Shown: positions 1 through 64,000 of the stretch, piece by piece | How positions within the stretch are numbered: the first letter of the stretch is position 1 | Layout of the letters: each line of letters starts with the position of its first letter | Virus record (IMG/VR): IMGVR_UViG_2778260994_000001 | Source of the DNA: a virus | Lineage: Duplodnaviria; Heunggongvirae; Uroviricota; Caudoviricetes | Strand: one strand, 5' to 3' | Length of the DNA stretch: 64,000 nt | Position numbers and translations under genes: made by a program | Notes under the pieces: model-generated | Told to the model about the DNA's origin: nothing | What the model saw: the letters and a program-made list of their open reading frames with translations, nothing else | Databases searched by the model: none

Positions 1-73
1 TTTTGCGAATTGCCTCCGTGTCGTCTGAACGATATTTTTTCCCGCTTTTAGCAACAATCGCTGGTGATAAAGT

Positions 74-655
74 ATGCAATATGGTTATGCGAGAGTGTCA
101 ACTTTTGACCAAAATTTAGAATTACAACTGGAGGCGCTCAGGAGTTCAGGATGTGACCGGATTTTTGAAGATAAAATATCCGGTGCGAAGTCAAAACGAC
201 CAGGGCTTGATAAGCTGATAAAAGTGTTGCGGCCTGGCGATACGGTTGTTGTCTGGAAACTGGACCGAATGGGACGTTCTCTGATTCATCTTGTTGAGTT
301 ACTGAACTTTTTTTTATCAAACAACATTGAGTTTATTTCGGTTACAGAAGGGATAAAAATTAGCACATCAATTGGCCGCTTTGCTTACACGATGCTGAGT
401 GCGGCTGCAGAGCTGGAGCGGGAAAATATTATTGAAAGAACGCGTGCAGGATTGGCTGTGGCAAGGGCTAACGGCAGGATAGGAGGACGCCGTTCAAAAC
501 TGACACCAGAGCAATGGGAGCAGGCCGGACGTTTATTAGCGCAAGGAGTCCCCCGCAAGCAGGTCGCATTGATCTACGATGTGGCTCTGTCAACTTTGTA
601 TAAAAAACACCCCGCCAAACGAACGTGCATAGAAAGTAACGCTCAAACCAATTGA
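74..655 (+). CDS. Serine recombinase / DNA invertase (Hin/Gin/Cin family), intact
   Basis: N-terminal catalytic motif YARVST; C-terminal HTH (GRIGGRRSKLTPEQWEQAGRLLAQGVPRKQVALIYDVALSTLYKK) close to Hin/Cin; N-terminal half divergent from Cin. Confidence 0.85.
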   Translation: MQYGYARVSTFDQNLELQLEALRSSGCDRIFEDKISGAKSKRPGLDKLIKVLRPGDTVVVWKLDRMGRSLIHLVELLNFFLSNNIEFISVTEGIKISTSIGRFAYTMLSAAAELERENIIERTRAGLAVARANGRIGGRRSKLTPEQWEQAGRLLAQGVPRKQVALIYDVALSTLYKKHPAKRTCIESNAQTN

Positions 656-787
656 ATCGGTCGGCAACACAGATTGATTGTGCCCCAATAGCCACACTCA
701 ACCCACGATGTTTTTTTCGATAGTGGCGAATTGATGTAAAGGAGGTGAGATGAAATCAATTCGCTGTAAGACCTCCATTTTCCAACA

Positions 788-1012
788 TCACAACCAAGTA
801 ACGCTGCTGCCCGCAAAATGATCTAACGCCCATACGACCAGGGTGTCACCTCTGGAAAGCATACGCAAAACCTTTTTTAGCCCTGGGCGTTCAGCCTTTT
901 TGCCGCTCGCCTTGTCCTCAAAAATCAGCTCACATCTTGCGCTTTCAAGGGCATTTCGTTGCAAAGCAGTGTTTTGTTCATTTGTTGATACGCGTACATA
1001 GCCTATTAGCAT
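788..1012 (-). pseudogene. 5' remnant of a Cin-like DNA invertase (about 65 codons, then stop)
   Basis: MLIGYVRVSTNEQNTALQRNAL...GDTLVVW matches the Hin/Cin N-terminus, then diverges and terminates; convergent with the intact invertase. Confidence 0.7.
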
Positions 1013-1136
1013 ATTTTCTGCTCACTATCGTTATTTATAGCAAGCTGCGGATTTTAATTAACAAAAACCAGTATGTGTGGAAATCACAAAGTACATACCG
1101 TTCCCCAATGACGAACAACTCAAAATTGGCAAGGTT

Positions 1137-1421
1137 TTTATGTCTGACTTTACAATTTTATTTTTATCTATCTTTGGCGGAGTGCATTCGTTTCTGAATG
1201 GGGTTCGTGAAAAACGTTACGAAGCGTCATGCAGGCAATTGCTGGCCGAGTGTATTGCTGCCGTACTTGCAGGCTTTATAGGCATGTATTTCGCGGAATA
1301 TAAGGGTATGGATGAAAGTCTTCAGAATTGCGTGACTATTATTTGCAGCATCAATAACAGGCTCATTCTTGAAAAGTTACAAAGGATTATCGATTCGTAC
1401 CTCAATAGAAATGCCTCTTAA
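1137..1421 (+). CDS. Holin-like small membrane protein (LydC-like), paralog of the next gene
   Basis: Hydrophobic segments; collinear similarity to the 1489-1818 product; start moved to internal ATG with AAGG RBS. Confidence 0.45.
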   Translation, partial: FMSDFTILFLSIFGGVHSFLNGVREKRYEASCRQLLAECIAAVLAGFIGMYFAEYKGMDESLQNCVTIICSINNRLILEKLQRIIDSYLNRNAS

Positions 1422-1488
1422 GCAACAAATGACCGGTTGAGAAGTTACTTTGCATACCATTACCTCCTGACAACGTAGGAGGGAACTT

Positions 1489-1818
1489 GTGCTTGACACA
1501 CAGGAATTAGCTCCAGTTGCTATTGCGCTCCTGCTTTCAGTAATTGGTGGGATAGGCACGTTCCTGATGGATGTCCGAGACGGTCGCCAGTCTGGCAATT
1601 TGTTGGGATTGGTTACGGAGATCTTTGTTGCAGTGACAGCTGGCGCGGTGGCGTACCTATTGGGGCAACACGAGGGCTGGGAGTTATCAATTACGTACTT
1701 AATGGTAACGATAGCCAGCAATAACGGTCATGAGGTGATTTCAGGGATGAAACGAGTGAATATCGATAGCATTCTGAATGTTCTTACAAGTTTGGTGAAA
1801 AAGGGAGGCGGGAAATGA
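1489..1818 (+). CDS. lydA: Holin-like membrane protein (LydA-like)
   Basis: Two to three predicted TM segments; first gene of a dar-type operon by position. Confidence 0.45.
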   Translation: MLDTQELAPVAIALLLSVIGGIGTFLMDVRDGRQSGNLLGLVTEIFVAVTAGAVAYLLGQHEGWELSITYLMVTIASNNGHEVISGMKRVNIDSILNVLTSLVKKGGGK

Positions 1819-2258
1819 TTGGCTGGGGTGTATGCGTTCTTGCGTTAGCCTTAGCCGATCGCTATTTGCTAAAACGCAAGGACATCACGCATTTAGAACT
1901 TGGTGATGTGGAAATTAAACCGGGTTTCATCCGGGTGCCGTTCAAATACCGGTCTAAATTCCCGTTTTTGCGCGGCGCAACGGTCAGTTATTGGATCCGC
2001 GATGTTCAGAAGCCGACGACAGTGATTGAAGGCGAACAACGTTGTCTGACGTCGGCTGAACAGGGCGAAAACAGTGAATGGTTGTACATACCCACTGAAT
2101 ATATGGGTAAAGGAGAGCGACTGTGGCATTTCAACGTCATGGTTACGCATGGCGACTCGTTCATTAACCCGTTGTATCGGATTTTCCCTGTTTCTCAGCA
2201 AATCCGCAGAAGTTACGTAATAAATCTCGCACAGGATGTGTCAGATGACGAAAAATAA
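1815..2258 (+). CDS. lydB: LydB-like lysis regulator (antiholin candidate)
   Basis: 147 aa, start overlaps stop of the upstream holin-like gene; assigned by position and size only. Confidence 0.35.
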   Translation: MIGWGVCVLALALADRYLLKRKDITHLELGDVEIKPGFIRVPFKYRSKFPFLRGATVSYWIRDVQKPTTVIEGEQRCLTSAEQGENSEWLYIPTEYMGKGERLWHFNVMVTHGDSFINPLYRIFPVSQQIRRSYVINLAQDVSDDEK

Positions 2259-2847
2259 GTATGCAACGGTCGATTTTGACCAGGTTAATGAAAAGGGGCT
2301 GAAATCCCTTATCGCGGCGATCAATAAAACCGGTGTTACGGTAATTGAGGTTGACTCCAGCAACCGCGCAACAACGAAAGATGGCGTTAAAGTTAAAACC
2401 GCAAAGCTGGTTCTTAACGACGGACAAATTCTTGCCATACAGGTAAACGATACTGGCGATATATCGTCTGTGAAGCTGAATGGAAAAGCTATTCCTAACG
2501 CTCAGTCGCCGGATATCAAGACGCTTGGTACCGTCATGGGGCAAGCGGCCCGCAAAAACTCCGCAAAATTCCAGAAATCACTGATCGCCAAAGCGAAACG
2601 TGTTGCCAATCCGGTAGACAAGAAACCGGCAGTAAAATCCAACTTTCAGCGCCTGCAAGAGGCAAAACAGCGGAATGCTCAGGTGGTTGCCGCTTATAAA
2701 TCAGCGCAGAACTCGGTGTCTTTCAATCAACAGCAGATCACTGATTTGCGGGCGAAGCTGGATAAGGAGACAGGCCGACTCAATAACGAAAAGGCCCGAA
2801 ATGGCGAACTCAAACGCCGTCTTAAGCAACTGAAAGCAGGAAATTAA
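2236..2847 (+). CDS. hdf: Hdf (homolog of DarA fragment)
   Basis: Shares a KNSAKFQ-containing segment with DarA; sits immediately upstream of darA. Confidence 0.55.
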   Translation: MCQMTKNKYATVDFDQVNEKGLKSLIAAINKTGVTVIEVDSSNRATTKDGVKVKTAKLVLNDGQILAIQVNDTGDISSVKLNGKAIPNAQSPDIKTLGTVMGQAARKNSAKFQKSLIAKAKRVANPVDKKPAVKSNFQRLQEAKQRNAQVVAAYKSAQNSVSFNQQQITDLRAKLDKETGRLNNEKARNGELKRRLKQLKAGN

Positions 2848-2848
2848 C

Positions 2849-4768
2849 ATGGAACAGTTCAATATCAATAAAGGGGTGACGATCAAGCCTGGGCTTGACG
2901 TGCTTCCCCCGCCAGTGACTGATGATGAATATCGCGCATTAATGGCCGGTGAGGACCGCTATCTGATGACGGAATCCAACACCCTGGAGGAAATCGAGGC
3001 TACGTTCTTCTATGACACGCCGATCCACTGGTGTGCTACGGATTTACTGGAGGCGATTAGTTCTACTCGTTTGCAGTTACACCGGACCATGCAGGCATTT
3101 GTCCGGGCATTGAACCAGAAGCTGAATGGTACCGGAATCTCTGCGGGGAGTGATAAAACGGGGGATGTGGCCCAGAGCGGCGCGCGCGCGATCGGCGGCG
3201 CTGAAATTGGCCGGGCACGTAACGTTAACGGGCTGCCGGTCCTGCCAGCCATTATTCCGCTCAGTGATGGTCAGACTATCAGCATTCTGTTTCATAGCCC
3301 GACAGCGGAAAACCGGATCACCAATAGCGATACGCTGGTTGCTTTCCAGTTCTTACTGAATAAAAAAGACGTTACTCACACCGTTGCTCCGATGAGTGGA
3401 CGTGATATGACGCTGGCGCAGGTCACCATGAAACTTGCCAACCTTGCAGAGAAAAACTCGGCAAAATTCCAGCGTGCGCAGAAGAAGAAAAAAGCCCTTG
3501 TTGATGAAATAACCCAACTACAGGCTGACAGTGACCAGAAAGAGGATGCCATGAGCGACCTCGCGGATCAGGTGGCAGCGGTAGAAGGGCAGAAGGCAGA
3601 TCTGGAGCAGAAAATTAACGCTGTTGCATCGGAAGCGGATTCTCTTTATGAAGAGAATGAGCGTTTGCAGACGGAGATTGATCAGCTCAATCGCACTGGT
3701 GGGCGCGATACCATTGCTCCAGCGGGGATGACTGGTGGGCACTCTCGCGCGCTGACGGATCGCCTTGCCAGTATCAAAAATCGTATGCATATGGACGGGG
3801 AAGCGACGCTCAGTAATGGTGCATCAATGAAGCAATTCATTGGGGATGGCGAAGGGTATATCCAGTTAACCGATCCGGATGGCAGCGTATACATGATCAA
3901 GGCTAAATCCATACAGGGTGTGGACATGGCAGATGCGATCGGCAAGCTGTTTAAAGCCTATAAAGCGGGTAATGTATCGGAATATCTGGTCCAACCAGAA
4001 GAACATAAACCGGAAAACGTCGAACCTGAACCAGCGGAGGATACCGGTAGCTCTTCGCCTGAACCAGAAGTCTCTGTAGGTGCATATCGATATGCCCTGC
4101 AAATGCGTCCGGCGGCCCCTGGCGCAATACCTGAAGGTAACAAAGCGATTCTGCCGCGCCCTGATGAAGGTGACCCGTATTATGAATATGCACGCTACGG
4201 CATTGCTACTTACGATACCCCGCTTTCTGATCAGCAAATGAGTGAGTACGACCTGAAGTTATTGCCTCGCGAGGATTCTTTCGACTTCCTGGCGAAGACA
4301 CTTACTAATGGTCCGTTTGGCAAATATGCACAAAAAGCTCTGGAGCTGGCCACCAGCTCACCAGACGAGTTCCGCGTAATGCTGAAAACTCAGTTTCAAA
4401 AAACTTTCCCCAATATTGCGTTTCCTGGGGGAGCTGGCACCGAGAAAATGGTGCAGAGCATGATCAATGCATTGCAGGCCGAAGTCGGTGAGATTACTCA
4501 GCCAGAACCGGCCCCGGCACAGCCTGATGAAACGGTTAGCGAAGCAGATGCAGAGGCTAATAAAGCCATTGAATATCTCAATAACGTGATGGATATGAAA
4601 AGCACTGACATGGCGGAGATCCGTAACGCCCGGGGCAATGTCCGGGAAGCGATTGCAGCCCTTCAGGCTGCCGGACGTTTTGAGGAAAACGAAGAGCTGG
4701 TTAACGGCGCAGCTCGCCACCTGGCTGATCTGCTGGTAGCAATCCAGAAAGCGGGGGTAGCGGCATGA
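2849..4768 (+). CDS. darA: DarA antirestriction / head-internal protein
   Basis: 639 aa, matching recalled P1 DarA size; coiled-coil middle; position in operon. Confidence 0.7.
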   Translation: MEQFNINKGVTIKPGLDVLPPPVTDDEYRALMAGEDRYLMTESNTLEEIEATFFYDTPIHWCATDLLEAISSTRLQLHRTMQAFVRALNQKLNGTGISAGSDKTGDVAQSGARAIGGAEIGRARNVNGLPVLPAIIPLSDGQTISILFHSPTAENRITNSDTLVAFQFLLNKKDVTHTVAPMSGRDMTLAQVTMKLANLAEKNSAKFQRAQKKKKALVDEITQLQADSDQKEDAMSDLADQVAAVEGQKADLEQKINAVASEADSLYEENERLQTEIDQLNRTGGRDTIAPAGMTGGHSRALTDRLASIKNRMHMDGEATLSNGASMKQFIGDGEGYIQLTDPDGSVYMIKAKSIQGVDMADAIGKLFKAYKAGNVSEYLVQPEEHKPENVEPEPAEDTGSSSPEPEVSVGAYRYALQMRPAAPGAIPEGNKAILPRPDEGDPYYEYARYGIATYDTPLSDQQMSEYDLKLLPREDSFDFLAKTLTNGPFGKYAQKALELATSSPDEFRVMLKTQFQKTFPNIAFPGGAGTEKMVQSMINALQAEVGEITQPEPAPAQPDETVSEADAEANKAIEYLNNVMDMKSTDMAEIRNARGNVREAIAALQAAGRFEENEELVNGAARHLADLLVAIQKAGVAA

Positions 4769-5130
4769 CACTATCAGCTATTGAGTTAATGGATCTCAGC
4801 GATAAGTTGGATGCTCTGATGTCCAAGGCGGCTACCGCGAGTGGCATGGAGTTGCTGGATATCAGCGATGAAATTGACCAGATCATGCAACAGATGGGGT
4901 ACGGCGCGTCCGGCGGCAGTAGTGGCGAGGAAAAACAACCTTCGGTACATGATGGTGTGCCAAAACTGGTTGCTGATTTCCTGGCTGATAAATTCGTCGA
5001 TCAGAGCACAGATGCATTTATCGGTACCTTGCAGGACTTGAGTCAATATGTTGGCACATACATCGACCTGGACCAGGTTAAACAGCACACGGCGGCATGG
5101 ATAGCCGCCAACATTAAAGAGGCAGCATAA
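4765..5130 (+). CDS. ddrA: DdrA-like small protein of the dar operon
   Basis: 121 aa, overlaps darA stop; assigned by position. Confidence 0.45.
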   Translation: MTLSAIELMDLSDKLDALMSKAATASGMELLDISDEIDQIMQQMGYGASGGSSGEEKQPSVHDGVPKLVADFLADKFVDQSTDAFIGTLQDLSQYVGTYIDLDQVKQHTAAWIAANIKEAA

Positions 5131-5142
5131 GGCGTAACAGGG

Positions 5143-8130
5143 ATGAGCTTAAGCGATCAGGTGGTTATGGCCACCAGCATAGAAACGCTGATCGAGCTGC
5201 TAAAGAACCTGCCCGATTATGGGCGGGTTTCGTATGTGGTGACAGCGAAGGGAGACGAGGTAAAAACAGCGTTTGATATCGTCGATGCCTCGGCTCTTTT
5301 GGTATCCAATACTCTGGACGGGAAAATTAATCCGGACTATCCCCAGGAACTTCAGCCGCGCGACCGGACCCGCGCATCCAGCCTTCTTCAGGTTAACCAG
5401 ATATCCAAAGATTTGCGACCTGCTCAGCTTACCGATTCCGGTTTATCCAGCCATGGCGCGCCGATAATTGGTGAGGACAATGCCGTTGAGTCGGGTAATG
5501 GACGGACCATGGGGATCATTAAAGCCTATCAGGACGGCAATGCGGATCGGTATCGGGAGTATCTGATTGAACATGCGACCGAATTCGGCATACGACCTGA
5601 AAAGGTTGAATCAATGACGGCCCCGGTACTGGTGCGCCGCCGGTTAACTAAGGTTGACCGCGTTCAGTTTGCCAAGGACTCAAATATTTCTGATCTTCAG
5701 GAAATGGCAGCCAGTGAAAAGGCTTTTGTTGATGCCGACAACATAACTTCGGCGATGATGGCGCTGTTTAACCCGTCAGAAAGCGGAGATCTGCTTAGCC
5801 GCAGTAATGACGCGTTTATCCGCGGATTCATGACGCAAGTTGGTGCCACACAGGCTGCTGGCCTTGTAACGGAAGATGGGCGACCAACACGGCAACTTGT
5901 AGACCGTATACAAAACGCGATCTTTGCCAAGGCATATAAGGATGCGCGCCTGGTAAGGATGGTTGCAGAAGAACCTGATCCAGATATGCGTAATGTTCTG
6001 ACGGCGCTTAATGCGGCAGCCAATGATTTTGTCCAGATGCAGGCTTTATCAGGTGAAGCGCACAAGCAGGCTGTGACAACTATTGTTGATGGTATTGAGA
6101 CAGCGGATAGTCTCGATAAAAAGGCGCTGGCGGCATTGAAAGATGCGGTAGACCTGGTAAGGCAATCGAAGGAGTCAGGCCAACATATTACCGATGTTAT
6201 TGCTCAGGGGGATATGTTCAGCGAAACGGCCCCGGAAGTGAAAGCACTCGCGTTGTTTATCGTCGCGAATAACCGTAGCGCGAAGCGTATGGCCACCGCC
6301 TTTAAGTTGATGGCGCAACGTATCAATGATGAGTTACAGCACCAGGGCCAGGCGCTCGGGGATATGTTTGGCGGCGGCGATGTGTCGTTACAGGATATCC
6401 TTCGCCAGGTGTCTCAGGAACTGGAAAACGAAGGTATGCAAGGGATATCCAGCGGTCTTTTCGAGTCAGCTTCCGGCGGTAGTTACAACGGTGTTGCTCC
6501 ATATACCAGTTTGCTATTACATCGGGCATCCGGCATCAAAGACATTATTCATCTGATCAGGCTGCTTTCCCGTACAGATCCCCAGGATGAACAGCTTGTA
6601 CAAGTGCTTGCGCATTTTGTTCGAATGCCTGTTGCCGACGTGAAAAAATGGTGCCGATTATTCGGTATCAGCAATTCGTTACTTCGCGGCTTGTTAAATC
6701 ACGCATCCTCCCTTGGGCGCGATGGCTTTGACGAGATAGCGCAGGCGATAAAAAACGGAGATATGCCACCAGCTATTGACTGGTTTTCCATTCGCCCAAC
6801 CAGGGTGAAAGCATTCCTTAGCGCGGCGCATTCGGCATCACCATTGGCAGAAATGGTTCAGAGGTTGTCGCTCATATTCACAGATCATACCGCGTTGGGT
6901 GATCTGACTCTTGACGAGATGAAAGAAGCCTCCATTCAGTGGGCCGATCAACAAAATGAGGTTAACTCTGACTTCTTGCCAGCATTCAGGAAGGCCGTTA
7001 GTAAAGCGGATGATGCCCGTGGAATTCTGAAGGCATTTAAGGCATTGCAAAGTCGGGTTAATAAACATGTCGGTGGTATCGATGGAGTAACGGCGGAAGG
7101 CAGGGATATCCTTAAAGAGCACGGCATAACGCCAGAGTTTATTGATGAGATCAGGACGGATATGCAGCGTGAGGTCGTATCGTCCCTGCAAATTGTAGCC
7201 AGGGCGTTGGCGGATGCTAATCCGAAGAGTGCGGCCATTGTTAACCGGGTTATTGGTGATATTGAAGCATCGGAGGGCATGGGGGCGCTGAAACTCTTCC
7301 TTTCGCGAGCGTTTAATCCTAACGGCAATATTCTCCCTGGCATTATTGGTGAGGCTAAAAAGTATGTCAGTGAAGAAGAACTTGAGCAGCTTGACCAACT
7401 ACTTAAGCGATTCTCATATAACCCGCAGACACGCTGGCAAATGAATCAGCGAAGTATGGGGTCGGTCCACGAGAAAGTGTTATCTGCCATGAACAGTGCG
7501 ATCGCAAACTCATCCGTATCTGAAGAAAAAGCTCTTGAGTGGGCCGACTCTTTTATCACGGAAGAAGTGGAAGAAGCCCGCGCTGGACAGAATGGTGGGA
7601 TAGACCTGCGCAAGGAACTTGCTGATATTTATCGCCTGACCGGCGGGAAAATATCGACCTTATCAAAGGTGATTCACCACCAGGGAAGGGCATATGCAAA
7701 TCTAAATGGTGTTGTTGCTGTCAATTTGAACGATGAAAATGCAAGTGCACTGTGGCACGAGCTGGGTCATCATCTTGAGTACAGTAACCCTGGTTTGTTA
7801 GAGAAAGCCCGGTCATTCCTGAAGGCCAATGTTGAAGGGGATAAGCCATCATTCGTCAATATCGGTGGGCGTGGCAAGCCTGAATGGTGCTTCAGATCTC
7901 GATTGAGTAATATTTATATGGCGAAGGTATACCCGCCAGTCTCAGTGAGTAACTCAGGGAAAATTCGGCAGAAATCACCGACTATTTCCAAAACGTCAGC
8001 AACGGAAGTATTCTCTATGGCTCTTCAGTTGTATCATGACAAAGAGGCCGCTGCCGCATCACTGATGAATGGTGACGGATTGCTGGAACTGTTATTAGGT
8101 GTGGCAAAGGAGCTAAATAATGCAGATTAA
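5143..8130 (+). CDS. ddrB: DdrB-like large protein of the dar operon
   Basis: 995 aa ORF with no competing frame; size and position consistent with DdrB. Confidence 0.5.
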   Translation: MSLSDQVVMATSIETLIELLKNLPDYGRVSYVVTAKGDEVKTAFDIVDASALLVSNTLDGKINPDYPQELQPRDRTRASSLLQVNQISKDLRPAQLTDSGLSSHGAPIIGEDNAVESGNGRTMGIIKAYQDGNADRYREYLIEHATEFGIRPEKVESMTAPVLVRRRLTKVDRVQFAKDSNISDLQEMAASEKAFVDADNITSAMMALFNPSESGDLLSRSNDAFIRGFMTQVGATQAAGLVTEDGRPTRQLVDRIQNAIFAKAYKDARLVRMVAEEPDPDMRNVLTALNAAANDFVQMQALSGEAHKQAVTTIVDGIETADSLDKKALAALKDAVDLVRQSKESGQHITDVIAQGDMFSETAPEVKALALFIVANNRSAKRMATAFKLMAQRINDELQHQGQALGDMFGGGDVSLQDILRQVSQELENEGMQGISSGLFESASGGSYNGVAPYTSLLLHRASGIKDIIHLIRLLSRTDPQDEQLVQVLAHFVRMPVADVKKWCRLFGISNSLLRGLLNHASSLGRDGFDEIAQAIKNGDMPPAIDWFSIRPTRVKAFLSAAHSASPLAEMVQRLSLIFTDHTALGDLTLDEMKEASIQWADQQNEVNSDFLPAFRKAVSKADDARGILKAFKALQSRVNKHVGGIDGVTAEGRDILKEHGITPEFIDEIRTDMQREVVSSLQIVARALADANPKSAAIVNRVIGDIEASEGMGALKLFLSRAFNPNGNILPGIIGEAKKYVSEEELEQLDQLLKRFSYNPQTRWQMNQRSMGSVHEKVLSAMNSAIANSSVSEEKALEWADSFITEEVEEARAGQNGGIDLRKELADIYRLTGGKISTLSKVIHHQGRAYANLNGVVAVNLNDENASALWHELGHHLEYSNPGLLEKARSFLKANVEGDKPSFVNIGGRGKPEWCFRSRLSNIYMAKVYPPVSVSNSGKIRQKSPTISKTSATEVFSMALQLYHDKEAAAASLMNGDGLLELLLGVAKELNNAD

Positions 8131-8428
8131 AATCGCAGCGCCATTAGGCGGAGATGCCATTATCGAATTTGATGATAATGAAGAAGTTTCCGGGCGTTTA
8201 AGCATTATCTCCGGTGACATTACCGAGGACATGATCGCTGAAGCCATAGCTGGAGCAAATCCCAATAGCTATATGGGATTCGTTAACACCCTTGATGCTC
8301 CCGCAAGTGATGTTCTCCGAACGCTGCATCTTTACGCTGGCTGGTTTGTTGATTGGCCAGCAGTAGATGGTGGTGATGAGGACGACGACGATGATTTTGG
8401 TGATCATATAGACCAGATCATATATTAA
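8120..8428 (+). CDS. Hypothetical protein with poly-acidic C-terminus (DGGDEDDDDDFGD)
   Basis: Overlaps ddrB stop; followed by a terminator. Confidence 0.4.
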   Translation: MQIKIAAPLGGDAIIEFDDNEEVSGRLSIISGDITEDMIAEAIAGANPNSYMGFVNTLDAPASDVLRTLHLYAGWFVDWPAVDGGDEDDDDDFGDHIDQIIY

Positions 8429-8430
8429 AG

Positions 8431-8457
8431 AAATCCCGCCAATCGGCGGGATTTTTA
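8431..8457. terminator. Rho-independent terminator between convergent genes, likely bidirectional
   Basis: Stem aatcccgcc / ggcgggatt with 4-nt loop, then TTTTT. Confidence 0.55.
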
Positions 8458-8459
8458 CC

Positions 8460-9554
8460 TCACGAGAAGCTCTTTTCTGATGTCAGCCAACAGTGCTCGT
8501 GCAAATCTCTTGGTGGTTTTTCGACAAATGCCTCTTCAGCCACATCCTGCCAGGGGATTTGTTTAGCCCATTCAGCTATAGCGTTATGGTTTGCCGAGAA
8601 TAACGGTATTGTATAGGCCTTCAGCCAGTCTAATGTGCTGGAGTTGTGTTTTTGAGCGTGATGTTTCGCATGGTGTTTGGCGATCACGATCGTAGGCACT
8701 ACCCATTTACTACCGTCAGTCATTGTGAAGTGCATATTACGGGGAACAGATGACTTTTCCATCAACTCCCGAATCCCGGGAAATTTCCCCAAGATCAATC
8801 GGCGATATTCATCGCTATTGCGCCCACCAAACTCTTTGGCTTTGAATTCAAGATATGCTTCAGAAACGAGAGGTGAATCCTCTGTGTTTAGAGTTATCGC
8901 CGTGAAAAAACCAGCAGGATTGTTTTTACTATGGGCCAACCGGTGATGCGAATCATAAAAGTACCCTTTCTCGCGTTCCGATGGTTTCGACAGCAACAGC
9001 AGGCGCGAGTCATAATTGGTTAAATTGCCAGTTATCACTGCATGAGCGCGATCGCTGATTTCCGCCGAGTTAATAACGATGAAAAGATCGTGCGGTCCAG
9101 TAAAACCAGCCAGAGACACTTCGTTATTCAGACAATAGGTTATATAGACGCATCCCCATATTTCACTGATATGCACCAACCCTTTGTCAGGGTGCATTCT
9201 GAAATGATTGCCAAGAAAAGGGTGTTTTTGGGTAACTCGCTCCCAATAACGGAACATATAGTCAATTATTGTTTTTCGACTATCGTTAATAGCAGGAGAA
9301 ACAACCACTGTACGGGAACACGAATACAGTATTGTTTGCAGGATGCTAATCACTGCCACAATAGAGGTTTCCCCAATACCATGTGGTGTGGTGGCAGTGA
9401 CTTTGGCTCCGGTGTTCTTTATCGCGTTAATAATTTTTGCTTGATGAGGTGTTAACTCAATATCAAGCAACTCTTTCGCTGCCAGTTCCCAATTGTCTTT
9501 ATACTGTTCTATCAGTGCTAACCAGGCAGGTTCATTCTGTATACGATTAGTCAC
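8460..9554 (-). CDS. Paralog of the terminase large subunit (PacB) N-terminal ATPase domain, degenerate Walker motifs, no nuclease domain
   Basis: Collinear similarity to PacB (28278-29762) over the N-terminal region; PacB GHGTGKS aligns to PHGIGET and IIDEAS to VINSAE; protein is 364 vs 494 aa. Confidence 0.6.
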   Translation of the reverse strand: MTNRIQNEPAWLALIEQYKDNWELAAKELLDIELTPHQAKIINAIKNTGAKVTATTPHGIGETSIVAVISILQTILYSCSRTVVVSPAINDSRKTIIDYMFRYWERVTQKHPFLGNHFRMHPDKGLVHISEIWGCVYITYCLNNEVSLAGFTGPHDLFIVINSAEISDRAHAVITGNLTNYDSRLLLLSKPSEREKGYFYDSHHRLAHSKNNPAGFFTAITLNTEDSPLVSEAYLEFKAKEFGGRNSDEYRRLILGKFPGIRELMEKSSVPRNMHFTMTDGSKWVVPTIVIAKHHAKHHAQKHNSSTLDWLKAYTIPLFSANHNAIAEWAKQIPWQDVAEEAFVEKPPRDLHEHCWLTSEKSFS

Positions 9555-10341
9555 TTTCCACCTCTTCCGTGGTGTTTTCTTGCAGTTCTGTTAATGCAGC
9601 ACGACACAGGTTCCGGGCCTTGGCTATAGCCACACTTTTGACTTCATCTGTCATCGTGCAGGTAATGTACTGATCGAGTTCTTCAGCGCGGATGATGCTT
9701 TTGCCAATCAGAAACTGTATTTGCCAGAGCAGATCGGCATCCATAATCAGAATTTCTGCCGGGCCTTCAGGGCCAGCCGGGAAGGAAACATAAGACTGTT
9801 TGCCAAGGCCGATAACTCGACAACTTGCTTCAAGAATTGCGCGCTTGAGGTCTGACTTTGTAACTGAAACAGGTTGATTTTCACCTGCGATTACGCCGTT
9901 GACATGGATGTGGAAGGGCATGTAGCTTGAAATTCGCTCTACTTTCCATACGCCAGCAAGCGATCCTTCATGCAGCACAATGGGGGTAACAGCGAGTTTC
10001 ATCTCACCATATAACTGCTGGCAGATAGCTGGATTGCTGAATACATCCAAAGGTTCACACTCAAACAGCGGTGCAATCTGCATGAGGTCCATCATGGTCA
10101 TACCTGGGGTACGAGCGGTAATGAATCTGCGCATGCCAGTATCCATTGTTCGCCAGATAGCTACACCATGCTTTTTGCTCACTTCTTCAGTAAAGCCAAG
10201 GTGGCACATGATGGTTTTTTCGATAGCCAGATCAGAGATAGAAACCTTTTCGCCTGGCACTCCATCATTATTGATGGTCACTTCGACACTCTGGCCATTA
10301 CGTAGGCGGTATTGAATGGTTTTAGTATTTTGTGCTGTCAT
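9547..10341 (-). CDS. Hypothetical protein, translationally coupled to the terminase-like paralog
   Basis: 264-aa ORF; stop overlaps the downstream start (ATGA). Confidence 0.5.
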   Translation of the reverse strand: MTAQNTKTIQYRLRNGQSVEVTINNDGVPGEKVSISDLAIEKTIMCHLGFTEEVSKKHGVAIWRTMDTGMRRFITARTPGMTMMDLMQIAPLFECEPLDVFSNPAICQQLYGEMKLAVTPIVLHEGSLAGVWKVERISSYMPFHIHVNGVIAGENQPVSVTKSDLKRAILEASCRVIGLGKQSYVSFPAGPEGPAEILIMDADLLWQIQFLIGKSIIRAEELDQYITCTMTDEVKSVAIAKARNLCRAALTELQENTTEEVESD

Positions 10342-10538
10342 AGTCTTTTCTCTGCTTAAAAACTGATGTATTGCGCCTTCAGGTTGGTTAGGAATGTTTT
10401 CCCACCAGCGAAAGCAATATCTCGGGGTGTTCTATTCGTTAAAAGCGCGTGCCATTGCCAACTTTGGCGTTTTTGAGCGAGTTCGTGCTTTTGTCGGCGT
10501 CTGGACCACCGCTTTTCTTTCAGTCGTTTTTTACACAT

Positions 10539-11027
10539 TCAAAACGGAATATCGTCGTCAAAGTCCATTGGAGGTTCGTTATTGGCGTTGCTCTGAGGTT
10601 TACCGCCACCACTGTATTGCTGGTGGTTTTGAGGTTGGTTTGATTGCCCCCAGCCATTTGAGGACTGTGAATCGTCACGGCGAGCGCCGATCATTTGCAT
10701 GGTGCCGCCCTGGCTGACGATAATTTCCGTCGTGTAACGTTCTACACCGGCGTCATCTGTCCACTTACGGGTTTTAAGTTTCCCTTCGATGTAGACCTGA
10801 GAACCTTTTCGTAAATATTCACTCGCAATTTCAGCAAGTTTCCCGAACAAAACGACTTTATGCCATTCTGTTTGCTCTTTCTGTTGGCCCGTTTGCTTGT
10901 CGCGCCATGATTCATTCGTTGCGATGCTGAGTCTTCCGACCGCGCCGCCATTTGGTATATACCTGATCTCCGGGTCTTGCCCCAGGGTACCAATCAGGAT
11001 GACTTTGTTTACACCGCGTTGTGCCAC
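10539..11027 (-). CDS. ssb: Single-stranded DNA-binding protein
   Basis: OB-fold N-terminus typical of SSB, Gly/Gln-rich linker, acidic tail DFDDDIPF. Confidence 0.9.
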
Positions 11028-11046
11028 TTATCTTACCTAATAAAAT

Positions 11047-11063
11047 AAATTAATTAGAGCAAT
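11047..11063 (-). promoter_or_regulatory. C1 repressor operator-like site upstream of ssb
   Basis: aaattaattagagcaat, 16/17 to the reverse complement of ATTGCTCTAATAAATTT. Confidence 0.65.
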
Positions 11064-11087
11064 AATGTATATCTTTGAAACGTAGCT

Positions 11088-11109
11088 AACAAGTGATTTG
11101 CATTATCCT
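11088..11109 (+). promoter_or_regulatory. Putative late promoter for lyz
   Basis: aacaagtga-N7-tatcct; same architecture recurs upstream of other late genes. Confidence 0.35.
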
Positions 11110-11196
11110 GTGTCTTCTAAAGGGATCGAGTCAGTCGGTATTGGCTGTGAATGGGTGTTTGTCCTGGAGCGTAAAAAATTCGCTTATGAGGTCTTT

Positions 11197-11754
11197 ATGA
11201 AGGGAAAAACAGCCGCAGGAGGCGGTGCAATTTGCGCTATCGCGGTGATGATTACCATCGTGATGGGTAATGGCAATGTGCGAACCAACCAGGCGGGGCT
11301 TGAGCTGATTGGTAACGCTGAAGGTTGCCGACGTGATCCATACATGTGCCCGGCAGGGGTATGGACTGACGGGATCGGTAATACACACGGGGTAACGCCG
11401 GGTGTGCGAAAAACAGACCAGCAAATCGCCGCTGATTGGGAAAAGAATATCCTGATCGCTGAACGCTGTATTAATCAGCACTTCCGGGGCAAAGACATGC
11501 CCGATAATGCCTTCAGCGCAATGACAAGCGCGGCATTCAATATGGGATGCAATAGTTTACGGACCTACTACAGCAAAGCGCGAGGCATGCGAGTCGAAAC
11601 GTCCATCCACAAGTGGGCGCAGAAAGGGGAATGGGTGAATATGTGTAACCATCTCCCTGATTTTGTGAACAGTAACGGCGTCCCCCTGCCCGGGTTAAAG
11701 ATTCGCCGTGAAAAAGAACGCCAGCTTTGCCTGACGGGGCCGGTCAATGAATAA
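11197..11754 (+). CDS. lyz: SAR endolysin (T4-lysozyme-like), Lyz
   Basis: N-terminal Gly/Ala-rich weak TM (GGGAICAIAVMITIVMG), then lysozyme E...D...T catalytic region; 185 aa from internal ATG. Confidence 0.8.
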   Translation: MKGKTAAGGGAICAIAVMITIVMGNGNVRTNQAGLELIGNAEGCRRDPYMCPAGVWTDGIGNTHGVTPGVRKTDQQIAADWEKNILIAERCINQHFRGKDMPDNAFSAMTSAAFNMGCNSLRTYYSKARGMRVETSIHKWAQKGEWVNMCNHLPDFVNSNGVPLPGLKIRREKERQLCLTGPVNE

Positions 11755-12001
11755 ACTCCGGCAGCTACGCCGACTTTCGACAATGAAGTTATCGCTGGCG
11801 GCGATAGTTTTCGACTCGATTTTCATGGCGGTATATGTGCTCAATGAGACGTGGCCACTGGAACCGCTATTATATGCCGGGCTTCGGCTGTGCCTGACAT
11901 TTTTGAGCATGGCTGCAAGATTGATGCAGCAGAAAGAAACCGCTTCAGATTGCCCACGTCGCGCGGTGCGTAAATATATGGCACGCAGACGAAGGCGATA
12001 A
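11747..12001 (+). CDS. Small membrane protein downstream of lyz (possible lysis accessory)
   Basis: N-terminal hydrophobic segment, poly-Arg C-terminus; overlaps lyz stop; followed by a terminator. Confidence 0.3.
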   Translation: MNKLRQLRRLSTMKLSLAAIVFDSIFMAVYVLNETWPLEPLLYAGLRLCLTFLSMAARLMQQKETASDCPRRAVRKYMARRRRR

Positions 12002-12012
12002 TAGTTAACGAG

Positions 12013-12040
12013 AACCCCGGCAGCCGCCGGGGTTATTTTT
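12013..12040 (+). terminator. Rho-independent terminator
   Basis: Stem aaccccggc / gccggggtt with 4-nt loop, then ATTTTT. Confidence 0.6.
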
Positions 12041-12045
12041 GGTGG

Positions 12046-14776
<2,731 letters not shown>

Positions 14777-14809
14777 TTAATTAGAATAATTCGCATCGTG
14801 TTTTAACGG

Positions 14810-14832
14810 AATTTAACACTAGTCACTTGTTA
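14810..14832 (-). promoter_or_regulatory. Putative late promoter for prt-pro
   Basis: Minus strand reads taacaagtga-N7-taaatt. Confidence 0.35.
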
Positions 14833-14842
14833 AGGATTACCA

Positions 14843-17800
14843 ATGAACAAGCTATCTATGGGGGTGTTTCGCTGTTCAAGTGTCAGCGAAATATTGAAAT
14901 ACATTAGGGCAATAACATCTCACCGAGCGCCGATTAAATACGGCGTGGAAAAGGTGGAAGGCAAAAGCTATGACCGACTGCGCCGGGAGGCGAATCAGAA
15001 GGCGATAGATTTGCTTAATTCGCTGGTGGACGGCGCGACACTGACAGATGAACAGCGCCAGATCCTGGCCGGGTACACTGGTGAAGGCGGCATTGGCGGG
15101 TCCGTCTCCGAATATTACACACCAAAGCCTATCGCTGAAGGTGTCTGGGAGATCATGAAGCTCTACGGCGCGGACGTAGGTAACACTCTGGAACCATCGG
15201 CGGGAACCGGCGTTTTTAATGAGACAAAACCGGTTGGTACGGTGATGACCGCGACTGAGATCAGCAGTGTTTCCGGTCGTATAAACCAGTTGTTACACCC
15301 GGAAGACAGCGTACAGATTTCCCCGTTCGAACAGCTGGCTATAAACACGCCTAACGATTCATTCGACCATGTTGTGGGTAACGTTCCGTTCGGCGGTCGT
15401 GATAACACACGCAACATCGATAAGCCTTACGCAGAAGAAACGGACATGGGGTCTTACTTCATGCTCCGCATGCTGGACAAGATAAAACCTGGCGGATTCA
15501 TGTGTGTGATTGTGCCGCCGTCCATTGTTTCAGGTTCAAACATGAAGCGGTTACGCCTGCGCTTATCCCGTAAAGCTGAATTTCTTGGTGCCCACCGCCT
15601 GCCTACCGGTACTTTTGACGCAAACGGGACCAGTACGGTCGTAGATGTGGTGCTGATGCGCAAACATCCGGCAGAGATGGCTGAGAAAATCCCCCTGGTG
15701 GATGAAAGCACTCTTGAATCGGCAAATGTGCTTTGGCCAACGTTTATTTCTGGCAAGTGGTTTGAAAAGGATGGCCGCCGGTTTGTTCATGGCACCCAGG
15801 AAAAGGGCTTCCAGGGGCGTATTGAGGTTCGTGCCGACGGTCAGATTGATAACCAGGCTCTTAAAGCGAAGCTGATTCATCGTTTCGAAAGCCGTATCGA
15901 CTGGTCTTTGCTCGATATGGCTGAACCGTCACCGACCGCAGACGTTGTTGGTGAAGGGGAAATGCGCCTGATTAATGGCGTATGGCAAAAATATGCTGGT
16001 GGTCGCTGGATTGAAGCTGATGCCGGGAAGGAACTTAAGATCGATGCTGCCAGTTATGGCGCGGATAGCTGGGAGGCTCTTCAGCGTAACCTGACTACAA
16101 CAGAAGGCCGTCTCGGCATGACATTTACCCAGATGGCAAATGTCCGCGATAAGTACACCACATCAATCAGCGACGATATGGTGCAGCTGGTGGACTGGAT
16201 TAACAGCCAGCCTGAAAAATACCGTGAACGCTTGTATCGCGGGGCGATGATTGGCCGGATGTTAATTGAATATCAGGACATGAAGGCCGCCGGGCATAGT
16301 GCTGAACAAATCGAACAACAGCGCCTTTCTCTGGTGTCCCGTTTGCAGGCAGAGATTGACCGTTTTGGTAACCCCGGTCGCGGTCCGATAGCTAAATTAT
16401 CGGGAAGCGGTGCGCGCTCCTGGTTTGCTTTCCGTGGTGCAATTAAGCTGGATGGCACTATTTCTGACGAGCTGGCAGGAAAGCTGGTTACGCATGATTC
16501 CAGCGCCAGTTATGACTCCACCAGCTATCAGGACACCCTGCGTTATCTCTATAGCGATCTTACCCGCGATCCAATCCAGCTCGATGATTTCCGCCTTGCG
16601 TTTACCGGCGAACTGCCAGCCAGTGATGAAGAGTTGCTTAATTTATTGGCCAGCACCCCTGGTATTGCGGTTTCACCGTATGGCGGGATTGTTCCGTTCG
16701 CCCGCGCCACCAGCGGCGACATTAACGAGATAGTGGCTCCAAAACAGGAATTCCTTGCCACACTCCCCGACGGTCCAGTAAAGAACAACGTCCTTAATCA
16801 GCTGGCAGCGATCGAAGAGAAGCGCATCAAGACGCCAGCAGAGAATATCCGCTTTAAGCTCAATAGCCGTTGGTTCGACCGCTCCGTCATTCTGGAGTTT
16901 TTGCAGGAAAACGGCTATCCGGATCTGCGCTATGTGCAGTCAGTGCAGCTGGAAGGCGACGAAATGGTTTCTGACACCTATCACGGTGGTGATGGTCTGT
17001 TCGTCGGGCACCGATACGGTGTCGTCCAGCGCAAGGATAAAGAAACAGGCGAGATCCGCTACGAGTGGGACCGTAAATCAGGTGAAAACGCGACCGGGTT
17101 CCCGGCACAGCTGGAAAAGTATCTCAATGGTGCGCGTATCGGTGGCAAAGATAGCGCGACGGCGAACGGCTACCGCGAGCAGATGGCACTGCTTGAGGAC
17201 CAGTTCAATAAGTGGATCAAGACGCACGATCGCTACGATGAGCTGGTTGCCAAATACAACGATGTTTTCAATAGCAATATCCCGTATGAACACTCTGGCG
17301 ATCCGCTTGGGTTGAAGGGATTAAGCGGTAAGCGACAGCCATTTGATTACCAGAATAGCGAGGTGCGCCGACTGTCCGAAGATGGGCGCGGCATCCTGGG
17401 CTTCGGTACCGGGCTGGGTAAAACCACGACCGCGCTGGCGCTTGAGGCGTTCAACTATGAGAACGGTCGTTCCACCCGTACTGCGTATGTAGTGCCTAAA
17501 TCAGTGCTGGAAAACTGGTATTACGAAGCAAAAGAGTTTCTGAGTGAAGAGGCATTCAGTAACTACCTGTTCGTCGGTCTTGATGTGCTGATGGATGGCG
17601 ATCAGATTCGCCAGGTGCCGGTGCTCGATGAGAACGGTAAACCTGTCGTTGGTGCAGATGGCACTCCCGTTATGCGCGATGCCCTTAAGCTGGCAGATGA
17701 AGCCACTATCACGGCGCGGATGAACGCGATCCCGCACTCAAACTACCGTGCAGTCGTGTTTACCAAAGAACAATACGCCCGCATTCCGCTACGTGATGAC

Positions 17801-20800
17801 ACCGTAGATGAGCATGCACAAGACATGCTTTATGACTTCGTTGCCGCCGGGCGCGTAGCCAGCGCAATGGATTCCGACTCCCATCGTAAAGAGGCGGCGC
17901 GTCGCCGGGTATTGTCGGAGTATTCAGATACCGGTACCGAAAAAGCAGAGAAATATCCGTACTTTGAGGATATGGGCTTCGATAGTGTGATCGCCGACGA
18001 AGGCCACAACTACCGCAATAGCTATAAAAATGGTCGCGAAGCGTCACAACTGGCCTATCTGCCCACCAGCGCGGTGGCGCAATCGGCGCGGGATATGGCA
18101 ATCAAAAACGCGTACCTGATGAAAAAGAATGGCGGGCGCGGGCCGGTTCTCCTGACTGCAACGCCAGTCGTTAACACCCCGATCGATGCATACAACATGC
18201 TTTCTCATGTTCTGCCGAAGGAATACTGGCAGAAGATGGGGATCTACGGTCCTGATGACTTCGTTAAATTCTTCGGCAAGACCAGGCTGGAAACGGTACA
18301 GAAAATCAGCGGTGAAGTTGAAGAAAAAATGGCGCTGGTGGGCTTTGAAAACCTTGATGCGCTGCGCGGCATATTCCATCGCTGGACAACGCTTAAAACG
18401 GCGGAAGACGTTAAGGATACCGTGGAGATCCCGGAGCTGGACGAACACCAGCAGGATGCACCACTTACTGAAGAACAACTGGCGGCGTATGAAGAATTGC
18501 GTCAGCAGGCGGAAGCGGCGGCCAAAGCCAACAATGGCGTAACGACCTCGGTCGATGAAGACGGAGTGATTGAGCACGAGAAAGCCCGTCCGATCTTCTC
18601 AATAATCAGGGATATGGACCGCGTATGTACTGACATGGACCTGTACTATCGCCGGATCACCTATCGTTTCCTGCCGGAGTACGCCGATGCGGTGCAGCAG
18701 CTGGCGGACAGTTTGCCCAAACAAGCCACCAGCGAAGACGACGACAGTGATGATTCAATCACGCAGCAATCGCAATACTCCCTGATAGATAAGGGCGAGT
18801 TTATTCAGTTGCAGGTTCCGGAAGCGTTCGAGCAGGAAGTGAATAAGCGCTTGGCCAAGTTTGGCATTGACGAACAGACTGTAACTCACCCCGTTACGCC
18901 CAAATACGTGAAGCTGATCGCCACGCTGAAGGAGTTTTTCCCGGAAGGTAAGCAAATCATCTTCACGGACGAAAAAACGCAGCACCAGAAGCTCAAGCGC
19001 ATTATCTGCAATGCTCTTAACCTTGAACCTTCAAAGGTGGGGATCCTGAATGCTCAGACGGTTGCCGAGGCAGGTAAAACCGGTAAGAAACTGAAAGCGG
19101 TTAAACCGCCGAAAGAGTTACCGGATGAACCAACAGATGCACAGATAGCGAAATACAACGAGCAAATGGCTCTGTATGACGCCTATATCGCGCAGCAGAA
19201 TGAAATGTCGTTGGGCGGTCTGGAAAAGATTGCAGCCGACTTCCAGGAGGGCCGGACTCCGATCATCATCTGCAACAAAAAGGCAGAGGTGGGTATCAAC
19301 CTGCATCGAGGAACGACTGACATCCATCATCTGACGTTGCCATGGACACCAGCCAGTATCGCACAGCGTAACGGTCGCGGTGCTCGAGTTGGCTCCAACC
19401 GTGCAAGCGTTCGCGTTCACTACTACTGCGGCAAGGGGTCTTTCGATGAATACCGATTGAAGACGCTGAAGCGTAAAGCAGGCTGGATCTCCGATATCCT
19501 CCGTTCAGATAAGTCGGAAATGGAGAACGCCGACGCCAATGACATGATCGAAATGCAGATGTATACCGCGAAGGATGACGGCGAACGTCTGGCAATGATG
19601 CAGGTTCAAATGGATAAGGCGAAAGCTGCGAAACGCGCTCGCCAGAAAGAACAGGCTACTATCGACCTTCAGAATTACATCAAGGCGCAGCACGCAGCTG
19701 GCGAGGATGTGGAGGTACTTACCGCTGAATTAAAGCGAAGCAAAGCGGAACTTGAAAAGACCACCGCCGAGGTAGCTAAATTCAAACAGGCGGTAATGGC
19801 CAAAGCAGCTGATAACGCAGACTGGAAAGCCCGCTGGGGTAGCGTCCATCACACAGACCGTACGTTGTTAGCACAGTATCGCGCGTCGTTGAAAAGCGCC
19901 ATTCAGCGCAAGGCTAATATCTCTCAGGCCATCTCCCGCTATGAGAAATTATTGAACCGTACTCAGAAGGCCGCGACGGATATCAAACGCCTGCGCCCGC
20001 TGGTGGAGGATGCAATAAATAAAGGCATTCTGGATGTTGATCCTGATCTGGTTAACCATGCGAATGAGTTCCTTGTTATCGGCGATCGCTCATGGCGTGT
20101 AGGCCAATACTACGATTGTGCCGGTGATATCGTTCGCATTAAGTCGTTGGACTTCGACAGCCAGCGCGCAGACGTGGAGATCATCTTTACCTTAAGAGGC
20201 ACCAAATCGGGTAACTGGGATGTGAAGACGCTGGATAAACAGGTGGATGTAACTCCCGATGAAGATGCTGTTATGCAGAAAATCAGTGGTGGCGTCTCCA
20301 TCGCCGGGATTAACGACATCATTTCCTGTGACGATTTCTACCGTTTCCAGCAGCGCGGCATGATCAAAATCACTGACTCATACGGCGTTCAGACTACAGA
20401 GTCAGGCTATAGCATCGATTTTGTTGGTACCTATACGGACCCACTGAAGCATGCGGTTTACCCGGATCGCCGTGACGGCGCGCTGAAGTCGTCAATTGCA
20501 AAATGGGTGCTTGGTATGATGTCGGAAGGGAATAACCGCCAGATCCGTTCGGCAGAAACATTCCTGGTTGAACTGTTTGGCTCCAATTATGGCGATGTAA
20601 TCGCGTCATACGGAGATACGCTATCCCCTGAAGCAATTCAGGAGAAAATAGCGGATGCGATCGCCAGAATGCCGGAAAAAACAAGCCAGGGGGCTACTCG
20701 TAACGGGGATTCTGAACTTGAAGTCACCAATGCCATTTTCGGTACCAATGAGTTCCGGGCGTCAGATTATGAGATCACCACAGCACAGTTTGGCACCATT

Positions 20801-21610
20801 GGCATTTACAGCAATAAAGACGAGATCAAACAGGCAATGGACGCAGCAAGCGCGCGCATTGCAGCAGAACGGAAAGTCAATCTGAATCATGCAGTCGCCG
20901 CGCTGACTCAATCGTGGGTAACAGCAATCAGGGAGGCCGCCACCACAGGAAAAATCACACCGGCAATTGCGGATGTCGTAAACGACGGCTCTAAATTTAT
21001 GGATGCCTATAAAATGGATGCGGTGCAGTTGCCATCAGCCTATGGGCAACTCAGCTATCGCATGACCTACAACCTGGTATCAATGTTTACCGACCTTGCC
21101 ATCCTTGGGCTGGTGGACCTTAACGAGGTTACGCCGGAATTGCTCAGCATGCGCAAGAATCATGTGGAGATATTGCACAGAATTAACACGGTACTTGCCG
21201 GGCGCACCGATGAAGAGAAACAGGCAGACGCTGATCGGATAAACCTGGCCCTTGGCAACATCACGGAGGAAGAAATTGCTGCCAGAAACGAGAAACAAGA
21301 AGAGTTATCATCAATACAGGGTGATGCCACCAGCATAGCTCAGTCTCTTGGTCTGAATTATCGCGTATCCACCGCCGACCTGAAGATGATGTACGCACCA
21401 AAATTCGCCGCTGGCGAGGTATTTGGGCTTCAGGAAGCCTCCGGCATGAAAGGGGTTCTTTTCCGTGCGAAAGACGCAATCAAGGCGAAATTCGGCGCTC
21501 GCTGGTTGCCAGCGAAGGCGAAGAACAGCGACTTCCCAGGTAACTGGTGGATTATCGAGACAAAACACAACGTGGCGGACGTTCTGGCCGTCATCCAACA
21601 ATACGCATAA
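14843..21610 (+). CDS. darB: DarB antirestriction protein: N6-adenine methyltransferase fused to SF2 helicase
   Basis: 2255 aa; MTase motifs EPSAGTG and VVGNVPFGG; helicase motifs GFGTGLGKTT, DEGHNYRN, QRNGRGARVG. Confidence 0.9.
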   Translation: MNKLSMGVFRCSSVSEILKYIRAITSHRAPIKYGVEKVEGKSYDRLRREANQKAIDLLNSLVDGATLTDEQRQILAGYTGEGGIGGSVSEYYTPKPIAEGVWEIMKLYGADVGNTLEPSAGTGVFNETKPVGTVMTATEISSVSGRINQLLHPEDSVQISPFEQLAINTPNDSFDHVVGNVPFGGRDNTRNIDKPYAEETDMGSYFMLRMLDKIKPGGFMCVIVPPSIVSGSNMKRLRLRLSRKAEFLGAHRLPTGTFDANGTSTVVDVVLMRKHPAEMAEKIPLVDESTLESANVLWPTFISGKWFEKDGRRFVHGTQEKGFQGRIEVRADGQIDNQALKAKLIHRFESRIDWSLLDMAEPSPTADVVGEGEMRLINGVWQKYAGGRWIEADAGKELKIDAASYGADSWEALQRNLTTTEGRLGMTFTQMANVRDKYTTSISDDMVQLVDWINSQPEKYRERLYRGAMIGRMLIEYQDMKAAGHSAEQIEQQRLSLVSRLQAEIDRFGNPGRGPIAKLSGSGARSWFAFRGAIKLDGTISDELAGKLVTHDSSASYDSTSYQDTLRYLYSDLTRDPIQLDDFRLAFTGELPASDEELLNLLASTPGIAVSPYGGIVPFARATSGDINEIVAPKQEFLATLPDGPVKNNVLNQLAAIEEKRIKTPAENIRFKLNSRWFDRSVILEFLQENGYPDLRYVQSVQLEGDEMVSDTYHGGDGLFVGHRYGVVQRKDKETGEIRYEWDRKSGENATGFPAQLEKYLNGARIGGKDSATANGYREQMALLEDQFNKWIKTHDRYDELVAKYNDVFNSNIPYEHSGDPLGLKGLSGKRQPFDYQNSEVRRLSEDGRGILGFGTGLGKTTTALALEAFNYENGRSTRTAYVVPKSVLENWYYEAKEFLSEEAFSNYLFVGLDVLMDGDQIRQVPVLDENGKPVVGADGTPVMRDALKLADEATITARMNAIPHSNYRAVVFTKEQYARIPLRDDTVDEHAQDMLYDFVAAGRVASAMDSDSHRKEAARRRVLSEYSDTGTEKAEKYPYFEDMGFDSVIADEGHNYRNSYKNGREASQLAYLPTSAVAQSARDMAIKNAYLMKKNGGRGPVLLTATPVVNTPIDAYNMLSHVLPKEYWQKMGIYGPDDFVKFFGKTRLETVQKISGEVEEKMALVGFENLDALRGIFHRWTTLKTAEDVKDTVEIPELDEHQQDAPLTEEQLAAYEELRQQAEAAAKANNGVTTSVDEDGVIEHEKARPIFSIIRDMDRVCTDMDLYYRRITYRFLPEYADAVQQLADSLPKQATSEDDDSDDSITQQSQYSLIDKGEFIQLQVPEAFEQEVNKRLAKFGIDEQTVTHPVTPKYVKLIATLKEFFPEGKQIIFTDEKTQHQKLKRIICNALNLEPSKVGILNAQTVAEAGKTGKKLKAVKPPKELPDEPTDAQIAKYNEQMALYDAYIAQQNEMSLGGLEKIAADFQEGRTPIIICNKKAEVGINLHRGTTDIHHLTLPWTPASIAQRNGRGARVGSNRASVRVHYYCGKGSFDEYRLKTLKRKAGWISDILRSDKSEMENADANDMIEMQMYTAKDDGERLAMMQVQMDKAKAAKRARQKEQATIDLQNYIKAQHAAGEDVEVLTAELKRSKAELEKTTAEVAKFKQAVMAKAADNADWKARWGSVHHTDRTLLAQYRASLKSAIQRKANISQAISRYEKLLNRTQKAATDIKRLRPLVEDAINKGILDVDPDLVNHANEFLVIGDRSWRVGQYYDCAGDIVRIKSLDFDSQRADVEIIFTLRGTKSGNWDVKTLDKQVDVTPDEDAVMQKISGGVSIAGINDIISCDDFYRFQQRGMIKITDSYGVQTTESGYSIDFVGTYTDPLKHAVYPDRRDGALKSSIAKWVLGMMSEGNNRQIRSAETFLVELFGSNYGDVIASYGDTLSPEAIQEKIADAIARMPEKTSQGATRNGDSELEVTNAIFGTNEFRASDYEITTAQFGTIGIYSNKDEIKQAMDAASARIAAERKVNLNHAVAALTQSWVTAIREAATTGKITPAIADVVNDGSKFMDAYKMDAVQLPSAYGQLSYRMTYNLVSMFTDLAILGLVDLNEVTPELLSMRKNHVEILHRINTVLAGRTDEEKQADADRINLALGNITEEEIAARNEKQEELSSIQGDATSIAQSLGLNYRVSTADLKMMYAPKFAAGEVFGLQEASGMKGVLFRAKDAIKAKFGARWLPAKAKNSDFPGNWWIIETKHNVADVLAVIQQYA

Positions 21611-21643
21611 CAGGAGCGCCCGGTTCGCCGGGCGTCGCATAAT

Positions 21644-22084
21644 ATGGCCACACTATCTGATACAATAAAACCGAATAAAACATATCTTGAGGCGGTACTC
21701 CGTACAGCGTTGTTAGGAAAGACAGAAGACGAATACGTTGATTTCTTCCTGTCAGGGCTACGCGGGCGATTACTGAAAAATCCCCGCCTGTACCGCAGCT
21801 ATGGTCCATACTGGCCGGAAATTAAAAAATTATTACTGGAGCGCGGTTATGGTAATTTCGGTCGTCTCGTTGACCGTGACGTTCGCAAAATTTACCGTTA
21901 TGACCGCCCGGCGCTAACACTCATAGCCGCGACGCTCTACAGCCAGGAGCGTTTTGATAATGGTCAGATATACTCAGCCTGGCATTTACTGCCAGTGCCT
22001 GAAGAAGTTGACGACCAGGACTATGAGTTTGAGTCTTACGATTTGGAAGTTGAAGCCTTGGCACAGGCTGGAGAGAAAACTTGA
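21644..22084 (+). CDS. ulx: Ulx-like protein
   Basis: 146 aa, immediately downstream of darB; position only. Confidence 0.35.
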   Translation: MATLSDTIKPNKTYLEAVLRTALLGKTEDEYVDFFLSGLRGRLLKNPRLYRSYGPYWPEIKKLLLERGYGNFGRLVDRDVRKIYRYDRPALTLIAATLYSQERFDNGQIYSAWHLLPVPEEVDDQDYEFESYDLEVEALAQAGEKT

Positions 22085-22329
22085 AAAAGCGATACTACAC
22101 AGTAAAGCATGGGACGCTACGAGCATTACAAGAGTTTGCTGACAAGCATAACGTTGAGGTGCGCAGGGAAGGGGGAAGTAAAGCTCTGCGCATGTACCGT
22201 CCGGACGGGAAATGGCGTACAGTCGTCGATTTCAAAACAAACAGTGTTCCCCAGGGCGTCCGCGACCGGGCATTCGAAGAATGGGAGCAGATCATCATAG
22301 ATAATGCATTGCTTCTCAATGCTGATTGA
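22081..22329 (+). CDS. lxc: Lxc-like small regulator
   Basis: 82 aa, overlaps upstream stop; position and size only. Confidence 0.35.
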   Translation: MKKRYYTVKHGTLRALQEFADKHNVEVRREGGSKALRMYRPDGKWRTVVDFKTNSVPQGVRDRAFEEWEQIIIDNALLLNAD

Positions 22330-22338
22330 GTTTTGTTG

Positions 22339-22363
22339 GCCCGGTTTGCACCGGGCGTTTCAC
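22339..22363 (+). terminator. Possible terminator after lxc
   Basis: Stem gcccggt / accgggc with 4-nt loop; weak U tract. Confidence 0.35.
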
Positions 22364-22411
22364 AAACAATCAACTGGTTTGTAGTTCCTGCGGCGAGATG
22401 AATTATTAATA

Positions 22412-23020
22412 TTATCGTGGTGCCGATGATGCGATAGCCTGTATGATGTTATCAATATCGTTATCGTTCAGCATGAATATAGGTACACCATTAGAGTTTG
22501 CATTTTTTTCAGTGCTCATCAAACAAAGCCCCTCATACATGCCGCGAGTTTTTTTGAAATTGGCGACTGATGGAGTGGTGTAATTTCCTTTAAAGTGCAT
22601 TCCGGCTGATTCATAAAAAGGAACCAAATCAGACTGGCAAATCAAAGCGACCTCATTTGGAAATGCAAGTATTTCTGCCAGTATATTACTTCCAAGTCCA
22701 TTACCACGATATTGCTCATATACATATATTTTATGACAGTACAACGGAAAATTTCCCGATGGATGTCCGAAGATTAAGGCGTATCCGAACAAGTTTTCTT
22801 CATTAGTAAAGCCCATAATGCGCAAATGACCGGCTCGGTAACACTCTTCAAAAACGTTAATTATGTAGCTTCTCGCTGCTTTCAGCTCCTCTTCTGTCGG
22901 GAACATCATCAACCCCATAAGCGATGGAGTATAGGCCAGATCCTGAAGAATCCCATTAGCTTCATTTTCGAAAATTAGCGGTAAGTGCGGTACAATTTCA
23001 TTTGCCGAGGTATTAGACAT
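22412..23020 (-). CDS. GNAT-family N-acetyltransferase, substrate unknown
   Basis: Acetyl-CoA motif QYRGNGLGSNIL; visibly AT-rich gene after a roughly 200-bp AT-rich spacer. Confidence 0.7.
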   Translation of the reverse strand: MSNTSANEIVPHLPLIFENEANGILQDLAYTPSLMGLMMFPTEEELKAARSYIINVFEECYRAGHLRIMGFTNEENLFGYALIFGHPSGNFPLYCHKIYVYEQYRGNGLGSNILAEILAFPNEVALICQSDLVPFYESAGMHFKGNYTTPSVANFKKTRGMYEGLCLMSTEKNANSNGVPIFMLNDNDIDNIIQAIASSAPR

Positions 23021-23218
23021 AGTATGGTGAGTCCTTTGTTTTCAAAGGACTCATGTTATCAGTGATAATCGTTTGTTGTAATAGTGTTGATAAAATAATT
23101 TTCTATTATGTAAGCAAGCTCATTTTTATGACGGGTAATGCAAAAAAAATAGAATCAAAAAACTAAAAAATAATAATTCATGGGGTTTTACACCATCAAA
23201 AGTCCCCACTATAAATTA

Positions 23219-23860
23219 TTAGAAATAATTATGCTTGCCTGTTAATACCCCTTTCGGCACTTTTTTTTGTTCCAGTGTCTGGGTACCCAGAATTATGTTA
23301 ATAAGTGGACTTAGTAACGATGGTTCCTGGCGGGCTTCAACTTCTCCAGCCATTGCCCTGATGTAGTCGGCGCTGGCAACGTTGTTGTATTCCGTCGCAA
23401 AGCAACATAGTAACGTCAGAACATGCTCTGTCGTTATTTCGCTCCAGTTGATGTTGAAAAATTCATCGCCTTTTTTATCGTGTTCGGAATCGAAGATGCT
23501 TTGGTGGAGGATGTATTTGCCGGATTCCTTGCGCGGTAACTTGATCGCTTTCTGGCGTTCCAGCTCCTTGTAAATCTGCATTGCTTCAATCAGTACCGGC
23601 CTGCCGTTCATGAAGGGATCGCGCAACCTTACACGCTGGCCAACTCGACCAGTAATAAAGCTGTTTTCCTCTTCCACCAGCACGATAAAACCTTTTTCCT
23701 CTTTCTCACGCAATTCGCGCAGCAACTGGAGTTCCATATCGCGGCGGCGTTCAGGGTAGCTGGTCCGCTCAGCCATTATCAGCTCGTTGTTGATCCATGC
23801 AGCAGTCATTGACGCCGGTTTGCCGACGCTCATCGAAACAACGCATATTTTCTTATCCAT
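23219..23860 (-). CDS. Hypothetical protein, Mat-like by position
   Basis: Track ORF starts at GTG; internal ATG at 23860 has an AGGGG RBS; lies between ref and the GNAT gene. Confidence 0.35.
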   Translation of the reverse strand: MDKKICVVSMSVGKPASMTAAWINNELIMAERTSYPERRRDMELQLLRELREKEEKGFIVLVEEENSFITGRVGQRVRLRDPFMNGRPVLIEAMQIYKELERQKAIKLPRKESGKYILHQSIFDSEHDKKGDEFFNINWSEITTEHVLTLLCCFATEYNNVASADYIRAMAGEVEARQEPSLLSPLINIILGTQTLEQKKVPKGVLTGKHNYF

Positions 23861-23989
23861 AGCGCCCCTACAAAAAAGAAAAGCCACCAGCGGCGGCTTA
23901 GCAATACAACAAAAGGTAGCGCCCGGTACTCAGACTGTGCCGTCCATGGAATATTTGAAAAGGGATCCATCCGTACCGGGCATGTGATG

Positions 23990-24011
23990 ATTCTGACTGA
24001 AGTCACTTGTC
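23990..24011 (-). promoter_or_regulatory. Putative late promoter reading into the mat-like and GNAT genes
   Basis: Minus strand reads gacaagtga-N7-cagaat. Confidence 0.3.
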
Positions 24012-24048
24012 AGTTGTCAATTATTTCAGATTAAAAATAATATATTTA

Positions 24049-24609
24049 TTAGTGCATAATGTTTGCCATCTCATAGGCGTCAGCCAGCAACTCCATCTCT
24101 GACTTGTTCAGCAAGGTGAATTCTTTCTTGCCTCCAACCACACCATCGGCATGAACAGGGACCAGCCAGGGATATTTTTCTCTTACTTCAGCCGGTGCTG
24201 CATGCTGGTGGTGCCATCTACAAAGGGGCAATTGCTTTTTGTGACAACCCGGCGCGGTACGACCGGAGATATGGTGCAAAGATACCTCTTCAGATATTAC
24301 TCCATGCATGTAGCAGGCAATGCAGGGGAGAGCGCCAAGAGCACTGGCGATGCTCCGTTCCTCCGCTGTCGGTGTTCGCCCCTTCAAGCCACGAGATTTT
24401 ATCTTTACCGCACTTTTCCGCGTTTTGCTGGCTGGTGGGCGCTCTTTCTGTTTAGCGATACGGCGGTCGATAGAATCCCGCATTTTCTGATATTGCGATT
24501 CTCGCCAGGCGGGGTCAGCCAACTTTTCCCGTTGCCGAGCGATCGCTCGTTCTCTGGCTGCCTTCTGCCACTCGCGGCGCTGTTCAAGTTTTTGTTCGAT
24601 TGTTTTCAT
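24049..24609 (-). CDS. ref: Ref, HNH-type endonuclease (recombination enhancement function)
   Basis: MKTIEQKLEQRREWQKA... with HNH-like Cys/His cluster (CIACYMHG...HHISGR...CHKK...CRWHHQ); 186 aa from ATG at 24609. Confidence 0.8.
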   Translation of the reverse strand: MKTIEQKLEQRREWQKAARERAIARQREKLADPAWRESQYQKMRDSIDRRIAKQKERPPASKTRKSAVKIKSRGLKGRTPTAEERSIASALGALPCIACYMHGVISEEVSLHHISGRTAPGCHKKQLPLCRWHHQHAAPAEVREKYPWLVPVHADGVVGGKKEFTLLNKSEMELLADAYEMANIMH

Positions 24610-24614
24610 ATGGC

Positions 24615-24640
24615 AAAAAAAAGGCGGCCTAATGGCCGCC
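24615..24640 (-). terminator. Terminator-like hairpin with U8 tract just upstream of the ref start codon
   Basis: Minus strand GGCGGCC-ATTA-GGCCGCC then TTTTTTTT, ending 5 nt before the ATG. Confidence 0.45.
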
Positions 24641-24707
24641 AATGATGTCAAGGAGTGAAGTAATGGCAACGTCTTCGTAGTTGACAAAAACTGCGGCTCA
24701 ATTATAG

Positions 24708-24724
24708 CAATCAATTAGAGCAAT
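24708..24724 (-). promoter_or_regulatory. C1 operator-like site upstream of ref
   Basis: Core attagagcaat with overlapping half-site attatagcaat. Confidence 0.65.
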
Positions 24725-24854
24725 GGTAGATATTTTGTTTATCGCGAATCACATTTTTTCACTTCAGTACCTGTGTGCTATACTCCTTCTTGATTGATTG
24801 GATGCGGAATACAAACCCGCTCTTTTGTGCATCCTGGCTCCTTGCCAGGCTTTT

Positions 24855-25166
24855 TTATTTCATCATGGAAGCTGTTAACGCTTTGGATCTTGCTGAACTG
24901 ATTGAAAGGGCATTGTTTACCTTACCCAGGAGTTCGCCAAATTCCGCCATCACTCTAGTAAGCCCGCGCCGCGCTTCCTCCTCCGTTGCATTCATCACAA
25001 AATGTTCAGCGCTCCGCATGCTTTTAACGGGGAACGCAACAGATATCGAGTCGATATCAGGCATCCTATCGCTCAATTTTACGGTGACAATGACAGATGG
25101 TGACTGAATTTGAGAGCTTACAGACAGCACCACATATTTTCCGTCTATTTTGAAATCCTTCCGCAT
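24855..25166 (-). CDS. cra: Cra-like protein (cre-associated)
   Basis: 103 aa between cre and ref; position only. Confidence 0.45.
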   Translation of the reverse strand: MRKDFKIDGKYVVLSVSSQIQSPSVIVTVKLSDRMPDIDSISVAFPVKSMRSAEHFVMNATEEEARRGLTRVMAEFGELLGKVNNALSISSARSKALTASMMK

Positions 25167-25182
25167 GCGTCACCATAAATAT

Positions 25183-25199
25183 CAAATAATTAGAGCAAT
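25183..25199 (-). promoter_or_regulatory. C1 operator-like site upstream of cra
   Basis: Core attagagcaat. Confidence 0.6.
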
Positions 25200-25216
25200 C
25201 AAGCGCAAATGAACGG

Positions 25217-26248
25217 CTAATCGCCATCTTCCAGCAGGCGTACCATTGCCCCCGTTTCACTATCCAGGTTACGGATATAGTTCATGACAATATTCACGTT
25301 GGTCCAGCCACCAGCTTGCATGATCTCCGGTATTGAAACTCCGGCGCGGGCCATATCTCGCGCGGCTCCGACACGGGCACTGTGTCCAGACCAGGCCAGG
25401 TATCTCTGACCAGAGTCATCCTTAGCGCCGTAAATCAATCGATGAGTTGCTTCAAAAATCCCTTCCAGGGCGCGAGTTGATAGCTGGCTGGTGGCAGATG
25501 GCGCGGCAACACCATTTTTTCTGACACGGCAAAACAAGTAGTTATTCGGATCATCAGCCACACCAGAGACAGAAATCCATCGCTCGACCAGTTTAGTTAC
25601 CCCCAGGCTAAGTGCCTTCTCTACACCTGCGGTGCTAACCAGCGTTTTCGTTCTGCCAATATGGATTAACATTCTCCCACCGTCAGTACGTGAGATATCT
25701 TTAACCCTGATCCTGGCAATTTCGGCTATACGTAACAGGGTGTTATAAGCAATCCCCAGAAATGCCAGATTACGTATATCCTGGCAGCGATCGCTATTTT
25801 CCATGAGTGAACGAACCTGGTCGAAATCAGTGCGTTCGAACGCCAGTGCCTGTTTTGCACGTTCACCGGCATCAACGTTTTCTTTTCGGATCCGTCGCAT
25901 GACCAGTGAAACAGCATTACTGTCACTTGGTCGTGGCAGCCCGGACCGACGATGAAGCATGTTTAGCTGGCCCAAATGTTGCTGGATAGTTTTTACTGCC
26001 AGACCGCGCGCCTGAAGATATAGAAGATAATCGCGAACATCTTCAGGTTCTGCGGGAAACCATTTCCGGTTATTCAACTTGCACCATGCCGCCCACGACC
26101 GGCAAACGGACAGAAGCATTTTCCAGGTATGCTCAGAAAACGCCTGGCGATCCCTGAACATGTCCATCAGATTCTTGCGAACCTCATCACTCGTTGCATC
26201 GACCGGTAATGCAGGCAAATTTTGGTGTACGGTCAGTAAATTGGACAT
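25217..26248 (-). CDS. cre: Cre tyrosine recombinase
   Basis: 343 aa beginning MSNLLTVHQNLPALPVDATSDEVRKNLMDMFRDRQAFSEHTWK; loxP about 420 bp upstream. Confidence 0.97.
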   Translation of the reverse strand: MSNLLTVHQNLPALPVDATSDEVRKNLMDMFRDRQAFSEHTWKMLLSVCRSWAAWCKLNNRKWFPAEPEDVRDYLLYLQARGLAVKTIQQHLGQLNMLHRRSGLPRPSDSNAVSLVMRRIRKENVDAGERAKQALAFERTDFDQVRSLMENSDRCQDIRNLAFLGIAYNTLLRIAEIARIRVKDISRTDGGRMLIHIGRTKTLVSTAGVEKALSLGVTKLVERWISVSGVADDPNNYLFCRVRKNGVAAPSATSQLSTRALEGIFEATHRLIYGAKDDSGQRYLAWSGHSARVGAARDMARAGVSIPEIMQAGGWTNVNIVMNYIRNLDSETGAMVRLLEDGD

Positions 26249-26255
26249 TTAACAC

Positions 26256-26477
26256 TCAGATAATGGTTTTAAGTAAAGTGTACAGGATCGGCTCTGCCTT
26301 TACCTGTTTATGGTTCTCGTCATAGAAACGCCAGCGACCGCGCGTGCGTTCTATTTTCTCTTCACCGCGAGATAATGACAGTTGGTAACTATCACGCTCA
26401 AACCCTTTTGCCCGCCAGTAACCACGGTTTTTCTCAAGCTCAAGATGAGTGGACACTTTAGCAGCTGAATATCCCAT
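26256..26477 (-). CDS. Small basic ORF (73 aa) between loxP and cre, uncertain
   Basis: ATG preceded by GAGGTG at good spacing; stop 7 nt before the cre ATG. Confidence 0.3.
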   Translation of the reverse strand: MGYSAAKVSTHLELEKNRGYWRAKGFERDSYQLSLSRGEEKIERTRGRWRFYDENHKQVKAEPILYTLLKTII

Positions 26478-26574
26478 TTTTCACCTCTGATTGATTGGTG
26501 GTGCTAAGTGCGCTACGCGAAATCTGTAGGACTAACACCGCCAACATTTCGCAGATTTTACGTAGCGCAACCTT

Positions 26575-26647
26575 GATCAAATGATCAAGTGATCACTATT
26601 TGACCTGATAAGGTATTGAACTGTATGGATTTACAGGTAAATTGATC
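26575..26647. promoter_or_regulatory. Cluster of four GATC sites in the cre promoter region
   Basis: GATC at 26575, 26583, 26591 and 26644. Confidence 0.45.
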
Positions 26648-26666
26648 ATGTTCAATAACCCCTAAG

Positions 26667-26700
26667 ATAACTTCGTATAATGTATGCTATACGAAGTTAT
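26667..26700 (+). other. loxP recombination site
   Basis: Exact ATAACTTCGTATA-ATGTATGC-TATACGAAGTTAT. Confidence 0.97.
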
Positions 26701-26743
26701 TAGGTCCGAAGAGGAGTTTACGTCCAGCTGCGCATAAAAATCA

Positions 26744-26760
26744 AGAATTATTAGAGCAAT
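26744..26760 (-). promoter_or_regulatory. C1 operator-like site
   Basis: Core attagagcaat. Confidence 0.65.
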
Positions 26761-26826
26761 AAATTTTGAGAGAAAAATCCCACTCCACCAGCCAAAAACT
26801 GGATTGTTTTTCATAGTTGTTTGACA

Positions 26827-26843
26827 ATTGCTCTAATAAATTA
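26827..26843 (+). promoter_or_regulatory. C1 operator-like site upstream of coi
   Basis: attgctctaataaatta, 16/17 to consensus. Confidence 0.65.
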
Positions 26844-27081
26844 TAGTTTTGCCGCCGTTTCGTAATACGACTTTGGATTCACTATTTAATGTGTCTTCAG
26901 CGTTGTAGAGCGGCTCAGAAGGAAATGAGCAAACAGGGAAACCTTATACAACGGCATTACAGCTATGCATTGCTCATCTTACACACAGCGCAATGTTGTT
27001 AGATTACCCCAGCATGGATCATGGGTGAAACAGTAGGTCAGAGCTTCAGGCTCTGTGTTGTCAATACAGTGAGGCATAATT

Positions 27082-27291
27082 ATGGCTTTCATTCCACCAA
27101 CCATCGACGACGTTAGACATTGCTCTAACGCTTTATCTGTAGACCCCGCCGAAACCGACGCTGCCCGCGCCATTGCTGAACACTACTCAAAGATATCCAA
27201 TCAGGAGTACCGCATCACCCAAGACGACCTGGATGATCTCACTGACACAATCGAATATCTCATGGCCACTAACCAGCCAGACTCACAATAA
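27082..27291 (+). CDS. coi: Coi, C1 inactivator
   Basis: 69 aa, immediately upstream of c1; GAGG RBS. Confidence 0.8.
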   Translation: MAFIPPTIDDVRHCSNALSVDPAETDAARAIAEHYSKISNQEYRITQDDLDDLTDTIEYLMATNQPDSQ

Positions 27292-27401
27292 ATGCACTAA
27301 TAAATCTATTATTTTCGTTGGATCCTTCTATAATGGTGGCCAACAACTCCCAGTGTAATCCGCTGTGAGTTGTTGGCCATGTCAATTCTGGAGGAGGATC
27401 A

Positions 27402-28253
27402 ATGATAAATTATGTCTACGGCGAACAACTGTACCAGGAGTTCGTCAGCTTCAGGGATCTCTTTCTAAAAAAAGCTGTTGCACGCGCCCAACACGTTGAT
27501 GCCGCCAGCGACGGTCGTCCTGTTCGCCCGGTTGTCGTTCTGCCGTTCAAAGAAACGGACAGCATTCAGGCTGAAATTGATAAATGGACTTTAATGGCGC
27601 GGGAACTGGAACAGTACCCAGACCTCAATATCCCAAAGACTATTTTATATCCAGTGCCTAACATCCTTCGCGGTGTGCGTAAGGTTACAACTTATCAGAC
27701 AGAAGCTGTGAACAGCGTCAACATGACCGCTGGCCGCATTATTCATCTGATTGATAAGGACATTCGCATCCAGAAAAGCGCGGGGATCAATGAGCACAGT
27801 GCGAAATACATAGAGAACCTGGAAGCAACAAAAGAGCTAATGAAGCAGTACCCGGAGGATGAAAAATTCCGTATGCGTGTACACGGCTTTAGCGAAACAA
27901 TGCTGCGCGTCCATTACATTTCCAGTAGCCCTAACTACAATGATGGTAAATCAGTTAGTTACCATGTGCCGCTGTGTGGTGTGTTTATCTGCGATGAAAC
28001 TCTCCGTGATGGAATCATCATCAACGGTGAATTCGAGAAAGCAAAATTTAGCCTTTATGACTCTATAGAACCGATCATCTGCGACCGCTGGCCGCAGGCA
28101 AAAATATATCGCCTGGCAGATATTGAAAATGTAAAAAAACAAATTGCCATCACTCGCGAAGAGAAAAAGGTCAAATCAGCCGCATCAGTTACGCGCAGCC
28201 GTAAAACTAAGAAGGGGCAGCCAGTAAACGACAACCCCGAAAGCGCGCAATAG
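27402..28253 (+). CDS. c1: C1 immunity repressor
   Basis: 283 aa; adjacent to coi and loxP; cognate operators scattered through the window. Confidence 0.88.
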   Translation: MINYVYGEQLYQEFVSFRDLFLKKAVARAQHVDAASDGRPVRPVVVLPFKETDSIQAEIDKWTLMARELEQYPDLNIPKTILYPVPNILRGVRKVTTYQTEAVNSVNMTAGRIIHLIDKDIRIQKSAGINEHSAKYIENLEATKELMKQYPEDEKFRMRVHGFSETMLRVHYISSSPNYNDGKSVSYHVPLCGVFICDETLRDGIIINGEFEKAKFSLYDSIEPIICDRWPQAKIYRLADIENVKKQIAITREEKKVKSAASVTRSRKTKKGQPVNDNPESAQ

Positions 28254-28277
28254 TTTCTATCCGGCATGGTCAATGAG

Positions 28278-29762
28278 TTATTCATTAAGCCATGCCAGAG
28301 CTTCATCAACCTGCGCTTCGTCTTCGACGCTAAGCACTTCATCCTGGGGAACATAATCCGCCAGCATAGCGAAACAATATGTATCCCAATGGTCTGGTGA
28401 GTGCAGGTTGAGTTTTTTCTTCATATCCTCCTTACTCATCACCTTCCATTGACCTGCGGAGTTAATCCCTACAGGGATTTTCGACGCTTCCTCAATAGTT
28501 TCATTACCCTTATCCAGTCTCATACGACCAGATTTTACGGCCTCTGCGGCTTGAACGTTGGCATAAGCACGTTTATCAAAGTACAGGCTCTTATCTTCAC
28601 GGCTATGCATCTTTTTACCCCAGCGTATACGCTGTACGGTAATACCATAATACTCGTACATCAGATCCGCCGTTGCTTTACCCAAGCCATCGCCGTCTAT
28701 CGCTATGGTGATATTTGGGAATCGCTCAGGATTGCATTCTGCGAAAATTTTGGCGGCAAGCTGCGTTTCTGTAACGTCTGTGTATTCCAGCATTCGATAG
28801 TTGATTACACGGCGTTTATTTCGCTGGCCGGACACCATCATGATATTGATAACGGACTTATCCCGTCCCGTACCACCAGCAACGTCCACACATGCAAGCC
28901 AGCCCCATCCTTTGGCAATCTTGACTTTCCGCCGCGTTGCACGTTCAACCTCATCACGTCCAAGAAGGAAGCCATCCTGTGATTTAGGGAATAGGCCGCG
29001 TACCTTAATCATGTACATAGGGTTATCACGCCCGCCGTACTCCGCCAGCTTCATTTTGATAAATGCTGGCGTTACCAGCGGTGATTCCTCACTGTTAAGC
29101 GTGATCGCCGTATAAACGCCATCAGGGTTACCAGGACGCTTGGCCAGTTTATGGTGTGTATCGTAGAAATAGCCGCTTGGGCGTGTAGGCTGTGACAGTA
29201 ATAAGATGCGGTTATCCTGTCCGGTAAGAGCACCGGTGATGATACCGAAAGCTCTATCACTGACACCGGAGGCTTCATCGATAATATACAGAAGATGATC
29301 TGCGTGTTCACCGGCGAGAGCTTCTTCACTTCCCAGACGAAAGCCCTTCGGTACTACAGTCCATACACCTTTACCAGTAACCTCATAGAAAGCGGTTTCT
29401 GTCAGAACAAAATAATCAGCAAGCCATGGGAAACGGCTGGTGGCAGTAGCCCAGTTTATCTTGATGTACTTGAATATACCGGTCATTACCTGCTGAATTT
29501 TGTTCGCAACGATAATGGCGCGGGCACCGGGATACATGATTATGAACAACATGATCATGATAGAAGTCATGTCTGATTTCCCGGTACCGTGACCAGACGA
29601 AACAGATGTCTTGCTACCCTGTTCCTGCACAGACTCAATAATCAGATCCTGCTGCCAGGTAGGTGTTTTGCCGAACAAAACATCAGCGGCAGCAATCCAG
29701 TCATAACGATATAGCGCCACCAGCTCGCGCCAACGTGGATCCGTTACGCAACTTCTGGCCAT
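28278..29762 (-). CDS. pacB: Terminase large subunit PacB
   Basis: 494 aa; P-loop GHGTGKS; downstream of pacA. Confidence 0.9.
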
Positions 29763-30955
29763 TAATCATCATCCCCGTATAGCTTGCGGGTAACTTCTTC
29801 GTCTTCCTCCTCGTCTTCGTCCAGGTCTTGTTCCAGCCATGGGTCGTTTGATACACCTTCAGTATCAACATCTCCATAACCGCCTGTATCAACGATATCG
29901 GCGATTTCTTCCCTACGCTGCTCAATCCACAATGCGGCATCGGCGCGGCGGTTGGCGGCCCGTTCTCGCGCAACTTTGTCCAGATCTTCAAGAGAAGGGC
30001 CACCGACGGCTGTTTGCCTTTCCTCATCATCGGTATTGGTCTTCGGAGCACGCAGATCGGCTTTGATTTGCTCCAGCATCAGGGGCGGCACTTTCCCGCC
30101 ATGCGCCTCGATGAATTCAGCTGCTTCCAGCACTGACCAGTTATTTTCACGCTTTCGTTCGTATGCCAGCTTAACAATGCCAGCTTGCCCCATAGACAAA
30201 GCGTGCTTTTCCGCCTCCCGGCTTTCTTTTCGATAGTTATTCCGGATGCTGTAAATGGTGTTGATCAGGCTGCTTATCTGCGCGGAACAGCTGTTTAGCA
30301 TGCTCGCGATACGGTATTCAGGCGGAGTACCTTCATCATCGTCCTTTTGCTGATCGCGCATTTCCTGCACCAGGCGAATACACGTATCCCTGGCGTTCTC
30401 CAGCATAAGGAGATGAGAAAGAGACTTTTCAAGAAGAGTGGTTTCCAGAACATCGGCCCCGGACCGACGCAACATAGCGCGCGCGGCCTTCCGCGCTTCA
30501 ACGTTATCTATCAGGTAATCGCCAGCTTCGAATTCAAAGCGTTCACCATCATCATCCAGGGTGTCGCGTTCCAGGCGATCACGTAAGGTCCGGTGGGCGC
30601 GGGTGATCACGTCATGATCATCTGAACGATCATTTATGCGCTTATTTTGGCGCTTCGCATTCTCGACTGCGGCACTGACAACGGCATTAACTCTCTGTTT
30701 TTCCGCTATTTCAGCCGCAATATGATCACCTGCATGTTGATCATTAGAGTGATCAATGATCATGCTTTTTAGTGGCTTCCTGACTGGCTTATTTGGCTTG
30801 CGGCTGTCCGCAGTCCTGGTGTCTTCTTTGAAGGCACGGAGATAACGACGTGCGGTATTAGGGTTAAGATTAAACTCGGCGGCATACTGTGCGATGGTGT
30901 AACCACCATCTCGCGCCAGGCGAGCAAAATTCTTTTTGTGATCGTCCCAGGTCAC
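29762..30955 (-). CDS. pacA: Terminase small / pac-recognition subunit PacA
   Basis: 397 aa; contains the pac site; acidic C-terminus. Confidence 0.85.
30605..30761. other. pac packaging site (3 + 4 clustered GATC hexamers)
   Basis: GATC at 30605, 30616, 30628 and at 30724, 30739, 30751, 30758, all inside pacA. Confidence 0.7.
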
Positions 30956-30990
30956 TTATGCTTCCTTTCGTAAAAACTCTTTTTGACGCG

Positions 30991-31012
30991 AGGGTAACGA
31001 AAGTCACATGTC
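30991..31012 (-). promoter_or_regulatory. Putative late promoter for pacA
   Basis: Minus strand reads gacatgtga-N7-taccct. Confidence 0.3.
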
Positions 31013-31040
31013 AAAAGGCCCGGAACGGGCAAGCAATCAA

Positions 31041-31493
31041 TCAGATACGTGCGGATGTGGCATTACCGTAATGACGGTGCTGACGGGCCACCTTATTGAA
31101 AAGTTGACGCGCCATTACCCAAGGCTGGTGCTCCCGGCGTTCCTTTTCGTCCTGCGTCATATAGAGTTCGTTCTGGAGTTTTTCATCAAACCGGCGCGGA
31201 GCGCGGCTACGGCGAAAGAATTCAGGATTCAGAGAGTGGATCTGAAATCTACGTGGGCGTGTACTGTCATCAATCAAAACAGACGAATACTTAGACACAG
31301 CGATAGCCTTTAAGCGCAGATAAACATCGCGCTTATCGACATCCAGATGCGGGTATTCCTTTTCAAGAATTGCTGCGAGTTCTTTCGCTGATAGAAGAGA
31401 TTTAGTGCGGATCATGTAATCCGCAATCTCGTACGATGTTATTCGTGAGTGTTTTATTTCCATGAAGTGGCGTCCCTGCCAGTTAAGTAACAT
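31041..31493 (-). CDS. lpa: Lpa, late promoter activator
   Basis: 150 aa, upstream of pacA with an operator immediately upstream; position and size. Confidence 0.65.
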   Translation of the reverse strand: MLLNWQGRHFMEIKHSRITSYEIADYMIRTKSLLSAKELAAILEKEYPHLDVDKRDVYLRLKAIAVSKYSSVLIDDSTRPRRFQIHSLNPEFFRRSRAPRRFDEKLQNELYMTQDEKERREHQPWVMARQLFNKVARQHRHYGNATSARI

Positions 31494-31563
31494 CCTGTCA
31501 CCTACTGATTAGCCCATGTCAACTAATCAACGTGGAATATAATACCCTCGATTAAAGAAATAG

Positions 31564-31580
31564 CAATACATTAGAGCAAT
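31564..31580 (-). promoter_or_regulatory. C1 operator-like site upstream of lpa
   Basis: Core attagagcaat preceded by half-site tagcaat. Confidence 0.65.
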
Positions 31581-31581
31581 T

Positions 31582-32625
31582 TTATCTAACGCTCGACGAG
31601 TGACTTGTGATAGCGCCGACTCCAAGCGCGTAATCAAAGAACAATCGTTGATGCATCGCCAGCCTACCGTGCGTCTTCTCCCAATTATCGCGGTCACGCT
31701 CAATATCACGCTGGCATGACTGGCACAGAGGAATTGCGTAAATGTCATGCGCGCATAATCGACTATGACGAACGATATAAGGCGTAATGTGAGCGCCAGC
31801 TCCCGCCGCTCCACACCCACAGCATGGACGGGAAGCAACAAAGTCCATGTACTCAGGTAATTTTAGCGATTGCAGTTTTGGTATTTTGAAATGCGCCATG
31901 CCAGGGTCGGAGTCAACATCCACAGAGCATACTTTTGCACGCATCGGCGCGGCGCGTTCTTCCATCATCTGAACATATGCTGTAGCGCGATCGTCATACG
32001 GGCGAATATCTGCCTCTTTCAGAGGTCCGCTATCCTGCGTTGCGGCTTTCATCTTATTTATTGATATACGGCAAACTTCTTCCGGCATCAGGTGCATCAT
32101 GTTGCGCATGAAAGCCCACCAGCACAGTTCCTGAATACTTAAATCATGGCCATCTGAAAGCCCCATTTCCTGACGGGCGACATCCAGTATCCAGTTAACG
32201 CGATTATTATGCAGCGTTTCTTTCAGCTCATTAAAACCACGCATCCGGTAATGGTTATCGTGATGCCAGCACAACAACACCGCGCTATTGTCTCGTTCAG
32301 CGTGGACAATATGGTTGTCACACCAACTACGATCTGCGGCCTGGCATTGACCCTCTTTCCTACGCAACCACGCCACCAGCGCGTCAATTCCACCAATACG
32401 GCGAAACAGTTCATCGCTGTTAAAAAACGGCTGCAACGCCTCATTTGTTGCCATAGTTTGCTCGGAAACAACGAGGCCGTCGTCCATGTGCTCGATTAAC
32501 TCACGCGGCACCGGCTCCATAATAAATTTACGGCCAGCCTCCACCAGCTTTCTGACTTCCTGATCCACTTTGAATGTGGCGACGCCAAGCTCTTTTTGTA
32601 CAAAGGGAGTAATTACGGCTTTCAC
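31582..32625 (-). CDS. pdcB: PdcB-like protein (post-doc)
   Basis: 347 aa downstream of doc; Cys-rich C-terminal region. Confidence 0.45.
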
Positions 32626-32652
32626 ATCACACCTTTCATCACTGATTGGGCT

Positions 32653-32853
32653 TTATCTGCTGCCCGGCATTCTCTGTTTAAGCACAACCATTTCCTGACG
32701 GCATAACACAGCAATAGCGGTCCTGGCACCAATTTGCTTACCAACCAGGTATTGCTTTACCTCGCGGCGACTCACGCCATCAAGAAGCATCTTTAACGCT
32801 CTACGGGACAATTTGTTGTATTTACGTGCCATTGATCTACTCCGCAGAACCAT
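32653..32853 (-). CDS. pdcA: PdcA-like small basic protein
   Basis: 66 aa; position only. Confidence 0.35.
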
Positions 32854-33217
32854 ACAATCTACGTAACGTGGCGGCGACAGTAGATACAGATATCTCTCCG
32901 GTCGCAGCCCCTACGGTAAGGTCTACCAGTTCAGGGGAGTCAAATACCTGCACCCCGTTACGGCGTAGAAATAACAGCGCACTGTTTAGCGCGGTACGCT
33001 TATTGGCATCATTGAATATATGCCCTCTCGCTGTAGCCACCAGGTAGGTGGCGGAGACTTCGAAAAGGTCGGTGATCTCTTCGTAGGCAACTCTGGCCTG
33101 AACTCTCCCGATAATGGCCTCTGCCCTACCCGGATCTGACATTCCCGGCAGGCCGCCGTAGCGGTTTATATTCGCATCATGAAGCGCAATAAGTTCTTCC
33201 GGTGATATATGCCTCAT
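32837..33217 (-). CDS. doc: Doc toxin (Fic-fold kinase)
   Basis: 126 aa beginning [25 protein letters not shown]; motif [11 protein letters not shown]. Confidence 0.95.
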
Positions 33218-33438
33218 TATCGGTTAACCAGTTCCTTGTTGGTGGAGTCCAGGGTGTCAAACAGGGATGCAAATTCAGCATCCAGCGCCGCTTTTTTGTA
33301 GGCTTCGAAAGTAGCCTTGCTGACAATTACTGCTGGCTCACGGCCTCTGCGGGTGATTTCAACCTCTTCCCCGGCTTCAACATTGTTGAGCACTTCAGAA
33401 AGGTTGCCGCGCGCGGTACGGAAGTTAATGGATCGCAT
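33217..33438 (-). CDS. phd: Phd antitoxin
   Basis: 73 aa from [32 protein letters not shown]; stop/start overlap with doc. Confidence 0.95.
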
Positions 33439-33510
33439 AAACACCTCGTGTACTCGTTATGTGTACACAATTATAAACTTCACAGGCATAAAGCACCAGC
33501 ACTTTGCAGC

Positions 33511-33900
33511 TTAAATCACCGGACAATCATCAAATTCCCCACTTCGGGCATCATTGATGACATGAGTGATCACACCAAAAACAGCATTACTGCCCGTGTA
33601 TCCATCGTCATCTACTGGTAACGCCTCTTTCTTCCCGGTGCTTAAATCCTCCAGGTGCTGGCGCGGATACTTCCTGTATCTCTTTATGCGATATTCACCC
33701 TCCATAGCGCACACAAGCAGAGAACCATCAACCGGAGTAAGCGAGGAATCAACCACCAGCAAAGCACCCTGCAATATTCCCTCACGGTGATGGCTATCAG
33801 CTGCCCGCATGAAGTAGGTTGCTGATGGATGCCTGATTAGTTGCTGATCAAGAGAAATTCGGCTTTCAACATAATCCGCCGCAGGAGAAGGGAAGCCCAT
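33511..33900 (-). CDS. humD: HumD, UmuD'-like protein
   Basis: Begins GFPSPAADYVE..., aligning to the processed UmuD' N-terminus; LexA box upstream. Confidence 0.85.
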   Translation of the reverse strand: MGFPSPAADYVESRISLDQQLIRHPSATYFMRAADSHHREGILQGALLVVDSSLTPVDGSLLVCAMEGEYRIKRYRKYPRQHLEDLSTGKKEALPVDDDGYTGSNAVFGVITHVINDARSGEFDDCPVI

Positions 33901-33919
33901 AGCGTTTTCACCTCAATAA

Positions 33920-33939
33920 TACTGTTCATTTATACAGTA
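33920..33939. promoter_or_regulatory. LexA (SOS) box
   Basis: tactgttcatttatacagta (CTGT-N8-ACAG), 20 nt upstream of the humD start. Confidence 0.7.
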
Positions 33940-34074
33940 TACATTAAAGAGACACCTTTGGTGCAAACGCGTTACGTACATCAACAACCGCTGATGATTT
34001 TGTGCGCTTTGCTACTATTCATCACCAACGGATCAGCGTAACCTCGTTGCCAATCAGTTAATAAGGAATTAGCT

Positions 34075-34647
34075 ATGCCTAATCGCATTCCTCTCGATCC
34101 TGTATTGCCCAAAAATTTTGACTGCACTCCTAACGAGAAACGCTCTAAAGCTCAGCTGGACGCCTGGTGGGACCATCCCTATGGGGTTACAGAACATGAC
34201 GGGAAAATTGTTGTTTATTGTCTGAATGGTGGCGCGTGGGACCGTCCATCCGTGCTTGGTTTGGCAAATAACTATGATGAAGCCTGTGAACTTGCCGAAA
34301 GACAGCAGGCTAGATGGGTGAAAACACGGTCACAGCCGACATTCATGTTTTCAAAAGAACCGCCATTTATACTGGCGAGGATGCCGCAGCGACCGGATCA
34401 TCAACAAGAAATTGTTGCTGAATTTTCCTCAAGGGATGAGATGAATCTCTTCTCATTAAAGCAGGAAGAAAGGGAGCGCGTCGAAGTGCCTCCAACTCTC
34501 GACCACAACCGGATGAACCTGGCCCAACTCGCCTGGTACAGCAAAGAATTAGAGATGTCTATTGCCCGACTTGAAAACGAAAAAGCCGCTATCCAAGCCC
34601 AGCATGAAGCTGTCATTGCCAGGATACGAGAAGTTCAAAACGGTTAA
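34075..34647 (+). CDS. Lxr-like protein
   Basis: 190 aa between humD and hot; position only. Confidence 0.4.
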   Translation: MPNRIPLDPVLPKNFDCTPNEKRSKAQLDAWWDHPYGVTEHDGKIVVYCLNGGAWDRPSVLGLANNYDEACELAERQQARWVKTRSQPTFMFSKEPPFILARMPQRPDHQQEIVAEFSSRDEMNLFSLKQEERERVEVPPTLDHNRMNLAQLAWYSKELEMSIARLENEKAAIQAQHEAVIARIREVQNG

Positions 34648-34653
34648 CTACCG

Positions 34654-34917
34654 CTATTTCTTTACGGCATCATCTTTCTGATATGCCGGATCGCTCCCTT
34701 TTGGCAACTGGAGGCTTAACTGCCGGTAGTGCCGTAGCCGTTCCATGAAATAGGTGCGCAGATTCTCTGGTTGCTCGCGGGCTACCTGTTCAGCTATGAC
34801 AGGTATGTTCAATCGCTCTTTGTACGCCACACCGCTGGCAGCCAGATCAACGTTAACCTTATCCCGTTCTTCCTGACTTTTAGCTGCAATATTCCAATCG
34901 TACATATCAAATCCCAT
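34654..34917 (-). CDS. hot: Hot, homolog of DNA polymerase III theta subunit
   Basis: [36 protein letters not shown] matches HolE-like sequence. Confidence 0.8.
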
Positions 34918-35354
34918 CCAGAATAATTGAGTAACGACTATTATTTAACCAGCAAAGTAACTTTTAATTTTTTTTCTTCTCCCATTGATTTTTGTGCACA
35001 GCTTATCTGCCTTGCCGTGCGCAGAATCAACTTTTTTCTTCCTGATTTATCCACAAAGTTATGCACTTGCAAGAGGGCCATTTTCTAAATATTGTGATGT
35101 TTCACAAATGAAATGAATTTTGATTAATGAAGATAAGGAGAAAATTTGAGATGCAATCATGACGTTAATAGATAGGGTCTGCATTACAGACCCCACCCGC
35201 ATCAAGGAATTAGCCGTTCCCTGATGTTGTTCCGAAAACATGTGCCGTAAGCTCACGTTAACGACTTTCTTTCACCGAATCCAACTATATAAGGGTTGGG
35301 TTTCTACGTCAACGTGAGCAAGTGCTCCTTTACATTTGACAAGGAACCACCTTA

Positions 35355-35492
35355 ATGACTGCTTTTTTTCAGTTCCTGAGTGCATTTTTAGATGCGCCTG
35401 TTATTAGCCAGATTCTGGCTATTATCCTCATCATCGTTTTGATTTTGCTTTTAAGGTCAGTAAAAAATGGAATTATGCACTGGCTTACTTAA
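35355..35492 (+). CDS. Candidate small hydrophobic peptide (45 aa), below the ORF-track cutoff
   Basis: MTAFFQFLSAFLDAPVISQILAIILIIVLILLLRSVKNGIMHWLT; AAGGAA upstream; stop overlaps a perfect 9-bp-arm palindrome. Confidence 0.3.
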   Translation: MTAFFQFLSAFLDAPVISQILAIILIIVLILLLRSVKNGIMHWLT

Positions 35493-35567
35493 TGTTTCAG
35501 TGAAACATTAAAATCTCCTTGATGTGGAAACAATCATTTTCTGTATGTGCTGGTGGGTACCTGTAGT

Positions 35568-35918
35568 TCAGCTTTCGTTGGCATTTAACTTCGTCTTTGC
35601 TTTCTCCACCAGCAACTTCCAGATGCCTATTTCATTAGCAGCCGCCTTGATGGCGGCATAAAAAGCATCTTGCTGATCGTAACGCTGAATCTGTTTTTTC
35701 AGTTTTGCCTCCACCAATTTAATTTCATTACGTGCTTTCTGAAGCCGCCGCGCCGCCCGGTTACGTCTGTTCTTGTATAGCGCGTTAATCTCTGACAATT
35801 GCTTTAATTTACCAGCCTGACTGCGGATTATCGCCTCTCTGACTTCTGCCGTGCGTCTCATCTGATCTCTTAAGAGTTCACCGTTTTCGATAATTCTTTC
35901 AAGGTGTTTGATGTGCAA
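35568..35918 (-). CDS. Hypothetical basic coiled-coil protein
   Basis: 116-aa ORF. Confidence 0.45.
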   Translation of the reverse strand: MHIKHLERIIENGELLRDQMRRTAEVREAIIRSQAGKLKQLSEINALYKNRRNRAARRLQKARNEIKLVEAKLKKQIQRYDQQDAFYAAIKAAANEIGIWKLLVEKAKTKLNANES

Positions 35919-35921
35919 CTC

Positions 35922-36854
35922 TCATACTTCACCCTCGCTTGTATCGCCAGCATCCACCAACGGCAATAAAGCCATGGCCATCTTATGAACCAACAGAGCA
36001 TCGATAATGCCAAGCGTATGCCCCGGCTTAATGTTTAATGCCGCCTCAAGGTGACACCTTTCTAGGTCACTTTTCTCGGCTTGTTTATGATGATCTGGCG
36101 TAATAACGTCGCCCAAAACACGGCTAATTCTTTCTCGTAATTGCTGGGTGCCAGCACACTTGACCGCTGTATCGTGGAGGCGGTTAACCAGTTCGCGATA
36201 AACATGCGGCTTAATTCGGATACGTTCACCGGGGACGCCCTTTCCTTTCGCTGGCACCGAACTATCCGGAATGTCCGGATAGTTGCCAGCCTCGTAAGCT
36301 ACCCGCAGCCAGTGCATGAATGTTTCAGTGGACACACAACCACAGTCCACATCGATTTTCCCGCGTTGCTGTTCCAGCCATTGCCCAAAATCCAACCTGT
36401 AAGTCTTACTTTCAAGTTCATCACCATTGAACTCGACTTTCTGCGACGCTATGAGAGCTGATTCGTATTGTTCGCGAGTGACAACTGACTGGTATTCATC
36501 GCTATCAAGGTCACCAATTGGAAGCTCAATCTCACAACAAAAATTGCGCCCAAAGAAAGTGTCTTTTTTGTGGTCTGAGCCAAAAGCAAAAGTCGCGCAT
36601 GGTGCCATTAAATTGACACTGGGTAGGTAACAATAACTCATTCCATCAGGCCACCCGCCGCACTTAGGCAGCTCCTTCACTAACAAGTCGATAAGCTTCA
36701 TTTTTTTATCATCTTTGCAAGCCGCCAAAGCCATTTGGGCAAGTGCCAATACTTCATCTGCCGTATATCCAGCACCGTGACCATACATTTCGATACGGGA
36801 AATAGTCTCTGATATACGCTCTTCAGTGATTCTGGTCATTTCTTTTTGCGCCAT
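35922..36854 (-). CDS. Hypothetical protein
   Basis: 310-aa ORF with ATG start. Confidence 0.5.
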   Translation of the reverse strand: MAQKEMTRITEERISETISRIEMYGHGAGYTADEVLALAQMALAACKDDKKMKLIDLLVKELPKCGGWPDGMSYCYLPSVNLMAPCATFAFGSDHKKDTFFGRNFCCEIELPIGDLDSDEYQSVVTREQYESALIASQKVEFNGDELESKTYRLDFGQWLEQQRGKIDVDCGCVSTETFMHWLRVAYEAGNYPDIPDSSVPAKGKGVPGERIRIKPHVYRELVNRLHDTAVKCAGTQQLRERISRVLGDVITPDHHKQAEKSDLERCHLEAALNIKPGHTLGIIDALLVHKMAMALLPLVDAGDTSEGEV

Positions 36855-37210
36855 TTCTTTTCACATTCCTTAGTCCATTTTTCAATGTTCATTTTGGCAA
36901 TATCAGTCATTCCATCACCTAAGAAATACTTTCTCCGGTATGTCTTGCACTTAAAACACACTACAACAGCCACCAGCCAGAAAATAAAAGGCCATACAGC
37001 AATACCAACGACAGCCGCGATAAAGCCCAATATCCATAAATGAAGCTCTCCAACTTCTGTTTCCGGCAATATTCTTAAAGAATTAAACAGCAGGCTGAAC
37101 GAATGGTCGTATGCATTGGCAGTATAAGACATGCAATCCATATAATTAAAGTCATAGCCTGCGGCTGCCGCCCATAATGGGCGGTCAAGAAAATGTTTTA
37201 GTGTCATCAT
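36836..37210 (-). CDS. Hypothetical membrane protein
   Basis: Hydrophobic core segment, Lys-rich C-terminus. Confidence 0.45.
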   Translation of the reverse strand: MMTLKHFLDRPLWAAAAGYDFNYMDCMSYTANAYDHSFSLLFNSLRILPETEVGELHLWILGFIAAVVGIAVWPFIFWLVAVVVCFKCKTYRRKYFLGDGMTDIAKMNIEKWTKECEKKWRKKK

Positions 37211-37216
37211 ATTAAT

Positions 37217-37510
37217 TTAAGGTTCAGACCAGTTATCTTCAATAGCAATGCTTAATCTTTGTAGCCATTCTGCTAATTTCAGCATTGCTTCTCTTTCGCT
37301 TAAACCACGAGGAAAATCATCAAGCGATATTGTTGGCTTGAAGCCCCCGTAATTATCCATTTCAACGGTCAGATTTTGCTCCAGTACGGTATTCCTTACG
37401 CGGCTATTGTGGCGAAGCAAATATACTGAACGTGATTTATTGGTTTTGTGGTCGAGCTGATATTCGGTAAGTATCATCTGGCTTTTGCCATGACTATTAC
37501 CTCTCCACAT
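37217..37510 (-). CDS. Hypothetical protein
   Basis: Start moved to internal ATG with GAGG RBS; track ORF began at TTG. Confidence 0.4.
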   Translation of the reverse strand: MWRGNSHGKSQMILTEYQLDHKTNKSRSVYLLRHNSRVRNTVLEQNLTVEMDNYGGFKPTISLDDFPRGLSEREAMLKLAEWLQRLSIAIEDNWSEP

Positions 37511-37520
37511 ACTTACCTCA

Positions 37521-37640
37521 CTTAATAAAACAACTCCATGCGTAGTTGATGATTTTTTCCCACGTAATATAAATCTGCACTCCGGCAGTAAAACCAAAGC
37601 CAACAATTGCTGAAAAAATCAAAACATTTACTTTTGACAT
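37521..37640 (-). CDS. Candidate small membrane peptide (39 aa), below the ORF-track cutoff
   Basis: MSKVNVLIFSAIVGFGFTAGVQIYITWEKIINYAWSCFIK; stop overlaps the RBS of the next gene. Confidence 0.3.
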
Positions 37641-37688
37641 TATAAATTTTCTCTCGGTGTCGTAGGTGATAGCACCATAATTGATAAT

Positions 37689-37940
37689 TTAGTGAGTTAG
37701 CAGTTCCATTTTTTGGATGATTTCCGCATGAGTATCATCGTTATCAACACTTAACTCGTTTAATGCCTCTCGCACCACATCAACTTCTTCTGGTTGGAAG
37801 AAATCATCTCGGTAGTCACCAAATAGAACCGAAACAAGCCTGCCACCAGCAACATCAAGATTGGCGCTAACAGGTGGCTCTTTACCATCCTCAAATTCGA
37901 CTACAAAAGTTATTTTTCCCATCGTTACCACCAGCGACAA
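37689..37940 (-). CDS. Hypothetical acidic protein
   Basis: 83-aa ORF. Confidence 0.4.
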   Translation of the reverse strand: MSLVVTMGKITFVVEFEDGKEPPVSANLDVAGGRLVSVLFGDYRDDFFQPEEVDVVREALNELSVDNDDTHAEIIQKMELLTH

Positions 37941-38004
37941 ATTGAATACAAACCCAGTGCTGCCGCCATCACAATTCCTACCGTGGTGAATGCTTCAGGC
38001 CAGC

Positions 38005-38889
38005 TCATTGATTCACCTCCTGCGGCGGTTCTGGTAGCGGCATCCAGTGTGACGGTTTCCACGACGCACCAGGAATTATCCACCCATCATTAGCGTCAGG
38101 ATGCCCCGGGATGTAAGTAGCCCATTTCATTCGCCAGTCACCTTTCCTGTCAAACTCCACGGCAACAAGAACGGCTGTTTTGGTATTCGGCATTCGCTCA
38201 CTACAGCTTATCCAACCATCCGGAGTTACCGGAACTTGCGGAATGGCTGTCTGCTCTCGAACGTCATTAGGCGCTATAGGTTCTGCTGCCAACTGACTGG
38301 CATATTTGTTAATGGTAACGATAAGCTCTTGCTCAGCCTCATCCAGACAATCACCGATACCTCGCCTGTCACCGTCAAAATCATCGAAATCGGCACGAAT
38401 CTTGGCAACCTTCTGGATTGCGGACAACACCTCACTAGGAATTACCGGATAGTTGGTTGACGTTTCCGCGATTTCCCGAAAATTATTGGTTGACGAATTC
38501 TTGTTTTCCCGAAAGTTTCCGGACTGAAGCATGGCGGCGCGGCAGGCGTTCCAGCCATCTGCGTAACAATCTCTGTGTGTCTTGAAATATGTCACCGCCC
38601 TTGGCACATCGTTTACGTCTATTTCATCCGGCACAACCGGCGCGGGTGAGTCAGCATAAACAGGAATAACGTCCGGTTGCTCTTTATTGCTTTCATCCGT
38701 TAAAGCCCAGAATAATTTCCCGGCCGGATGTTTGAAAATATAAGCAACTGGTTCTGCTTCCAGTGATGCCAGCGCAATTTTGTATACTTCCAGATCCATT
38801 TGTGCAGTTACTAAATCAGGATAACGATCCATAACCGTTATATTGCGCTTAATCATCTCTATTAATTGTTCTTTAGTAAAAGTGGTCAT
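38005..38889 (-). CDS. Prophage protein with DUF551-like C-terminus
   Basis: C-terminal W/P-rich segment (WISCSERMP...HWMPLPEPP); N-terminus shares GWNACRAAMLQ with 39099-39494. Confidence 0.5.
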   Translation of the reverse strand: MTTFTKEQLIEMIKRNITVMDRYPDLVTAQMDLEVYKIALASLEAEPVAYIFKHPAGKLFWALTDESNKEQPDVIPVYADSPAPVVPDEIDVNDVPRAVTYFKTHRDCYADGWNACRAAMLQSGNFRENKNSSTNNFREIAETSTNYPVIPSEVLSAIQKVAKIRADFDDFDGDRRGIGDCLDEAEQELIVTINKYASQLAAEPIAPNDVREQTAIPQVPVTPDGWISCSERMPNTKTAVLVAVEFDRKGDWRMKWATYIPGHPDANDGWIIPGASWKPSHWMPLPEPPQEVNQ

Positions 38890-38899
38890 TCGTTATGCC

Positions 38900-39130
38900 T
38901 CAATACACAAAATCTGTTTTAAATTCATGGTTACATTCTGGGCAGCATGTTTCGTAACCTTTTATTTCTTCACATGCCTGTTTTGCTCCAGAAAATTCCC
39001 AGAAATCAGCATCGCAAAGCAGATCGAAATTGTGGCCGCATTTTGGGCATTCAGTATCAAGTGATAAACTCCAGTAAGCAGGTGTGTTTTTGTCCATATC
39101 ACTCTCCTTTCCCCTGAAGCATAGCGGCAC
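38900..39130 (-). CDS. Small zinc-ribbon protein
   Basis: CPKCGH...CCPECNH motifs. Confidence 0.45.
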   Translation of the reverse strand: MPLCFRGKESDMDKNTPAYWSLSLDTECPKCGHNFDLLCDADFWEFSGAKQACEEIKGYETCCPECNHEFKTDFVY

Positions 39131-39494
39131 GGCAGGCGTTCCAGCCTCTCACCTCTGCAATAGCGGCAACAGCATCAACCGCGTACATGCTAAGAGGATT
39201 AGGCATTGGTTTTTCTTCCGGTACTACTTGCGCTGGAGGGGCGGCGTAAATACCCTCTATCACTAAATGTTTGCGCTCAAAATCATCTGGCTCTCGATGA
39301 TATACGTAACTCCAATCACCAAGGTTATCATTGCGCCTGCAACGGAAACCTATCGGCTCGACTTCCAGCGCTGCCAGAGCAATTCGTGCCAGTTCTTCCG
39401 CTTCTTCTGCTGGCAGTACAACGTTGCTACCAGGTCCGTATGTTTCGCGCCACTGCTTGATTGTCAGTAGTCGCTCTTTGGTAATAGTGATCAT
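39099..39494 (-). CDS. Hypothetical protein, paralog of the N-terminal region of 38005-38889
   Basis: Shared ITKE.L and GWNACRAAMLQ segments; ATGA overlap with the upstream gene. Confidence 0.5.
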   Translation of the reverse strand: MITITKERLLTIKQWRETYGPGSNVVLPAEEAEELARIALAALEVEPIGFRCRRNDNLGDWSYVYHREPDDFERKHLVIEGIYAAPPAQVVPEEKPMPNPLSMYAVDAVAAIAEVRGWNACRAAMLQGKGE

Positions 39495-40006
39495 GCCGCG
39501 TTTCCTTCTTTCTTATTAACAATTACACCGTCATATATTTCATTAAGGTGCCCTCTCAACTCCATGCGCCTTAATGCAGATAACATGTAATCGCATTCAA
39601 CCTGCTTATTTCCAGTAAATGGCTTATCGTCAGGATTCCCCCAACAGCAATTACCCTTGGGCCACCCATGTACTTTCCGTACTCTTCCGTTAACAACGTG
39701 AAGTAATCCCCAGCCAGGTGGTAAATCCTCAATTGAAATAATTCCCGGCTCACTAATAAAGAATCGCCAGTCGCCCATTCCAAGAGACGGATTTTTACGA
39801 AAACGCTTTTTTCTATCTGCTAACAAGTCAGCACGAGAACACTTCGCTTCTATCAGGCATGATGCTGAATTTCTGAATCCCATAGCATCTGGCTGTTCTC
39901 CGGTACTGGTTACAGCTATAAAGCGGTCATGAAAACAAACCTTGAACCCGTTGCGCTTAAGGAACTTATACGCAATCTGACAGAGTTCGCGGTGTGTTAA
40001 CGCCAT
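39491..40006 (-). CDS. Hypothetical protein (possible PD-(D/E)xK nuclease-like)
   Basis: Start at internal ATG with AAGGAGAG RBS; weak resemblance only. Confidence 0.4.
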   Translation of the reverse strand: MALTHRELCQIAYKFLKRNGFKVCFHDRFIAVTSTGEQPDAMGFRNSASCLIEAKCSRADLLADRKKRFRKNPSLGMGDWRFFISEPGIISIEDLPPGWGLLHVVNGRVRKVHGWPKGNCCWGNPDDKPFTGNKQVECDYMLSALRRMELRGHLNEIYDGVIVNKKEGNAA

Positions 40007-40368
40007 ATCACTCTCCTTTAGTGCGCAAGTGGTTTTTCCAGCGGTTTTGCGCCGCGCTGGGCTTTTTGCAAAAACCACAATCCATCATCCCGTAATATTT
40101 CATCAACCCCATCCGTCGGTTGCTGAGTCTCACCCACTGCCAGACGCCAGGAGCGTTTCTACGAACTAACAGAATCTTTGCTTTACGGTTTTTCATCGTT
40201 TTGCTCTCCTGCGTTTCTTTGCTTCGCGTCGTGCAGCCGCAATACCGGTATGGCGGCGCTTTGGTGCCGGGATGATGTTGTCAGCCATCAGGACATGCGG
40301 CTTCGCAATTAGCGCAGAAGCCCAAAAACGAGTCGGGTACGGTAACAAGCCGATACATGCCACACGCA

Positions 40369-41022
40369 TTACTCACCTCCTTTGATGCGAATGCCAGCTG
40401 CGCTTGCTGATTCTTCATATGCGCGTTTAGCAGCGTTAAGGATTGCTGCCAGTGGCGTATAGCCGCCATCCATTCGGATTGTGTTGTGGATGCCAGCCAT
40501 TGTGTCGCGCAATTTGCTGTGGCTAGCAGACAGTTCTGCTATGCGCTTCTCTGCGGATTCCAGCGCTGCAACCAATTCGTCTACAGTTCCGGCAGCTTGC
40601 AGTGCGTAATCGGTAATAGCCATCTCATGATCAATTTCAGTACCGTTCTCATTCGTTGAGGTGATAGCAAAATAATCAGAGTCGATTTCGTTATCAGCTA
40701 AGTGGCGTAGCGTATCGGCAACAAGCTGACCGTTTTCGATTAACAGCTTCCCTACCGTTAGCGCAATATCCTCGTTCTCCTGATCGCGGCGTTTTATGTA
40801 TTGCTGGTTTCTTTCCCGTTCATCCAGTAGTGCCAAAGCAACCTTTGGATTAAAGGCGGCAATAAATTCAGCATTGTTTTTCAGAACGTGTTGCGCAATG
40901 GCCTGACTACTTAGTCGGACCTCATAACCACGTGCGCCACGGTGTGGTTTATATGAGTCCCAGTCTCCCCACGTTGCTTTCTCTGCCGCCTCACGCAGTG
41001 CCTGATAGTCAATCTTGCTCAT
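40369..41022 (-). CDS. Ead/Ea22-like prophage protein
   Basis: N-terminal DYQALREAAEKAT shared with the neighbouring paralog. Confidence 0.5.
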   Translation of the reverse strand: MSKIDYQALREAAEKATWGDWDSYKPHRGARGYEVRLSSQAIAQHVLKNNAEFIAAFNPKVALALLDERERNQQYIKRRDQENEDIALTVGKLLIENGQLVADTLRHLADNEIDSDYFAITSTNENGTEIDHEMAITDYALQAAGTVDELVAALESAEKRIAELSASHSKLRDTMAGIHNTIRMDGGYTPLAAILNAAKRAYEESASAAGIRIKGGE

Positions 41023-41720
41023 TGGATGACTCCTTTACGAAGCTGTTCGGCGATATCTTCGAGAACGCCATCAGAGAATGAGCGATCAAAATGGCTTTCC
41101 GGCGCATTAGCCATAAACTCAGTAGAGGTAAGAATCATCCGGGCAATATCCGCGGCGTTCTTCGCAGTATCATCAATAAAACCAGCTTTCCAGGCAGCCA
41201 ACATTCTGTTCGCCACAAAATAAGCGCCTTCCTTGCGTGCTTCAGTCCTCCCTTCAGCCAGAAAAGCATCGGTTGCTGGGGTTTCGCTGTGGTGCAGGGC
41301 ATCGTTGATAATCATTGCAGCAACTCCGGCCTGCCCTGCATCCGTGACCGACACATGCTCAAGAGTTACGGCCATTGCGTGTTTCAGCCCAGCGTTCTCT
41401 GCCACCAGCGCAGCGAGATTAGTCTCAAGCTCTGAAATTCGGCACGTGGCATCAATATTTGTGTCCTCCAAGCACTTAATTTCACCAAGCAGCTCCAGTG
41501 CAACCTTTGGGTTGAACGCGGCAACATGACGAGCGTTGTTCTCTGCATTTTTCTGTCCATCAAAGCCGGTCCATTTGATAACGTCTTCACATCGTTCATC
41601 ACCGGGCGTGTGCACCGCATAAGTACCAGTATCCGTCGAAATAAATGCGACCCATTCGTCTGGTGTTGCCTTTTCTGCCGCCTCACGCAGTACCTGATAG
41701 TCAATTGTCATTCTCGCCAT
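41019..41720 (-). CDS. Ead/Ea22-like prophage protein, paralog
   Basis: N-terminal DYQVLREAAEKAT; internal AAFNPKVALELL shared with the neighbour. Confidence 0.5.
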   Translation of the reverse strand: MARMTIDYQVLREAAEKATPDEWVAFISTDTGTYAVHTPGDERCEDVIKWTGFDGQKNAENNARHVAAFNPKVALELLGEIKCLEDTNIDATCRISELETNLAALVAENAGLKHAMAVTLEHVSVTDAGQAGVAAMIINDALHHSETPATDAFLAEGRTEARKEGAYFVANRMLAAWKAGFIDDTAKNAADIARMILTSTEFMANAPESHFDRSFSDGVLEDIAEQLRKGVIQ

Positions 41721-42352
41721 CCTTCACAGTTGTAATCACTACAGCCTTCAAAATCATATGGGCTGTACTGCCAGGTGATTTTTCCGCAATGCGGACAATT
41801 CCAACGCACCTTCCCGCTTCGCGACTTCTTTCTTCTGTTCTGCTCTTTCAACCAGTCAGGCATGACCAAACCTGCGCCCTGAACCATTGTTCTGCGGTTA
41901 AAGTTATTGATATTGAACGTCCGGCGCTTTGCTGCATCAGCAATGGAAAATGGCAACCAAACTATTCCTGGTTCGTTTTTGTTGGCGACGCTAAAGATGG
42001 TCGCTTTACTGAAGTCATCTGTTGGCAATCCACCGTGTTGAAGCCAGTAAACATCGTTGCCGTTCCAGCTACCTTTTTTGTAGGCCACATACGCAGTGCA
42101 ATCTGACTCAATCAGGCTTTCTGTAGGGATGTACTGGCAATCAACGTGCCACACAGCCATTGCATCCACACTATCGGCACAAACAGGCTGATCGATATCT
42201 CGCCCACAACTCCAGGCTTTTTGGGCTTCTTCCAGCGTGTAAACATGAGCGCGATCGATATCAGAACTGTAACCATTGCCGTTATGGCAATGGAATGAGG
42301 CGTTATTACCCACAGTTTCACGCAAGCACATCATGTAAAAACGGTTACTCAC
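41708..42352 (-). CDS. Hypothetical Cys-rich protein
   Basis: C-terminal CPHCG...C...C cluster. Confidence 0.45.
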   Translation of the reverse strand: MSNRFYMMCLRETVGNNASFHCHNGNGYSSDIDRAHVYTLEEAQKAWSCGRDIDQPVCADSVDAMAVWHVDCQYIPTESLIESDCTAYVAYKKGSWNGNDVYWLQHGGLPTDDFSKATIFSVANKNEPGIVWLPFSIADAAKRRTFNINNFNRRTMVQGAGLVMPDWLKEQNRRKKSRSGKVRWNCPHCGKITWQYSPYDFEGCSDYNCEGWRE

Positions 42353-42560
42353 TGGATGCCTCCCAGCAAATTTGTCTTATATAAGAACTGTTAACGCGCT
42401 TTACTTTCCCGTCGAACTCCAGTTTCTTTAGACGACGCAAAACGTATGCCGTTTTGAGTGTGCGATATTTATCCCTAAGCCAGTTGGTCACGACGTAAGT
42501 CATACAGCGCCCGTGTTCTTCCAACACCCGAACTATTTCTTCGTCGGTTGGCTTGCTCAT
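42345..42560 (-). CDS. Small hypothetical protein
   Basis: 71-aa ORF in operon context. Confidence 0.35.
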   Translation of the reverse strand: MSKPTDEEIVRVLEEHGRCMTYVVTNWLRDKYRTLKTAYVLRRLKKLEFDGKVKRVNSSYIRQICWEASSE

Positions 42561-42778
42561 TTTGTCGCTCCTTCAGCTTTCTCTACTTTCGCTGCCATGA
42601 TTTCCAGCTTTTGTGCTGCCGATGCCGCTAACCTGTGAAATTCTTCATCTGTTTCAACTGGAATTGGTACAAACCTGACACCAATTTGAGCAAGGCTATG
42701 CGCCATTTCGAGACTTGCTCTTAACTCTGCTGGGGATGCTTTATTCAGGCCGACTTCCTCACAAATAACAGATTGCAT
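42557..42778 (-). CDS. Small hypothetical protein
   Basis: 73-aa ORF in operon context. Confidence 0.35.
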   Translation of the reverse strand: MQSVICEEVGLNKASPAELRASLEMAHSLAQIGVRFVPIPVETDEEFHRLAASAAQKLEIMAAKVEKAEGATK

Positions 42779-42787
42779 ACGCTCGCC

Positions 42788-55617: not shown

Positions 55618-56987
55618 TAATAATCCTCTTGCCAGTCAGCACCGGCATAGTTATCAAACCGTGAGTATTGGCCGTTAAAAGCCAATCTCACCGTGCCAAT
55701 TGGGCCATTTCGTTGCTTACCGATAATTACCTCGGCAATGCCCTTCATTTCGCTATCCGGGTGATAAACTTCGTCACGATACAGAAACATGATCAGGTCT
55801 GCGTCCTGCTCAATTGCTCCTGATTCACGTAAATCTGAATTTACCGGTCGTTTGTCCGCACGCTGTTCAAGCGATCGATTAAGTTGTGACAATGCCACCA
55901 CCGGTACTTGTAATTCCTTCGCCAAAGCCTTCAGTGAGCGAGAAATCTCGGCAATTTCCAGCGTTCGGTTATCTTGCAGCTCGGGGACGCGCATAAGTTG
56001 CAGGTAGTCGATCATAATCATGCTCAAACCACCATTTTCTTTATAAACACGACGAGCGCGGGAACGAAGCTCTGTAGGTGTCAGGGCGCTTGAGTCATCA
56101 ATAAAAATATTCTGCTTGTCCAACAGAATCCCCATTGCGCCAGAAACCCGCGCCCAATCCTCGTCGTTAAGTTGCCCTGTTCGAATACGAGTCTGATCAA
56201 CGCGTGCAAGAGAAGCCAGTGAGCGCATCATCAGCTGGTGGCTCGGCATCTCAAGGCTAAAAACCAATACGGGCTTATCGTTACGGACTGCGGCATTTTC
56301 GACGAGATTCATCGCAAACGTAGTCTTCCCCATCGATGGGCGGGCGGCGACAATAATGAGATCGGACGCCTGAAGTCCTGCCGTCTTCTTATTGAGATCG
56401 GTAAATCCGGTATCAAGCCCTGTTACACCATCATGCGGTCGCTGAAACAACTCTTCTATGCGAGATACCGTTGCATCGAGAATGCTGGCGATATCTTTTG
56501 GACCACTACCGCTCTTTTGTCGTTTTTCAGCTATTTCAAAAACGCGGCGCTCGGCCATATCCAGCAATTCATTGCTGCCCCTGCCATCCTGCGCATATCC
56601 AGCTTCAGCTATTTCATTTGCGACGGAAATCATTTCACGAACAACCGCGCGTTCACGAACGATATCCGCATAAGCACAAATATTTGCCGCGCTGGGCGTG
56701 TTCTTTGACATCTCCGCAAGGTACGCAAAACCACCGGCGCGTTCTAATTTACCGTTCTGTTCAAGTGCTTCAGCAAGTGTTATCAAATCAATCGGTTTGC
56801 CATGACTTAATAACCTCTCCATCTCACTGAAAATTTCACGATGAGCACTGGTATAAAAATCATCAGCAACTATACGATCTACAACTTCATCCCAGCGGCA
56901 GTTATCAAGCATTAAGCCACCAAGTACAGCTTGTTCTGCACTAAGGGAATTTGGCATGGATTCAAGAGGGGATGCAGACATTAGCAC
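55617..56987 (-). CDS. ban: Ban, DnaB-family replicative helicase
   Basis: Very high similarity to E. coli DnaB along the length, including Walker A SMGKTT. Confidence 0.95.
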   Translation of the reverse strand: MLMSASPLESMPNSLSAEQAVLGGLMLDNCRWDEVVDRIVADDFYTSAHREIFSEMERLLSHGKPIDLITLAEALEQNGKLERAGGFAYLAEMSKNTPSAANICAYADIVRERAVVREMISVANEIAEAGYAQDGRGSNELLDMAERRVFEIAEKRQKSGSGPKDIASILDATVSRIEELFQRPHDGVTGLDTGFTDLNKKTAGLQASDLIIVAARPSMGKTTFAMNLVENAAVRNDKPVLVFSLEMPSHQLMMRSLASLARVDQTRIRTGQLNDEDWARVSGAMGILLDKQNIFIDDSSALTPTELRSRARRVYKENGGLSMIMIDYLQLMRVPELQDNRTLEIAEISRSLKALAKELQVPVVALSQLNRSLEQRADKRPVNSDLRESGAIEQDADLIMFLYRDEVYHPDSEMKGIAEVIIGKQRNGPIGTVRLAFNGQYSRFDNYAGADWQEDY

Positions 56988-57266
56988 TCCACCCAGGCGT
57001 GCTGAATGTCAGATATAATCGGCATACTCAAATCACTCCTAACGATATGAGTCATCACCAGAAAATCAGGATTAATGCGCCGGACTCTTCCCGGCTGTCA
57101 CACCAAATCGCCAGGATGGTGAGTCCCTGTATCCGCTATCCCTCCAACGGTGACTTGCACATTCCGGCTACCTGGTTTGTTGCCTGAGCTAGGGGAAAAG
57201 GTAACCCCTTTAACGTCACCAGACCGCTAACGACGCATGTGCCAGACGCCGTGTTACAACCAAATA

Positions 57267-57342
57267 TGGTGGCCCCTACCGGACTTGAACCGGTGACCGT
57301 GCGATTATGAGTCGCCAGCTCTAACCACTGAGCTAAAGGGCC
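57267..57342 (-). tRNA. tRNA with CAU anticodon (Ile2 lysidine-type, or Met)
   Basis: Cloverleaf by eye: acceptor GGCCCTT, D-arm GCTCAGTGGTTAGAGC, anticodon loop CTCATAA, T-arm GGTTCAAGTCC, 3' CCA. Confidence 0.85.
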
Positions 57343-57369
57343 GGATTACTGCCAATTTTGCTTACGCTT

Positions 57370-58197
57370 TTATTTCACCGGAACAAACGGAACAGCGGTA
57401 TTACTGGTCATATACTGCGGTAATGTACCGTTCCATTTGTTGATCGCTTCCAACTCCATAACACCGGGGTTCTGGCGCAGAGCTTCACCACGTAAACGAA
57501 TGGCATCAGCTTCGGCCTGGGCTTTTGTGCGAATAGCATCAGCCTGTCCGGCAGCTTCCGCGCGCAGCATGTTGGCCTCTGCTTCACGTTGTTTGACCTC
57601 TTGCTCGCGTTGCAGGGTTTTTTGGTTTGCCGTGACTTTGGCGTTAATACTGTCAATAACTGTTGGCGGGTATTCTGGCTTACCTACATAAGAGAGGCTC
57701 ATCACCTGAATGCCGATTGGCGTCATTTCTTCCTGAATGTCTTTAAGGGCTGCATCAAGCAATTCGGATTTGCCACCGTCGATAAATTTGTCGGTTGTCA
57801 TTTTGCTGGCTAACCGGTTCAGAGCATCTGCAACCTTCTGGCGTAGATCGGTATCAGTAATATCATCTACACCTTTGCGATAGGTCTGAAATACCGTTGT
57901 GACTTTTGCTGGATCAACCTTGTAGGCTACGCCGATGTGGTAACCAATGGTTGTTCCGTCGCTCATCTGGAAGCTGAACGGCTCATCGTATGTCTTCATT
58001 TGCTTAAAGGTCGGGAAGATATAAACTTCAGTATTCAAGCCTGTCCAGTAGCGACCAACGCCAACTACTTCACCGATACCTTTATCATCCCCCAGCTTAT
58101 TTACTTTGATCCCTACGTTACCTGGCTCTACCCGATCGCATCCGGTCAGACATAAAGAACCCAAAATAATCGCTGCACTAATCAACGTTTTTTTCAT
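57370..58197 (-). CDS. Lipoprotein with SPFH/band-7-like domain (Plp-like)
   Basis: Signal peptide with lipobox LTGC; C-terminal Ala-rich coiled coil. Confidence 0.6.
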   Translation of the reverse strand: MKKTLISAAIILGSLCLTGCDRVEPGNVGIKVNKLGDDKGIGEVVGVGRYWTGLNTEVYIFPTFKQMKTYDEPFSFQMSDGTTIGYHIGVAYKVDPAKVTTVFQTYRKGVDDITDTDLRQKVADALNRLASKMTTDKFIDGGKSELLDAALKDIQEEMTPIGIQVMSLSYVGKPEYPPTVIDSINAKVTANQKTLQREQEVKQREAEANMLRAEAAGQADAIRTKAQAEADAIRLRGEALRQNPGVMELEAINKWNGTLPQYMTSNTAVPFVPVK

Positions 58198-58414
58198 TAA
58201 TTAATTTCCTGGTTTTTTCACGAAAAAAGACTACTGCGAAAGCTGGGTAAATGAGCGCGAGAAGGACTCCCAACAATACAAGTATTGTGCTGTTAGATGA
58301 GATCATATTTGGCAAAAGCCAAACATACAGAACCAGTGACACAATCAAACAGAGGACGGCATAAATATATAACCGCACCCATAGCGTTCGACATTTGTTC
58401 GGATTGTTCTGCAT
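58178..58414 (-). CDS. Small membrane protein
   Basis: Two hydrophobic segments. Confidence 0.4.
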   Translation of the reverse strand: MQNNPNKCRTLWVRLYIYAVLCLIVSLVLYVWLLPNMISSNSTILVLLGVLLALIYPAFAVVFFREKTRKLINEKNVD

Positions 58415-59096
58415 CCTCTCACTCCATTATTTAACGAATAAAAAAGCTGCGGTGCCGGGTGCCTCCCGGTGTCCTTTGGCTGGTTATCCACCGTGGACGG
58501 GGAAACAAGGAGAAATGAATGGACTGATATAACCATTTCCCCGCGTGCGCTTAGCCGCATTCACCGCAATGGTAAGAGCACTTGGCTGGCTGGGCGGCGA
58601 TGACGCCTGTACGCATTTGTTGATCCGGTTCTGCTTCCGGCATTCGCTTAATTAGCCAAATACTCTTAACGTTGCGCTGGCGGAGAGTAATGGAATCGAA
58701 CCATCATCGCTTGCGCTATGGGACGGTTTTCAAGACCGCTTGAGCACCATGCTCCCTACTCTCCAGTGATTGTGGTGGTCGGTGCTGAACTCCGACACAG
58801 GGTTGTAGCAAGCCCCGCAAAGCGCGCACTACTGTAGTTGCGGCACATCAGCCTGTACATTCACCACAATGTTGAGAACACTGGTTGTCACGCGGCAACG
58901 CAACATTTATTCATAGATTGGGATATGACCCCGTTACGCCAATGTTCTCAACGTTGTAGTGCCGGTTACGGTTCCGGCCAGGCCTCTTCCTCAACGGGGT
59001 GTTCTCCATACGGACTACCGTTTATTGGTCGTTCCTGCGGTTTATGTTGTGAAGCCAGATGCTTATCTTCTGGTTGCTTCTAAGAGCTGCACTTCA

Positions 59097-59186
59097 TCAC
59101 AACGGTAAGGGTACTTCGTAGGGATTCGAACCCTCTGCCAAGCTCGGCGATCTCCGACGTCGCAAAATACCCTTACCTGTTGTGCT
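59097..59186 (-). ncRNA. tRNA-like remnant: T-arm and acceptor-like long stem, no anticodon arm
   Basis: GGGTTCGAATCCC T-arm enclosed by a roughly 16-bp stem; too short for a full tRNA. Confidence 0.3.
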
Positions 59187-59261
59187 GGTGCCGATTAACG
59201 GACTCGAACCGCTGACATCCTGCTTACAAGGCAGGCGCTCTACCAACTGAGCTAAACCGGC
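59186..59261 (-). tRNA. tRNA-Thr (UGU)
   Basis: Acceptor GCCGGTT, D-arm GCTCAGTTGGTAGAGC, anticodon loop CTTGTAA, T-arm GGTTCGAGTCC, CCA. Confidence 0.9.
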
Positions 59262-59263
59262 AT

Positions 59264-59339
59264 TGGCGATGGTGGATGGATTTGAACCATCGACCCGTTG
59301 ATTAACAGTCAACCGCTCTAACCGCTGAGCTACACCATC
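59264..59339 (-). tRNA. tRNA-Asn (GUU)
   Basis: Perfect 7-bp acceptor GATGGTG/CACCATC, anticodon loop CTGTTAA, T-arm GGTTCAAATCC, CCA; 2 nt from trnT. Confidence 0.9.
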
Positions 59340-60007
59340 ACTTGCCGGGTACGTCTCCGGCGAGGGCTTCCACCTCCGTATGCTTTTCGGCGCACCGCGC
59401 CCTGGCTGCAATTCGGTAACAGGGGATGCATAACCCTGGCTTCCAGCGTGATTAGCGCTTTCAGCATGACGGGATATACCCGTAAATTCGTGGAACTGTA
59501 CCCAAAGTGCTGTTAAGCACCGCTGTTACGCTGAAAAGAAGACGCAACAGGAAAGGACGCTGACCAACAGATGGCCCCTTCTCGTTCATCTGGTTAATCA
59601 CACCAGCGCCCTTACCTGTTGTGCCTCCCCGTTCCCTAATACACAGACGGGGACACTCTGCGGTCGATTTTTTGACGGGGGACGACTCATACCCCGTGGC
59701 GTCTGGCTTCTTAGGCCGCTACCATCATCAGATCATCGTTTGCATTTACTTTAATGGTCAGTTTCTAAAACGCCGCAAAGTCGCTAACCATGACGAAAAC
59801 CCTGAAAAAAACGCCCACCCGAAGATGGGCAAACTGGAAGCTCGTAACGCACTTCGGTGTTGCCACTTAGGCGTATGGTCAACCTGGCAACTCGGCGTCA
59901 TGAGGGGGAAGGAGTCACTACCCCGCCATACTTGCCGCCGCGCCTGTCGCGGCTAACAGCTAAATCGCTCTATAAATCACGATTCATTGAGGCGATATTA
60001 CACTAAT

Positions 60008-60024
60008 AAATTTATTAGAGCAAT
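60008..60024 (-). promoter_or_regulatory. C1 operator, perfect 17/17, with overlapping divergent partner (59997-60013, 15/17)
   Basis: aaatttattagagcaat; overlaps the dmt stop and precedes a 600-nt leader with tRNAs. Confidence 0.75.
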
Positions 60025-62279
60025 ATAGCCATAACGTCATGAGCAACACCACGAGTGTCTCCCTTACAAGACACAGAACGTCTGGCAAAGAGAGGTTCCA
60101 CTCTGAAGCCTCTGTCCTGATAAAGTTCTCTGACGTTTGGCGCGCCACTGTTAGTAATGAGTACCTTTGCACCTCGGCGATGAGCATCCGTCAACAGAGA
60201 CACCAGGCGTTTTTGCTCTTCAAACTTAAAGTCATGACCGGAATAGTTCGTGAACCCCTCTGTATTGGGGAGCGGTTCATACGGCGGATCGCAAAAGATG
60301 ACATCTCCTTCTCCGGCAGCTTCAATCACTGCTGCAAAATCACCGCATACAAACTCAGACCGCCCTTCCGCACCGAGGAAGGCTTCCATCTCCTGTAATG
60401 GGAAATACGGAGTTTTATACTTCCCATAACCGACATTGAACTCACCGGCCTGGTTGTAGCGCGTCAATCCGTTAAAACAATGACGGTTCAGGAACAAAAA
60501 CGCCGCTGCGCGATGTAAATCATCATAGACTTGTTTGTTAAACGCATTCCGTACTGCCAAGTATCCCTCCTGGGTGTTGTAGTCCAGGAAAAAACGATGT
60601 GCCAGAGTGATAAGTGAATGCTCCTCGCGTTGCAGAGTCTTGTAAAAGTTAATCAGGTCAGCATTCACATCATTTAGCAGATTTTCCTGGTATCCGGCAT
60701 TCATGAAGACAGCTCCGCCACCGACGAAAGGTTCAATCAGGCGCTTCCCTTCTGGCAAATAGCGAAAGATTTGTTCCAGAACACCAAATTTTCCACCGGC
60801 CCATTTGAATATGGACCGTTCGAATTCTGCCGCTGGTTTAACTTTTCGCTCTTTTGTTTCACTTCCTTCTTTCTGCCGACATACGGCCTTAGTAATCCGA
60901 TCGCCAATCCAGCGCATTACTGGTATTGCCATACTATTGCCGATCGCTTTGTAACGCGGTCCGTCAGCTGCAAGCATCGCGGCCTCTTCTTCGCTTAAAT
61001 CTGGATAGTGATTGCGAAGATATGCCAGTTCATCTGAATTAACTTTTTTACGCTTTTCCGTCGGGATCAACGTATGCCCATCAGGAAAACCTTGCAGCCT
61101 TTCACATTCGACAGGGGTAAGACGGCGGACAGCTACTTCTGCGTTTCTTACTTCATAGCAAACAGCTGTTGGATTTTTAGCCATTAGAGATGGTGAAGTA
61201 TTCTTAGTTGCAGCATGTTGTGTACCGCTCATACGCTCAGGAAAAGCCAATGTAACAAGATGCTCATGGCTTTCTTGCTCACGTGCCCGCAATGTACCAT
61301 GCCCTTCTGACCAAAAACCTGCTCCTGTGCTGCTAAAAACGGCAAGGTCAGTGGCATCTTTAAAATCTCTTGCCTTTACTGTCGATGCGGTTTCATCGTC
61401 AATATATTCCCCAAATGCCGCCATCCTGAAAGCGTTTACGACTTTCGTCGATTTCATACCGGGTGGCATGTCAGCGTGTAGGCATGGATTTAGGCTTTCG
61501 CCACTGATTGCAGCGCCATTTGCAATAATGGCGGAAGCGATTTCCTTCTTTTTTCGGCTCGGCGCAATATTCCGGCGCACGCCTTCGAACTCAAAAAGTA
61601 CCGTTGCGGGATCGAGGTCTGTTCGAGCACTTGCGACAACAAACACGCGTCGGCGTCGTTGTGCCACTCCGAAGTATTGGGCATCAAGGATTCTCCAGGC
61701 CACCTTTCGCTGCGGTCCATAAATACAACCACACTGCGGCCACTTTGGAGCATGGCAACCGGTTTTGACATCCCACCGCCAGAACGTGTTACTTTTTCGT
61801 GATTCAGGTCGATCACCAGGTTCGAATGGCGCATCTTCTCCAGCCAATCCGGCAAGGAAACATCCGAACGCGTTGTCTGCTGATGACAGGACTCCTGGGA
61901 CATTTTCCCAGACGATAACTGTCGGTTTGAGGAAGGACTCAGACCGTTTGTCGTCAATTGCATTTGCAAGCTCCACATACTTCAAAGTTAGCGCGCCGCG
62001 TTCATCATCAAGCCCACCACGTAAGCCCGCGATACTGAATGCCTGACAAGGCGTACCCCCGACGAGCACATCAGGGGCTTCAATTTCTCCGGCCTGGACT
62101 TTTTGGGCGAGTTTTGTCATGTCGCCAAGGTTCGCGACATGGGGCCAGCGGTGCGCAAGAACGGCAGATGGAAAAGGCTCGATTTCAGCAAACCACGCCG
62201 GACGCATACCCAACGGTTCCCATGAAATGCTCGCGGCTTCAATTCCACTGCAAACAGATCCATAGCACAGCTCTCTCAC
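60015..62279 (-). CDS. dmt: Dmt, fused C5-cytosine (N-terminal) and Dam-like N6-adenine (C-terminal) DNA methyltransferase
   Basis: C5 motifs [24 protein letters not shown]; Dam motifs FKWAGGK and DPPY; GTG start. Confidence 0.85.
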
Positions 62280-63181
62280 TGCTTAGCCTCTCCGCCCAGG
62301 GCATTTACCAGAGCATCAACCAGGCACGAAATTTCACTGGTTAACAGGAAGAAATCTGCGTCCAGTCGCTGCGCAACATCTTCACTATCAATATCAGAGT
62401 TCTGCTCAAGCAATTCATCCGCAAATTTGACGCTGGTAAGGCTGAAATTATGGTCCAGTGTAAATTTAATGCGGTTCTGCCAGTCGAGTGCCAACTTTGT
62501 GACGAGCTTGCCAGCTTCCAGGTGTGTGGAAATTTCATCGCTTCCCAAATCCTGCTTTTTCACTCGGGCGATACCGCCATCCTCAAGCACGGCCTTAAGT
62601 TCTGCCGCATTCCCCATTTGAAATCCCTGTGGAGCACTAGCATCACGTACCCAGTCGGTCAGCGTTAACTCAATGGGATTTTCAACACTTAGTGGCACAA
62701 CAGGAAGAGAACCCAGAGACTTACGCATAAGCGCGAGCATATCCTCTGCCTGCCGCGCGCTGGCATTGATATAGATGCGTTTAGTTGAACCGTCGTAGAT
62801 CGCCTGGATAACAGAAAACTTTGAAAAAGCCCGTGGCAGAAGAGAATGTAGAACTTCGTCTTTCAGGGAGTCCTTCTCTGTTTTCTTCAGTTTACGCGCT
62901 TGTTCTTGCTCAAGTTTTTCAATTTTTTCTTGAATAGCTCGCTGAATAACCGGCGGGGGAAGAATTTTTGTTTCGCGCTTTGCTTCAACAAGGATAAAAC
63001 CATTTCCATGCATAGCGATAACTTCGGAATTATCACCAAATGGAGATACAAAACCGAACTTGGCCATATCCTGACTACCGCATGGCGTGAAAAGGATCAT
63101 TTTCTTTTTATCTTCTAAGTCGGTCAGATCCGCCTCACGAGAAAGTTTATAAATAGTAATGTTTTTCCAGTGCTTAAACAT
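62276..63181 (-). CDS. RdgC-like recombination-associated protein
   Basis: Strong similarity to E. coli RdgC (e.g. [26 protein letters not shown]); start at internal ATG. Confidence 0.75.
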
Positions 63182-63521
63182 GTTGTAACCCTTGAATATC
63201 AACCACAGAAAGCTCGTCTTTGTAGAAAAATGCCAGGTTGTGGCACCCCCTCGTTTGAGCGTATGAGCTGGGACCAATTTCGTTCTTCCAGACAAATGGC
63301 TTCAAATCCGTACGGCGAAGCATAAAAACGCGATTTGTTCCGCTCTGATTCCCAATGAGGCAAAAGCCTTCTTTCACCTTGATAGCCTGCAAGTTGTCGA
63401 GTTCACCGCTGGTTACACGGCTATCGAACTCTTTGCGGCTTATTAGCTCCATCTGCATCTGACGACTCCAAACAAATGCCCATTGAAGGGCGATGGCTGA
63501 ATGGTACCGAAAATACGACAT
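63174..63521 (-). CDS. Hypothetical protein, first gene after operator
   Basis: Track ORF starts at TTG; first ATG at 63521; no obvious SD. Confidence 0.35.
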
Positions 63522-63529
63522 AAAAAACA

Positions 63530-63546
63530 ATATTTATTAGAGCAAT
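63530..63546 (-). promoter_or_regulatory. C1 operator-like site
   Basis: atatttattagagcaat, 16/17. Confidence 0.65.
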
Positions 63547-63627
63547 TTTGCAATAGTTGAACTCCATGTAGTCCACAAACAACCTGAGTTAAAATAACGA
63601 AAACCAGAGCAAATAATTGGTGATGAC

Positions 63628-63912
63628 GTGGCAAGTATTGCAACAAAAGACAGCATTTGTTCGGGGCACGGAGGATTCCCATCCAGGCCTCCTGTAGAGA
63701 GTGAACCACTACTTAAAGTCAACGGAGTCGAAGTGTTAGTTGATGGTAAGCAATATGCACAGCATACCGATGGAAACAGTACGCACGGTGGGCAAGCTAT
63801 ATCAACCAGGGCATGGTTTACCGTCAATGGTAAAGGGATCGTATGCGTTGGTGACCCTGTTTCATGCGGATCTACCGTAGCGTCCGGAGACGGCCTGGTT
63901 CAGGTAAGTTAG
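63628..63912 (+). CDS. PAAR-like motif protein (possible spike-tip protein)
   Basis: Three PAAR-like repeats (DSICSGHGG, HTDGNSTHGG, VCVGDPVSCGS); GTG start. Confidence 0.45.
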   Translation: MASIATKDSICSGHGGFPSRPPVESEPLLKVNGVEVLVDGKQYAQHTDGNSTHGGQAISTRAWFTVNGKGIVCVGDPVSCGSTVASGDGLVQVS

Positions 63913-64000
63913 GAGATATCATGCTGGAAAAAGACTACCAGTTATCCGCATATAAAAAATTGGCCGCCGCCGGTGGGATGAAAACACCTGGTGCCATAAC
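63911..64000 (+). CDS. 5' end of a CDS truncated by the window edge
   Basis: ATG with GGAG RBS; open to the end of the window. Confidence 0.3.

Follow-up and report, generated by a model that had tools for sequence, protein, structure and literature searches.

The closest described systems to the locus analyzed here are the G segment of phage Mu with its invertase Gin, the C segment of phage P1 with Cin, and the switch of a 48-kb phage-plasmid (hereafter p48). In Mu, the order is gixL-Sv-U-U'-Sv'-gixR-gin-com-mom; in this layout, the invertase gene is transcribed away from the invertible segment and contains the enhancer in its 5' part. The p48 system, represented by pATCC25922_1 and by 'hin' of Yersinia phage vB_YpM_39, likewise inverts a tail-fiber segment, and its invertase gene is followed by repA, without Mu or cin fragments. 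Gin, Cin, Hin and Pin cross-complement, that is, members of the family substitute for one another. Neither distance nor orientation matters to the enhancers of the Gin/Cin/Hin family; work on Hin and Fis has given the Fis core pattern GNNYRWWWWWYRNNC and a spacing of 48 bp. In P1-like phage-plasmids, lydC-cin-Sv'-U'-U-S constitutes a hypervariable region (PMC9603915, PMC6906374), and truncated or reversed cin/invertase genes are reported in such elements (PMC6906374).

The DNA under study (the window) is a stretch of 64,000 nucleotides. It is a P1-like IncY phage-plasmid; its replicon is that of a P1-like plasmid prophage, unlike that of the transposable phage Mu. Positions 1–3000 are 99.2% identical to Salmonella phage SJ46 (Punavirus SJ46), and from position 780 onward the identity to phage P1 is ~97%. 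IncY plasmids of E. coli (CP088811) and E. fergusonii (NZ_CP057563, NZ_CP057567) are 100% identical to window 1–1140, with the E. fergusonii plasmids mismatched at one of 7640 positions. To the right of the cin region, the gene order is P1-like: lydC, lydA, lydB, hdf, darA, ddrA, ddrB. SJ46 has the same junctions as the window, and its genes 'pin' and a 74-aa 'DNA invertase' are already annotated in GenBank and RefSeq, where plasmid records list both ORFs too; it differs in the interior of the variable segment and in an IS605-family insertion, whose transposase gene (insQ) sits between ddrA and ddrB. These two genes adjoin in the window (5130–5143), as they do in P1. The features of the locus are collected in Table 1.

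Table 1. Features at the left end of the window and in the adjoining crossover site (negative positions lie upstream of the window).
Feature	Position	Strand	Basis or remarks
Complete right crossover site, TTCTCTTAAACC-AA-GGTTTTTGCGAA	-17..9	.	6484–6509 in E. fergusonii plasmid L004
Outer 9 nt (TTTTGCGAA) of the right 26-bp crossover site	1..9	.	Outer half-site is that of p48
Leader and probable weak promoter region of the invertase, p48 type	10..73	+	~93% identical to p48 plasmid L006, unlike Mu
Intact chimeric serine DNA invertase, 193 aa	74..655	+	Pfam Resolvase and HTH_7
Enhancer-like element of the invertase	92..163	.	Fis-type cores TGTCAACTTTTGACC (96–110) and GTTCAGGATGTGACC (144–158)
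Junction J2, p48 type to Mu gin type	497..525	.	Three-way alignment and Pfam domain limits
Mu-type gin-com intergenic (mom promoter) region and com codons 1–7	656..772	+	88–92% identical to Mu
Junction J3, com' to cin'	771..776	.	Same in SJ46, pTB502, L009, L010 and an IMG/VR contig
cin 5' remnant, ~237 bp (ORF 788–1012, 74 aa)	776..1012	-	Pfam and alignment to P1 cin
Whole Cin enhancer (P1 31678–31749; cin nt 19–90)	923..994	.	P1 record annotation
cin promoter region	1013..1139	-	P1 annotation; predicted P1cin 1051–1083, P2cin 1108–1134
lydC holin gene	1140..1421	+	First intact backbone gene right of the replaced region

The cassette at the left end of the window has the gene order and orientation of the Mu G segment and gin. 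An earlier note, made on this DNA from its letters, had described an intact serine invertase with a diverged N-terminal half and a Hin/Cin-like C-terminus, and the protein bears this out. It matches both Pfam Resolvase (PF00239, E 7.8e-44, residues 3–135) and HTH_7 (PF02796, E 4.4e-15, residues 138–181), with the YARVST and WKLDRMGRS motifs in the catalytic domain and a helix-turn-helix at the C-terminus. Residues 1–140 are 94% identical to the p48 invertase vs. 55% to Gin and 58% to Cin; residues 141–193 are 77% identical to Gin vs. 64% to p48, whose protein also has a shorter tail (184 aa). The DNA follows the same pattern. In a three-way alignment of the window, Mu and L006, the stretch from -3 to ~520 is ~93% identical to p48 and ~55–60% identical to Mu, while 497–772 is ~90% identical to Mu gin-com (segments 88–92%; Mu 35515–35787). 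Put in terms of parts, the leader, the outer half-site, the enhancer-like region and the catalytic domain are ~90–94% identical to those of p48, and the DNA for the last ~50 invertase residues, the mom-promoter region and com codons 1–7 are 88–92% identical to those of Mu. The junction J2 falls in the linker between the catalytic and DNA-binding domains. Judged by these alignments, the gene is a hybrid, with a catalytic domain from the p48 lineage and a DNA-binding domain from Mu Gin; it is because the gene is a chimera that a diverged N-terminal half is found beside a Gin-like C-terminus. A sigma-70 scan of the leader gave no strong match. The closest relative of the catalytic domain is the invertase at 6074–6628 of L006 and L007 (NZ_CP057564, NZ_CP057568), 48.7-kb phage-plasmids found in the same E. 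fergusonii strains as the window-type P1-like plasmid.

Beyond the invertase stop, the window resembles Mu as far as the beginning of com: the com' frame starts with the ATG at 750 and encodes the peptide MKSIRCK, and the homology to com ends after codon 7. Unlike Mu, the window has no intact com-mom operon with a Dam/OxyR-controlled promoter region at 656–772, as com is cut, mom is absent and the control region is altered. In Mu, this control region has three GATC (Dam) sites, which correspond to window 640–680; every one of them is mutated here (ACGATCGAA to ACGCTCAAA, TCGATCGG to TCGGTCGG, and AGATCGAT to AGATTGAT). The same losses are present in L009 and L010, which carry the same com'-cin' junction on a diverged backbone. 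The chance of losing all three sites at ~11% divergence is ~5%, making the observation only marginally notable; the losses fit a control region with nothing left to control. The invertase and the remnant ORF are convergent, with 132 bp between the stop at 655 and the end of the remnant ORF at 788.

The window begins inside the right crossover site, 9 nt of which lie within it. Besides the backbone and the ends of the segment, the locus shares crossover-site sequence with P1. Its left site, which lies in gene S, is the same as cixR; in the right site, the inner half and the central AA match cixL exactly, and the segment DNA next to them matches the P1 C segment exactly. The outer half of the right site, which differs from that of cixL, is identical to the outer half of the p48 site. 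Read inward in L004, the two sites are TTATCCAATACC TT GGTTTAAGAGAA and TTCGCAAAAACC TT GGTTTAAGAGAA; the central dinucleotide is thus TT/AA, as opposed to TC/GA in the p48 sites. Two inverted 26-bp sites with an AAACC-NN-GGTTT core flank the invertible segment beside the invertase gene. A search of the 64-kb window for extra crossover-type cores that might act as alternative partners yielded two one-mismatch matches vs. 2.4 expected, and such partners were discounted.

Does this switch operate? Indeed, both orientations of the segment are found in near-identical plasmids, indicating that it inverts. The E. fergusonii plasmids L004 and L005, each of 95,926 bp and from sister isolates of the same farm sample, are identical outside the segment across the 14-kb region compared, and the 4204 bp between their crossover sites are an exact reverse complement (0 mismatches). 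Similarly, the corresponding 3.2-kb segment is inverted between the SJ46 GenBank record and two Salmonella plasmids (L098 and L099), with collinear flanks and 99.8–99.97% identity when compared as the reverse complement. The supposition that any inversion segment would lie upstream of position 1 is thereby borne out, with inverted crossover sites, alternative orientations in two lineages, and the 4204-bp inversion immediately upstream. We infer that the 74–655 invertase catalyzed the observed inversions. There are other possible catalysts: the E. fergusonii hosts also hold a p48 plasmid with a related invertase, and Salmonella has Hin. Window-type and p48 switches share a cell in these strains, and cross-action or recombination between them could occur. 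A 40-kb viral contig from IMG/VR (L096) with the same cassette starts 13 nt upstream of window position 1, within the crossover site; this start is probably an assembly break caused by a population of mixed orientation.

The minus-strand ORF that faces the invertase matches the Resolvase profile at positions 2–80 of 145 only (E 5.7e-20) and has no helix-turn-helix. Its identity to P1 cin is 100% at 995–1012, 93% at 923–994 and 92% at 836–922, and it drops to 75% at 776–835, where a 1-bp deletion near 800 breaks the frame. The remnant is Cin-like for ~61 residues and then degrades; in the WKLDRLGRS motif, conserved K/R residues have disappeared, and 776–1012 encodes neither a full-length catalytic domain nor a DNA-binding domain. 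The minus-strand 5' cin fragment of '65 or so' residues proposed earlier is accordingly real, and with an identity of 92–100% to P1 cin over 836–1012 it is not a chance ORF. In that part, 10 codon changes relative to P1 are synonymous and one is not (G26R, C>T at 937); as the differences are almost exclusively synonymous, cin appears still to have been functional while this portion diverged. The base change behind G26R (Gly to Arg at Cin codon 26) is specific to the window lineage, with C at this position in SJ46, P1, L009 and L010; it lies at the center of Fis-type core II of the remnant and renders that core more A/T-rich. The remainder, 776–835, is nearer to the L009/L010 type (84%) than to P1 (75%), and the L009 and L010 remnants carry different frameshifting indels. 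On the far side of the remnant, 1013–1100 aligns nearly identically to P1, and the predicted P1cin and P2cin promoters now point through the remnant toward the 3' end of the incoming gene. Between 1012 and 655, the minus strand showed no terminator-like site. A promoter/terminator scan of window 1–1500 returned nothing above shuffled expectation, a null result that does not bear on whether the two genes are transcriptionally isolated.

The locus has two enhancer-like elements. An alignment of the 5' ends of four invertase genes (gin, cin, that of p48 and that of the window) shows two Fis-type 15-mers in each, at gene nt 23–37 and 71–85, 48 bp apart. In the window invertase, the centers of the cores have this spacing, and the first lies ~107 bp from the crossover center, a distance that matches the geometry of native Hin. 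Aligning the remnant with the known enhancer, as had been proposed, revealed that it contains the complete Cin enhancer annotated in P1: 923–994 is collinear with this experimentally defined element, with five substitutions in 72 bp. The Fis-type cores of the remnant, TATCAACAAATGAAC (976–990) and GCGCAAGATGTGAGC (928–942), retain the 48-bp spacing and lie in cis, 0.93–0.99 kb away from the crossover site. Each of the lineages compared (window, SJ46, L009, L010) has both of these cores intact. At the level of sequence, the window switch belongs with the Gin/Cin/Hin/Pin invertase systems, its enhancer being putative.

What, then, is the role of the cin stump? We consider it probable (about 75%) that this locus represents the right end of a functional tail-fiber switch of the Fis-enhancer type in which the recombinase gene has been replaced and the stump is a redundant scar. 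The earlier note had suggested that the remnant may persist as a cis element. Under such a scheme, its Fis-bound enhancer would serve the newly acquired invertase as its principal enhancer or as an additional one adjusting the inversion frequency; the whole annotated enhancer is retained at 93% identity, both of its cores have stayed intact in SJ46, L009 and L010 as well as in the window, and family enhancers are indifferent to distance and orientation. However, the new gene has canonical cores of its own, in a region that differs at 0 of 72 positions between the window and the diverged L009/L010 lineage, whereas the remnant enhancer differs at 9–11 of 72. Its identity of 85–87% is no better than that of the rest of the remnant (84–90%), and a constrained cis element is not apparent in this comparison. 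Moreover, inversion in the p48 relatives takes place with no remnant present: an exact 3048-bp inversion separates two assemblies of pATCC25922_1, the p48 plasmid of ATCC 25922, and no cin-like sequence was found in that plasmid; thus, an invertase 5' end of the p48 type suffices in cis. Independent cin truncations in other P1-like phages leave ~177 nt, ~50 nt or nothing: phi456 keeps ~50 nt, with core I only, and Ro157c2YLVW is without cin and lydC. Finally, cixL and lydC are separated by ~690 bp; for a right junction placed randomly in this interval, we estimate that most events would produce a stump and that about two-thirds would keep the enhancer by chance. A cis-acting role for the remnant is, in our judgment, unlikely, and that part of the earlier proposal is not supported.

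The stump might instead act through its promoters. If P1cin and P2cin drove antisense transcription into the 3' end of the invertase gene, expression and switching frequency would be lowered; the retained promoter region (near-identical to P1 up to ~1100), the convergence of the genes and the lack of a terminator-like site on the minus strand between 1012 and 655 are all compatible with this notion. Yet the P1 record lists these promoters only as predicted, and the sequence upstream of the remnant ATG in L009 and L010 is unrelated, so the feature is not conserved with the junction; we regard such a brake as very unlikely. The two ideas can be combined, with the stump as a regulatory add-on whose second enhancer and antisense promoters would jointly set the switching rate of the chimeric invertase, an arrangement that we hold to be quite unlikely. 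If it were true, cin stumps would have been repeatedly co-opted when P1-like phages swap invertase cassettes, with phage vB_EcoM-813R1 as an independent junction of similar layout. The idea that the 74-aa product is a functional peptide, perhaps one that modulates the 74–655 enzyme, has the least to recommend it and is hardly credible. This product would comprise the N-terminal third of Cin with the catalytic serine, its ORF is open with the native start in the window and SJ46, and RefSeq annotates it as a protein; but the frame is broken at different points in L009 and L010, and the catalytic core from the arginine motif of WKLDRLGRS onward, the E helix and the DNA-binding domain are all missing. 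PGAP, for its part, labels the ORF a pseudogene in CP159120. The lineage-specific frameshifts led us to reject a useful peptide.

We return to the redundant scar and to how the locus may have arisen. The module replacement at the invertible tail-fiber region that had been surmised takes the form of a three-way mosaic with sharp switches in identity. A cassette of ~780 bp, made up of the outer half-site, the chimeric invertase gene, the Mu mom-promoter region and seven com codons, would have been joined to the P1 C segment exactly at the crossover-site core; the shared AAACC-NN-GG core contains the left junction. The chimeric gene would have brought with it an internal enhancer from the 48-kb phage-plasmid lineage. 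On the right side, illegitimate recombination inside cin would have joined the cassette and removed the 3'-terminal ~60% of cin together with cixL's outer half. The invertase, aided by Fis at its own 5' enhancer (96–158), would then invert the segment between -17..9 and the cixR-type site in gene S, thereby switching the tail-fiber tip and host range. The stump would be left as a non-coding scar with an intact-looking but redundant enhancer, and any firing of its promoters would be antisense, toward the new gene.

As a stretch of homology, the stump may nonetheless have been of consequence: it was probably the right-hand homology arm by which the cassette moved between P1-like backbones, with a crossover near 836. 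The same com'-cin' junction is present on two diverged backbones, that of the window, SJ46 and pTB502 and that of L009 and L010; in the latter, the sequence beyond the cin ATG is unrelated to the window type. Within the remnant, the identity steps at ~836. Plain decay of P1 cin was rejected as an account of 776–835, given its identity of 84% to the L009/L010 type vs. 75% to P1, and a mosaic remnant appears more likely than one that decayed uniformly. The simplest reading is that the cassette would have entered by homologous recombination, with one crossover in the tail-fiber/crossover-site region and the other in the stump near 836. Searches of E. coli, species-representative genomes and IMG/VR found no donor with the whole cassette (1–772) outside a P1-like backbone. 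Among complete E. coli genomes, there was one further P1-like plasmid only; in the species-representative genomes, the best match was at 81% amino acid identity, in a Buttiauxella MAG; and a hybrid-specific 30-mer matched only P1-like contigs in IMG/VR. Because no donor was found, the order of the three junction events is a matter of deduction.

Compared with P1, then, the window has a foreign, chimeric recombinase gene in the opposite orientation and a stump in place of cin. Such replacement is ordinary mosaic evolution at a known hot-spot: in vB_EcoM-813R1, phi456, pSvP1, pTZ20_1P and pJIE250-3, cin has been replaced or truncated at the same place. These P1-like elements have other junctions and other incoming invertases, and several are thought to be switchless, whereas the window-type switch still inverts. 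813R1 has a similar layout: a plus-strand invertase, different from that of the window, runs into a cin stump that begins at ~833 in window coordinates. In that genome (L014), the invertase occupies 1798–2369 and the stump ~2500–2680, with a junction unlike the window's; the invertase is annotated as two ORFs (Hin1/Hin2) and is thus apparently frameshifted. The origin of the invertase as a p48/Gin chimera, the piece of Mu DNA with the mom promoter and com', and the joining at the crossover core appear not to have been described in the comparative papers on P1-like elements (PMC9603915, PMC6906374).

The locus offers a natural example of a phage host-range switch rebuilt from parts, in which a domain-boundary chimera was joined at the crossover core and the segment still flips. 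It adds no new mechanism, and a retained enhancer sequence is not evidence of retained function. It does suggest that enhancer-bearing invertase cassettes are portable units and that leftover gene stumps can be homology arms for their spread among P1-like phage-plasmids, elements that are relevant as carriers of resistance genes.

Two minor observations concern the wider setting. The 146-kb IncHI1B plasmid pTB502 (NZ_CP034821) has the invertase-remnant-lyd-dar block at 3579–6108, with an IS26 transposase gene ~0.8 kb upstream of the block; the presence of the block indicates that a fragment of a P1-like element was captured by a large resistance-type plasmid. Elsewhere in the window, ARAGORN calls a tRNA-Ser(tga) at 58678–58764 on the minus strand, which Rfam does not report at its gathering score; three tRNAs nearby are backed by both ARAGORN and Rfam, namely a Met-type tRNA with a CAT anticodon (57267–57342), a tRNA-Thr (59186–59261) and a tRNA-Asn (59264–59339).

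Follow-up and report, generated by a model that had tools for sequence, protein, structure and literature searches.

Evidence for a selectively maintained pseudo-enzyme derived from the large terminase PacB in the ssb operon of a P1-like virus

No proteins of tailed phages are more conserved than the large terminases, which are also a main target of bacterial pattern-recognition immunity (Avs1-3, Upx). Several phage proteins resemble the terminase ATPase without being terminases; T4 vs.8 and, more loosely, Ksap1 and Ksap2 are of this kind and have been proposed as possible anti-defence proteins (PMC13601566, PMC11564622). However, all three trigger Avs2 rather than block it, which argues against a counter-defence reading (PMC13601566, PMC11564622), and the recognition of terminases by Avs2 uses the terminase-bound ATP (PMC13601566). 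The protein discussed here, which we call the pseudo-terminase, is encoded in the window, the whole 64,000-nucleotide stretch of viral DNA that was analysed. Like vs.8 it contains a terminase-ATPase-like domain and has its gene at a distance from the packaging genes; like Ksap1, which tolerates deletion, it is dispensable. Whereas vs.8 keeps conserved Walker A and B motifs, the pseudo-terminase lineages have lost both; the pseudo-terminase also carries an extra C-terminal domain, has a coupled partner gene, isaA, and derives from PacB and not from T4 gp17. No sequence link between it and vs.8, Ksap1 or Ksap2 is detectable. Judged by its sequence, the protein appears to join the terminase-ATPase-like accessory proteins, with vs.8 as the one to compare, but without the catalytic motifs.

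Three other described proteins bear on the locus. The first is PacB itself, with which the pseudo-terminase has the scaffold motifs GYFYD.HH, SPLV, GGR and G.FP in common and which is found in the same group of elements; in contrast to pacB, the pseudo-terminase gene is dispensable and lies in a C1-controlled early operon, away from pacA. The second is P1 IsaA (gp017, 'IS1-associated' protein), whose gene is followed in P1 by IS1 and isaB, whereas in the window isaA is followed by the pseudo-terminase gene with overlapping codons. In P1, isaA is non-essential by CRISPRi (PMC10695390). The third is Tad2 (Thoeris anti-defence 2, DUF2829): a Tad2-like gene directly precedes isaA in D6-like and some P1-like elements, but IsaA and the pseudo-terminase are both unrelated to Tad2.

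Homology to PacB and the catalytic site

The features compared in this section are the following.

8460-9554, minus strand: pseudo-terminase reading frame from the ORF list, 364 aa, GTG start
8760..9554, minus strand: N-terminal domain, residues 1 to about 265, ATPase fold of the PacB type that has lost its catalytic residues
8463..8747, minus strand: C-terminal domain, residues about 270-364, belonging to a free-standing phage protein family of about 100 aa
28278..29762, minus strand: pacB, the bona fide large terminase gene, a comparator outside the module

The earlier note had described the 364-aa product as collinear with the ATPase domain of PacB, with the P-loop lysine and both Walker B carboxylates replaced and the nuclease domain missing. 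The collinearity is borne out by BLASTP, which aligns the protein to the resident PacB at 34% identity over 276 collinear residues (E=1e-54). The protein also matches PHROG 2, 'terminase large subunit' (E=9e-8), and identity to PacB across the whole ATPase domain is 34-43%, residues 161-240 being the best-conserved part (40-52%). Neither the 364-aa protein nor the profile of its C-terminal domain found a significant match in sequence searches of the PDB, and Pfam and NCBIfam scans of the pseudo-terminase and IsaA returned no matches.

Alignment with PacB confirms both sets of substitutions exactly. The P-loop, SSGHGTGKS in PacB, reads TTPHGIGET in the pseudo-terminase and departs from the Walker A consensus GxxxxGK[ST]; Walker B, LLYIIDEAS in PacB, reads DLFIVINSAE and departs from hhhhDE. 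In the window copy the P-loop Lys and Ser and the Walker-B Asp are gone, as are the Thr and Arg of the segment SQPTR, which we take, by comparison with other terminases and helicases, to be the coupling motif. SGHG[TVC]GKS and DE[AS]SG are kept in all 24 of the PacB orthologs examined (47-91% identical); GK[ST] and DE are absent from all pseudo-terminase lineages. Each of the four lineages is degenerate in its own way, the P-loops of the others reading GIGRPQ, GIGQKT and GVGTKT. The ATPase domain of PacB has 80 positions with a conservation of 95% or more. Of these, 27 are kept by every one of the four lineages, mostly glycines, prolines and aromatic residues together with the GYFYD.HH motif, and 24 are lost from every one, K62, S63, D162, Q191, T193 and R194 among them. 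None of the basic residues R19, K98, K131, R194 and K253, all conserved in PacB, survives in any lineage.

The claim about the nuclease domain held in part. Positions 411-470 of the PacB profile match solved terminase nuclease domains, the pseudo-terminase stops at 364 aa, and it has no RNase-H-like nuclease; however, the domain is not simply absent but replaced by a different conserved one. The last 95 or so residues are homologous to JK004 gp35 and to about 40 free-standing viral proteins of about 100 aa (family motif MPDGS.W.VP..VIA..RA.(H/Y)YA...T.PLF...W(A)...W.DV), and the same domain forms the C-terminus of PHROG 17928. A nuclease remnant at the C-terminus ('EWAKQIP' against 'EEASKIP') was considered and is ruled out by the free-standing family and by hhalign, which gives no profile-profile relation between this domain and the PacB nuclease (probability 0.17%). 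Members of the family are usually encoded by their own small gene near dnaB or methylase genes, or form the tail of a coiled-coil protein, whereas the pseudo-terminase joins it to a dead terminase ATPase domain. The free-standing gene comes after dnaB in JK004, L061 and L082, other copies lie beside DNA methylases, and a 471-aa coiled-coil protein of Xanthomonas phages, encoded beside recombinase, exonuclease and SSB genes, has the domain at its end.

Of the attributes of a functional large terminase, the pseudo-terminase thus has the homology alone, and lacks the motifs, the nuclease and the gene position; pacA-pacB occupy 28278-30955, and the pseudo-terminase gene lies about 19 kb off in the ssb operon. 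It is nearly certain that the 364-aa protein descends from the P1-type large terminase PacB and is maintained by selection as a pseudo-enzyme.

The operon, IsaA and the distribution of the pair

The operon reads as follows, in the direction of transcription.

11064..11092, minus strand: P2ssb promoter, equivalent of P1 Pr21, transferred from the P1 annotation by alignment
11047..11063, minus strand: C1 repressor operator ATTGCTCTAATTAATTT, equivalent of P1 Ossb/Op21, one mismatch to consensus
11030..11057, minus strand: P1ssb promoter from the P1 annotation, overlapping the operator
10539..11027, minus strand: ssb, the operon's first gene (Pfam SSB, E=7e-40), annotated as ssb in P1 and relatives
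10342..10538, minus strand: ssb-isaA spacer; in relatives a Tad2-like (DUF2829) ORF starts at its 3' end
9547..10341, minus strand: isaA, 264 aa, ortholog of P1 IsaA (96.6% identity, PHROG 2326)
9558..9564, minus strand: Shine-Dalgarno sequence GAGGTGG for the pseudo-terminase, read from the sequence within the 3' end of isaA
9547..9554, minus strand: 8-nt overlap of isaA stop and pseudo-terminase start, GTGACTAA
8431..8454, minus strand: intrinsic terminator-like hairpin (10-bp stem, 6 GC pairs, T-rich tail), which closes the operon between the convergent hxr and pseudo-terminase genes

The promoter positions were carried over from the annotation of P1, with which the window aligns at 97% identity (offset +6205); a simple consensus scan did not pick up P2ssb. 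A scan for C1 operators found eight sites within the window against none expected by chance, and no terminator-like site lies on the coding strand between ssb and the isaA/pseudo-terminase pair. The placement of the gene downstream of ssb behind a C1 operator, as first proposed, agrees with the operator that corresponds to P1 Ossb/Op21, and the proposed translational coupling to the 264-aa gene is supported by the overlap and by GAGGTGG, 3-4 nt upstream of the start. It is nearly certain that the C1-repressed ssb operon ends with the pseudo-terminase gene. The Dar anti-restriction operon lies next to the locus.

The 264-aa protein had been taken as unknown, but it is P1 IsaA: identity extends over all 264 aa, the gene occupies the same place downstream of ssb, and the PHROG 2326 assignment has E=8.5e-151. 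The gene evolves with a dN/dS of 0.09-0.19. An AF2 model (pLDDT 87) built on an alignment of 21 remote homologs from an exhaustive HMMER search, in place of a four-sequence alignment that gave pLDDT 42, predicts an alpha/beta protein of two domains that has a long helix at its C-terminus and an acidic tail. Foldseek searches of the PDB found nothing under E=0.1, and BFVD returned P1's own protein only. We considered IsaA as a nuclease; the 21 homologs keep five invariant columns (L128, W132, A168, G178, D223), and since only one of these residues is acidic and none is basic, there is no conserved nuclease-type constellation. We read IsaA as non-enzymatic. Of the complete E. coli genomes that carry isaA, about 30% have the pseudo-terminase gene after it, and IsaA owes its name to a chance feature of the P1 reference rather than to a function.

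Whether P1 itself carries the pseudo-terminase had been left undecided in the earlier note; the reference P1 does not, and has IS1 and the unrelated isaB in its place. Among complete E. coli genomes P1-type pacB is present in about 11% and the pseudo-terminase in about 2%, or about 100 of the roughly 599 that are pacB-positive, and in all 101 copies from these genomes at least 80% of the gene is covered. One carrier is the E. coli TUM2330 plasmid NZ_CP128959. Four lineages can be distinguished (P1-type, two D6-type and L058; that of the 53% homolog P0002 was traced in PLSDB), which are 36-53% identical and have intact ORFs. The P1-type and the two D6-type lineages form a clade in 200 of 200 bootstraps, L058 being outside this tree, and the placement of the clade relative to PacB orthologs is poorly supported (104 of 200). 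The dN/dS of the pseudo-terminase is 0.28-0.33 at dS 0.18-0.80. Neither a disrupted ORF nor a dN/dS near 1, the marks of a pseudogene, is thus seen, and the intact ORFs, the dN/dS of about 0.3 and the full-length E. coli copies together indicate that this is not a decaying gene.

The suggestion that the two genes form a module fares well, because the pair recurs, again overlapping (by 11 and 14 nt), in a different operon of D6-like phage-plasmids, at 48-52% identity. There (L013, L014) cre and dut lie upstream, followed by the Tad2-like gene, IsaA and the pseudo-terminase; in the P1-like elements L019 and L020 the order Tad2-like gene, isaA, pseudo-terminase is found downstream of ssb. The Tad2-like gene matches PF11195 (E=1.7e-17), and its ORF is precisely missing from the window, with the junction at 10338|10331 relative to L019/L020. 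It is nearly certain that the pair and the Tad2-like gene form a cassette present in two different operons of relatives. In L058 the pseudo-terminase gene directly follows dnaB, no IsaA gene lies immediately upstream, and no Tad2-like gene was found among the neighbours scanned. No C1 operator was found within three mismatches at the D6-like locus, and at the L058 locus the operator is matched in an 11-nt core only. The locus is a recognised variable region (PMC6906374, PMC9603915).

Possible functions

The pseudo-terminase would be incapable of canonical ATP hydrolysis, DNA translocation or pac cutting, and would therefore probably act by binding. The position of the operator and the P1 annotation suggest that it would be synthesized early, on derepression, ahead of the late-expressed PacA and PacB. 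Our best explanation, held tentatively and at somewhat less than even confidence, is that a maintained PacB-derived pseudo-enzyme serves as an early accessory or counter-defence binder; a dispensable function of this type appears to be the most likely role, and DNA packaging a less likely one. In one version the terminase-shaped protein would engage the host factors that recognize large terminases, while being without the ATP-site and nuclease features which those sensors read. The Tad2-like neighbour in L013, L014, L019 and L020 may speak for an accessory or counter-defence role, as may the adjoining Dar operon, the variable region and the dispensability of the gene, but the absence of a Tad2-like gene from the window speaks against it. 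A PADLOC-DB scan of the pseudo-terminase, IsaA and Hxr returned no match at E<=0.1, and the position of the L058 gene after dnaB and of C-domain genes near replication and methylase genes also speaks against counter-defence and fits a replication-linked role equally well. Counter-defence is a best guess of minority probability.

One alternative is that the dead paralog holds the partner surfaces of PacB and forms inactive complexes with PacA, PacB or the portal, either restraining premature pac cleavage by the resident pacase or poisoning that of a P1-like phage or satellite that is co-resident or superinfects. Dominant-negative subunits are known to poison ring ATPases, satellites such as PICIs and SaPIs target terminase small subunits, and the descent from PacB is compatible with this scenario. 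So is the pattern of conservation: the N-terminal 40 residues of the D6-type proteins are 40-45% like P1 PacB, where true orthologs reach 40-42%, and the conservation peaks at residues 161-240. Nevertheless, the gene is never found beside pacA/pacB, lying instead in ssb, cre/dut or dnaB operons, and in no lineage does the protein resemble the resident PacB more than it resembles PacBs from elsewhere (all 33-43%); there is thus no sign of co-evolution. The terminase C-terminal domain, which binds the portal in several systems, is replaced; P1 and most P1-like elements package without the pseudo-terminase; and a poison subunit made early would also harm the packaging of its carrier. The roles in packaging regulation and satellite exclusion that had been suggested for the paralog therefore find no support in gene position, relatedness to the resident PacB or packaging by P1, and we regard the scenario as unlikely.

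A second alternative is an accessory role in replication or recombination, the C-terminal domain docking on SSB, DnaB/Ban, a recombinase or DNA and the dead fold acting as a DNA-binding or scaffold module. The gene lies downstream of ssb in the window; in D6-like elements it is found downstream of dut, and in L058 dnaB immediately precedes it. The relatives of its C-terminal domain point the same way, both the free-standing genes after dnaB (JK004, L061, L082) and the 471-aa protein of Xanthomonas phages with its recombination neighbours. However, early operons gather many unrelated accessory genes, and gene position is therefore weak evidence. The five basic residues conserved in PacB (R19, K98, K131, R194, K253) are lost in all lineages, the pI of 7.1 leaves no net positive charge, the gene is dispensable and patchily distributed, and the C-terminal domain is also found beside DNA methylases. 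This role, too, strikes us as improbable.

Returning to the counter-defence version of the preferred reading, its most specific form is rather doubtful: the pseudo-terminase would be an early mimic of the large terminase that occupies or blunts Avs1-3/Upx before PacB appears, with IsaA and the C-terminal domain as partner or anchor, in a mobile multi-target cassette of P1/D6-like phage-plasmids that includes the Tad2-like gene. The lost ATP site and nuclease would stop productive activation of the sensor. Were this form true, a conserved phage 'pattern' protein would for the first time have a decoy. Literature searches found no described terminase decoy, pseudo-terminase or second terminase of P1.

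Much less credible is a deviant but active NTPase, in which the altered P-loop and the surviving Q-motif would still bind nucleotide and the protein would work as an unconventional ATPase or switch. Two lineages have G-x-K-T (L014 and L058, with GIGQKT and GVGTKT), L014 retains the Walker-B Glu, and no change is seen at Q38, at the P-loop GxG or at D169, which comes after Walker B. However, the window copy, with GIGETS and VINSAE, has neither the Lys/Ser nor an acidic pair. No lineage keeps the Walker-B Asp, T193 or R194, and the replacement residues differ from lineage to lineage, which indicates relaxed constraint at a dead site and not a new active site. Finally, the notion of a non-functional relic, a decaying pacB duplicate hitch-hiking in the variable region, can cite the lost catalytic residues, the patchy distribution and one copy truncated by IS911, but the data on selection and conservation in effect refute it (four lineages, 36-53% identical, with intact ORFs, dN/dS of about 0.3, 101 of 101 E. 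coli copies full length at >=80% coverage, the isaA start/stop overlap conserved at P1-type and D6-type loci, and 27 structural positions kept in all lineages), and we give it next to no credence.

Implications

Because terminases are so conserved and so widely targeted by immunity, a maintained dead terminase paralog is a natural experiment. If the pseudo-terminase binds immune sensors, mimicry of a core phage protein would be a counter-defence strategy; binding to PacA or the portal would make it a packaging regulator encoded by the phage, or an inter-phage weapon; and if it binds parts of the replisome, a packaging-motor fold would have been reused in replication. The locus offers a functional lead for three uncharacterised families: IsaA, the C-domain family of about 100 aa, and the T4 vs.8-like proteins. 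It also corrects the picture drawn from the P1 reference, in which IS1 hides the native isaA-pseudo-terminase arrangement. The phage-plasmids involved are common, and they also spread resistance genes.

The pseudo-terminase gene in its operon

The window region is that of a P1-like phage-plasmid (Punavirus). Positions 8300-11200 are 98% identical to MH422554 and MH445380 and, where alignable, 97% identical to reference P1. The genes and sites of interest lie on the minus strand, convergent with hxr and ddrB on the plus strand.

Features of the ssb operon
11047-11063, minus strand, C1 operator (ATTGCTCTAATTAATTT), homologous to the P1-annotated Ossb/Op21
10539-11027, minus strand, ssb
9547-10341, minus strand, 264-aa ORF (isaA)
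8460-9554, minus strand, 364-aa ORF with a GTG start (the PacB paralog, or pseudo-terminase)
8431-8454, strong hairpin 3' of the 364-aa gene, with a T-rich tail and a single perfect 10-bp stem, scored on the minus strand only

The Ossb/Op21 annotation in P1 is accompanied by two ssb promoters. Eight C1-operator matches were seen in the window and none were expected; the other seven, with 0-2 mismatches, lie at 26744-26760, 26827-26843, 43692-43708, 49458-49474, 59997-60024 (an overlapping inverted pair) and 63530-63546. As the earlier note had proposed, the 364-aa gene lies downstream of ssb behind a C1 operator, and a scan of the coding strand revealed no terminator-like site between ssb and the two ORFs; the hairpin occupies the gap between hxr and the pseudo-terminase gene, which converge. 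The start of the 364-aa gene overlaps the stop of the 264-aa ORF by 8 nt (GTGACTAA) and is preceded by a GAGGTGG Shine-Dalgarno sequence. The paralog gene is the last in a unit under the control of a C1 operator and is coupled to the gene before it; however, the partner, previously considered an unknown protein, is P1 IsaA (96.6% identity over its full length).

Whether P1 itself carries the paralog had been left open. Reference P1 does not: its homology to the window breaks off precisely at the isaA stop (window 9546) and picks up again where hxr ends (window 8429); the interval is filled by IS1 and by an unrelated isaB of 201 aa. The isaA-IS1-isaB stretch is known to vary among P1-like plasmids (PMC6906374, PMC9603915), and P1 isaA is non-essential by CRISPRi (PMC10695390). 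Among 5,426 complete E. coli genomes, P1-type pacB is present in 599, isaA in 335, and the 364-aa gene in 100; no copy of the latter aligns over less than 80% of the query, and plasmids carry 99 of the 101 copies. Of the 765 PLSDB plasmids positive for PacB, 120 have a copy with an identity of 80% or higher, and a form that is about 50% identical occurs on about 40 others. The paralog is dispensable. GenBank labels it "terminase large subunit" or "hypothetical protein", and our literature searches found no published description of it.

In the P1 annotation, isaA (NC_005856, 3342-4304) starts at an upstream GTG, encodes 320 aa and spans the ssb-isaA spacer. This N-terminal extension is probably an annotation artefact, as the window ORF encodes 264 aa and the spacer precedes another gene in relatives. 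In one P1-like contig (L005, 1020-3176), some 2.5 kb away from the ssb operon, pro and the lysis genes are separated by an insertion that encodes a beta-lactamase and a DDE transposase.

A PacB-derived scaffold with a new C-terminal domain

[quoted passage not shown] The motifs SGHG[TVC]GKS and DE[AS]SG are present in 24 of 24 PacB orthologs, which range from Enterobacteria to Vibrio, Photobacterium and Pseudoalteromonas and are 47-91% identical to the window PacB.

[quoted passage not shown]
P1-type (window): PHGIGETS, VINSAE
D6-type a: PHGIGRPQ, IVDSAH
D6-type b: PEGIGQKT, VTEAAL
L058 (a JK004-like contig): GEGVGTKT, VLNASD

Eighty ATPase-domain positions are at least 95% conserved in PacB. 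All four lineages retain 27 of these (Gly, Pro and aromatic scaffold residues, and GYFYD.HH), and 24 are gone from all four. The common losses include K62 and S63 of Walker A, D162 of Walker B, and Q191, T193 and R194 of SQPTR, a segment that on general grounds we take to be the coupling motif; four other conserved basic residues are also lost in every lineage. The replacements at the lost catalytic positions vary by lineage, a pattern that marks a former active site released from constraint rather than a new active site. Judged by these residues, the ATPase domain is dead in every lineage.

The nuclease domain is missing, as had been noted, but its place is taken by a different domain: the PacB profile matches solved terminase nuclease domains at positions missing from the paralog, and the hhalign profile-profile probability between the new domain and the PacB family is 0.17%. 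With residues 263-364 as tblastn query, the matches are the paralogs, gp35 of the P1-like Cronobacter phage JK004 (free-standing, 98 aa, two genes after the DnaB helicase gene), and the ~100 C-terminal residues of a coiled-coil protein (471 aa) that Xanthomonas phages encode in their recombination module. A scan of viral contigs added about 40 relatives at 26-40% identity, of which almost every one is a free-standing ORF 96-140 aa long, and the family shares the strong motif MPDGS.W.VP..VIA..RA.YYA...TLPLF...EIEDWAANNMNWSDV...GW.NGEK. In view of the free-standing family and the profile-profile value, we rejected a nuclease remnant. The paralog is a PacB-derived scaffold without catalytic residues or nuclease that carries a new C-terminal domain.

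This ~100-aa family (motif through TLPLF...DWAANNMNWSDV; viral contigs L059-L100, L015 4010-4306 and window 8463-8747) is widespread and often found near dnaB or DNA methylase genes, although most neighbours of the free-standing genes have no assigned identity; neither a Pfam model nor a described structure or function was found for it. The window's sole copy is the one fused to the pseudo-terminase. At 55342-55617 (minus strand) the window encodes a homolog of JK004 gp34 (tblastn E=5e-13), whose gene in JK004 lies between dnaB and the free-standing C-domain gene.

The cassette in relatives and its evolution

In two D6-like phage-plasmids (L013 and L014) the gene order is c1/cre-like recombinase, two unknown genes, dut, a gene with a Tad2-like domain (PF11195, E=1.7e-17), a homolog of IsaA (48% identity) and the paralog (49-52%); the last two genes share 11 or 14 nt, and a terminator-like hairpin comes after them. 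In the P1-like relatives L019 and L020 the trio of Tad2-like gene, isaA and paralog lies directly 3' of ssb, with the Tad2-like (DUF2829) gene at L019 1012-1713 and L020 1042-1719. The window and P1 lack exactly this Tad2-like ORF (junction 10338|10331; window 10331-10341, minus strand), so the window isaA ATG corresponds to the Tad2-like start codon of the relatives, and IsaA begins with MTAQNTK instead of VENTK.

The proposed two-gene module thus recurs in D6-like and P1-like elements; however, in L058 (1763-1790 and 3200-4318) the paralog (362 aa) lies directly 3' of dnaB with no IsaA gene immediately upstream. There, an exact 11-nt C1-operator core (ATTGCTCTAAT) precedes dnaB by about 30 nt, and the pseudo-terminase is followed by a GC-rich hairpin. 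This lineage is about equally near to PacB (40-43% identity) and to the other pseudo-terminases (36-39%), and on these identities an independent duplication and fusion is possible. Remote IsaA homologs (~23% identical) occur in the c1/cre/dut early operon of P1-like phage-plasmids without a pseudo-terminase (L017 6001-6888; L018 6001-6876); in L018 the next ORF is instead an unrelated one of 111 aa that overlaps the IsaA homolog. These contexts indicate that, in the early operons, IsaA is the older resident and the paralog a later addition. The paralog usually, but not always, rides with IsaA, and it travels as a cassette with the Tad2-like gene.

A confident AlphaFold2 model of IsaA, built on 21 homologs (pLDDT 87, pTM 0.84), combines two alpha/beta domains with a long C-terminal helix and has an acidic tail. 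Just five alignment columns do not vary among the homologs (L128, W132, A168, G178 and D223), one acidic and none basic; with no nuclease-type catalytic constellation conserved, we rejected a nuclease and read IsaA as a non-enzymatic binding protein.

The paralog ORFs are intact in all lineages, which are 36-53% identical pairwise. Nei-Gojobori dN/dS is 0.30 between the window and L019 (dS 0.18), 0.28 between L019 and L020 (dS 0.20), and 0.32 between two D6-type copies (dS 0.80), compared to 0.09-0.19 for IsaA. The paralog is under purifying selection. In L019 (2501-4734; an Escherichia albertii IncY plasmid) an IS911-family insertion truncates the gene at codon 331. P1-type and D6-type paralogs form one clade in 200 of 200 neighbour-joining bootstraps (tree without L058), and the placement of this clade inside versus outside the PacB orthologs received 104 of 200. 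In the ATPase domain the paralogs are 45-53% identical to each other versus 62% for P1-type and D6-type PacB, so the paralogs are evolving faster; none resembles the PacB of its own element more closely than it does other PacBs.

Possible roles of the pseudo-terminase

Although homologous to PacB, the paralog counts as a large terminase by none of the functional criteria. The closest described kind are terminase-ATPase-like phage proteins that are not terminases; however, T4 vs.8 has intact Walker motifs, whereas the paralog is catalytically dead, and Ksap1 and Ksap2 are terminase-ATPase-like by fold only. In contrast to all three, the pseudo-terminase is fused to a distinct domain, coupled to IsaA, and confined to P1/D6-like phage-plasmids.

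A packaging modulator or inter-phage poison subunit would fit the PacB ancestry and the comparatively good conservation of the first 40 residues and of residues 161-240, but appears unlikely; gene position, co-evolution with the resident PacB and the replaced C-terminus lend it no support. An accessory role in the replisome or in recombination, to which the proximity of ssb, dut or dnaB and the placement of free-standing C-domain genes point, we likewise regard as doubtful. A deviant but active NTPase is very improbable given the residues lost, and, with purifying selection on the gene, a mere relic more improbable still.

The paralog probably acts by binding and would be made early, ahead of the late pacase; we tentatively favor it as a candidate early counter-defence or host-directed binder. 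The counter-defence reading is favored by the cassette association with a Tad2-like gene, a locus adjoining the Dar anti-restriction operon, the variable-region behaviour and the faster evolution. The lost ATP site and nuclease are, moreover, the terminase features that Avs2 and Avs3 read (PMC13601566), and anti-defence has been raised as a possible role of the terminase-like vs.8, Ksap1 and Ksap2 (PMC13601566). Some P1-like and D6-like phage-plasmids may carry, in a former packaging ATPase, a dispensable counter-defence protein.

Follow-up and report, generated by a model that had tools for sequence, protein, structure and literature searches.

The closest described counterparts of the recurring element analysed here are the late promoters of phage P1, which are reportedly to be credited to Guidolin et al. 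1989, Lehnherr et al. 1991 and 1992, and Lobocka et al. 2004. In the Ogr/Delta-dependent late promoters of P2/P4 and the C-dependent late promoters of Mu, an activator site takes the place of a poor -35 element or makes up for it, giving late timing. The activators and boxes of those systems are unrelated to those of P1, which also needs the host protein SspA. Eleven "late promoters" are annotated in the P1 record (AF234172/NC_005856), the typical annotation unit consisting of a 9-bp "-22 region", 4 nt and a -10 hexamer. The consensus extracted from them is rAC AAGTGACTT n4 TAnnnT, in which AAGTGACTT is the 9-bp "-22 region"; GenBank features and secondary citations served as our source for the published consensus. 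The activator, Lpa, is described in the part of PMC1891329 that cites Hansen et al. 2003 as a sequence-specific DNA-binding protein working with SspA, which is associated with the host RNA polymerase. The late genes are Lpa- and SspA-dependent (PMC8198154, PMC8201110), and an LP23 reporter serves as an Lpa-dependent marker of lytic growth (PMC8546580).

The window (the whole stretch of viral DNA that was analysed, 64,000 nt) shares ∼98% identity with phage P1 (over 10 kb) and aligns colinearly with AF234172, in reversed orientation. The main differences between the two are a module at 22327-23274, an extra segment of 6.5 kb at 36297-42819 and several smaller replacements. According to a megablast map of the window onto P1, eight of the 11 annotated late promoters lie inside the window, which also contains an intact lpa gene. 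The full late-transcription wiring of P1 is retained in this P1-like plasmid, and the element is probably a functional phage, not a decayed plasmid. The features discussed below are collected in Table 1.

Table 1. Promoter sites, candidate regulatory elements and genes in the window and in related elements
Feature	Sequence	Position	Strand	Description
LPdar	window	1439-1460	+	GAG, box AAGTTACTT (1442-1450), spacer TGCA, -10 TACCAT (1455-1460)
LPlyz	window	11088-11109	+	flank AAC, box AAGTGATTT (11091-11099), spacer GCAT, -10 TATCCT (11104-11109)
LPpro	window	14810-14831	-	AAC, box AAGTGACTA (14820-14828), spacer GTGT, -10 TAAATT (14810-14815)
GNAT acetyltransferase ORF	window	22412-23020	-	202 aa; Pfam Acetyltransf_10 and Acetyltransf_1 above cut-offs
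Terminator-like element after mat	window	23156-23221	-	long hairpin 23171-23221 and U6AGU6 23156-23170; starts at mat stop codon
Intrinsic-terminator-like hairpin, mat leader	window	23871-23899	-	AAGCCGCCGCTGGTGGCTT plus TTCTTTTTTG; between LPmat and ATG 23860
LPmat	window	23990-24011	-	GAC, box AAGTGACTT (24000-24008), spacer CAGT, -10 CAGAAT (23990-23995)
LPpac	window	30991-31012	-	GAC, box ATGTGACTT (31001-31009), spacer TCGT, -10 TACCCT (30991-30996)
lpa, late promoter activator gene	window	31041-31493	-	150 aa, intact; 99.3% identical to P1 Lpa (tblastn)
LPhot	window	34940-34963	-	box AAGTTACTT (34955-34963), 9-nt spacer, -10 AATAAT (34940-34945); upstream of hot
LPpmgL	window	49489-49507	-	near-palindromic box of LP26 on the other strand (TAGTCATTT), spacer GTTG, -10 ATTATT; divergent partner of LP26
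LP26	window	49496-49517	+	AAC, box AAATGACTA (49499-49507), spacer GCGG, -10 TAGAAT (49512-49517)
Gene 7 internal late-promoter-like site (candidate)	window	51201-51222	+	AAC AAGTGACTG GTGA TAACCT; codons 16-23
mat leader	JK004	39272-39410	-	
mat leader	D6 (L007)	∼25964-26105	-	
mat leader	contigs L126-L161	∼860-1000	+	
D6 box sites	D6	19216(+), 25230(-), 27736(-), 38124(-), 45500(-), 54133(-), 67402(-), 72109(-)		AAATCACAnACT

A sequence-only reading of the window had pointed out an element of the form (A/G)ACA(A/T)(G/A)TGA-N7-TANNNT at five places, and had compared it with the Lpa-dependent late promoters of P1. The described architecture is present at all five, and these sites are LPlyz, LPpro, LPmat, LPpac and LP26 of AF234172, base for base. 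All five carry a box of the AAGTNACTT type, a 9-bp near-palindrome, with the same 9-mers as in P1. We take the recurring motif to represent late promoters that depend on Lpa, in a phage-plasmid of the P1 type, with a probability of about 0.93. The motif set is already published and annotated in GenBank for phage P1, and its recovery here is an ordinary rediscovery. Whole annotated features of 19–24 bp are identical in sequence between P1 and the window, and the neighbouring genes, orientation, spacing and activator gene are alike. There is no difference of substance, the -10 of LPpmgL reading AATATT in P1 and ATTATT in the window.

Comparison with the annotated units refines the proposed pattern in several respects. 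It captures a real element, moved 3 nt upstream of the published box: RAC is the flank, A(A/T)(G/A)TGA corresponds to the first six bases of the box, and the last three box bases fall inside "N7". The TANNNT part holds at four of the listed sites and breaks down at the site upstream of mat, where the -10 is CAGAAT. This site is a real member of the set despite failing the pattern, judging from its identity to the P1 feature "late promoter LPmat; former LP2", including the CAGAAT hexamer. The prt-pro site, previously given as 23 nt, is 22 nt long. The list of five was also incomplete, LPdar, LPhot and LPpmgL in the window having been missed.

A TAnnnT-type -10 follows the box after exactly 4 bp at LPlyz, LPpro, LPpac, LP26 and LPdar, and CAGAAT has the same spacing at LPmat. 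The sites upstream of lyz, prt, mat, pacA, gene 26 and lydA are all oriented towards the gene, with the next start codon 19–130 nt away (lyz ATG at 11198, pacA GTG at 30955, gene 26 ATG at 49547). LPpro precedes prt-pro (portal and head processing), LP26 precedes 26-25-7-24-6-5 (baseplate and tail), and LPpac, which adjoins the lpa terminator hairpin, precedes pacA-pacB. The operon downstream of LPdar is lydA-lydB-hdf-darA; this promoter is identical to P1 over ∼100 nt and scores 21.0 bits with the weight matrix described below. LPhot is identical to P1 over 100 nt and has an unusual 9-nt spacer that is also present in P1, while the matrix score of LPpmgL is low (10.8 bits); the late-promoter status of these two is taken from the P1 annotation.

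The absence of a -35 element, noted previously, applies to six of the seven best-scoring sites, which have at most four of six matches to TTGACA. The best match is 2–3 of 6 at LPdar, LPlyz, LPpro, LPpac and LP26, and 4 of 6 at the candidate site in gene 7 (spacers of 15–19 nt). LPmat is the exception. A perfect TTGACA is located at 24015-24020(-), 19 nt from its -10, and is annotated in P1 as part of a sigma-70 promoter, Pmat, with the -10 common to both. With a non-consensus -10 and a perfect -35, LPmat may also fire without Lpa.

The mat leader (23860-23989, minus strand; ∼110–130 nt), apparently non-coding, contains a long 5' stem-loop, followed by the terminator-like hairpin ∼20–30 nt before the mat ATG. 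A late-type promoter followed by a leader is found at mat in the window, P1, and the JK004-like and D6-like contigs, and the same layout of hairpin and U-run recurs across 21 distinct sequences from the P1-like, JK004-like and D6-like elements that were compared. RNAalifold, applied to a mixed alignment of P1-like and D6-like sequences, gave the 5' stem with covariation, 10 of its 13 predicted pairs having changed on both sides, mostly between the two clades. The terminator is absent from this consensus because loop-length differences shift the 3' arms out of register; the terminators, which differ in their loops among relatives, were instead read from individual sequences. The leader has no match to an Rfam family. 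A tentative proposal is that it constitutes an attenuator requiring an antiterminator, or a discrete late small RNA. If so, the attenuator or small RNA would gate the expression of mat and any read-through into the GNAT cargo.

The leader overlaps the 5' end of mat as annotated in P1. The P1-annotated start of Mat corresponds to window position 23971, 111 nt further upstream than position 23860, at the equivalent of which the Mat homologues of JK004 and D6 start (MDKKICVV...). The N-terminal extension of P1 Mat is out of frame in the window, due to a 1-nt difference in a G-run near 23878 (GGGG vs GGGGG), and it is affected by indels of 1–2 nt among relatives. Because of this frameshift, the indels and the downstream starts in JK004 and D6, the N-terminal 37 codons of the P1-annotated Mat are probably not coding.

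Downstream of LPmat, the type III res-mod genes of P1 are swapped for the ∼950-bp module mentioned above, which comprises the GNAT gene and a variant Mat C-terminus and is complete in at least 19 P1-like plasmids (E. coli, E. fergusonii, Salmonella). The earlier placement of the GNAT cargo in a late transcription unit does not follow from the motif. A transcript from LPmat would have to pass two terminator-like elements before reaching the GNAT start codon, and the gene could therefore belong to a late unit solely via read-through or antitermination. We lean towards an arrangement in which GNAT relies for its expression mostly on signals of its own within the mat-GNAT spacer, for example in the prophage state, and most transcripts from LPmat end earlier. 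The terminator-like hairpin and T-run in the mat leader are conserved in relatives, and a second long hairpin followed by U6AGU6 comes directly after the mat stop; this hairpin is present in both the minimum-free-energy and the centroid structures (z = -3.3 for the 231-nt spacer). Both hairpins are putative terminators, which tempers this argument, and P1 is suspected of encoding antiterminators (PMC10695390). The GC content of the spacer (∼31%) and module (31–41% together, compared to ∼47–53% for the backbone) suggests an imported cassette, and the spacer carries a pair of sigma-70-like hexamers; no strong promoter was seen in the spacer, however, the best match being 9 of 12. The arrangement in P1, where the next gene, res, is convergent and mat is therefore monocistronic, also speaks for separate GNAT signals. 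Against them, the GNAT gene is on the same strand as mat, 198 nt past its stop.

Two further features are located immediately upstream of the GNAT gene. A perfect 10-bp hairpin, GAGTCCTTTG-AAAA-CAAAGGACTC (23029-23052, minus strand), stops 8 nt short of the GNAT ATG; the only Shine-Dalgarno-like AAGGA is sequestered in this hairpin, which may control translation. A match abutting the ATG (23019-23040, minus strand; AACAAAGGACTCACCATACTAT) was rejected as a late promoter: it reaches 17.8 bits in a low-information matrix built from three sites only, scores <8 bits in the full matrix, has a -10 that overlaps the start codon, and coincides with the 3' arm of the 10-bp hairpin.

For the motif as a whole, we considered whether it might recur by chance, or mark ordinary sigma-70 promoters that share an AT-rich upstream word and have no dedicated activator. 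We regard this as very improbable. The pattern RACAWRTGA-N7-TANNNT has five exact matches in the window, compared to 0.09 expected (100 dinucleotide shuffles, none of which reaches five). These are LPlyz, LPpro, LPpac, LP26 and a site in gene 7 that had not been listed. The window-wide matrix search that had been suggested was carried out using a 22-nt weight matrix built from the P1 late promoters, with 200 dinucleotide shuffles as the control. It gave seven matches of ≥20 bits, compared to a mean of 0.04 in the shuffles (about 0.04–0.07 expected by chance per window). These seven are the five sites listed originally, LPdar and the gene 7 site; the next match has 15 bits and the rest ≤11. Six of the seven are intergenic by the P1 annotation, in a window of which only ∼9% is outside long ORFs, and the motif is thus not distributed as it would be if it were equally frequent in coding regions. 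The intergenic status of LPdar and LPlyz was taken from the P1 annotation, as a crude ORF caller gave spurious or over-extended ORFs.

In a leave-one-out analysis, each P1 promoter was still among the top 7–11 of ∼190,000 positions. With a matrix derived only from the three P1 promoters outside the window, five known sites are among the seven best matches in the window; its top ten include every one of the seven sites of ≥20 bits, six of them annotated promoters and the other the gene 7 site.

What does favour a chance origin is the behaviour of the parts. The 8-mer core ACAWRTGA alone is not enriched in the window (11 vs 10.3 expected), nor is the 9-bp box alone (AAGTNACTT with one mismatch; 26 vs 22.5 expected). 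A matrix covering the box only gave 15 matches of ≥11 bits, compared to ∼7 expected; once the candidate in gene 7 and the eight boxes known from the annotation are set aside, the six leftover matches are consistent with chance. Since core and box alone occur at chance frequency, the signal is the composite of box, fixed spacing and -10, and a single box without a -10 says little. This composite is at least 50-fold enriched. The full -35/-10 pair at LPmat is the other point in favour of ordinary sigma-70 promoters; at the remaining sites no -35 match exceeds 4 of 6, and the five annotated promoters among them reach 2–3 of 6. The box is, in addition, assigned to Lpa in the P1 literature, and the relatives described next further argue for a dedicated activator.

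Cronobacter phage JK004 has an Lpa that is 67% identical to that of the window (63–67% across the JK004-like set). The P1 matrix detects matches in JK004 in the spacers that precede the orthologues of gene 23, R, 26, pacA, prt, lyz, pmgC and mat. In pairwise alignments, the box, spacing and -10 are conserved inside otherwise diverged spacers. The site orthologous to LPlyz is kept while its flanks have diverged, the orthologue of LPpro reads CAC AAGTGACCA GTGT TAAATT and that of LP26 reads AAC AAGTGACTC AGCA TACAAT, and sites orthologous to LPmat are found upstream of mat in the JK004-like contigs. The late promoters of the JK004-like phages thus have the same architecture as those of P1 (AC, 9-bp box, 4 nt, -10) at orthologous positions, with single-base variants of the box (e.g. 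AAGCGACTT, AAGTGACCA and GTGTGACTT) and diverged flanks. Maintenance of these positions upstream of orthologous late genes, with the surrounding sequence diverged, is not expected of chance matches. The flanking bases "AC" contribute 1.3–1.4 bits, equal to the box positions, and are found at every JK004 site; with these bases included, the conserved element in effect measures 11 bp and is asymmetric. The asymmetric flank may give direction to an otherwise palindromic box.

A search for Lpa found three loci in genome contigs, and the best 80 viral-contig matches were all 99% identical; the diverged Lpa loci were obtained by separate queries with the JK004 and D6 proteins. LPpac is identical in the best 80 P1-like IMG/VR contigs. 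In four diverged IMG/VR contigs, the sequence downstream of lpa is (A/G)AC GTGTGACTT GCG(T/C) TACCCT, retaining the LPpac core GTGACTT, the 4-nt spacing and TACCCT.

Phage D6, in contrast, has an Lpa of only 31% identity, and its late-gene -10 hexamers are preceded, at a distance of a few bp, by a different box, AAATCACAnACT. This reading of D6 is our own analysis of its sequence. The D6 box occurs at eight oriented intergenic sites, upstream of prt, R, gene 23, gene 7, mat, pmgB, ddrA and the lysin gene, and its pattern has 11 matches, compared to 3.4 in shuffles. The P1 matrix finds nothing above background in D6 save one site, at 71093(+), which scores 23.7 bits and is not in front of a late gene. 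D6 and P1 are thus alike in having an activator-type box a few bp upstream of the -10 before like late genes, and differ in the sequence of the box, which suggests that the box and Lpa have changed together in D6. A box that is kept with a conserved Lpa and altered with a diverged one is expected of a site recognized by the activator, not by RNA polymerase, and is difficult to reconcile with ordinary sigma-70 promoters.

That the box is instead an operator of another phage regulator, such as the repressor C1, and marks repression and not activation, is hardly credible: near-palindromic boxes are typical of many operators and C1 operators do occur near several P1 late genes, but those of P1 are separate 17-bp features elsewhere (Omat, Ossb, O26, Olpa), none of them on a -22 box, the fixed 4-bp distance to the -10 with the box in place of a -35 is the geometry of an activator site, and the binding protein named in the literature is Lpa.

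Taking the motif to be the Lpa-dependent late promoter, the mechanism in the window would be that described for P1. Lpa would be produced from an early promoter repressed by C1. The Lpa box would comprise 11–12 bp, (A/G)AC plus AAGTGACTT, with its near-palindromic 9-bp part centred ∼22 bp upstream of the start, and is followed after exactly 4 bp by a TAnnnT-type -10, normally without a -35. According to the literature, Lpa bound to the box, together with SspA, would enable sigma-70 RNA polymerase to start at otherwise inactive promoters. Late in lytic growth, Lpa would thus switch on the units for lysis (lyz, lydAB-dar), head (prt-pro), packaging (pacAB), and baseplate and tail (26-25-7-24-6-5), as well as the mat, hot and pmgL units. 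Binding by Lpa, the need for SspA, the start sites and the late timing are carried over to the window from studies of P1. Knowledge of P1 is unchanged by the present finding, the value of which is practical only: the weight matrix is usable for annotating the late units of P1-like phage-plasmids. The mat leader, the gene 7 site and the box change in D6 could be of modest interest to P1 specialists, since antitermination in P1 is suspected but unproven.

The gene 7 site lies 46 nt inside the gene, matches the pattern exactly and scores 20.9 bits, equal to LPdar. It is identical in P1 (76780-76801, minus strand), where it has no annotation, and it is weakly kept in JK004, where the counterpart scores 7.9 bits. 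In D6, gene 7 does not adjoin gene 25 and is served by a late-type promoter of its own, and a unit boundary at this place is therefore not implausible. We put the chance that the site is functional at about one in three; the idea that it is a twelfth Lpa promoter is accordingly as tentative as that of a regulatory mat leader, from which it is separate. Such a promoter could split the 26-25-7-24-6-5 operon.

Several weaker matches were observed elsewhere. A late-promoter-like site, AACGAGTGAATATCGATAGCAT, with 15 bits is found at 1751-1772(+), in the 3' end of lydA and 43 nt upstream of lydB; JK004 has no matrix match of ≥9 bits to this lydB-upstream site. A box-like word, AACAAATGACC, at 1423-1433(+) lies 5 nt upstream of the LPdar motif and 9 nt upstream of its 9-bp box. 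It has no -10 of its own, and may represent either a coincidental match or an additional half-site for Lpa. Just beyond the region covered by the window, ppfA/mlp is preceded by a weak late-promoter-like site without late promoter annotation, both in P1 (63962-63983, minus strand; 11.4 bits) and in JK004 (23653-23674, minus strand; 15.4 bits).

The extra 6.5-kb segment, which P1 lacks, sits in the pmgT-pmgV region at the point corresponding to P1 position 85182. All of its ORFs are on the minus strand, with a DUF551 protein and two Ead/Ea22-like proteins among the products, and it is typical variable accessory cargo. Three tRNA genes of the window (57270-57342, 59189-59261 and 59267-59339, all on the minus strand) correspond to the P1 tRNA cluster.

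Follow-up and report, generated by a model that had tools for sequence, protein, structure and literature searches.

The closest described system is the ref region of bacteriophage P1. As the title of their paper indicates, Windle, Laufer and Hays (1988, J Bacteriol 170:4881) proposed an attenuator in the P1 ref leader and probed it by deletions, and this title includes the word 'antiterminator'. More recently, Ronayne et al. (2016, PMC4713147) found that ref mRNA rises 73-fold after inactivation of the C1 repressor and that H-NS binds to CGATAAA in the 5' region of ref. According to the same study Ref lowers lysogenisation 40-fold and renders P1 lysogens more sensitive to ciprofloxacin, so that control of its expression is of practical interest. 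The P1 genome record AF234172 annotates the operator Oref, the overlapping promoter P2ref and a predicted promoter P1ref, and holds no annotation of the terminator. A literature search for a P1 transcript-start mapping or term-seq study found none.

The window that we analysed, a stretch of 64,000 nucleotides (64 kb) of viral DNA, represents a P1-like phage that was 98.5% identical to RCS47 and JL22 over cre-c8-ref. Identity to P1 over the same genes was 92.7% (1.25-kb query covering the ref coding sequence, c8 and the end of cre), a divergence of about 7%, and the Ref protein was 95% identical to that of P1. The gene order cre-c8-ref-mat is common to the window and P1. The stretch from the operator to the ref ATG was 100% identical in the window, P1 and P7, with Oref and the hairpin element the same base for base, and therefore anything shown for P1 holds here. 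Judged by its sequence, the hairpin with its U8 tract is the attenuator already described for the P1 ref leader and no new discovery. Our own addition is modest and comparative: the conservation of the hairpin through compensatory changes, its linkage to C1-type operators, a candidate for the antiterminator and evidence against a leader peptide. The features of the locus are listed in Table 1.

Table 1. Features of the ref locus in the 64-kb window, in the direction of ref transcription.
Feature	Position	Strand	Remarks
cre	26248-25217	minus	upstream of and co-directional with ref
c8	25166-24855	minus	upstream of and co-directional with ref
H-NS site CGATAAA	24744-24738	minus	sequence present in the window; site reported for the ref 5' region (PMC4713147)
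C1 repressor operator Oref, ATTGCTCTAATTGATTG	24724-24708	minus	3 mismatches to the consensus ATTGCTCTAATAAATTT; annotated in P1 (AF234172)
P2ref (operator-controlled promoter), extended -10 TGcTATAAT	24709-24701	minus	annotated as P2ref in AF234172
5' leader hairpin (GCAGUUUUUGU / ACGAAGAC..UGC)	24694-24666	minus	predicted in MFE and centroid folds
Candidate antiterminator strand GUUGCCA	24670-24664	minus	pairs with UGGCGGC, 24641-24635; overlaps the P1ref -35 TTGCCA
Predicted promoter P1ref (TTGCCA, 16 nt, CATCAT, upstream TG)	24669-24642	minus	consensus scan; 'predicted sigma 70 promoter P1ref' in AF234172
CU-rich motif CACUCCUUGA	24657-24648	minus	directly 5' of the terminator; conserved
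P1ref -10 CATCAT, preceded by TG	24647-24642	minus	just 5' of the hairpin
Terminator stem-loop GGCGGCC-AUUA-GGCCGCC	24640-24623	minus	7 G-C pairs, 4-nt loop
U8 tract	24622-24615	minus	terminator tail; as a U-rich element it may also recruit ribosomes to read-through mRNA
Spacer GCCAT and ref ATG	24614-24610 and 24609-24607	minus	no Shine-Dalgarno
ref, 186 aa, RecA-dependent HNH nuclease	24609-24049	minus	annotated as ref in P1, P7 and RCS47

The sequence-only reading of this region had placed a GC-only 7-bp stem with U8 (24615-24640, minus strand) between the C1 operator and the ref ATG, 5 nt upstream of the start codon. All of these coordinates proved exact when we derived them again from the sequence, with U8 beginning at the first base 3' of the stem and GCCAT alone separating it from the ATG. 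The same hairpin was recovered by a consensus scan, RNA folding returned it in the MFE structure as well as in the centroid, and in isolation it had a folding energy of -15.0 kcal/mol. We screened the window for sites with a GC-only 7-bp stem, a loop of 3-8 nt and T8 within 2 nt and found exactly one, compared to none in 200 shuffles of the window and an analytic expectation of 1.4e-5, which rules out a chance hairpin. The element combines sequence features of an intrinsic terminator, namely a GC-rich stem in the range of about 5-14 bp, a loop of 3-8 nt, a U-tract directly after the stem, and covariation (described below). It further sits between the -10 element of P2ref (24706-24701) and the ref ATG (24609), as a leader attenuator requires.

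Sites of the C1-operator type were abundant in the window (15 compared to 0.29 expected), and an operator-like site is also present upstream of c8 in this phage. C1 operators near 45.8 kb and 60.0 kb of the window precede hairpins as well, but in differing layouts, and these therefore give no evidence for a general operator-hairpin design.

For a comparative analysis, ref homologues with their upstream DNA were gathered from phage, plasmid, viral-contig and genome collections. The P1 clade comprised 37 distinct leaders, among which 2 of the 14 stem positions varied, both by a change from C to T at the stem base that leaves a G.U pair. Elsewhere variation was found at 3 of the 4 loop positions and at 29 of the 59 other leader positions, and the difference between the stem and these other leader positions was significant (Fisher p = 0.03). 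The order of operator, promoter, leader, terminator and ref recurred in two further Ref lineages, whose stems differ in sequence. One consists of Cronobacter phage JK004 and four relatives, in which Ref is 64-67% identical to the Ref of the P1 clade. Here a C1-type operator lies over TATAAT and is followed by a leader, the hairpin GACGGTC-TTCG-GACCGTC and T8, and then by 10-13 nt without a Shine-Dalgarno (SD) sequence and an ATG or GTG. A Pantoea phage-plasmid (L008) encodes a near-consensus operator, the hairpin GCCGCC-TCCG-GGCGGC and T7. Every leader of all three clades had a T-run of 7-10 nt.

The cross-clade pairing test, with 23 leaders from the three clades, showed that 99.4% of pair cells were kept as standard pairs, with compensatory changes in 3 of the 7 pairs, while shifting the 3' partner by 1-3 columns as a control lowered pairing to 15-71%. 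RNAalifold predicted the terminator helix as the sole consensus structure of the leader and found no second helix conserved across the clades. Rfam assigned no family to the leader; a suhB/mmgR-like match (22.9 bits) was rejected for lying below the gathering score of 41, and we attribute it to the terminator shape. The terminator was present in all three Ref lineages with a C1-type operator. No such terminator was found in the Ref lineages without this operator (D6, Buttiauxella, Klebsiella, Vibrio and other types); an ordinary SD is present in a part of them. Given a stem that is kept by compensatory change and tied to C1-type operators, we conclude from this comparison of sequences that the hairpin and U-tract constitute a selected, functional intrinsic terminator linked to C1-controlled ref genes.

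We propose, with a probability of about 80%, that this intrinsic (Rho-independent) terminator in the ref leader acts as a transcription attenuator. Attenuation had already been suggested by the sequence-only reading, and it matches the title of the 1988 paper on P1 ref as well as the preservation of the stem by compensatory changes in three clades. RNA polymerase would start at the C1-repressed promoter P2ref or read in from the co-directional genes cre and c8; in all three clades the hairpin is the first same-strand terminator after the co-directional upstream genes. The TATAAT of P2ref was invariant among the 37 distinct P1-clade leaders and is found in the JK004 clade too; from its spacing we infer a transcript start near G24694. 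Polymerase would then transcribe about 55 nt of leader before it meets the GC-only hairpin and U8, and most such transcripts would stop about 5 nt before the ref AUG, leaving the fraction that reads through as ref mRNA. The strong induction of ref after C1 inactivation indicates that productive transcripts do pass. The net effect would be a second brake, beyond repression by C1 and H-NS, that holds a host-damaging nuclease low.

A leader segment 21-26 nt upstream of the terminator 5' arm might serve as the antiterminator. In folds of the transcript from 24694 with the 3' arm withheld, which mimics nascent RNA, the candidate strand paired with UGGCGGC with a probability of 0.95-1.0. This pairing with the 5' arm and the U before it would form first during transcription and may aid read-through. 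The counterpart in the JK004 clade, ACUGUCA, pairs with UGACGGU. Both segments were aligned from a shared anchor (CGAAGAC-GUUGCCAU vs CGAAAGACAACUGUCAU) and are homologous, and at the two terminator-arm positions that differ between the clades, the leader segment has changed in a complementary way. A C-to-U change retains the antiterminator pair in one variant of the P1 clade; in the P1-clade variants L047, L066 and L058 and in the TAG variants the pairing is weakened or broken. Across 14 leaders from two clades 92.8% of cells were paired and 2 pairs had compensatory changes, a result that amounts effectively to one clade split and that was obtained on the same sequences from which the helix was derived.

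When the 3' arm was present the terminator won at equilibrium, with a probability of about 1, so the antiterminator alone would relieve little and could only delay termination unless it is stabilised. The pairing is consistent with the word 'antiterminator' in the 1988 title. For a sensing device of the attenuator, we found no conserved upstream ORF, no Rfam family and no further helix under conservation; a trans-acting factor is conceivable. Folds of longer transcripts showed another possible antiterminator strand, GAGCCGC (24699-24693), which was not adopted because the JK004 clade lacks it and its changes within the P1 clade are uncompensated.

The predicted promoter P1ref is a possible further source of ref mRNA, with transcripts that would lack the terminator. 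It agrees with the consensus at 9 of 12 positions in addition to its upstream TG, and its transcripts are predicted to start at about 24637-24633, within the 5' arm of the stem. This matches the option, raised in the sequence-only reading, that a transcript may start inside the element instead of reading through it. Folding showed that RNA from this predicted start can form a hairpin of at most 4 bp and that the 7-bp stem is impossible, so P1ref transcripts would escape termination, and the promoter may act as a possible low-level bypass of the terminator. A different role of P1ref is assumed if the hairpin is the terminator of a cre-c8 unit that insulates ref, with productive mRNA coming from P1ref and P2ref transcripts being mostly dead ends. 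The gene arrangement would suit this, since the stretch from c8 to ref contains no further minus-strand terminator, likewise in JK004 and L008; the consensus match of P1ref and the inability of its transcripts to form the stem would suit it as well. But P1ref lacks an operator and is not conserved outside the P1 clade, for instance in the JK004 clade, and a promoter without an operator leaves the strong response of ref to C1 inactivation unexplained. Moreover, three independent clades have a C1 operator and promoter ahead of the terminator, an arrangement that speaks for the importance of the transcripts made from them. We regard an insulator of this kind as unlikely.

Apart from termination, the way in which ref is translated may be unusual. 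Within the 20 nt preceding the ref ATG, the strongest pairing to the 16S rRNA 3' tail (anti-SD) was -1.5 kcal/mol compared to a median of -4.7 kcal/mol among the 45 long ORFs of the window, where ref ranked 38th, in keeping with the earlier observation that the hairpin leaves no room for an SD. We looked for an SD upstream of the ref start in the operator-bearing clades, including P1 and JK004, and found it in none. The position of the start codon is conserved between clades (MKTIEQ, MELTEQ, VKLTEE, VILTEQ). Unusual or weak translation initiation, as the sequence-only reading had supposed, can fairly be expected from an SD absence that is conserved in the P1 and JK004 clades. Because there is no SD, the read-through mRNA would be translated weakly, and its translation may rely on the neighbouring U8.

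The E. coli rnd (RNase D) leader reportedly contains a natural hairpin-plus-U8 that is needed for translation. In a synthetic system, U8 adjoining the ribosome-binding site lifted a reporter from 31 to about 100 units (about 3-fold) in a proximity-dependent manner (PMC3575828, citing Zhang and Deutscher 1992). A terminator-derived U8 near a ribosome-binding site can thus lift expression, and one could take the ref element to be mainly translational, with U8 and the hairpin, as a stable 5' cap, recruiting 30S via S1 to the SD-less AUG and with little termination. The U-tract of 7-10 nt indeed lies 5-13 nt from a start codon without SD in the P1 and JK004 clades; in L008, however, the distance is about 90 nt, so that the element does not always lie near the start codon, and the published U8 construct carried an SD too. 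With a perfect U8 directly after its GC-only 7-bp stem, the element has the form of a textbook strong terminator, the stem itself and not the U-tract alone is kept by compensatory changes, and the 1988 title speaks of an attenuator. A mainly translational element is thus quite unlikely in our view. A translational role could well add to termination without replacing it, and by analogy to these precedents such a role of U8 on the read-through mRNA is plausible.

The terminated leader of about 79 nt might in principle have a function of its own. We consider it very unlikely that the 26-nt module has a triple use, in which it would set the amount of ref mRNA, support translation via U8 replacing the SD, and release a regulatory RNA of about 79 nt; that RNA would be made only with C1 inactive, and its anti-SD-like CU-rich stretch may act on other mRNAs. 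It is highly improbable that the terminated leader is simply a small RNA, made only with C1 inactive, whose CU-rich stretch pairs with ribosome-binding sites and whose U8 tail binds Hfq. The leader resembles such an RNA in its order of 5' hairpin, unpaired CU-rich segment and U8-tailed terminator, and the CU-rich motif, single-stranded in predicted folds, is the best-conserved leader segment between clades after the hairpin (P1-clade CTCCTTGA being the counterpart of C(C)TCC(C/T)TGA in the JK004 clade). The 5' leader hairpin was found in the P1 clade only, and was absent from the JK004 and Pantoea clades and from the consensus structure. Against a small RNA, sites complementary to the motif were not enriched within the window (43 complementary 8-mers compared to 36 +/- 14 in shuffled sequence, a count equalled or exceeded in 59 of 200 shuffles), the Rfam search gave no family, and the motif may instead serve P1ref as its TGn or form part of the loop of the antiterminator.

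Ribosome-mediated attenuation via an upstream ORF that starts at UUG 24669 and covers the 5' arm, or an N-terminally extended Ref from the same in-frame UUG, is hardly tenable and was rejected: the codon at 24669 is TTG, GTG or ATG among P1-clade variants, but none of the starts is preceded by an SD and L090 and L163 of the JK004 clade have no start codon (ATA and ATT); the frame is open from 24669 into ref in the window, and one P1-clade subgroup has a 9-codon ORF with a TAG overlapping the stem base, but the hairpin does not preserve this frame (there are variants with a T-run of 7, 8, 9 or 10 nt, with 1-nt indels or with an out-of-frame ATG); and the TGA overlapping the stem, in which short ORFs end in JK004, L091 and L092, also belongs to the base-paired region.

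A leader-peptide mechanism is thus made unlikely, and the antiterminator pairing is now specific enough for mutational testing. Compared to the classical attenuators of E. coli (trp, his, pyrBI), the ref leader differs in having neither a conserved leader peptide nor an SD for one, in having no ligand- or protein-binding domain recognised in the Rfam search, and in a candidate antiterminator that is much weaker than the terminator. Both share an intrinsic terminator between promoter and first codon, as well as, in ref as a candidate, a leader segment that can pair with the terminator 5' arm in a mutually exclusive manner. The E. coli rnd leader and the U8 enhancers have an SD, unlike ref, and share with it a terminator-like hairpin with U8 just upstream of the start codon.

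Besides the operator preceding ref, we found other C1 operators in the window. Downstream of the bivalent operator come some 170 nt of GC-rich leader and then a strong terminator-like hairpin (table). tRNA genes lie further downstream, at 59339-59189 and 57342-57270, and no Rfam family matched this operator-leader-hairpin locus. A pair of inverted operators encloses a 9-bp palindrome, AACGTGATG..CATCACGTT, that is terminator-like on the minus strand, an arrangement unlike that of ref.

Coordinates of operators, hairpins and associated sites (window positions unless a homologue is named)
Feature	Position	Strand	Location
Bivalent C1 operator	60024-59997	minus	locus 59806-60024
Terminator-like hairpin GTTTGCCC-ATCTTC-GGGTGGGC + T7	from 59834	minus	locus 59806-60024
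Two inverted C1 operators	45850-45834; 45785-45801	minus; plus	locus 45785-45850
Perfect C1 operator core ATTGCTCTAATTATTTG	25183-25199	minus	cre stop-c8 ATG interval
Terminator-like hairpin CCTGGC-TCCTT-GCCAGG + T6	24833-24856	plus	c8-ref spacer
Promoter-like site TTTTCA-17-TATACT with TG	24756-24784	plus	precedes hairpin 24833-24856
Palindrome of about 26 bp, TTAGAAAATCAATTTTGAATATCTAA	L003 1190-1215		D6-type ref, at position of P1 C1 operator

Among the collected ref homologues, those of the D6 type (L003, L164, L165, L176-L187) showed no leader terminator. They carry the palindrome listed for L003, which is presumably the operator of a different repressor. Some D6-type ref genes, including that of D6 itself, have a normal Shine-Dalgarno sequence (AAGAGG). 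Among P1-clade leaders, a subgroup with CATCATAGGCGGCC (L058, L062, L064, L072-L074, L076, L081, L086, L089) is distinguished by a T-to-A change adjoining the stem and a 1-nt insertion 3' of the T-run (TTTTGACCAT). As a consequence of these changes a 9-codon ORF arises, with its TAG overlapping the stem base, and the candidate antiterminator (GUUGCCA paired with UGGCGGC) loses its A-U pair.

The spacer between c8 and ref holds a promoter-like site and a terminator-like hairpin on the plus strand, from which a transcript of about 70 nt could be produced. This hairpin was ruled out as the c8 terminator because it lacks a U-tail on the minus strand. On that strand, ACUCCUU of the ref leader (24650-24656) is perfectly complementary over 7 nt to AAGGAGU (24782-24788), located upstream of the ref promoter P2ref. 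Both elements would occur together only in read-through transcripts from c8, and their pairing is not kept in the clade of Cronobacter phage JK004.

Within mat (window ~23865-23970, minus strand) a G-run about 100 nt into the gene has one base fewer than in P1. Because of this missing base mat is split into two frames, one of 46 codons starting at 23970 and one of 222 codons (23887-23219), reflecting either a true frameshift or a sequencing error.

A further difference from P1 concerns the c8 promoter region, where the perfect operator core occupies the position of ATTGCTATAATTATTTG, the annotated Pc8 -10 (TATAAT) of P1. With this element replaced, c8 may be under C1 control in the window phage, or Pc8 may be weakened.

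Follow-up and report, generated by a model that had tools for sequence, protein, structure and literature searches.

The open reading frame between loxP and cre in P1-type phage DNA is the known gene cra

The 73-codon open reading frame found between loxP and cre in the DNA analysed here (the whole stretch of 64,000 nt, hereafter the window) is cra itself and not a new member or variant of it, so that its detection amounts to the rediscovery of a known gene. We consider it very probable that this reading frame is a real coding gene and the first cistron of the cra-cre operon of phage P1. Comparison with relatives at the codon level shows cra to be a genuine protein-coding gene under purifying selection, as judged from its substitution patterns.

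As a finding, the presence of this gene carries little weight, since it has stood in the P1 record since 1986 (X03453). The Dam sites, the LexA box and the three promoters that surround it are already in the reference annotation. What our analysis adds to the records and papers searched are modest refinements: the purifying-selection figures, the 7–8-nt junction with cre, the dissociation of Cra from Cre and the apparent loss of a 356-aa gene. Four decades on, Cra is without an assigned function, though several facts suggest activity: it is encoded 7 nt from cre, it is under purifying selection, some 13% of the complete E. coli genomes carry it, and it has relatives in phage-plasmids of the SSU5/pMT1 type, Yersinia pestis plasmids among them. 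No recombinase gene is more widely used in biology than cre. If its translation depends on cra, "native" cre constructs that carry partial upstream sequence would differ from the arrangement in P1.

Position, signals and identity of the reading frame

In this part of the window the DNA is of the phage P1 type, in reverse orientation. The sequence-only reading had described an ORF at 26256-26477 with an ATG start, a GAGGTG well placed before it and an end lying 7 nt ahead of the cre ATG, and all three were found as described. The cra CDS (26256-26477, minus strand) comprises 73 codons followed by TGA, with its start codon at 26477-26475 and its stop codon at 26258-26256. The minus strand upstream of the ATG reads CAGAGGTGAAAAATG. 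The Shine-Dalgarno sequence GAGGTG (26487-26482, minus strand) is separated from the ATG by 4 nt, all of them A residues, and its predicted duplex with the 3′ end of 16S rRNA has an energy of −7.1 kcal/mol. As a reference for duplex energies we used random 20-mers from the window, which gave a mean of −2.5 kcal/mol, with 9% of them at −6 kcal/mol or lower. The TGA is followed by the 7-nt spacer GTGTTAA (26255-26249) and then by the ATG (26248-26246) of cre (25217-26248, minus strand), which encodes a tyrosine recombinase of 343 aa, 100% identical to P1 Cre.

The length of the ORF is unremarkable, several non-genic ORFs of 60–190 aa being located antisense to known genes in the 3-kb neighbourhood. 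Four GATC sites had also been reported in the region, and these were located at 26575, 26583, 26591 and 26644. By position, the cluster that they form is ordinary: when the 263 GATC sites were distributed at random in 64 kb, some 52% of trials contained at least one triple within 20 bp. Because the ORF length and the GATC cluster are both within chance, the case for real features comes from relatives and from annotation, not from local statistics.

The sequence-only reading had supposed that P1 carries no annotated gene at this location, and here it was wrong. In the reference P1 genome (AF234172) the ORF is cra, located at 207..428 and described as "putative cre associated function" (AAQ13977.1). 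The cre record of 1986 (X03453) lists it as "pot. ORF1 (aa 1-73)" and marks a putative ribosome-binding site for it, and the P7 name for the ORF is upf0.2. The 601-nt region shows 97–98% identity to records that include P1, P7, SJ46, phiW39 and RCS47, and these name the ORF cra, Cre-associated protein, ORF1 or upf0.2. Hundreds of P1-like plasmids have it as a called CDS. The gene reportedly received the name cra in the 2004 annotation of the P1 genome. A paper on loxP published in 2008 calls the short ORF between loxP and cre by this name (PMC2409434).

The encoded protein matches PHROG 804 over positions 1–72 of 72 (E = 4.4e-34) and is 95.9% identical to P1 Cra (tblastn) and 94.5% identical to P7 Upf0.2. 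The order loxP (26667-26700), cra (26477-26256) and cre (26248-25217) corresponds to the layout of AF234172, a P1 coordinate x being found at 26684−x in the window. P1 cra, ORF1 of X03453 and P7 upf0.2 share with the window the position between loxP and cre, the length of 73 aa, the Shine-Dalgarno sequence and the 7-nt spacer. Window Cra differs from P1 Cra at three residues, with A5, E27 and Y31 in place of T5, D27 and C31. The window allele lacks the GATC present in the −35 hexamer of promoter pR2 in P1, and a fourth upstream Dam site is found in both the window and P7, whereas P1 has three.

Codon-level evidence from relatives

Relatives of Cra with 57–73% identity were found in Cronobacter phage JK004 and in plasmid contigs of Salmonella, Klebsiella and other Enterobacteriaceae. 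Codon-level conservation had been named as a check on the ORF, and when carried out it spoke in favour of the gene: dN/dS is 0.06–0.31 between lineages, a range that covers only the pairs with estimable dS. The cra genes of JK004 and of locus L021 show 18 synonymous and 4 nonsynonymous differences, those of loci L015 and L018 show 31 and 15, and between diverged lineages dN is only 0.25–0.33, with synonymous sites saturated. Within the P1 clade, 19 sequences of cra contain 13 synonymous and 9 nonsynonymous segregating sites (pN/pS ~0.20). In the same sample, cre contains 72 and 8 (pN/pS ~0.035), cra thus being the less constrained of the two genes, although the constraint on it is clear. None of the 9 variable Cra residues falls on any of the 15 positions with conservation of 90% or more in members outside P1 (P = 0.11, suggestive only).

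A strong Shine-Dalgarno sequence precedes cra in every lineage, even where it falls inside the CDS of the upstream gene, with predicted duplex energies of −6.4 to −12 kcal/mol. Frameshifted or truncated forms of cra are limited to a few singleton database entries (P0010, P0012, P0017 and P0019). Relatives of 69 and 68 aa also occur (P0007 and P0008), the length change of P0007 being in-frame, four codons short. The cra-cre junction was found in 695 of 5,426 complete E. coli genomes (~13%), and an annotated CDS covers the junction match in the nine full-length matches listed. In the index of the assembly collection, 3,337 blocks contain the exact cra allele of the window. In P1vir RNA-seq data, the log fold change at 10 and 30 min was 7.4 and 8.0 for cra and 10.4 and 11.1 for cre, both genes being early and flat, unlike late genes (PMC8201110, Table S1).

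Could the frame be incidental, the ORF making no functional protein and the region being kept as a cre leader that carries pR2 and pR3? These two promoters, annotated as cre promoters, do lie inside the ORF, and chance ORFs of similar length are common in the window. Furthermore, a three-way comparison of the window, P1 and P7 looks neutral, the cra differences being mostly nonsynonymous (3–4 versus 0–1 synonymous), and the searchable literature yielded neither experimental detection of the protein, by Ribo-seq or proteomics, nor a functional study. However, every deeper comparison, and the larger P1-clade sample as well, puts the ratio of nonsynonymous to synonymous change well below 1. Frame, length and Shine-Dalgarno sequence persist at 40–68% protein identity, a divergence at which conservation of the nucleotide sequence, and with it that of the P1 promoter hexamers, is lost. 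The Cra family is also present at loci without any cre, and the sequenced length variant P0007 has preserved the frame. We therefore regard an incidental frame as highly improbable and retain the reading of cra as a coding gene.

In relatives, a gene encoding 352–356 aa (PHROG 7674) is located between lox and cra (L005, 2937-4007; L015, L018 and L021, 1934-3004; L031, 2500-3558). In JK004-type lineages it overlaps the start of cra by ATGA. The leader of this gene (CCAATCAATCA...AGAGGTG) is the one that precedes cra in P1, and for this reason P1 appears to have lost the gene; its sequence suggests a deletion between two GAGGTG Shine-Dalgarno sequences.

A variant lox site was observed in L031 (1511-1544), upstream of a cra-cre pair. 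It reads ATTACTTCGTATA-GCTCCAAT-TATACGAAGGAAT; its spacer is a different one, and the outer bases of its arms are altered. The Cre-type recombinase at this locus is 349 aa long, and the Cre of this lineage is 64% identical to that of P1 (L024). The lox site and Cre of the L031 lineage may constitute a natural orthogonal pair.

Control region and the junction with cre

The loxP site (26667-26700), with 13-bp inverted repeats that are 100% complementary and an 8-bp spacer, matches the lox site of AF234172 and X03453. On the cra side of it, the GATC at 26644-26647 (P1 37-40) corresponds to Dam site 1 in the annotation of the regulatory region of cre. A LexA box with a CTGT-N8-ACAG core (26619-26638) overlaps the divergent promoter P2coi; it is annotated at 46-65 in AF234172/AF503408, and its sequence is kept in the window and in relatives JK004, L015, L018 and L021. 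Three further GATC sites, 8 bp apart (TGATCAAN three times, 26575-26594), are Dam sites in or beside the −35 hexamer of pR1: the one at 26575-26578 lies inside the annotated hexamer (26580-26575), and the two others lie 8 and 16 bp further upstream. In relatives, a pair of GATC sites is preserved at the pR1 position. The GATC sites had been described as consistent with Dam-sensitive cre promoters; in the records they carry the annotation "Dam methylation site within the regulatory region of cre" (pR1/P3cre).

Three promoters are annotated on the minus strand. Promoter pR1/P3cre (26555-26580; AF234172 104-129 and X03453) has a −35 TTGATC and a −10 TAAAAT, both identical in the window. According to the records it is located just inside loxP and is the sole annotated promoter able to transcribe cra. 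Promoter pR2/P2cre (26372-26401; AF234172 283-312) lies within cra, with a −35 TTGAGC (TTGATC in P1) and a −10 CATTAT. Promoter pR3/P1cre (26260-26284; AF234172 400-424, identical) lies in the 3′ end of cra, with a −35 TGTACA and a −10 ATTAT; its position implies that its transcripts would begin just a few nucleotides ahead of the cre ATG. All promoter hexamers are retained in the window apart from the one change in the pR2 −35. A strict sigma-70 consensus scan of 26150-26750 returned zero promoters, which means that pR1 to pR3 are weak matches to the consensus, known solely from the records.

The change in the pR2 −35 hexamer (26396-26401) coincides with a codon of cra. The window codon for E27, GAG, gives TTGAGC, and the P1 codon for D27, GAT, gives TTGATC, so that cra has one GATC more in the P1 allele. 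Among the 19 sequences of the sample, the alleles E27/Y31/TCT and D27/C31/TCG co-segregate, 11 to 8.

The only other dense GATC cluster of the window is at 30577-30758, with eight sites in two groups. It falls within the pacA reading frame (about 29762-30955, minus strand), towards its 5′ side, where the Dam-controlled pac site of P1 would be expected.

An inverted repeat with 18-nt arms (26509-26526 and 26552-26569, 89% complementary) and a 25-nt spacer extends over the pR1 −10 hexamer and the leader (26509-26569). It is absent from the annotation of the P1 record and is kept in all Cre lineages examined, with almost no covariation. As RNA it folds only marginally (z-score −1.8), and an Rfam search of the cra leader gave no family match. 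The repeat might act as an operator, or it might form a cruciform or an RNA hairpin.

At the other end of cra, the distance from its stop codon to the start of cre is 7 nt in P1, in JK004/L021 and in L015/L018, and 8 nt in L024/L031, a metagenomic lineage in which Cra and Cre are 41% and 64% identical to the window proteins. The 7-nt spacers are unrelated in sequence (GTGTTAA in P1, CTAACTT in JK004/L021 and GCAGACA in L015/L018). The anti-Shine-Dalgarno duplex of cre, computed over the 20 nt before its start, is −2.5 kcal/mol in P1, +0.7 in JK004/L021 and −2.3 in L015/L018, to be compared with the random mean of −2.5. A moderate Shine-Dalgarno sequence, AAGGA (−5.9 kcal/mol), precedes cre in L024, whereas cre in the other sampled lineages appears to lack a usable one; in X03453, however, cre is given a ribosome-binding site marked as putative and weak.

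The kept gap of 7–8 nt, the apparently poor Shine-Dalgarno sequence of cre, the strong one of cra and the leader of phage D6 (see below) make it plausible that the two genes are translationally coupled. From these sequence features, we lean slightly towards coupling of cre to cra by termination-reinitiation on pR1 transcripts. Ribosomes would load on these transcripts at the strong Shine-Dalgarno sequence of cra, end translation at its TGA and re-initiate 7 nt further on at the cre ATG, in which case the cra start would control the pR1-derived share of Cre synthesis. Since pR2 and pR3 are located inside cra, much of the cre mRNA could not be coupled to cra translation, and transcripts from these two promoters would provide a low, uncoupled basal level of Cre.

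The E. coli pairs trpE-trpD and trpB-trpA are translationally coupled by termination-reinitiation. The cra-cre pair resembles them in having a strong upstream Shine-Dalgarno sequence, a stop codon a few nucleotides from the next start and, in all sampled lineages but L024, an apparently poor downstream Shine-Dalgarno sequence. It differs from them in that cre has cra-independent mRNA from internal promoters, and in that coupling is here a prediction from sequence.

The Cra family and comparison with known systems

Cra is a small basic protein (8.7 kDa, pI 9.7). Its match in PHROGs is to a family of unknown function only; this family, PHROG 804, is very small, with matches found almost only in enterobacterial phage-plasmids. 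Scans of Cra against Pfam, NCBIfam and PADLOC gave no meaningful match, and family and fold searches found no recognised DNA-binding family or fold and indicated no function. The best of five AlphaFold models has a pLDDT of 86.7, the remaining four being below 66; it predicts two helices at the N terminus, then a sheet of four strands and a last helix at the C terminus. An exhaustive search of 1.84 billion representatives produced 10 Cra clusters, one of which, P0051, was rejected as an artefact, being a spurious translation of a repeat. A profile search recovered 99 proteins of the family, nearly all stand-alone and of about 40–106 aa, none of which showed a Pfam domain or a fusion. Many homologues bear the NCBI/PGAP name creatininase. 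We rejected this identity, as no creatininase match was obtained in Pfam or NCBIfam; the label looks like a propagated annotation error, is unsupported and needs correction.

Homologues with about 40% identity to Cra are present in 787 records of SSU5/pMT1-type plasmids from Klebsiella, Yersinia pestis, Enterobacter and others. Across the family the motif WRAKG is invariant (GYWRAKGF in nearly all members), and a conserved tryptophan and a C-terminal L..LLK helix are found. The "putative Cre-associated protein" of the SSU5/pMT1/pHCM2 type (for example SSU5_068) shows this identity over its full length, together with GYWRAKGF, the tryptophan and the LLK helix. It is about 70 aa long, and its gene closes an operon of small genes. 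Unlike P1 cra, this gene has no recombinase neighbour and faces a plasmid replication gene (Rep3_N). The DNA around the SSU5/pMT1-type homologues has nothing in common with P1 and contains no adjacent cre, and a search of SSU5-like phages for a Cre homologue gave no match at E ≤ 1e-3.

Two genomic contexts of these homologues were observed. In SSU5-like loci L004 and L028-L030, the Cra homologue ends the small-gene operon that faces the replication gene. In a Pantoea-type element (L025/L026), a Cra homologue lies divergent beside the umuD-umuC operon. Such contexts hint at a role for Cra tied to the state of the plasmid or of the SOS response rather than to recombination. As for the neighbours themselves, neither those of the SSU5 type nor the 356-aa gene found before cra in relatives provided a functional clue.

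The reverse situation is found in phage D6 (L049 2251-2440), where the rox site is followed by a 152-bp gap and then by dre, and where there is no cra. D6 Dre is a Cre relative with 41% identity. Because the D6 Dre/rox system has no cra, Cra is dispensable for this family of recombinases. The dissociation therefore runs in both directions, SSU5-like elements having Cra without Cre and D6 having Dre without Cra. Since relatives of Cra occur without Cre and a relative of Cre occurs without Cra, we infer that Cra probably does something of its own and is no obligatory part of Cre/lox recombination.

The same observations bear on the view that Cra is a dedicated partner of Cre, tuning Cre/lox in vivo, for instance towards the resolution of dimers over multimers; in a second form of this view, Cra could autoregulate the cra-cre operon at the inverted repeat over pR1. 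Several points would suit such a partner: the 7–8-nt adjacency is kept in three lineages while Cre falls to 64–79% identity and Cra to 41–68%, Cra is of small size and basic, and the inverted repeat lying over pR1 is conserved. However, homologues are abundant in SSU5/pMT1-type elements without Cre, and one stands beside umuDC in the Pantoea-type element. D6 Dre/rox works without cra, and Cre by itself recombines loxP in vitro and in eukaryotes, as is well established. The protein belongs to no recognised DNA-binding family or fold in our searches. The inverted-repeat motif was sought near the cra homologues in SSU5-like loci and was missing there, so that nothing ties the repeat to Cra. On balance we consider a dedicated partnership, or autoregulation, unlikely. 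Cra was also considered as a recombination directionality factor of the Xis type or as an architectural factor of the PepA/ArgR type; both candidates were rejected, given that our searches recognised no DNA-binding fold and that co-occurrence with a recombinase is not consistent.

A joint reading would combine two roles, the dosage of Cre from pR1, a promoter adjacent to Dam and SOS elements, being set translationally via cra, and Cra acting in trans as a maintenance factor. It would make Cra a maintenance factor common to two unrelated phage-plasmid lineages which, in P1, could supply the in vivo bias of Cre towards dimer resolution. This combination appears improbable to us.

Like P1-type loci, to which it is homologous in layout, the D6 locus presents on the immC side the succession of c1, recombination site, leader and recombinase, and its leader keeps TTTCGCGTAGCG and AGAGGTGAA. 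Unlike in P1, the GAGGTG (AGAGGTGAA) is followed in D6 by a mini-ORF of 3 codons (ATG GTT TCA TGA) in place of cra. The stop codon of this mini-ORF overlaps the dre ATG, and the dre start is located 10 nt from the Shine-Dalgarno sequence. The D6 mini-ORF may be what is left of cra, or it may serve as a minimal device for coupling.

Follow-up and report, generated by a model that had tools for sequence, protein, structure and literature searches.

What does the 650-bp stretch between hot and pmgV of bacteriophage P1 encode, and from which strand is it read? The window, a viral DNA stretch of 64,000 nucleotides, is bacteriophage P1 with 99.6% identity to AF234172/NC_005856, and its plus strand is the reverse complement of that record. 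In AF234172 the minus strand of the interval is annotated with upfM, upfN, upfO and LPhot together with three predicted sigma-70 promoters. The original prediction saw no convincing gene here apart from a plus-strand ORF of 45 codons. This ORF is indeed absent from the P1 record, but the record does place the three upf genes and LPhot on the opposite strand. The ORF call itself is already in RefSeq, where PGAP lists it as hypothetical protein WP_000123562.1 in many P1-like plasmids, and it is J46_0085 in the annotation of phage SJ46. The region is dispensable for lytic growth (PMC10695390). The literature that we searched on upfM/N/O, P1 transcriptomes, the nrdA-like promoter and WP_000123562 contained no functional data, and neither a functional description nor a family assignment nor a cassette architecture was given there for the ORF.

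Our answer is a tentative one: we favour, at somewhat less than an even chance, a cassette in which a small membrane peptide would be controlled by an antisense RNA following type I toxin-antitoxin (TA) logic, with a captured DnaA-box promoter upstream. The support is computational throughout and consists of sequence features, the pattern of conservation, predicted folds and the homology to nrdA. Table 1 lists the features of the locus.

Table 1. Features of the hot-pmgV interval and its neighbours in window coordinates.
Feature	Position	Strand	Remark
hot, DNA polymerase III theta-subunit homologue	34654-34917	minus	left neighbour of the interval
LPhot (former LP91), Lpa-dependent late promoter	34940-34963	minus	AF234172 and M95666; inside the interval, outside the cassette
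upfO	34941-35081	minus	P1 record annotation
Segment homologous to E. coli K-12 nrdA upstream region (ypaB side)	34971-35085	plus	82% identity over 115 bp, NC_000913
Two DnaA boxes: TTATCCACA (35047-35055), TTATGCACT (35059-35067)	35047-35067	plus	first box perfect consensus
upfN	35059-35256	minus	P1 record annotation
Putative promoter: TTGCAA (35067-35072), 17-nt spacer, TATTGT (35090-35095)	35067-35095	plus	alignment with nrdA promoter
Conserved strong Shine-Dalgarno (SD) AAGGAG (35135-35140), mini-ORF ATG (35151), 21-codon uORF (35159-35224)	35135-35224	plus	
Candidate antisense RNA, three hairpins	35160-35277	minus	start about 35276; 3' end undefined
Hairpins of candidate antisense RNA	SL1 35264-35232; SL2 35226-35200; SL3 35198-35170	minus	
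Most conserved block	35234-35319		3 differences in 86 nt, P1-type vs L003-type
13-nt inverted repeat with inner 10-bp hairpin (35277-35286 with 35294-35303)	35251-35319	plus	pairing analysis
upfM	35272-35385	minus	P1 record annotation
Sigma-70-like promoter: TTGACG (35312-35307), 17 nt, TATAGT (35289-35284)	35284-35312	minus	10/12 consensus
SD AAGGAA of 45-codon ORF	35341-35346	plus	8 nt before ATG
45-codon ORF, predicted single-pass membrane peptide MTAFFQFLSAFLDAPVISQILAIILIIVLILLLRSVKNGIMHWLT	35355-35492	plus	translation; 79/79 loci
Perfect palindrome, 11-nt arms	35489-35511		overlaps TAA stop of 45-codon ORF
pmgV	35568-35918	minus	right neighbour of the interval

Phage and plasmid collections, E. 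coli genomes, IMG/VR and metagenomes were searched for relatives. Across these collections the region is confined to P1-like phage-plasmids of Escherichia, Salmonella and Shigella, and 216 of 5426 complete E. coli genomes, about 4%, carry it. All conservation counts below refer to 79 retrieved loci. The collections together hold three allele classes, namely P1-type, P7/SJ46-type, with about 96% identity to P1-type across leader and ORF, and L003-type (e.g. CP057172), the divergent allele with about 78% identity to P1-type overall; the IMG/VR and metagenome scans yielded no class beyond these three, which limits the depth of covariation and dN/dS analysis. An exact leader 19-mer had three matches in GTDB genomes, all in unrelated bacteria, and these were discarded as chance.

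The cassette, about 34950-35555, persists while the neighbours on either side get exchanged. To its left hot and lxr are replaced in the P7/SJ46-type, and to its right the type I restriction gene hsdM stands in place of pmgV-pmgT in the L003-type. NZ_CP019075.1 and CP057172.1 have a mosaic neighbourhood, and some P1-like plasmids are without lxr, so that hot adjoins humD. At the 5' end of pmgV (window about 35918-35925), the P1 copy in the window is without 5 bp (GATCT, including a GATC site) when compared with AF234172; the annotated ATG is therefore frameshifted, and the longest ORF, starting from TTG, has 116 aa instead of 120 aa.

We consider first the possibility that the reference annotation is right, with upfM, upfN and upfO as real genes and the plus-strand ORF as noise. 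The three are annotated in AF234172/NC_005856 and are oriented like pmgT-pmgV and hot. However, indels in the P7/SJ46-type, the L003-type or both disrupt each of them. These indels are of 1 bp at 35127, 35225 and 35345, while 19 bp are inserted close to 35117 and upfO has lost 2 bp. PGAP calls none of the three and no family was matched, and the upfO N-terminus is nothing but the opposite strand of the DnaA boxes and matches E. coli ypaB. From this pattern the three upf genes are probably spurious, and we regard the annotation as hardly credible at this locus.

The plus-strand ORF behaves differently. It encodes exactly the 45 aa of the original prediction, with the AAGGAA ribosome-binding site where expected, and the predicted product resembles the small (<60 aa) hydrophobic peptides of type I TA systems in its length, in an 18-residue hydrophobic core and in the SD placed 8 nt upstream. 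Conservation across P1-like genomes had been proposed as a check, and the reading frame is conserved in all 79 loci, with start and stop identical in the 78 that are not interrupted by IS1. In the divergent allele the SD is GAGGA at the unchanged 8-nt spacing despite many changes in the surrounding 20 nt. The L003-type peptide, MIVFFQFLSAFLNAPVLSQVLAIVFIVVLIWFFKSVINRGVRWLI, has 60% identity to the P1-type with zero indels, at a nucleotide identity of 78%, and all nine substitutions in the predicted transmembrane (TM) segment are hydrophobic-to-hydrophobic. The ORF also diverges less than its flanks: 31 of its 138 positions differ (about 22%), whereas the flanks differ at about 35% (P = 7e-4).

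The statistical evidence that the ORF is coding is nevertheless no more than suggestive, and selection is not significant. The ORF has a pS of 0.36, near the flank divergence, and a pN of 0.19, giving a dN/dS of 0.45, yet some other frames score equally well. When 31 random substitutions were simulated, the ORF stayed intact in 17% of the runs. In BLOSUM conservation its frame is the best of the six, but with P = 0.08, and shuffling the 650-nt region produces an ATG-initiated frame of 45 aa or more behind an SD-like motif 5% of the time. Comparison of the peptide with Pfam, PHROGs, NCBIfam and PADLOC returned no significant match, the best being phrog_1184 (E = 0.056, function unassigned). Searches of two protein collections, of 5.8 billion and 1.84 billion sequences, returned just frameshifted or IS1-truncated copies of the same peptide, and these protein collections held no homologue outside P1-like elements.

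These results bear directly on an explanation in which no plus-strand protein is made. The ORF would then be fortuitous in T-rich DNA, where hydrophobic codons arise by default, and what is conserved would be the convergent promoters, DnaA binding and a non-coding RNA. The non-significant coding tests agree with it, as do the lower conservation of the ORF relative to the leader, the lack of homologues elsewhere in the collections searched, and the IS1 insertions tolerated in nature at the ORF 3' end. It accounts less well for a frame kept in every locus and free of indels, for an SD retained through many local changes, for the reduced divergence relative to the flanks and for nine TM substitutions that all keep hydrophobicity; moreover, independent gene callers predict the ORF, and a conserved promoter aims at it. 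We judge this explanation unlikely.

Several other observations were made within the ORF. An insertion interrupts its 3' end in two or more independent alleles, of which one is P1-type and another L003-type (sites in locus L082 at about 2616, in protein P0003 and in NZ_AP026785.1); the inserted sequence begins ATGACTCCAACTTATTGATAGTG, which we take to be an IS1 end. In both alleles the C-terminal tail becomes ...VMTPTY and the TM segment remains intact. A near-perfect palindrome lies at 35402-35424 (TATTAGCCAGA / TCTGGCTATTA, 10/11), and in each of the three alleles a conserved hairpin at 35380-35397 was marked as resembling a plus-strand terminator. Within the ORF a further minus-strand promoter (35500-35472, 9/12) was considered and rejected, as it is not conserved.

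The strongest signal of the locus is found in the leader, where the block 35234-35319 is far more conserved than the ORF. Between P1-type and L003-type its identity is 96.5% (binomial P = 8e-13 versus the flank rate and 9e-7 versus the ORF rate), compared with 44-66% in the variable stretches, 78% in the ORF and 88% in 35128-35224. The block holds a near-consensus minus-strand promoter whose hexamers and spacing are identical in 79/79 loci, and which is the predicted PupfN of the P1 record. Folding of the leader, another check suggested at the outset, predicts hairpins on both strands. The candidate antisense RNA has a minimum free energy of -43.2 kcal/mol (z = -4.5), and 0 of 200 shuffles were as stable; the plus-strand fold of the same stretch reaches -30.0 kcal/mol (z = -2.8). 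Many pairs of the candidate RNA are G.U on the minus strand and would be C.A mismatches if the plus strand were folded. Substitutions of the L003-type either spare the stems of the hairpins, lying in loops and linkers, or preserve pairing by compensation (U:A to C:G at 35178/35190, GGGUCUG/CAGACCC), although the covariation support amounts to one event because only three allele classes exist.

The opposite preference is found to the right of the predicted antisense start. The 13-nt inverted repeat that had been pointed out is present at 35251-35263 and 35307-35319 with 12/13 positions complementary, and its right arm overlaps the -35 of the minus-strand promoter. In the hairpin inside it (35277-35303), 10/10 positions pair if the plus strand is folded, some of them as G.U, whereas the minus strand, which has no G.U pairs there, reaches 7/10. 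G.U pairs of this plus-strand-specific kind are restricted to the part right of the antisense start, where solely plus-strand RNA would exist. This strand asymmetry in the predicted pairing fits a sense/antisense RNA pair. The predicted antisense RNA would be perfectly complementary to the uORF part of the leader, and it has no overlap with the SD and AUG of the ORF. Both strands of 34500-36100 were also searched against Rfam (E <= 10), which gave noise only, the best scores being 14-18 bits to unrelated families. Homology of the leader to dinQ/agrB or to an IncFIB-plasmid module was looked for, none was found, and the idea was rejected.

On the other hand, the same promoter and structured RNA might serve hot, as a lysogenic sigma-70 promoter followed by a long 5' leader, an assignment that we hold to be rather unlikely. 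The DnaA boxes and the convergent nrdA-type promoter would then modulate hot by roadblock or transcriptional interference, and the ORF, if expressed, would be a harmless accessory membrane protein without antisense control. The terminator scan bears on this point, as it found no canonical terminator after SL3, nor any between 35277 and the start of hot at 34917, so the transcript may run on into hot. The P1 record already predicts PupfN upstream of hot, and hot is adjacent in both the P1-type and the L003-type. Furthermore, hot is reportedly expressed in lysogens as well as late, which would require some sigma-70 promoter, and the block would explain this expression if the assignment to hot were true. 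Nevertheless, the P7/SJ46-type keeps the promoter and hairpins unchanged although hot is missing on that side and no convincing minus-strand gene follows. In RCS47, hot is preceded by no more than about 30 nt and the block is missing altogether; hot can thus do without it. The stretch between the hairpins and hot is also poorly conserved (45-78% identity).

Returning to the antisense-controlled cassette, the 5' part of the leader shows how the RNA might act at a distance from the peptide start. The mini-ORF reads MQS* in P1 and ATG-TAA in the divergent allele, and it overlaps the uORF; its SD and ATG are invariant. The uORF stays open, and its changes are mostly non-synonymous, two of them being a compensatory hairpin pair, so the uORF peptide sequence is not the conserved thing. 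The uORF start region (35148-35160) can pair over 13 nt with the start codon region of the ORF (35355-35367), with 11/13 pairs in P1 and 13/13 in the divergent allele. All four substitutions keep or gain pairs; this pairing was noticed post hoc. SD sequestration by 35229-35233, which is predicted in P1, was dropped since it is not conserved in the divergent allele.

The putative plus-strand promoter is derived from the host. Homology to the E. coli nrdA upstream region spans the DnaA boxes, the -35 and the spacer, and ends at ...CATTTTC just before the nrdA -10. The P7/SJ46-type segment (1100-1230 of locus L006) has 94.6% identity to E. coli K-12 over 130 bp, compared with 82% in P1 and 77% in the L003-type, and this high value suggests recent recombination between phage-plasmid and host chromosome at the site. 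Parts of this are already on record: in M95666 the window's plus strand bears the annotation 'nrdA-like promoter' together with a DnaA box, and AF234172 mentions E. coli DNA with two DnaA boxes to which the sequence is 94% identical. Both boxes are found in 77/79 loci, and the remaining two extracts end short of the site. The hexamer at the -10 position is not that of nrdA; it reads TAYTGT, with unchanged spacing, in each of the three allele classes. Our promoter scan missed this promoter because it matches only 8/12 of the consensus. Transcription would start near 35102, and the promoter points at the leader and ORF. The interval contains neither a C1 operator nor a LexA box; with no C1 operator nearby, expression of the ORF in lysogens is possible.

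The palindromes had been given a prominent place in the original prediction. The one overlapping the stop codon is real and even longer than described, with 11-bp arms (TTAATGTTTCA at 35489-35499 and TGAAACATTAA at 35501-35511), though it had been placed about one nucleotide off. It is rarer than chance, as 0.075 palindromes with 11-bp arms are expected per 64 kb of shuffled sequence. However, one T is missing in 28/79 loci, and the L003-type has no palindrome. A role as intrinsic terminator was rejected, for the stem is A/T-rich, neither strand has a U tract and the structure is bulged or absent in other alleles; it was likewise rejected as a C1, LexA or DnaA site. The related half-palindrome at 35094-35113 shares the 8-mer ATGTTTCA with the palindrome but nothing more, and it differs in every allele class. 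Because neither is conserved, both are probably incidental to the cassette.

Two further observations concern similar elements. A second perfect palindrome with 11-nt arms lies at 36260-36284 of the window inside pmgT (AACTATCCGGA-ATG-TCCGGATAGTT). Close behind pmgV, the minus strand at 35497-35520 holds a strong SD and after it the three-codon mini-ORF AAGGAGATTTTAATGTTTCACTGA, whose ATG sits within the stop-codon palindrome; the arrangement mirrors the plus-strand SD and mini-ORF at 35135-35162, and each of the two mini-ORF SDs is complementary to the strand partner of the other (UCUCCUU at 35514-35520).

Taken together, the proposed cassette would be self-contained and kept by P1-family phage-plasmids despite the exchange of its neighbours. 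The promoter fragment derived from host nrdA, with its two DnaA boxes, would fire rightwards; the resulting mRNA would have some 250 nt of leader, starting with the conserved SD and mini-ORF/uORF and containing several hairpins. At the end of this leader the ORF, with its own SD, would be translated into a single-pass membrane peptide. The near-consensus promoter within the leader would fire the opposite way and produce the highly structured antisense RNA, which, if abundant, would pair with the leader and leave the peptide mRNA untranslated or unstable. Synthesis of the peptide might then be limited to times when the DnaA-controlled nrdA-type promoter outpaces the antisense one. Translation of the uORF could open the ORF start via the 13-nt pairing, a hok/mok/sok-like coupling at a distance. 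The resemblance to type I toxin or small membrane protein loci that had been suggested is thus partly supported, by the predicted TM-peptide ORF, the structured and conserved leader and the opposing promoter, which would give an antisense RNA, but not by the palindromes, which are not conserved, nor by any match to a known toxin or antitoxin family, and coding selection is not statistically demonstrated.

A more far-reaching version, which we think quite improbable, is that the locus is a second, unrecognised post-segregational or stress-killing module beside phd/doc in P1, and hence a new type I toxin family. Silencing would here too be due to the cis-antisense RNA, via the uORF together with long-distance pairing at the start of what would be a toxin. 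Under that version the captured nrdA promoter would make the toxin mRNA sensitive to DnaA and replication stress, and the behaviour of the prophage-plasmid would be tied to the replication status of its host.

Few phages are used as widely or annotated as well as P1. Should the cassette work as we propose, the reference annotation of upfM/N/O would be wrong here, and P1 would have a conserved gene for a small membrane peptide that is controlled by antisense RNA, with its expression timed by a captured host promoter with DnaA boxes. This host-derived promoter would be the unusual feature of the cassette, which would constitute a new type I-like family and link host replication status to prophage-plasmid physiology.

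A comparable slot exists in IncFIB phage-plasmids of about 111 kb (NZ_MG825385.1, locus L086, 1860-2700), where the humD-pmg slot holds the same nrdA-like DnaA-box promoter. After the promoter, an RNA of about 80 nt would end at a strong bidirectional terminator at 2204-2240. A convergent sRNA candidate of about 85 nt matches the AgrB model weakly (27.6 bits, below threshold), and through its 5' end it is complementary to TAAGTATCTGGCGACT (2447-2462), which precedes a hydrophobic ORF of 27 aa, MVNLLFKIVPPMFAIIKAIIEYVNQRP. The module looks like a dinQ/agrB-style type I TA candidate. It has no homology to the P1 cassette, and by analogy it would lend positional support to the idea that the slot hosts type I-like modules.

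Type I models in Rfam include IstR, AgrB, Rdl, Sib, OhsC, OrzO, SymR and ryfA/TimP. Among the Rfam type I toxin and antitoxin families, nothing came near the gathering score on either strand of 34500-36100, and the comparison with known systems is therefore one of architecture. With the E. coli nrdAB promoter, the cassette shares 115-130 bp of homology that takes in the -35, its spacer and the pair of DnaA boxes, and relative to the downstream transcript the orientation agrees. The homology ends before the -10, and the leader and ORF that the putative P1 promoter would drive are unrelated to nrdA; NrdR boxes are found in the nrdA leader, to which the P1 sequence has no homology. In tisB/istR-1 and dinQ/agrB of E. 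coli, which are stress-induced and have long, inhibitory 5' UTRs, a stress- or replication-linked promoter likewise lies about 250 nt ahead of the hydrophobic peptide ORF, and as in those systems the RNA antagonist in P1 would bind far upstream of the ribosome-binding site. The P1 cassette also adjoins the LexA-controlled genes lxr and humD. The differences are that the P1 antagonist would be fully cis-antisense and not divergently encoded with short complementarity, that the P1 promoter is of the DnaA-box/nrdA type and not LexA-controlled, and that there is no homology. Among the small regulatory or accessory membrane proteins of prophages and bacteria, TimP/TimR of Salmonella has no sequence relationship to the P1 cassette, but both have a peptide, a predicted one in P1, of less than 50 aa with a single TM helix and a basic C-terminal tail, and an antisense RNA partner, likewise a candidate in P1.

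A close parallel in organization may be hok/mok/sok of plasmid R1. By sequence or profile P1 resembles neither Hok nor Sok nor other Rfam families: no Pfam, NCBIfam or PHROG match would place it in Hok/Gef-Sok, and the Rfam hits are noise. The P1 antisense RNA is also without a clear terminator, and the P1 uORF does not overlap the ORF, so any coupling must work through the long-range pairing, unlike in hok/mok/sok. In both, however, a small membrane peptide ORF lies behind a long structured leader, and a strong antisense promoter in that leader would give a structured RNA that overlaps an upstream frame and not the toxin start. Both may also share a dependence of the toxin ORF on translation of the upstream frame, and, like R1, the carrier in P1 is a low-copy plasmid, here a prophage.

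Follow-up and report, generated by a model that had tools for sequence, protein, structure and literature searches.

The element directly downstream of tRNA-Thr in the analysed stretch of phage DNA (64,000 nt, hereafter the window) is best explained as a non-coding RNA with a long covarying stem on the tRNA-sense strand. We consider it probable that this hairpin, termed LH-1 (59098-59184, minus strand), is a spacer RNA with a mimic of the tRNA elbow, cut out by tRNA-processing enzymes. It belongs to a set of four long-stem hairpins (LH) interspersed in the untranslated tRNA/sRNA array of the P1-type ban operon. Two of the interpretations initially proposed for this element, a small structured RNA and a processing signal, agree with a covarying tRNA-sense stem situated exactly between the 3' end of a tRNA and the next tRNA-like unit.

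The window derives from a P1-like phage with 97% identity to P1, and the region under study corresponds to the leader of the C1-controlled ban operon and the tRNA array, both on the minus strand. In P1, Oban/Pban, tRNA-Asn and tRNA-Thr are annotated here. The perfect C1 operator noticed at 60008-60024 corresponds to the annotated bivalent operator Oban (Op72a/b) of P1 with promoter Pban (59991-60030, unstranded), as supported by inverted repeat I3 and the P1 annotation. The long leader downstream of it exists, but the distance from the operator to tRNA-Asn(GUU) (P1 'trnA'; 59264-59339, minus strand) is ~670 nt rather than the roughly 600 nt assumed, and a terminator-like hairpin followed by a U-run (59812-59834, minus strand) is located ~190 nt past Pban. 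tRNA-Thr(UGU) (59186-59261, minus strand) has its CCA end one base ahead of LH-1. The content of the tRNA cluster differs among relatives, with tRNA-Tyr or tRNA-Ser being present or absent.

Fold, covariation and conservation of the head define LH-1 as a long-stem hairpin with a tRNA-elbow-like head. Its 5' strand, CACAAC-A-GGUAAGGGUAUUUUG (59184-59163, minus strand), pairs with the 3' strand (59118-59098, minus strand); the enclosing stem predicted at roughly 16 bp is thus present, but comprises 21 pairs and one bulged A. The predicted fold has a free energy of -42.7 kcal/mol (z = -4.8 versus 200 shuffles). The head consists of a putative D-like hairpin (about 59163-59147, minus strand) and a T-arm, AGGG UUCGAAU CCCU (59134-59120, minus strand). 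The canonical T-arm was confirmed as GGGTTCGAATCCC at 59121-59133 on the minus strand, directly 3' of tRNA-Thr. By itself a 13-mer T-arm match has no significance, which is carried by the stem, the repeat and, above all, conservation elsewhere. As originally proposed, an anticodon arm would not fit, since only 13 nt separate the D-like hairpin from the T-arm. The D-arm-like hairpin stands in part: the sequence provides a GCGA/UCGC stem and a 9-nt loop containing GG, but the single-sequence minimum free energy structure draws another hairpin. The interior hairpin UCGG/CCGA of that structure is absent from relatives and was rejected, and RNAalifold favours an alternative interior pairing of the head (UCGGA with UUCGA). 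Because the D-like and T-arm pairs are invariant among homologues, partly since the search pattern fixed them, the proposed elbow fold lacks support from covariation.

The 16-mer repeat of the original prediction, CCCTTACCTGTTGTGC, occurs exactly twice, although its positions are 59170-59185 and 59609-59624, one base lower than first given; the chance expectation for this search was 0.36 matches per window at up to 3 mismatches. The first copy (59170-59185, plus strand) reads GCACAACAGGUAAGGG on the minus strand, which is the 5' arm of LH-1 including CACAACA. The repeat is the 5' arm of two members (LH-1 and LH-4) of a family of four hairpins and is not an independent leader repeat or a separate signal. 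The family, its occurrence in lambda and the swapping of heads lay outside the original prediction.

These four hairpins, at 59623-59543, 59184-59098, 58958-58865 and 58676-58565, have related arms, fold with z-scores of -3.6 to -4.8, and occupy fixed positions in P1, P7, D6 and Ro157c2. The comparison with P1 and its relatives that had been suggested showed that the hairpins carrying the repeat are kept in all four of these phages. LH-4 (59543-59623, minus strand), whose 5' arm is the second 16-mer copy (59609-59624, plus strand), is located in the ban leader, at the same place in P1, P7, D6 and Ro157c2; its 23-nt arms are 83% complementary (inverted repeat I2) and its fold reaches -43.2 kcal/mol (z = -4.7). 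LH-2 (58865-58958, minus strand; UACAACGUUGAGAACAUUGG / CAGUGUUCUCAACAUUGUG; z = -4.65; inverted repeat I1) is kept in 5/5 P1-like phages aligned. LH-3 (58565-58676, minus strand) begins 2 nt past the CCA of tRNA-Ser, and its head is a 65-nt module with 97% identity to lambda positions 44866-44930 and ~88% identity to rV5-like phages.

Three of the hairpins are followed by units of their own. After LH-1, a small unit (59046-59103, minus strand) may be closed by pairing of GUUGUG-AU-GAAG with CUUCACAAC, with two hairpins inside; it has GUUGUG in common with the base of LH-1 and CACAACA at its end. When folded in isolation this unit is not significant, and the pairing was read from the sequence; its arrangement is analogous to the covarying closing helix of other contexts. 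Downstream of LH-2, the fold defines a tRNA-like unit of the STnc100 type (58769-58870, minus strand), in which a closing helix (AUUGUGGUG/CACCACAAU) encloses a hairpin on the 5' side, a middle part that varies, and a T-arm-like hairpin on the 3' side. The closing helix of this type covaries across loci, and in P7 and D6 the middle of the unit is exchanged while the ends are retained. The STnc100-like unit after LH-3 (58448-58568, minus strand) ends with a terminator-like stem and a U-run; it matches Rfam family RF02076 with 37.8 bits (gathering score 47, model positions 31-147), and P1, D6 and Ro157c2 give the same match.

Divergent members have retained the pairing of the stem. In 21 distinct homologues of the LH-1 stem, changes on both sides affected 10 of the 21 pairs and 96% of the cells were paired, compared to 34-57% in a slid-partner control, and none of 500 shuffles reached the observed value. 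At three pattern-symmetric positions G·U outnumbered A·C by 24 to 6, favouring the tRNA-sense strand, and the neighbouring tRNAs were found on the LH strand in all cases (69/69). Each LH begins 1-2 nt past the CCA of the upstream tRNA, or just after a terminator in other phages, and runs into the 5' strand of the tRNA or STnc100-like tRNA-like unit that follows. A GUGAA-type tRNA-like unit continues from the LH in 112 of 162 distinct contexts, and in three contexts the start of a real tRNA-Arg or tRNA-Gly lies 2-3 nt within the 3' end of the LH. The unit that comes next also has a covarying closing helix (GUUGUGGUG/CACCACAAC, ..CUG/CAG.., ..GCGGUG/CACCGC..), which was detected in 173/195 contexts versus 60/195 in shuffles.

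Hairpins closed by the LH stem, CACAAC-A-GGUAAGRG.. / ..CYCUUWCC-GUUGUG, are present in lambda (directly after tR'), in P1, P7 and D6 and, among Enterobacterales phages, on at least 190 IMG/VR contigs, many unrelated phages included; family counts rest on related sequences and on patterns in which the arm sequence was fixed. We propose these elements as a family, the long-stem hairpins of enterobacterial phages, characterised by a CAYAAC(A) ... GUURUG basal helix, a covarying stem of at least 19 bp, a head of at least 30 nt, location on the strand of the neighbouring tRNAs, and a GUGAA-type tRNA-like unit or a tRNA next to it. LH-1 displays every one of these features. Where the canonical pattern matched assemblies from Pseudomonas, Bacillus-like or further non-enteric sources, the matches were 71 nt long, of the lambda type and on small or ~48-kb low-coverage contigs; we read these as lambda contamination and not as host range. 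A permissive stem finder counting G·U as pairs returned 486 'arms' that were mostly chance matches and were discarded. The family is apparently undescribed so far: the literature covered, on P1, lambda and phage tRNA clusters but short of the P1 and lambda transcriptome papers, contains no description of the hairpins and no transcript data.

Heads on canonical arms measured 30-60 nt in at least 120 IMG/VR contigs and 61-91 nt in 73, and heads of 4-29 nt did not occur on canonical arms in IMG/VR contigs. At least 64 unrelated head types of 33-89 nt were distinguished among 228 copies. Heads are swapped between identical flanks, as is evident from lambda compared with E212 and PDP110P1 and, at the site following trnT, from P1 and the window compared with P7 and Ro157c2. 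T-loop-like hairpins were present in 29 of 149 distinct heads versus 0.47 in shuffles. As ~80% of the heads have no tRNA-like feature, elbow mimicry cannot be the function of the whole family. The head of LH-1, a D-like hairpin combined with a T-arm (E1), was found at 109 IMG/VR loci and in 469 of 5,426 E. coli genomes, where the copies are 95-100% identical. With a search pattern permitting gaps of 8-38 nt, all 109 IMG/VR loci had a gap of 13-16 nt and none had 17-38 nt. The D part is unchanged in 32 of 34 distinct E1 copies, and the E1 head is also found on an unrelated long stem in L313. The head exceeds its own stem in conservation. The heads cannot be regarded as neutral filler.

We infer that LH-1 is transcribed, excised and stable and that its head has a binding partner. 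Upon relief of C1 repression, the array would be transcribed as one precursor from Pban, the predicted start of the transcript carrying the whole array. This precursor would comprise the leader, LH-4, tRNA-Asn, tRNA-Thr, LH-1, the small tRNA-like unit, LH-2 and its STnc100-like unit, followed by tRNA-Ser, LH-3, the second STnc100-like unit, two ORFs, tRNA-Met(CAU) and ban. The final GUUGUG of an LH may at the same time begin the closing or acceptor helix of the tRNA or tRNA-like unit that follows. Since each LH abuts a CCA end and shares GUUGUG with the next unit, maturation of the flanking tRNAs would free it as a discrete RNA of ~90 nt, presumably through RNase P at the 5' end of the downstream unit and through RNase E and 3' exonucleases at the upstream CCA. 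The 21-25-bp stem would confer stability on the released RNA and constitute the constant frame, and the head would be an exchangeable payload. In LH-1, the D-like hairpin and the canonical T-arm are predicted to stack on the stem and to imitate the tRNA elbow without an anticodon arm, so that elbow-recognising factors might read the head, either as a processing aid or as a decoy. What counts against this mechanism is that RNase P would meet a fully base-paired helix at its predicted site, which makes for a less than ideal substrate.

It is unlikely that LH-1 is purely a processing or insulating hairpin, i.e. an RNase III site or nuclease barrier between tRNAs and sRNAs with a functionless head. 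Stems of 21-25 bp are placed exactly between functional RNAs and it is their pairing that is conserved across divergent members, as this alternative would demand. A duplex of 21-25 bp is sufficient for RNase III, and near-continuous duplexes of ~20 bp are provided by LH-1 (21 pairs plus the bulge) and by the other hairpins (18-23 pairs). However, a functionless head conflicts with the complete lack of heads below 30 nt on canonical arms as opposed to at least 190 loci with longer ones, with the strong enrichment of T-loop hairpins in heads, and with an E1 head that is better conserved than its stem; a generic RNase III site could do without conserved CACAAC(A)/GUUGUG ends. We judge it very improbable that LH-1 is a decayed tRNA gene, a pseudogene that lost its anticodon arm by deletion. 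The canonical T-arm, the GG in the loop of the D-like hairpin and the setting in a tRNA cluster where tRNA-Tyr and tRNA-Ser come and go are reminiscent of such an origin. Decay as the current state lacks support: the anticodon-arm-less form is fixed in the 109 IMG/VR loci and 469 E. coli genomes, in the latter with 95-100% conservation, and with the short gap in 109/109 loci no full-length counterpart was found. As the E1 head never has room for an anticodon arm, it does not qualify as a recently decayed tRNA. Moreover, the would-be acceptor is the 21-bp stem common to hairpins with nothing tRNA-like in their heads, and neither an intact homologue nor degenerating variable copies, the hallmarks of a tRNA pseudogene, were found for LH-1. 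The relaxed tRNA searches suggested at the outset gave no tRNA call at the element: cmscan at E<=10 detected no tRNA (RF00005, at least 29 bits) at 59097-59186, whereas the neighbouring tRNAs scored 73-75 bits, and ARAGORN at 50-70% thresholds found nothing there on the sense strand. An ancient tRNA origin of the E1 head is compatible with these data.

An explanation at the DNA level, namely a miniature inverted-repeat mobile element or an attC-like hairpin recombination site with heads as cassettes and CACAAC/GTTGTG as crossover or terminal repeats, is very improbable. It would account for the cassette-like trading of heads, and of the middles of the following units, between identical flanks, for the alternation of CACAAC and GTTGTG as 'punctuation' along the arrays, and for the resemblance of the LH ends to the attC core RYYYAAC/GTTRRRY. 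Against it stand the strict orientation relative to the tRNAs (69/69), the preference for G·U over A·C on one strand, the absence of target-site duplications at the junctions read (LH-1 flanks CAG|..|ATG), and the lack of dispersal, with 4/4 copies in the 64-kb window lying within one transcribed array. The cores GCACAAC and GTTGTGR each deviate from the attC consensus at one position, the heads are not gene cassettes because they are 33-89 nt long and non-coding, and the swaps are explicable by ordinary homologous recombination at the conserved arms. Accordingly, both specific candidates were rejected: a MITE or REP-like palindrome given wholly different heads between copies, uniform orientation, confinement to one array and no duplication, and an integron attC given the core deviations and the short non-coding DNA enclosed. 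We deem it just as improbable that LH-1 is an anti-sRNA or mimic directed at GcvB, its 5' arm CACAACA(GGUAAG) mimicking the R1 seed target and its 3' arm copying the seed. The 3' arm and tail CTTACCGTTGTGATG (59109-59095) match GcvB nt 58-72 (CTTACGGTTGTGATG) at 14/15 positions, the top match of a 1.6-kb region and one that none of 200 shuffles reached, but this comparison was made post hoc. For the prophage anti-sRNA AgvB, encoded in the same 'moron' region downstream of PR', CACAACA is cited as the consensus of GcvB R1 targets (PMC4104026). One CACAAC always remains unpaired, since each pair of LH and following unit has two CACAAC per GUUGUG. Nevertheless, a duplex-energy scan with R1 performed no better than shuffles, the motif is hidden within a very stable stem, and the similarity is not a trait of the family because the inner arm covaries freely in other members. 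Finally, the stretch almost certainly does not encode protein as the 3' end of plp, a 'putative lipoprotein' gene that the P1 annotation places on the other strand. AF234172 does annotate plp and upl across it, but the plp frame contains an in-frame stop in the window (..GCF*ELHF..), the ORF overlaps tRNA-Thr, the middle of the 'gene' is a different hairpin head in P7 and Ro157c2, and no gene is annotated there in the P7 and D6 records or in the RefSeq E. coli records listed.

A wider reading, rather doubtful when all of its parts are taken together, is that enterobacterial phages, lambda and P1 among them, carry so far unrecognised modular RNA cassettes that tRNA-processing enzymes excise from tRNA/sRNA arrays and that act as decoys or sponges in conflicts between phage and host or between phages. 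Such cassettes would combine a constant 21-25-bp stem, with ends CACAACA / GUUGUG corresponding to GcvB target and seed, with dozens of swappable structured heads including tRNA-elbow mimics. Their targets might be sRNAs of the host or defence nucleases directed at tRNAs, and the variety of heads would have arisen from an arms race.

Several known systems share some features of LH-1, the putative excised spacer RNA. Rfam scans at gathering thresholds (whole window) and at E<=10 (56900-60100) gave only spurious miRNA- or plastid-type matches on the hairpins, and likewise only spurious matches on hairpins at 12 related loci. STnc100 / PasD (RF02076), prophage-encoded Hfq-dependent sRNAs of the lambdoid late leader, occupy the same niche adjacent to LH. 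As in STnc100, the unit after each LH is closed by a 7-9-bp helix and contains a hairpin on the 5' side, a variable middle and, next to the closing helix, a 3' hairpin; both elements present a conserved frame with a swappable core. In contrast, LH-1 itself gave no RF02076 match (at least 47 bits) on 59097-59186, and an LH is a single 21-25-bp stem with a head and not cloverleaf-like; LH are not known to depend on Hfq or to possess a seed. YrlA (RF02553) and LH-1 both combine a long stem, in which the 5' end pairs with the 3' end, with a tRNA-mimicking T-arm/D-arm module. In YrlA the long stem takes the anticodon-stem position of a four-way junction, whereas in LH-1 it would stack on the T-arm and occupy the place of the acceptor in a three-way junction. 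Some phages likewise carry a YrlA gene (PMC4201824). A YrlA or Y RNA-like identity was rejected, there being no match on the element at E<=10 and no GGUCCGA-like Ro/Rsr-binding motif in the stem CACAACAGGUAAG; the sole weak YrlA match (25.6 bits, gathering score 69) fell over two real tRNAs. A Nus-factor boxA, whose consensus is GCUCUUUAACAA-like, was also discarded because LH-1 and many other members do not have it and because the sequence is base-paired and not single-stranded: UGCUCUUU is found only in the commonest 3' arm, LH-1 has UACCCUUA, and the arms of other members are unrelated and covarying.

Spacer RNAs that persist after processing of tRNA operons include E. coli 3'ETS-leuZ and the stable RNAs C and D from the tRNA cluster of phage T4; such RNAs are co-transcribed with tRNAs and freed by the tRNA-processing machinery, and some are sRNA sponges. 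They have no sequence relation to LH, and we know of no spacer RNA with a conserved long stem, exchangeable heads and a spread over many phage families. AgvB and AsxR (RF02702, RF02703) are found in the moron region downstream of PR' and also consist of conserved and variable parts. AgvB traps GcvB via CACAACA, whereas this motif is base-paired in LH, and both RNAs are primary transcripts of 51-60 nt with their own promoter and terminator; their Rfam families gave no match here in the E<=10 scan. The enterobacterial ERIC and REP palindromes and integron attC sites resemble LH in that they are imperfectly palindromic stretches of transcribed intergenic DNA whose ends are conserved and whose centre varies or tends to accept insertions. 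LH differ from them in sequence, keep a strict orientation, are confined to phages, cluster within tRNA/sRNA arrays, have no associated transposase, and contain short structured RNAs in their centres instead of genes.

Lambda and P1 are among the best-studied genomes, yet a covarying hairpin family in the lambda late leader and the P1 ban leader has been left unannotated, and an LH in P1 is mislabelled as a gene for a protein, plp. Should the hairpins prove to be excised and stable, tRNA clusters of phages would be more than codon-supply modules, namely RNA operons supplying changing small structured RNAs in lytic growth. The constant frame with a variable head offers an experimental handle and may expose RNA decoys against host sRNAs or tRNA-targeting immunity. 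There is a case for dropping the plp and upl ORF calls and for a new Rfam RNA family. As a minor observation, the array includes an unusual tRNA-Ser(UGA) (58678-58764, minus strand) that Rfam matched only as tRNA-Sec-like (42.9 bits, gathering score 47); a phage (8/4) tRNA-Ser is available for comparison (PMC5389517), and the same gene is annotated in D6.

The window belongs to a P1-like phage; 58400-60100 shares 97% identity with P1, RCS47 and relatives. The operator originally placed at 60008-60024 matches the P1 annotation, in which this site (~60008-60024) is the bivalent C1 operator Oban (Op72a/b) with the promoter Pban, and in which tRNA-Asn and tRNA-Thr lie within minus-strand transcription towards ban. 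ARAGORN and Rfam both located tRNA-Asn (59339-59264), tRNA-Thr (59261-59186) and tRNA-Met(CAU) (57342-57267) on this strand. An odd tRNA-Ser(UGA) (58764-58678, minus strand), also present in D6 and rV5-like phages, was called by ARAGORN alone; Rfam scored it as tRNA-Sec-like only (42.9 bits vs a gathering score of 47), and it is similar to the phage (8/4) tRNA-Ser of PMC5389517. The tRNA set of the array differs from one relative to another: in Ro157c2 (L003, 2456-2542) an additional tRNA-Tyr separates Asn from Thr, and L016, another relative, carries Arg-Tyr-Thr...Ser...Met.

Folding and repeat analysis identified four long-stem hairpins (LH) with related arms on the minus strand: LH-4 (59623-59543) in the ban leader, LH-1 (59184-59098), which is the feature under study, LH-2 (58958-58865), and LH-3 (58676-58565), which begins after tRNA-Ser. 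A whole-window scan found no copies outside the array. Comparison with P1 and relatives, as suggested in the original prediction, placed all four at the same positions in P1, P7, D6 and Ro157c2. The 16-mer noted at the edge of LH-1 is the 5' arm of both LH-1 and LH-4 and does occur exactly twice (59170-59185 and 59609-59624), both coordinates lying one base below those first reported. LH-1 folds with -42.7 kcal/mol (z = -4.8), and its enclosing stem, previously estimated at roughly 16 bp, comprises 21 pairs with one bulged A (strands 59184-59163 / 59118-59098).

Read from the sequence, the interior carried by this stem, the E1 head, consists of a GCGA/UCGC hairpin of 3-4 bp with a 9-nt loop containing GG, followed after 13 nt by a T-arm, AGGG-UUCGAAU-CCCU. 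The T-arm predicted 3' of trnT was recovered as GGGTTCGAATCCC at 59121-59133 on the minus strand; its 3' strand continues directly into that of the long stem, as a tRNA T-stem continues into the acceptor stem. The pattern GTCGGAGATCGC-N(8-38)-GGGTTCGAATCCC retrieved 109 IMG/VR loci, and in all of them the gap measured 13-16 nt, too short for an anticodon arm, as had been proposed for the element in the window. When the D part was left free in the search, almost only the same D part was recovered. Of 5,426 complete E. coli genomes, 469 contain the E1 element; almost every copy is on a P1-like plasmid prophage, and it always adjoins tRNA-Thr. Its D and T pairs are invariant and thus carry no covariation evidence. 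RNAalifold prefers a loop-loop pairing of UCGGA with UUCGA, and this pairing could equally be an extended elbow contact.

Covariation was found in the stem. Among 21 distinct homologues of the E1 type, 10 of the 21 pairs changed on both sides, and 96.1% of stem cells were paired, compared to 34-57% with the partners slid; none of 500 shuffles reached the observed values. In the homologue L313 the E1 head sits on a stem unrelated in sequence, and in more distant members the inner sequence is quite different yet the pairs are retained. At three stem positions where the search pattern permitted both equally, G·U outnumbered A·C on the tRNA-sense strand by 24 to 6, and all tRNAs near an LH lay on the hairpin's strand (69/69). 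Together, these data disfavour a strand-neutral DNA palindrome; a structure at the RNA level, on the strand that is sense for the tRNAs, and its fold are well supported. The original observation stands: the feature is real, and the small structured RNA suggested as one option agrees with this covarying stem and with membership in a structured-RNA family.

This family extends beyond P1. In lambda (NC_001416), an LH stem (CACAACAGGTAAGAGCATTG ... CAGTGCTCTTTCCGTTGTG, ~44788-44863) with a different interior directly follows the terminator tR'. It is followed in the late leader by a 65-nt module (44866-44930) with 97% identity to the LH-3 head and ~88% identity to sequence that follows tRNA-Ser in rV5-like phages. 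One annotated ORF of lambda, orf-64, overlaps the start of this LH. With the lambda copy as query, BLAST matched Klebsiella, Salmonella, Shigella and E. coli phages belonging to several genera; these matches start and stop at the hairpin and sit in non-coding gaps, often beside tRNA genes. IMG/VR scans with the arms AACAGGTAAGRGYR ... YRCYCTTWCCGTTG and varied interior length returned at least 120 contigs for 30-60 nt, 73 for 61-91 nt and none for 4-29 nt. The 228 LH copies carry 64 unrelated head types of 33-89 nt. In species-representative genomes all credible matches were from Enterobacterales; the remainder were set aside as probable lambda contamination. No Rfam 15 entry matches the family in the window, the ban-leader region or related loci, and literature searches returned no expression data for it. 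LH is a widespread structured RNA absent from Rfam 15, of which we found no description in the literature on P1, lambda or phage tRNA clusters.

Sequence comparison shows head exchange within identical flanks. In lambda, E212 and PDP110P1, tR', the two arms and the leader downstream are shared but the heads differ. The site after tRNA-Thr holds the T-arm head in P1, D6 and the window and an unrelated 35-nt head in P7 and Ro157c2, with compensatory inner-stem changes (GGGUA/UACCC vs GRGCA/UGCUC). Surely recombination at the arms moves the heads, and modular evolution of the family is well supported.

The junctions suggest how such elements may be released. LH-1 starts one base past the CCA of tRNA-Thr and LH-3 1-2 nt past that of tRNA-Ser; elsewhere, as in lambda, LH is often preceded by a terminator U-run. 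Directly downstream, GUGAAU plus a small hairpin occurs in 112 of 162 distinct contexts, and in three contexts a genuine tRNA-Arg or tRNA-Gly starts 2-3 nt inside the LH 3' end. The closing helix of the GUGAA-type unit, GUUGUGGUG with downstream CACCACAAC, occurs in 173/195 contexts vs 60/195 in shuffles and covaries (..CUG/CAG.., ..AUG/CAU.., ..GCGGUG/CACCGC..). The unit is laid out like Rfam STnc100, for which a sub-threshold match was obtained after LH-3; STnc100 and PasD are prophage sRNAs known from the stretch that separates Q from the lysis genes. Two such STnc100/PasD-like tRNA-like units follow LH-3 (58448-58568, minus strand) and LH-2 (58769-58870, minus strand), their ends kept and their variable middles swapped in P7 and D6. 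This flank evidence describes the array as a chain of tRNAs, LH and tRNA-like units with common boundary nucleotides. Since LH boundaries fall at tRNA 3' ends and at tRNA or tRNA-like 5' ends, tRNA-maturation enzymes would be the simplest release route. Each LH may be freed by them as a stable small RNA, in which the stem would be a constant frame and the head the payload.

An RNase III or insulator hairpin indifferent to its head would leave the absence of short heads unexplained, and likewise the enrichment of T-loop-like hairpins, present in 29 of 149 distinct heads vs 0.47 expected; other, unrelated heads share the layout of a GG-loop hairpin followed by a T-arm adjoining the 3' strand. 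That the copies cluster and are biased in strand and orientation contradicts a mobile or recombination element. The decayed tRNA originally considered is contradicted by the fixation of one form lacking the anticodon arm: its constancy across IMG/VR loci and E. coli genomes implies that the LH-1 head is a fixed design and not a recently decayed gene.

A link of the LH-1 arms to GcvB is kept as a rival of low probability. GcvB nt 58-72, the start of the R1 seed region in E. coli, are identical at 14 of 15 positions to the LH-1 3' arm and tail (CTTACCGTTGTGATG, 59109-59095, minus strand), which none of 200 shuffles equalled. The 5' arm contains CACAACA, the target consensus of GcvB R1 that AgvB, a prophage anti-sRNA, employs (PMC4104026). 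A duplex-energy scan of LH against GcvB gave no support, and the inner arm varies among family members.

On the opposite strand, P1 annotates the ORFs plp and upl (58838-59215, plus strand). The plp ORF overlaps tRNA-Thr and LH-1 and was rejected as spurious: a stop codon interrupts its frame in the window, the exchanged head of P7 and Ro157c2 breaks it up, and it is not annotated in the P7 and D6 records or in RefSeq for the E. coli records listed. P1 upl overlaps another hairpin, and both ORFs are probably spurious calls made over structured RNA.

A terminator-like hairpin with a U-run (59812-59834, minus strand), ~190 nt past Pban, recalls lambda PR'/tR'. It lies in or beside the P1 "dicF-like" annotation (~59795-59896, offset from the P1 record); no Rfam match to DicF was obtained at E<=10 in the scanned region around it. 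Between the RNA array and tRNA-Met(CAU), 57370-58414 (minus strand) encodes proteins of 78 and 275 aa, annotated in Ro157c2 as a membrane protein and a lipoprotein, where P1, P7 and D6 carry tciA/B/C instead; P1-like phages thus differ in the cassette at this place. A conserved non-coding module of ~190 nt (57075-57268, minus strand) lies between tRNA-Met(CAU) and ban; it reads GGCACAUGYGUCG..UAGCGGUC ... GGUAGCCGGAAUGUGCAAG ... GGUGUGACA, together with a small hairpin whose loop is GAAGAG. This module has no Rfam match; it also occurs in Enterobacter phage BUCT554 and in the IMG/VR contig L019, just upstream of their LH, and its terminal hairpin shows covariation.
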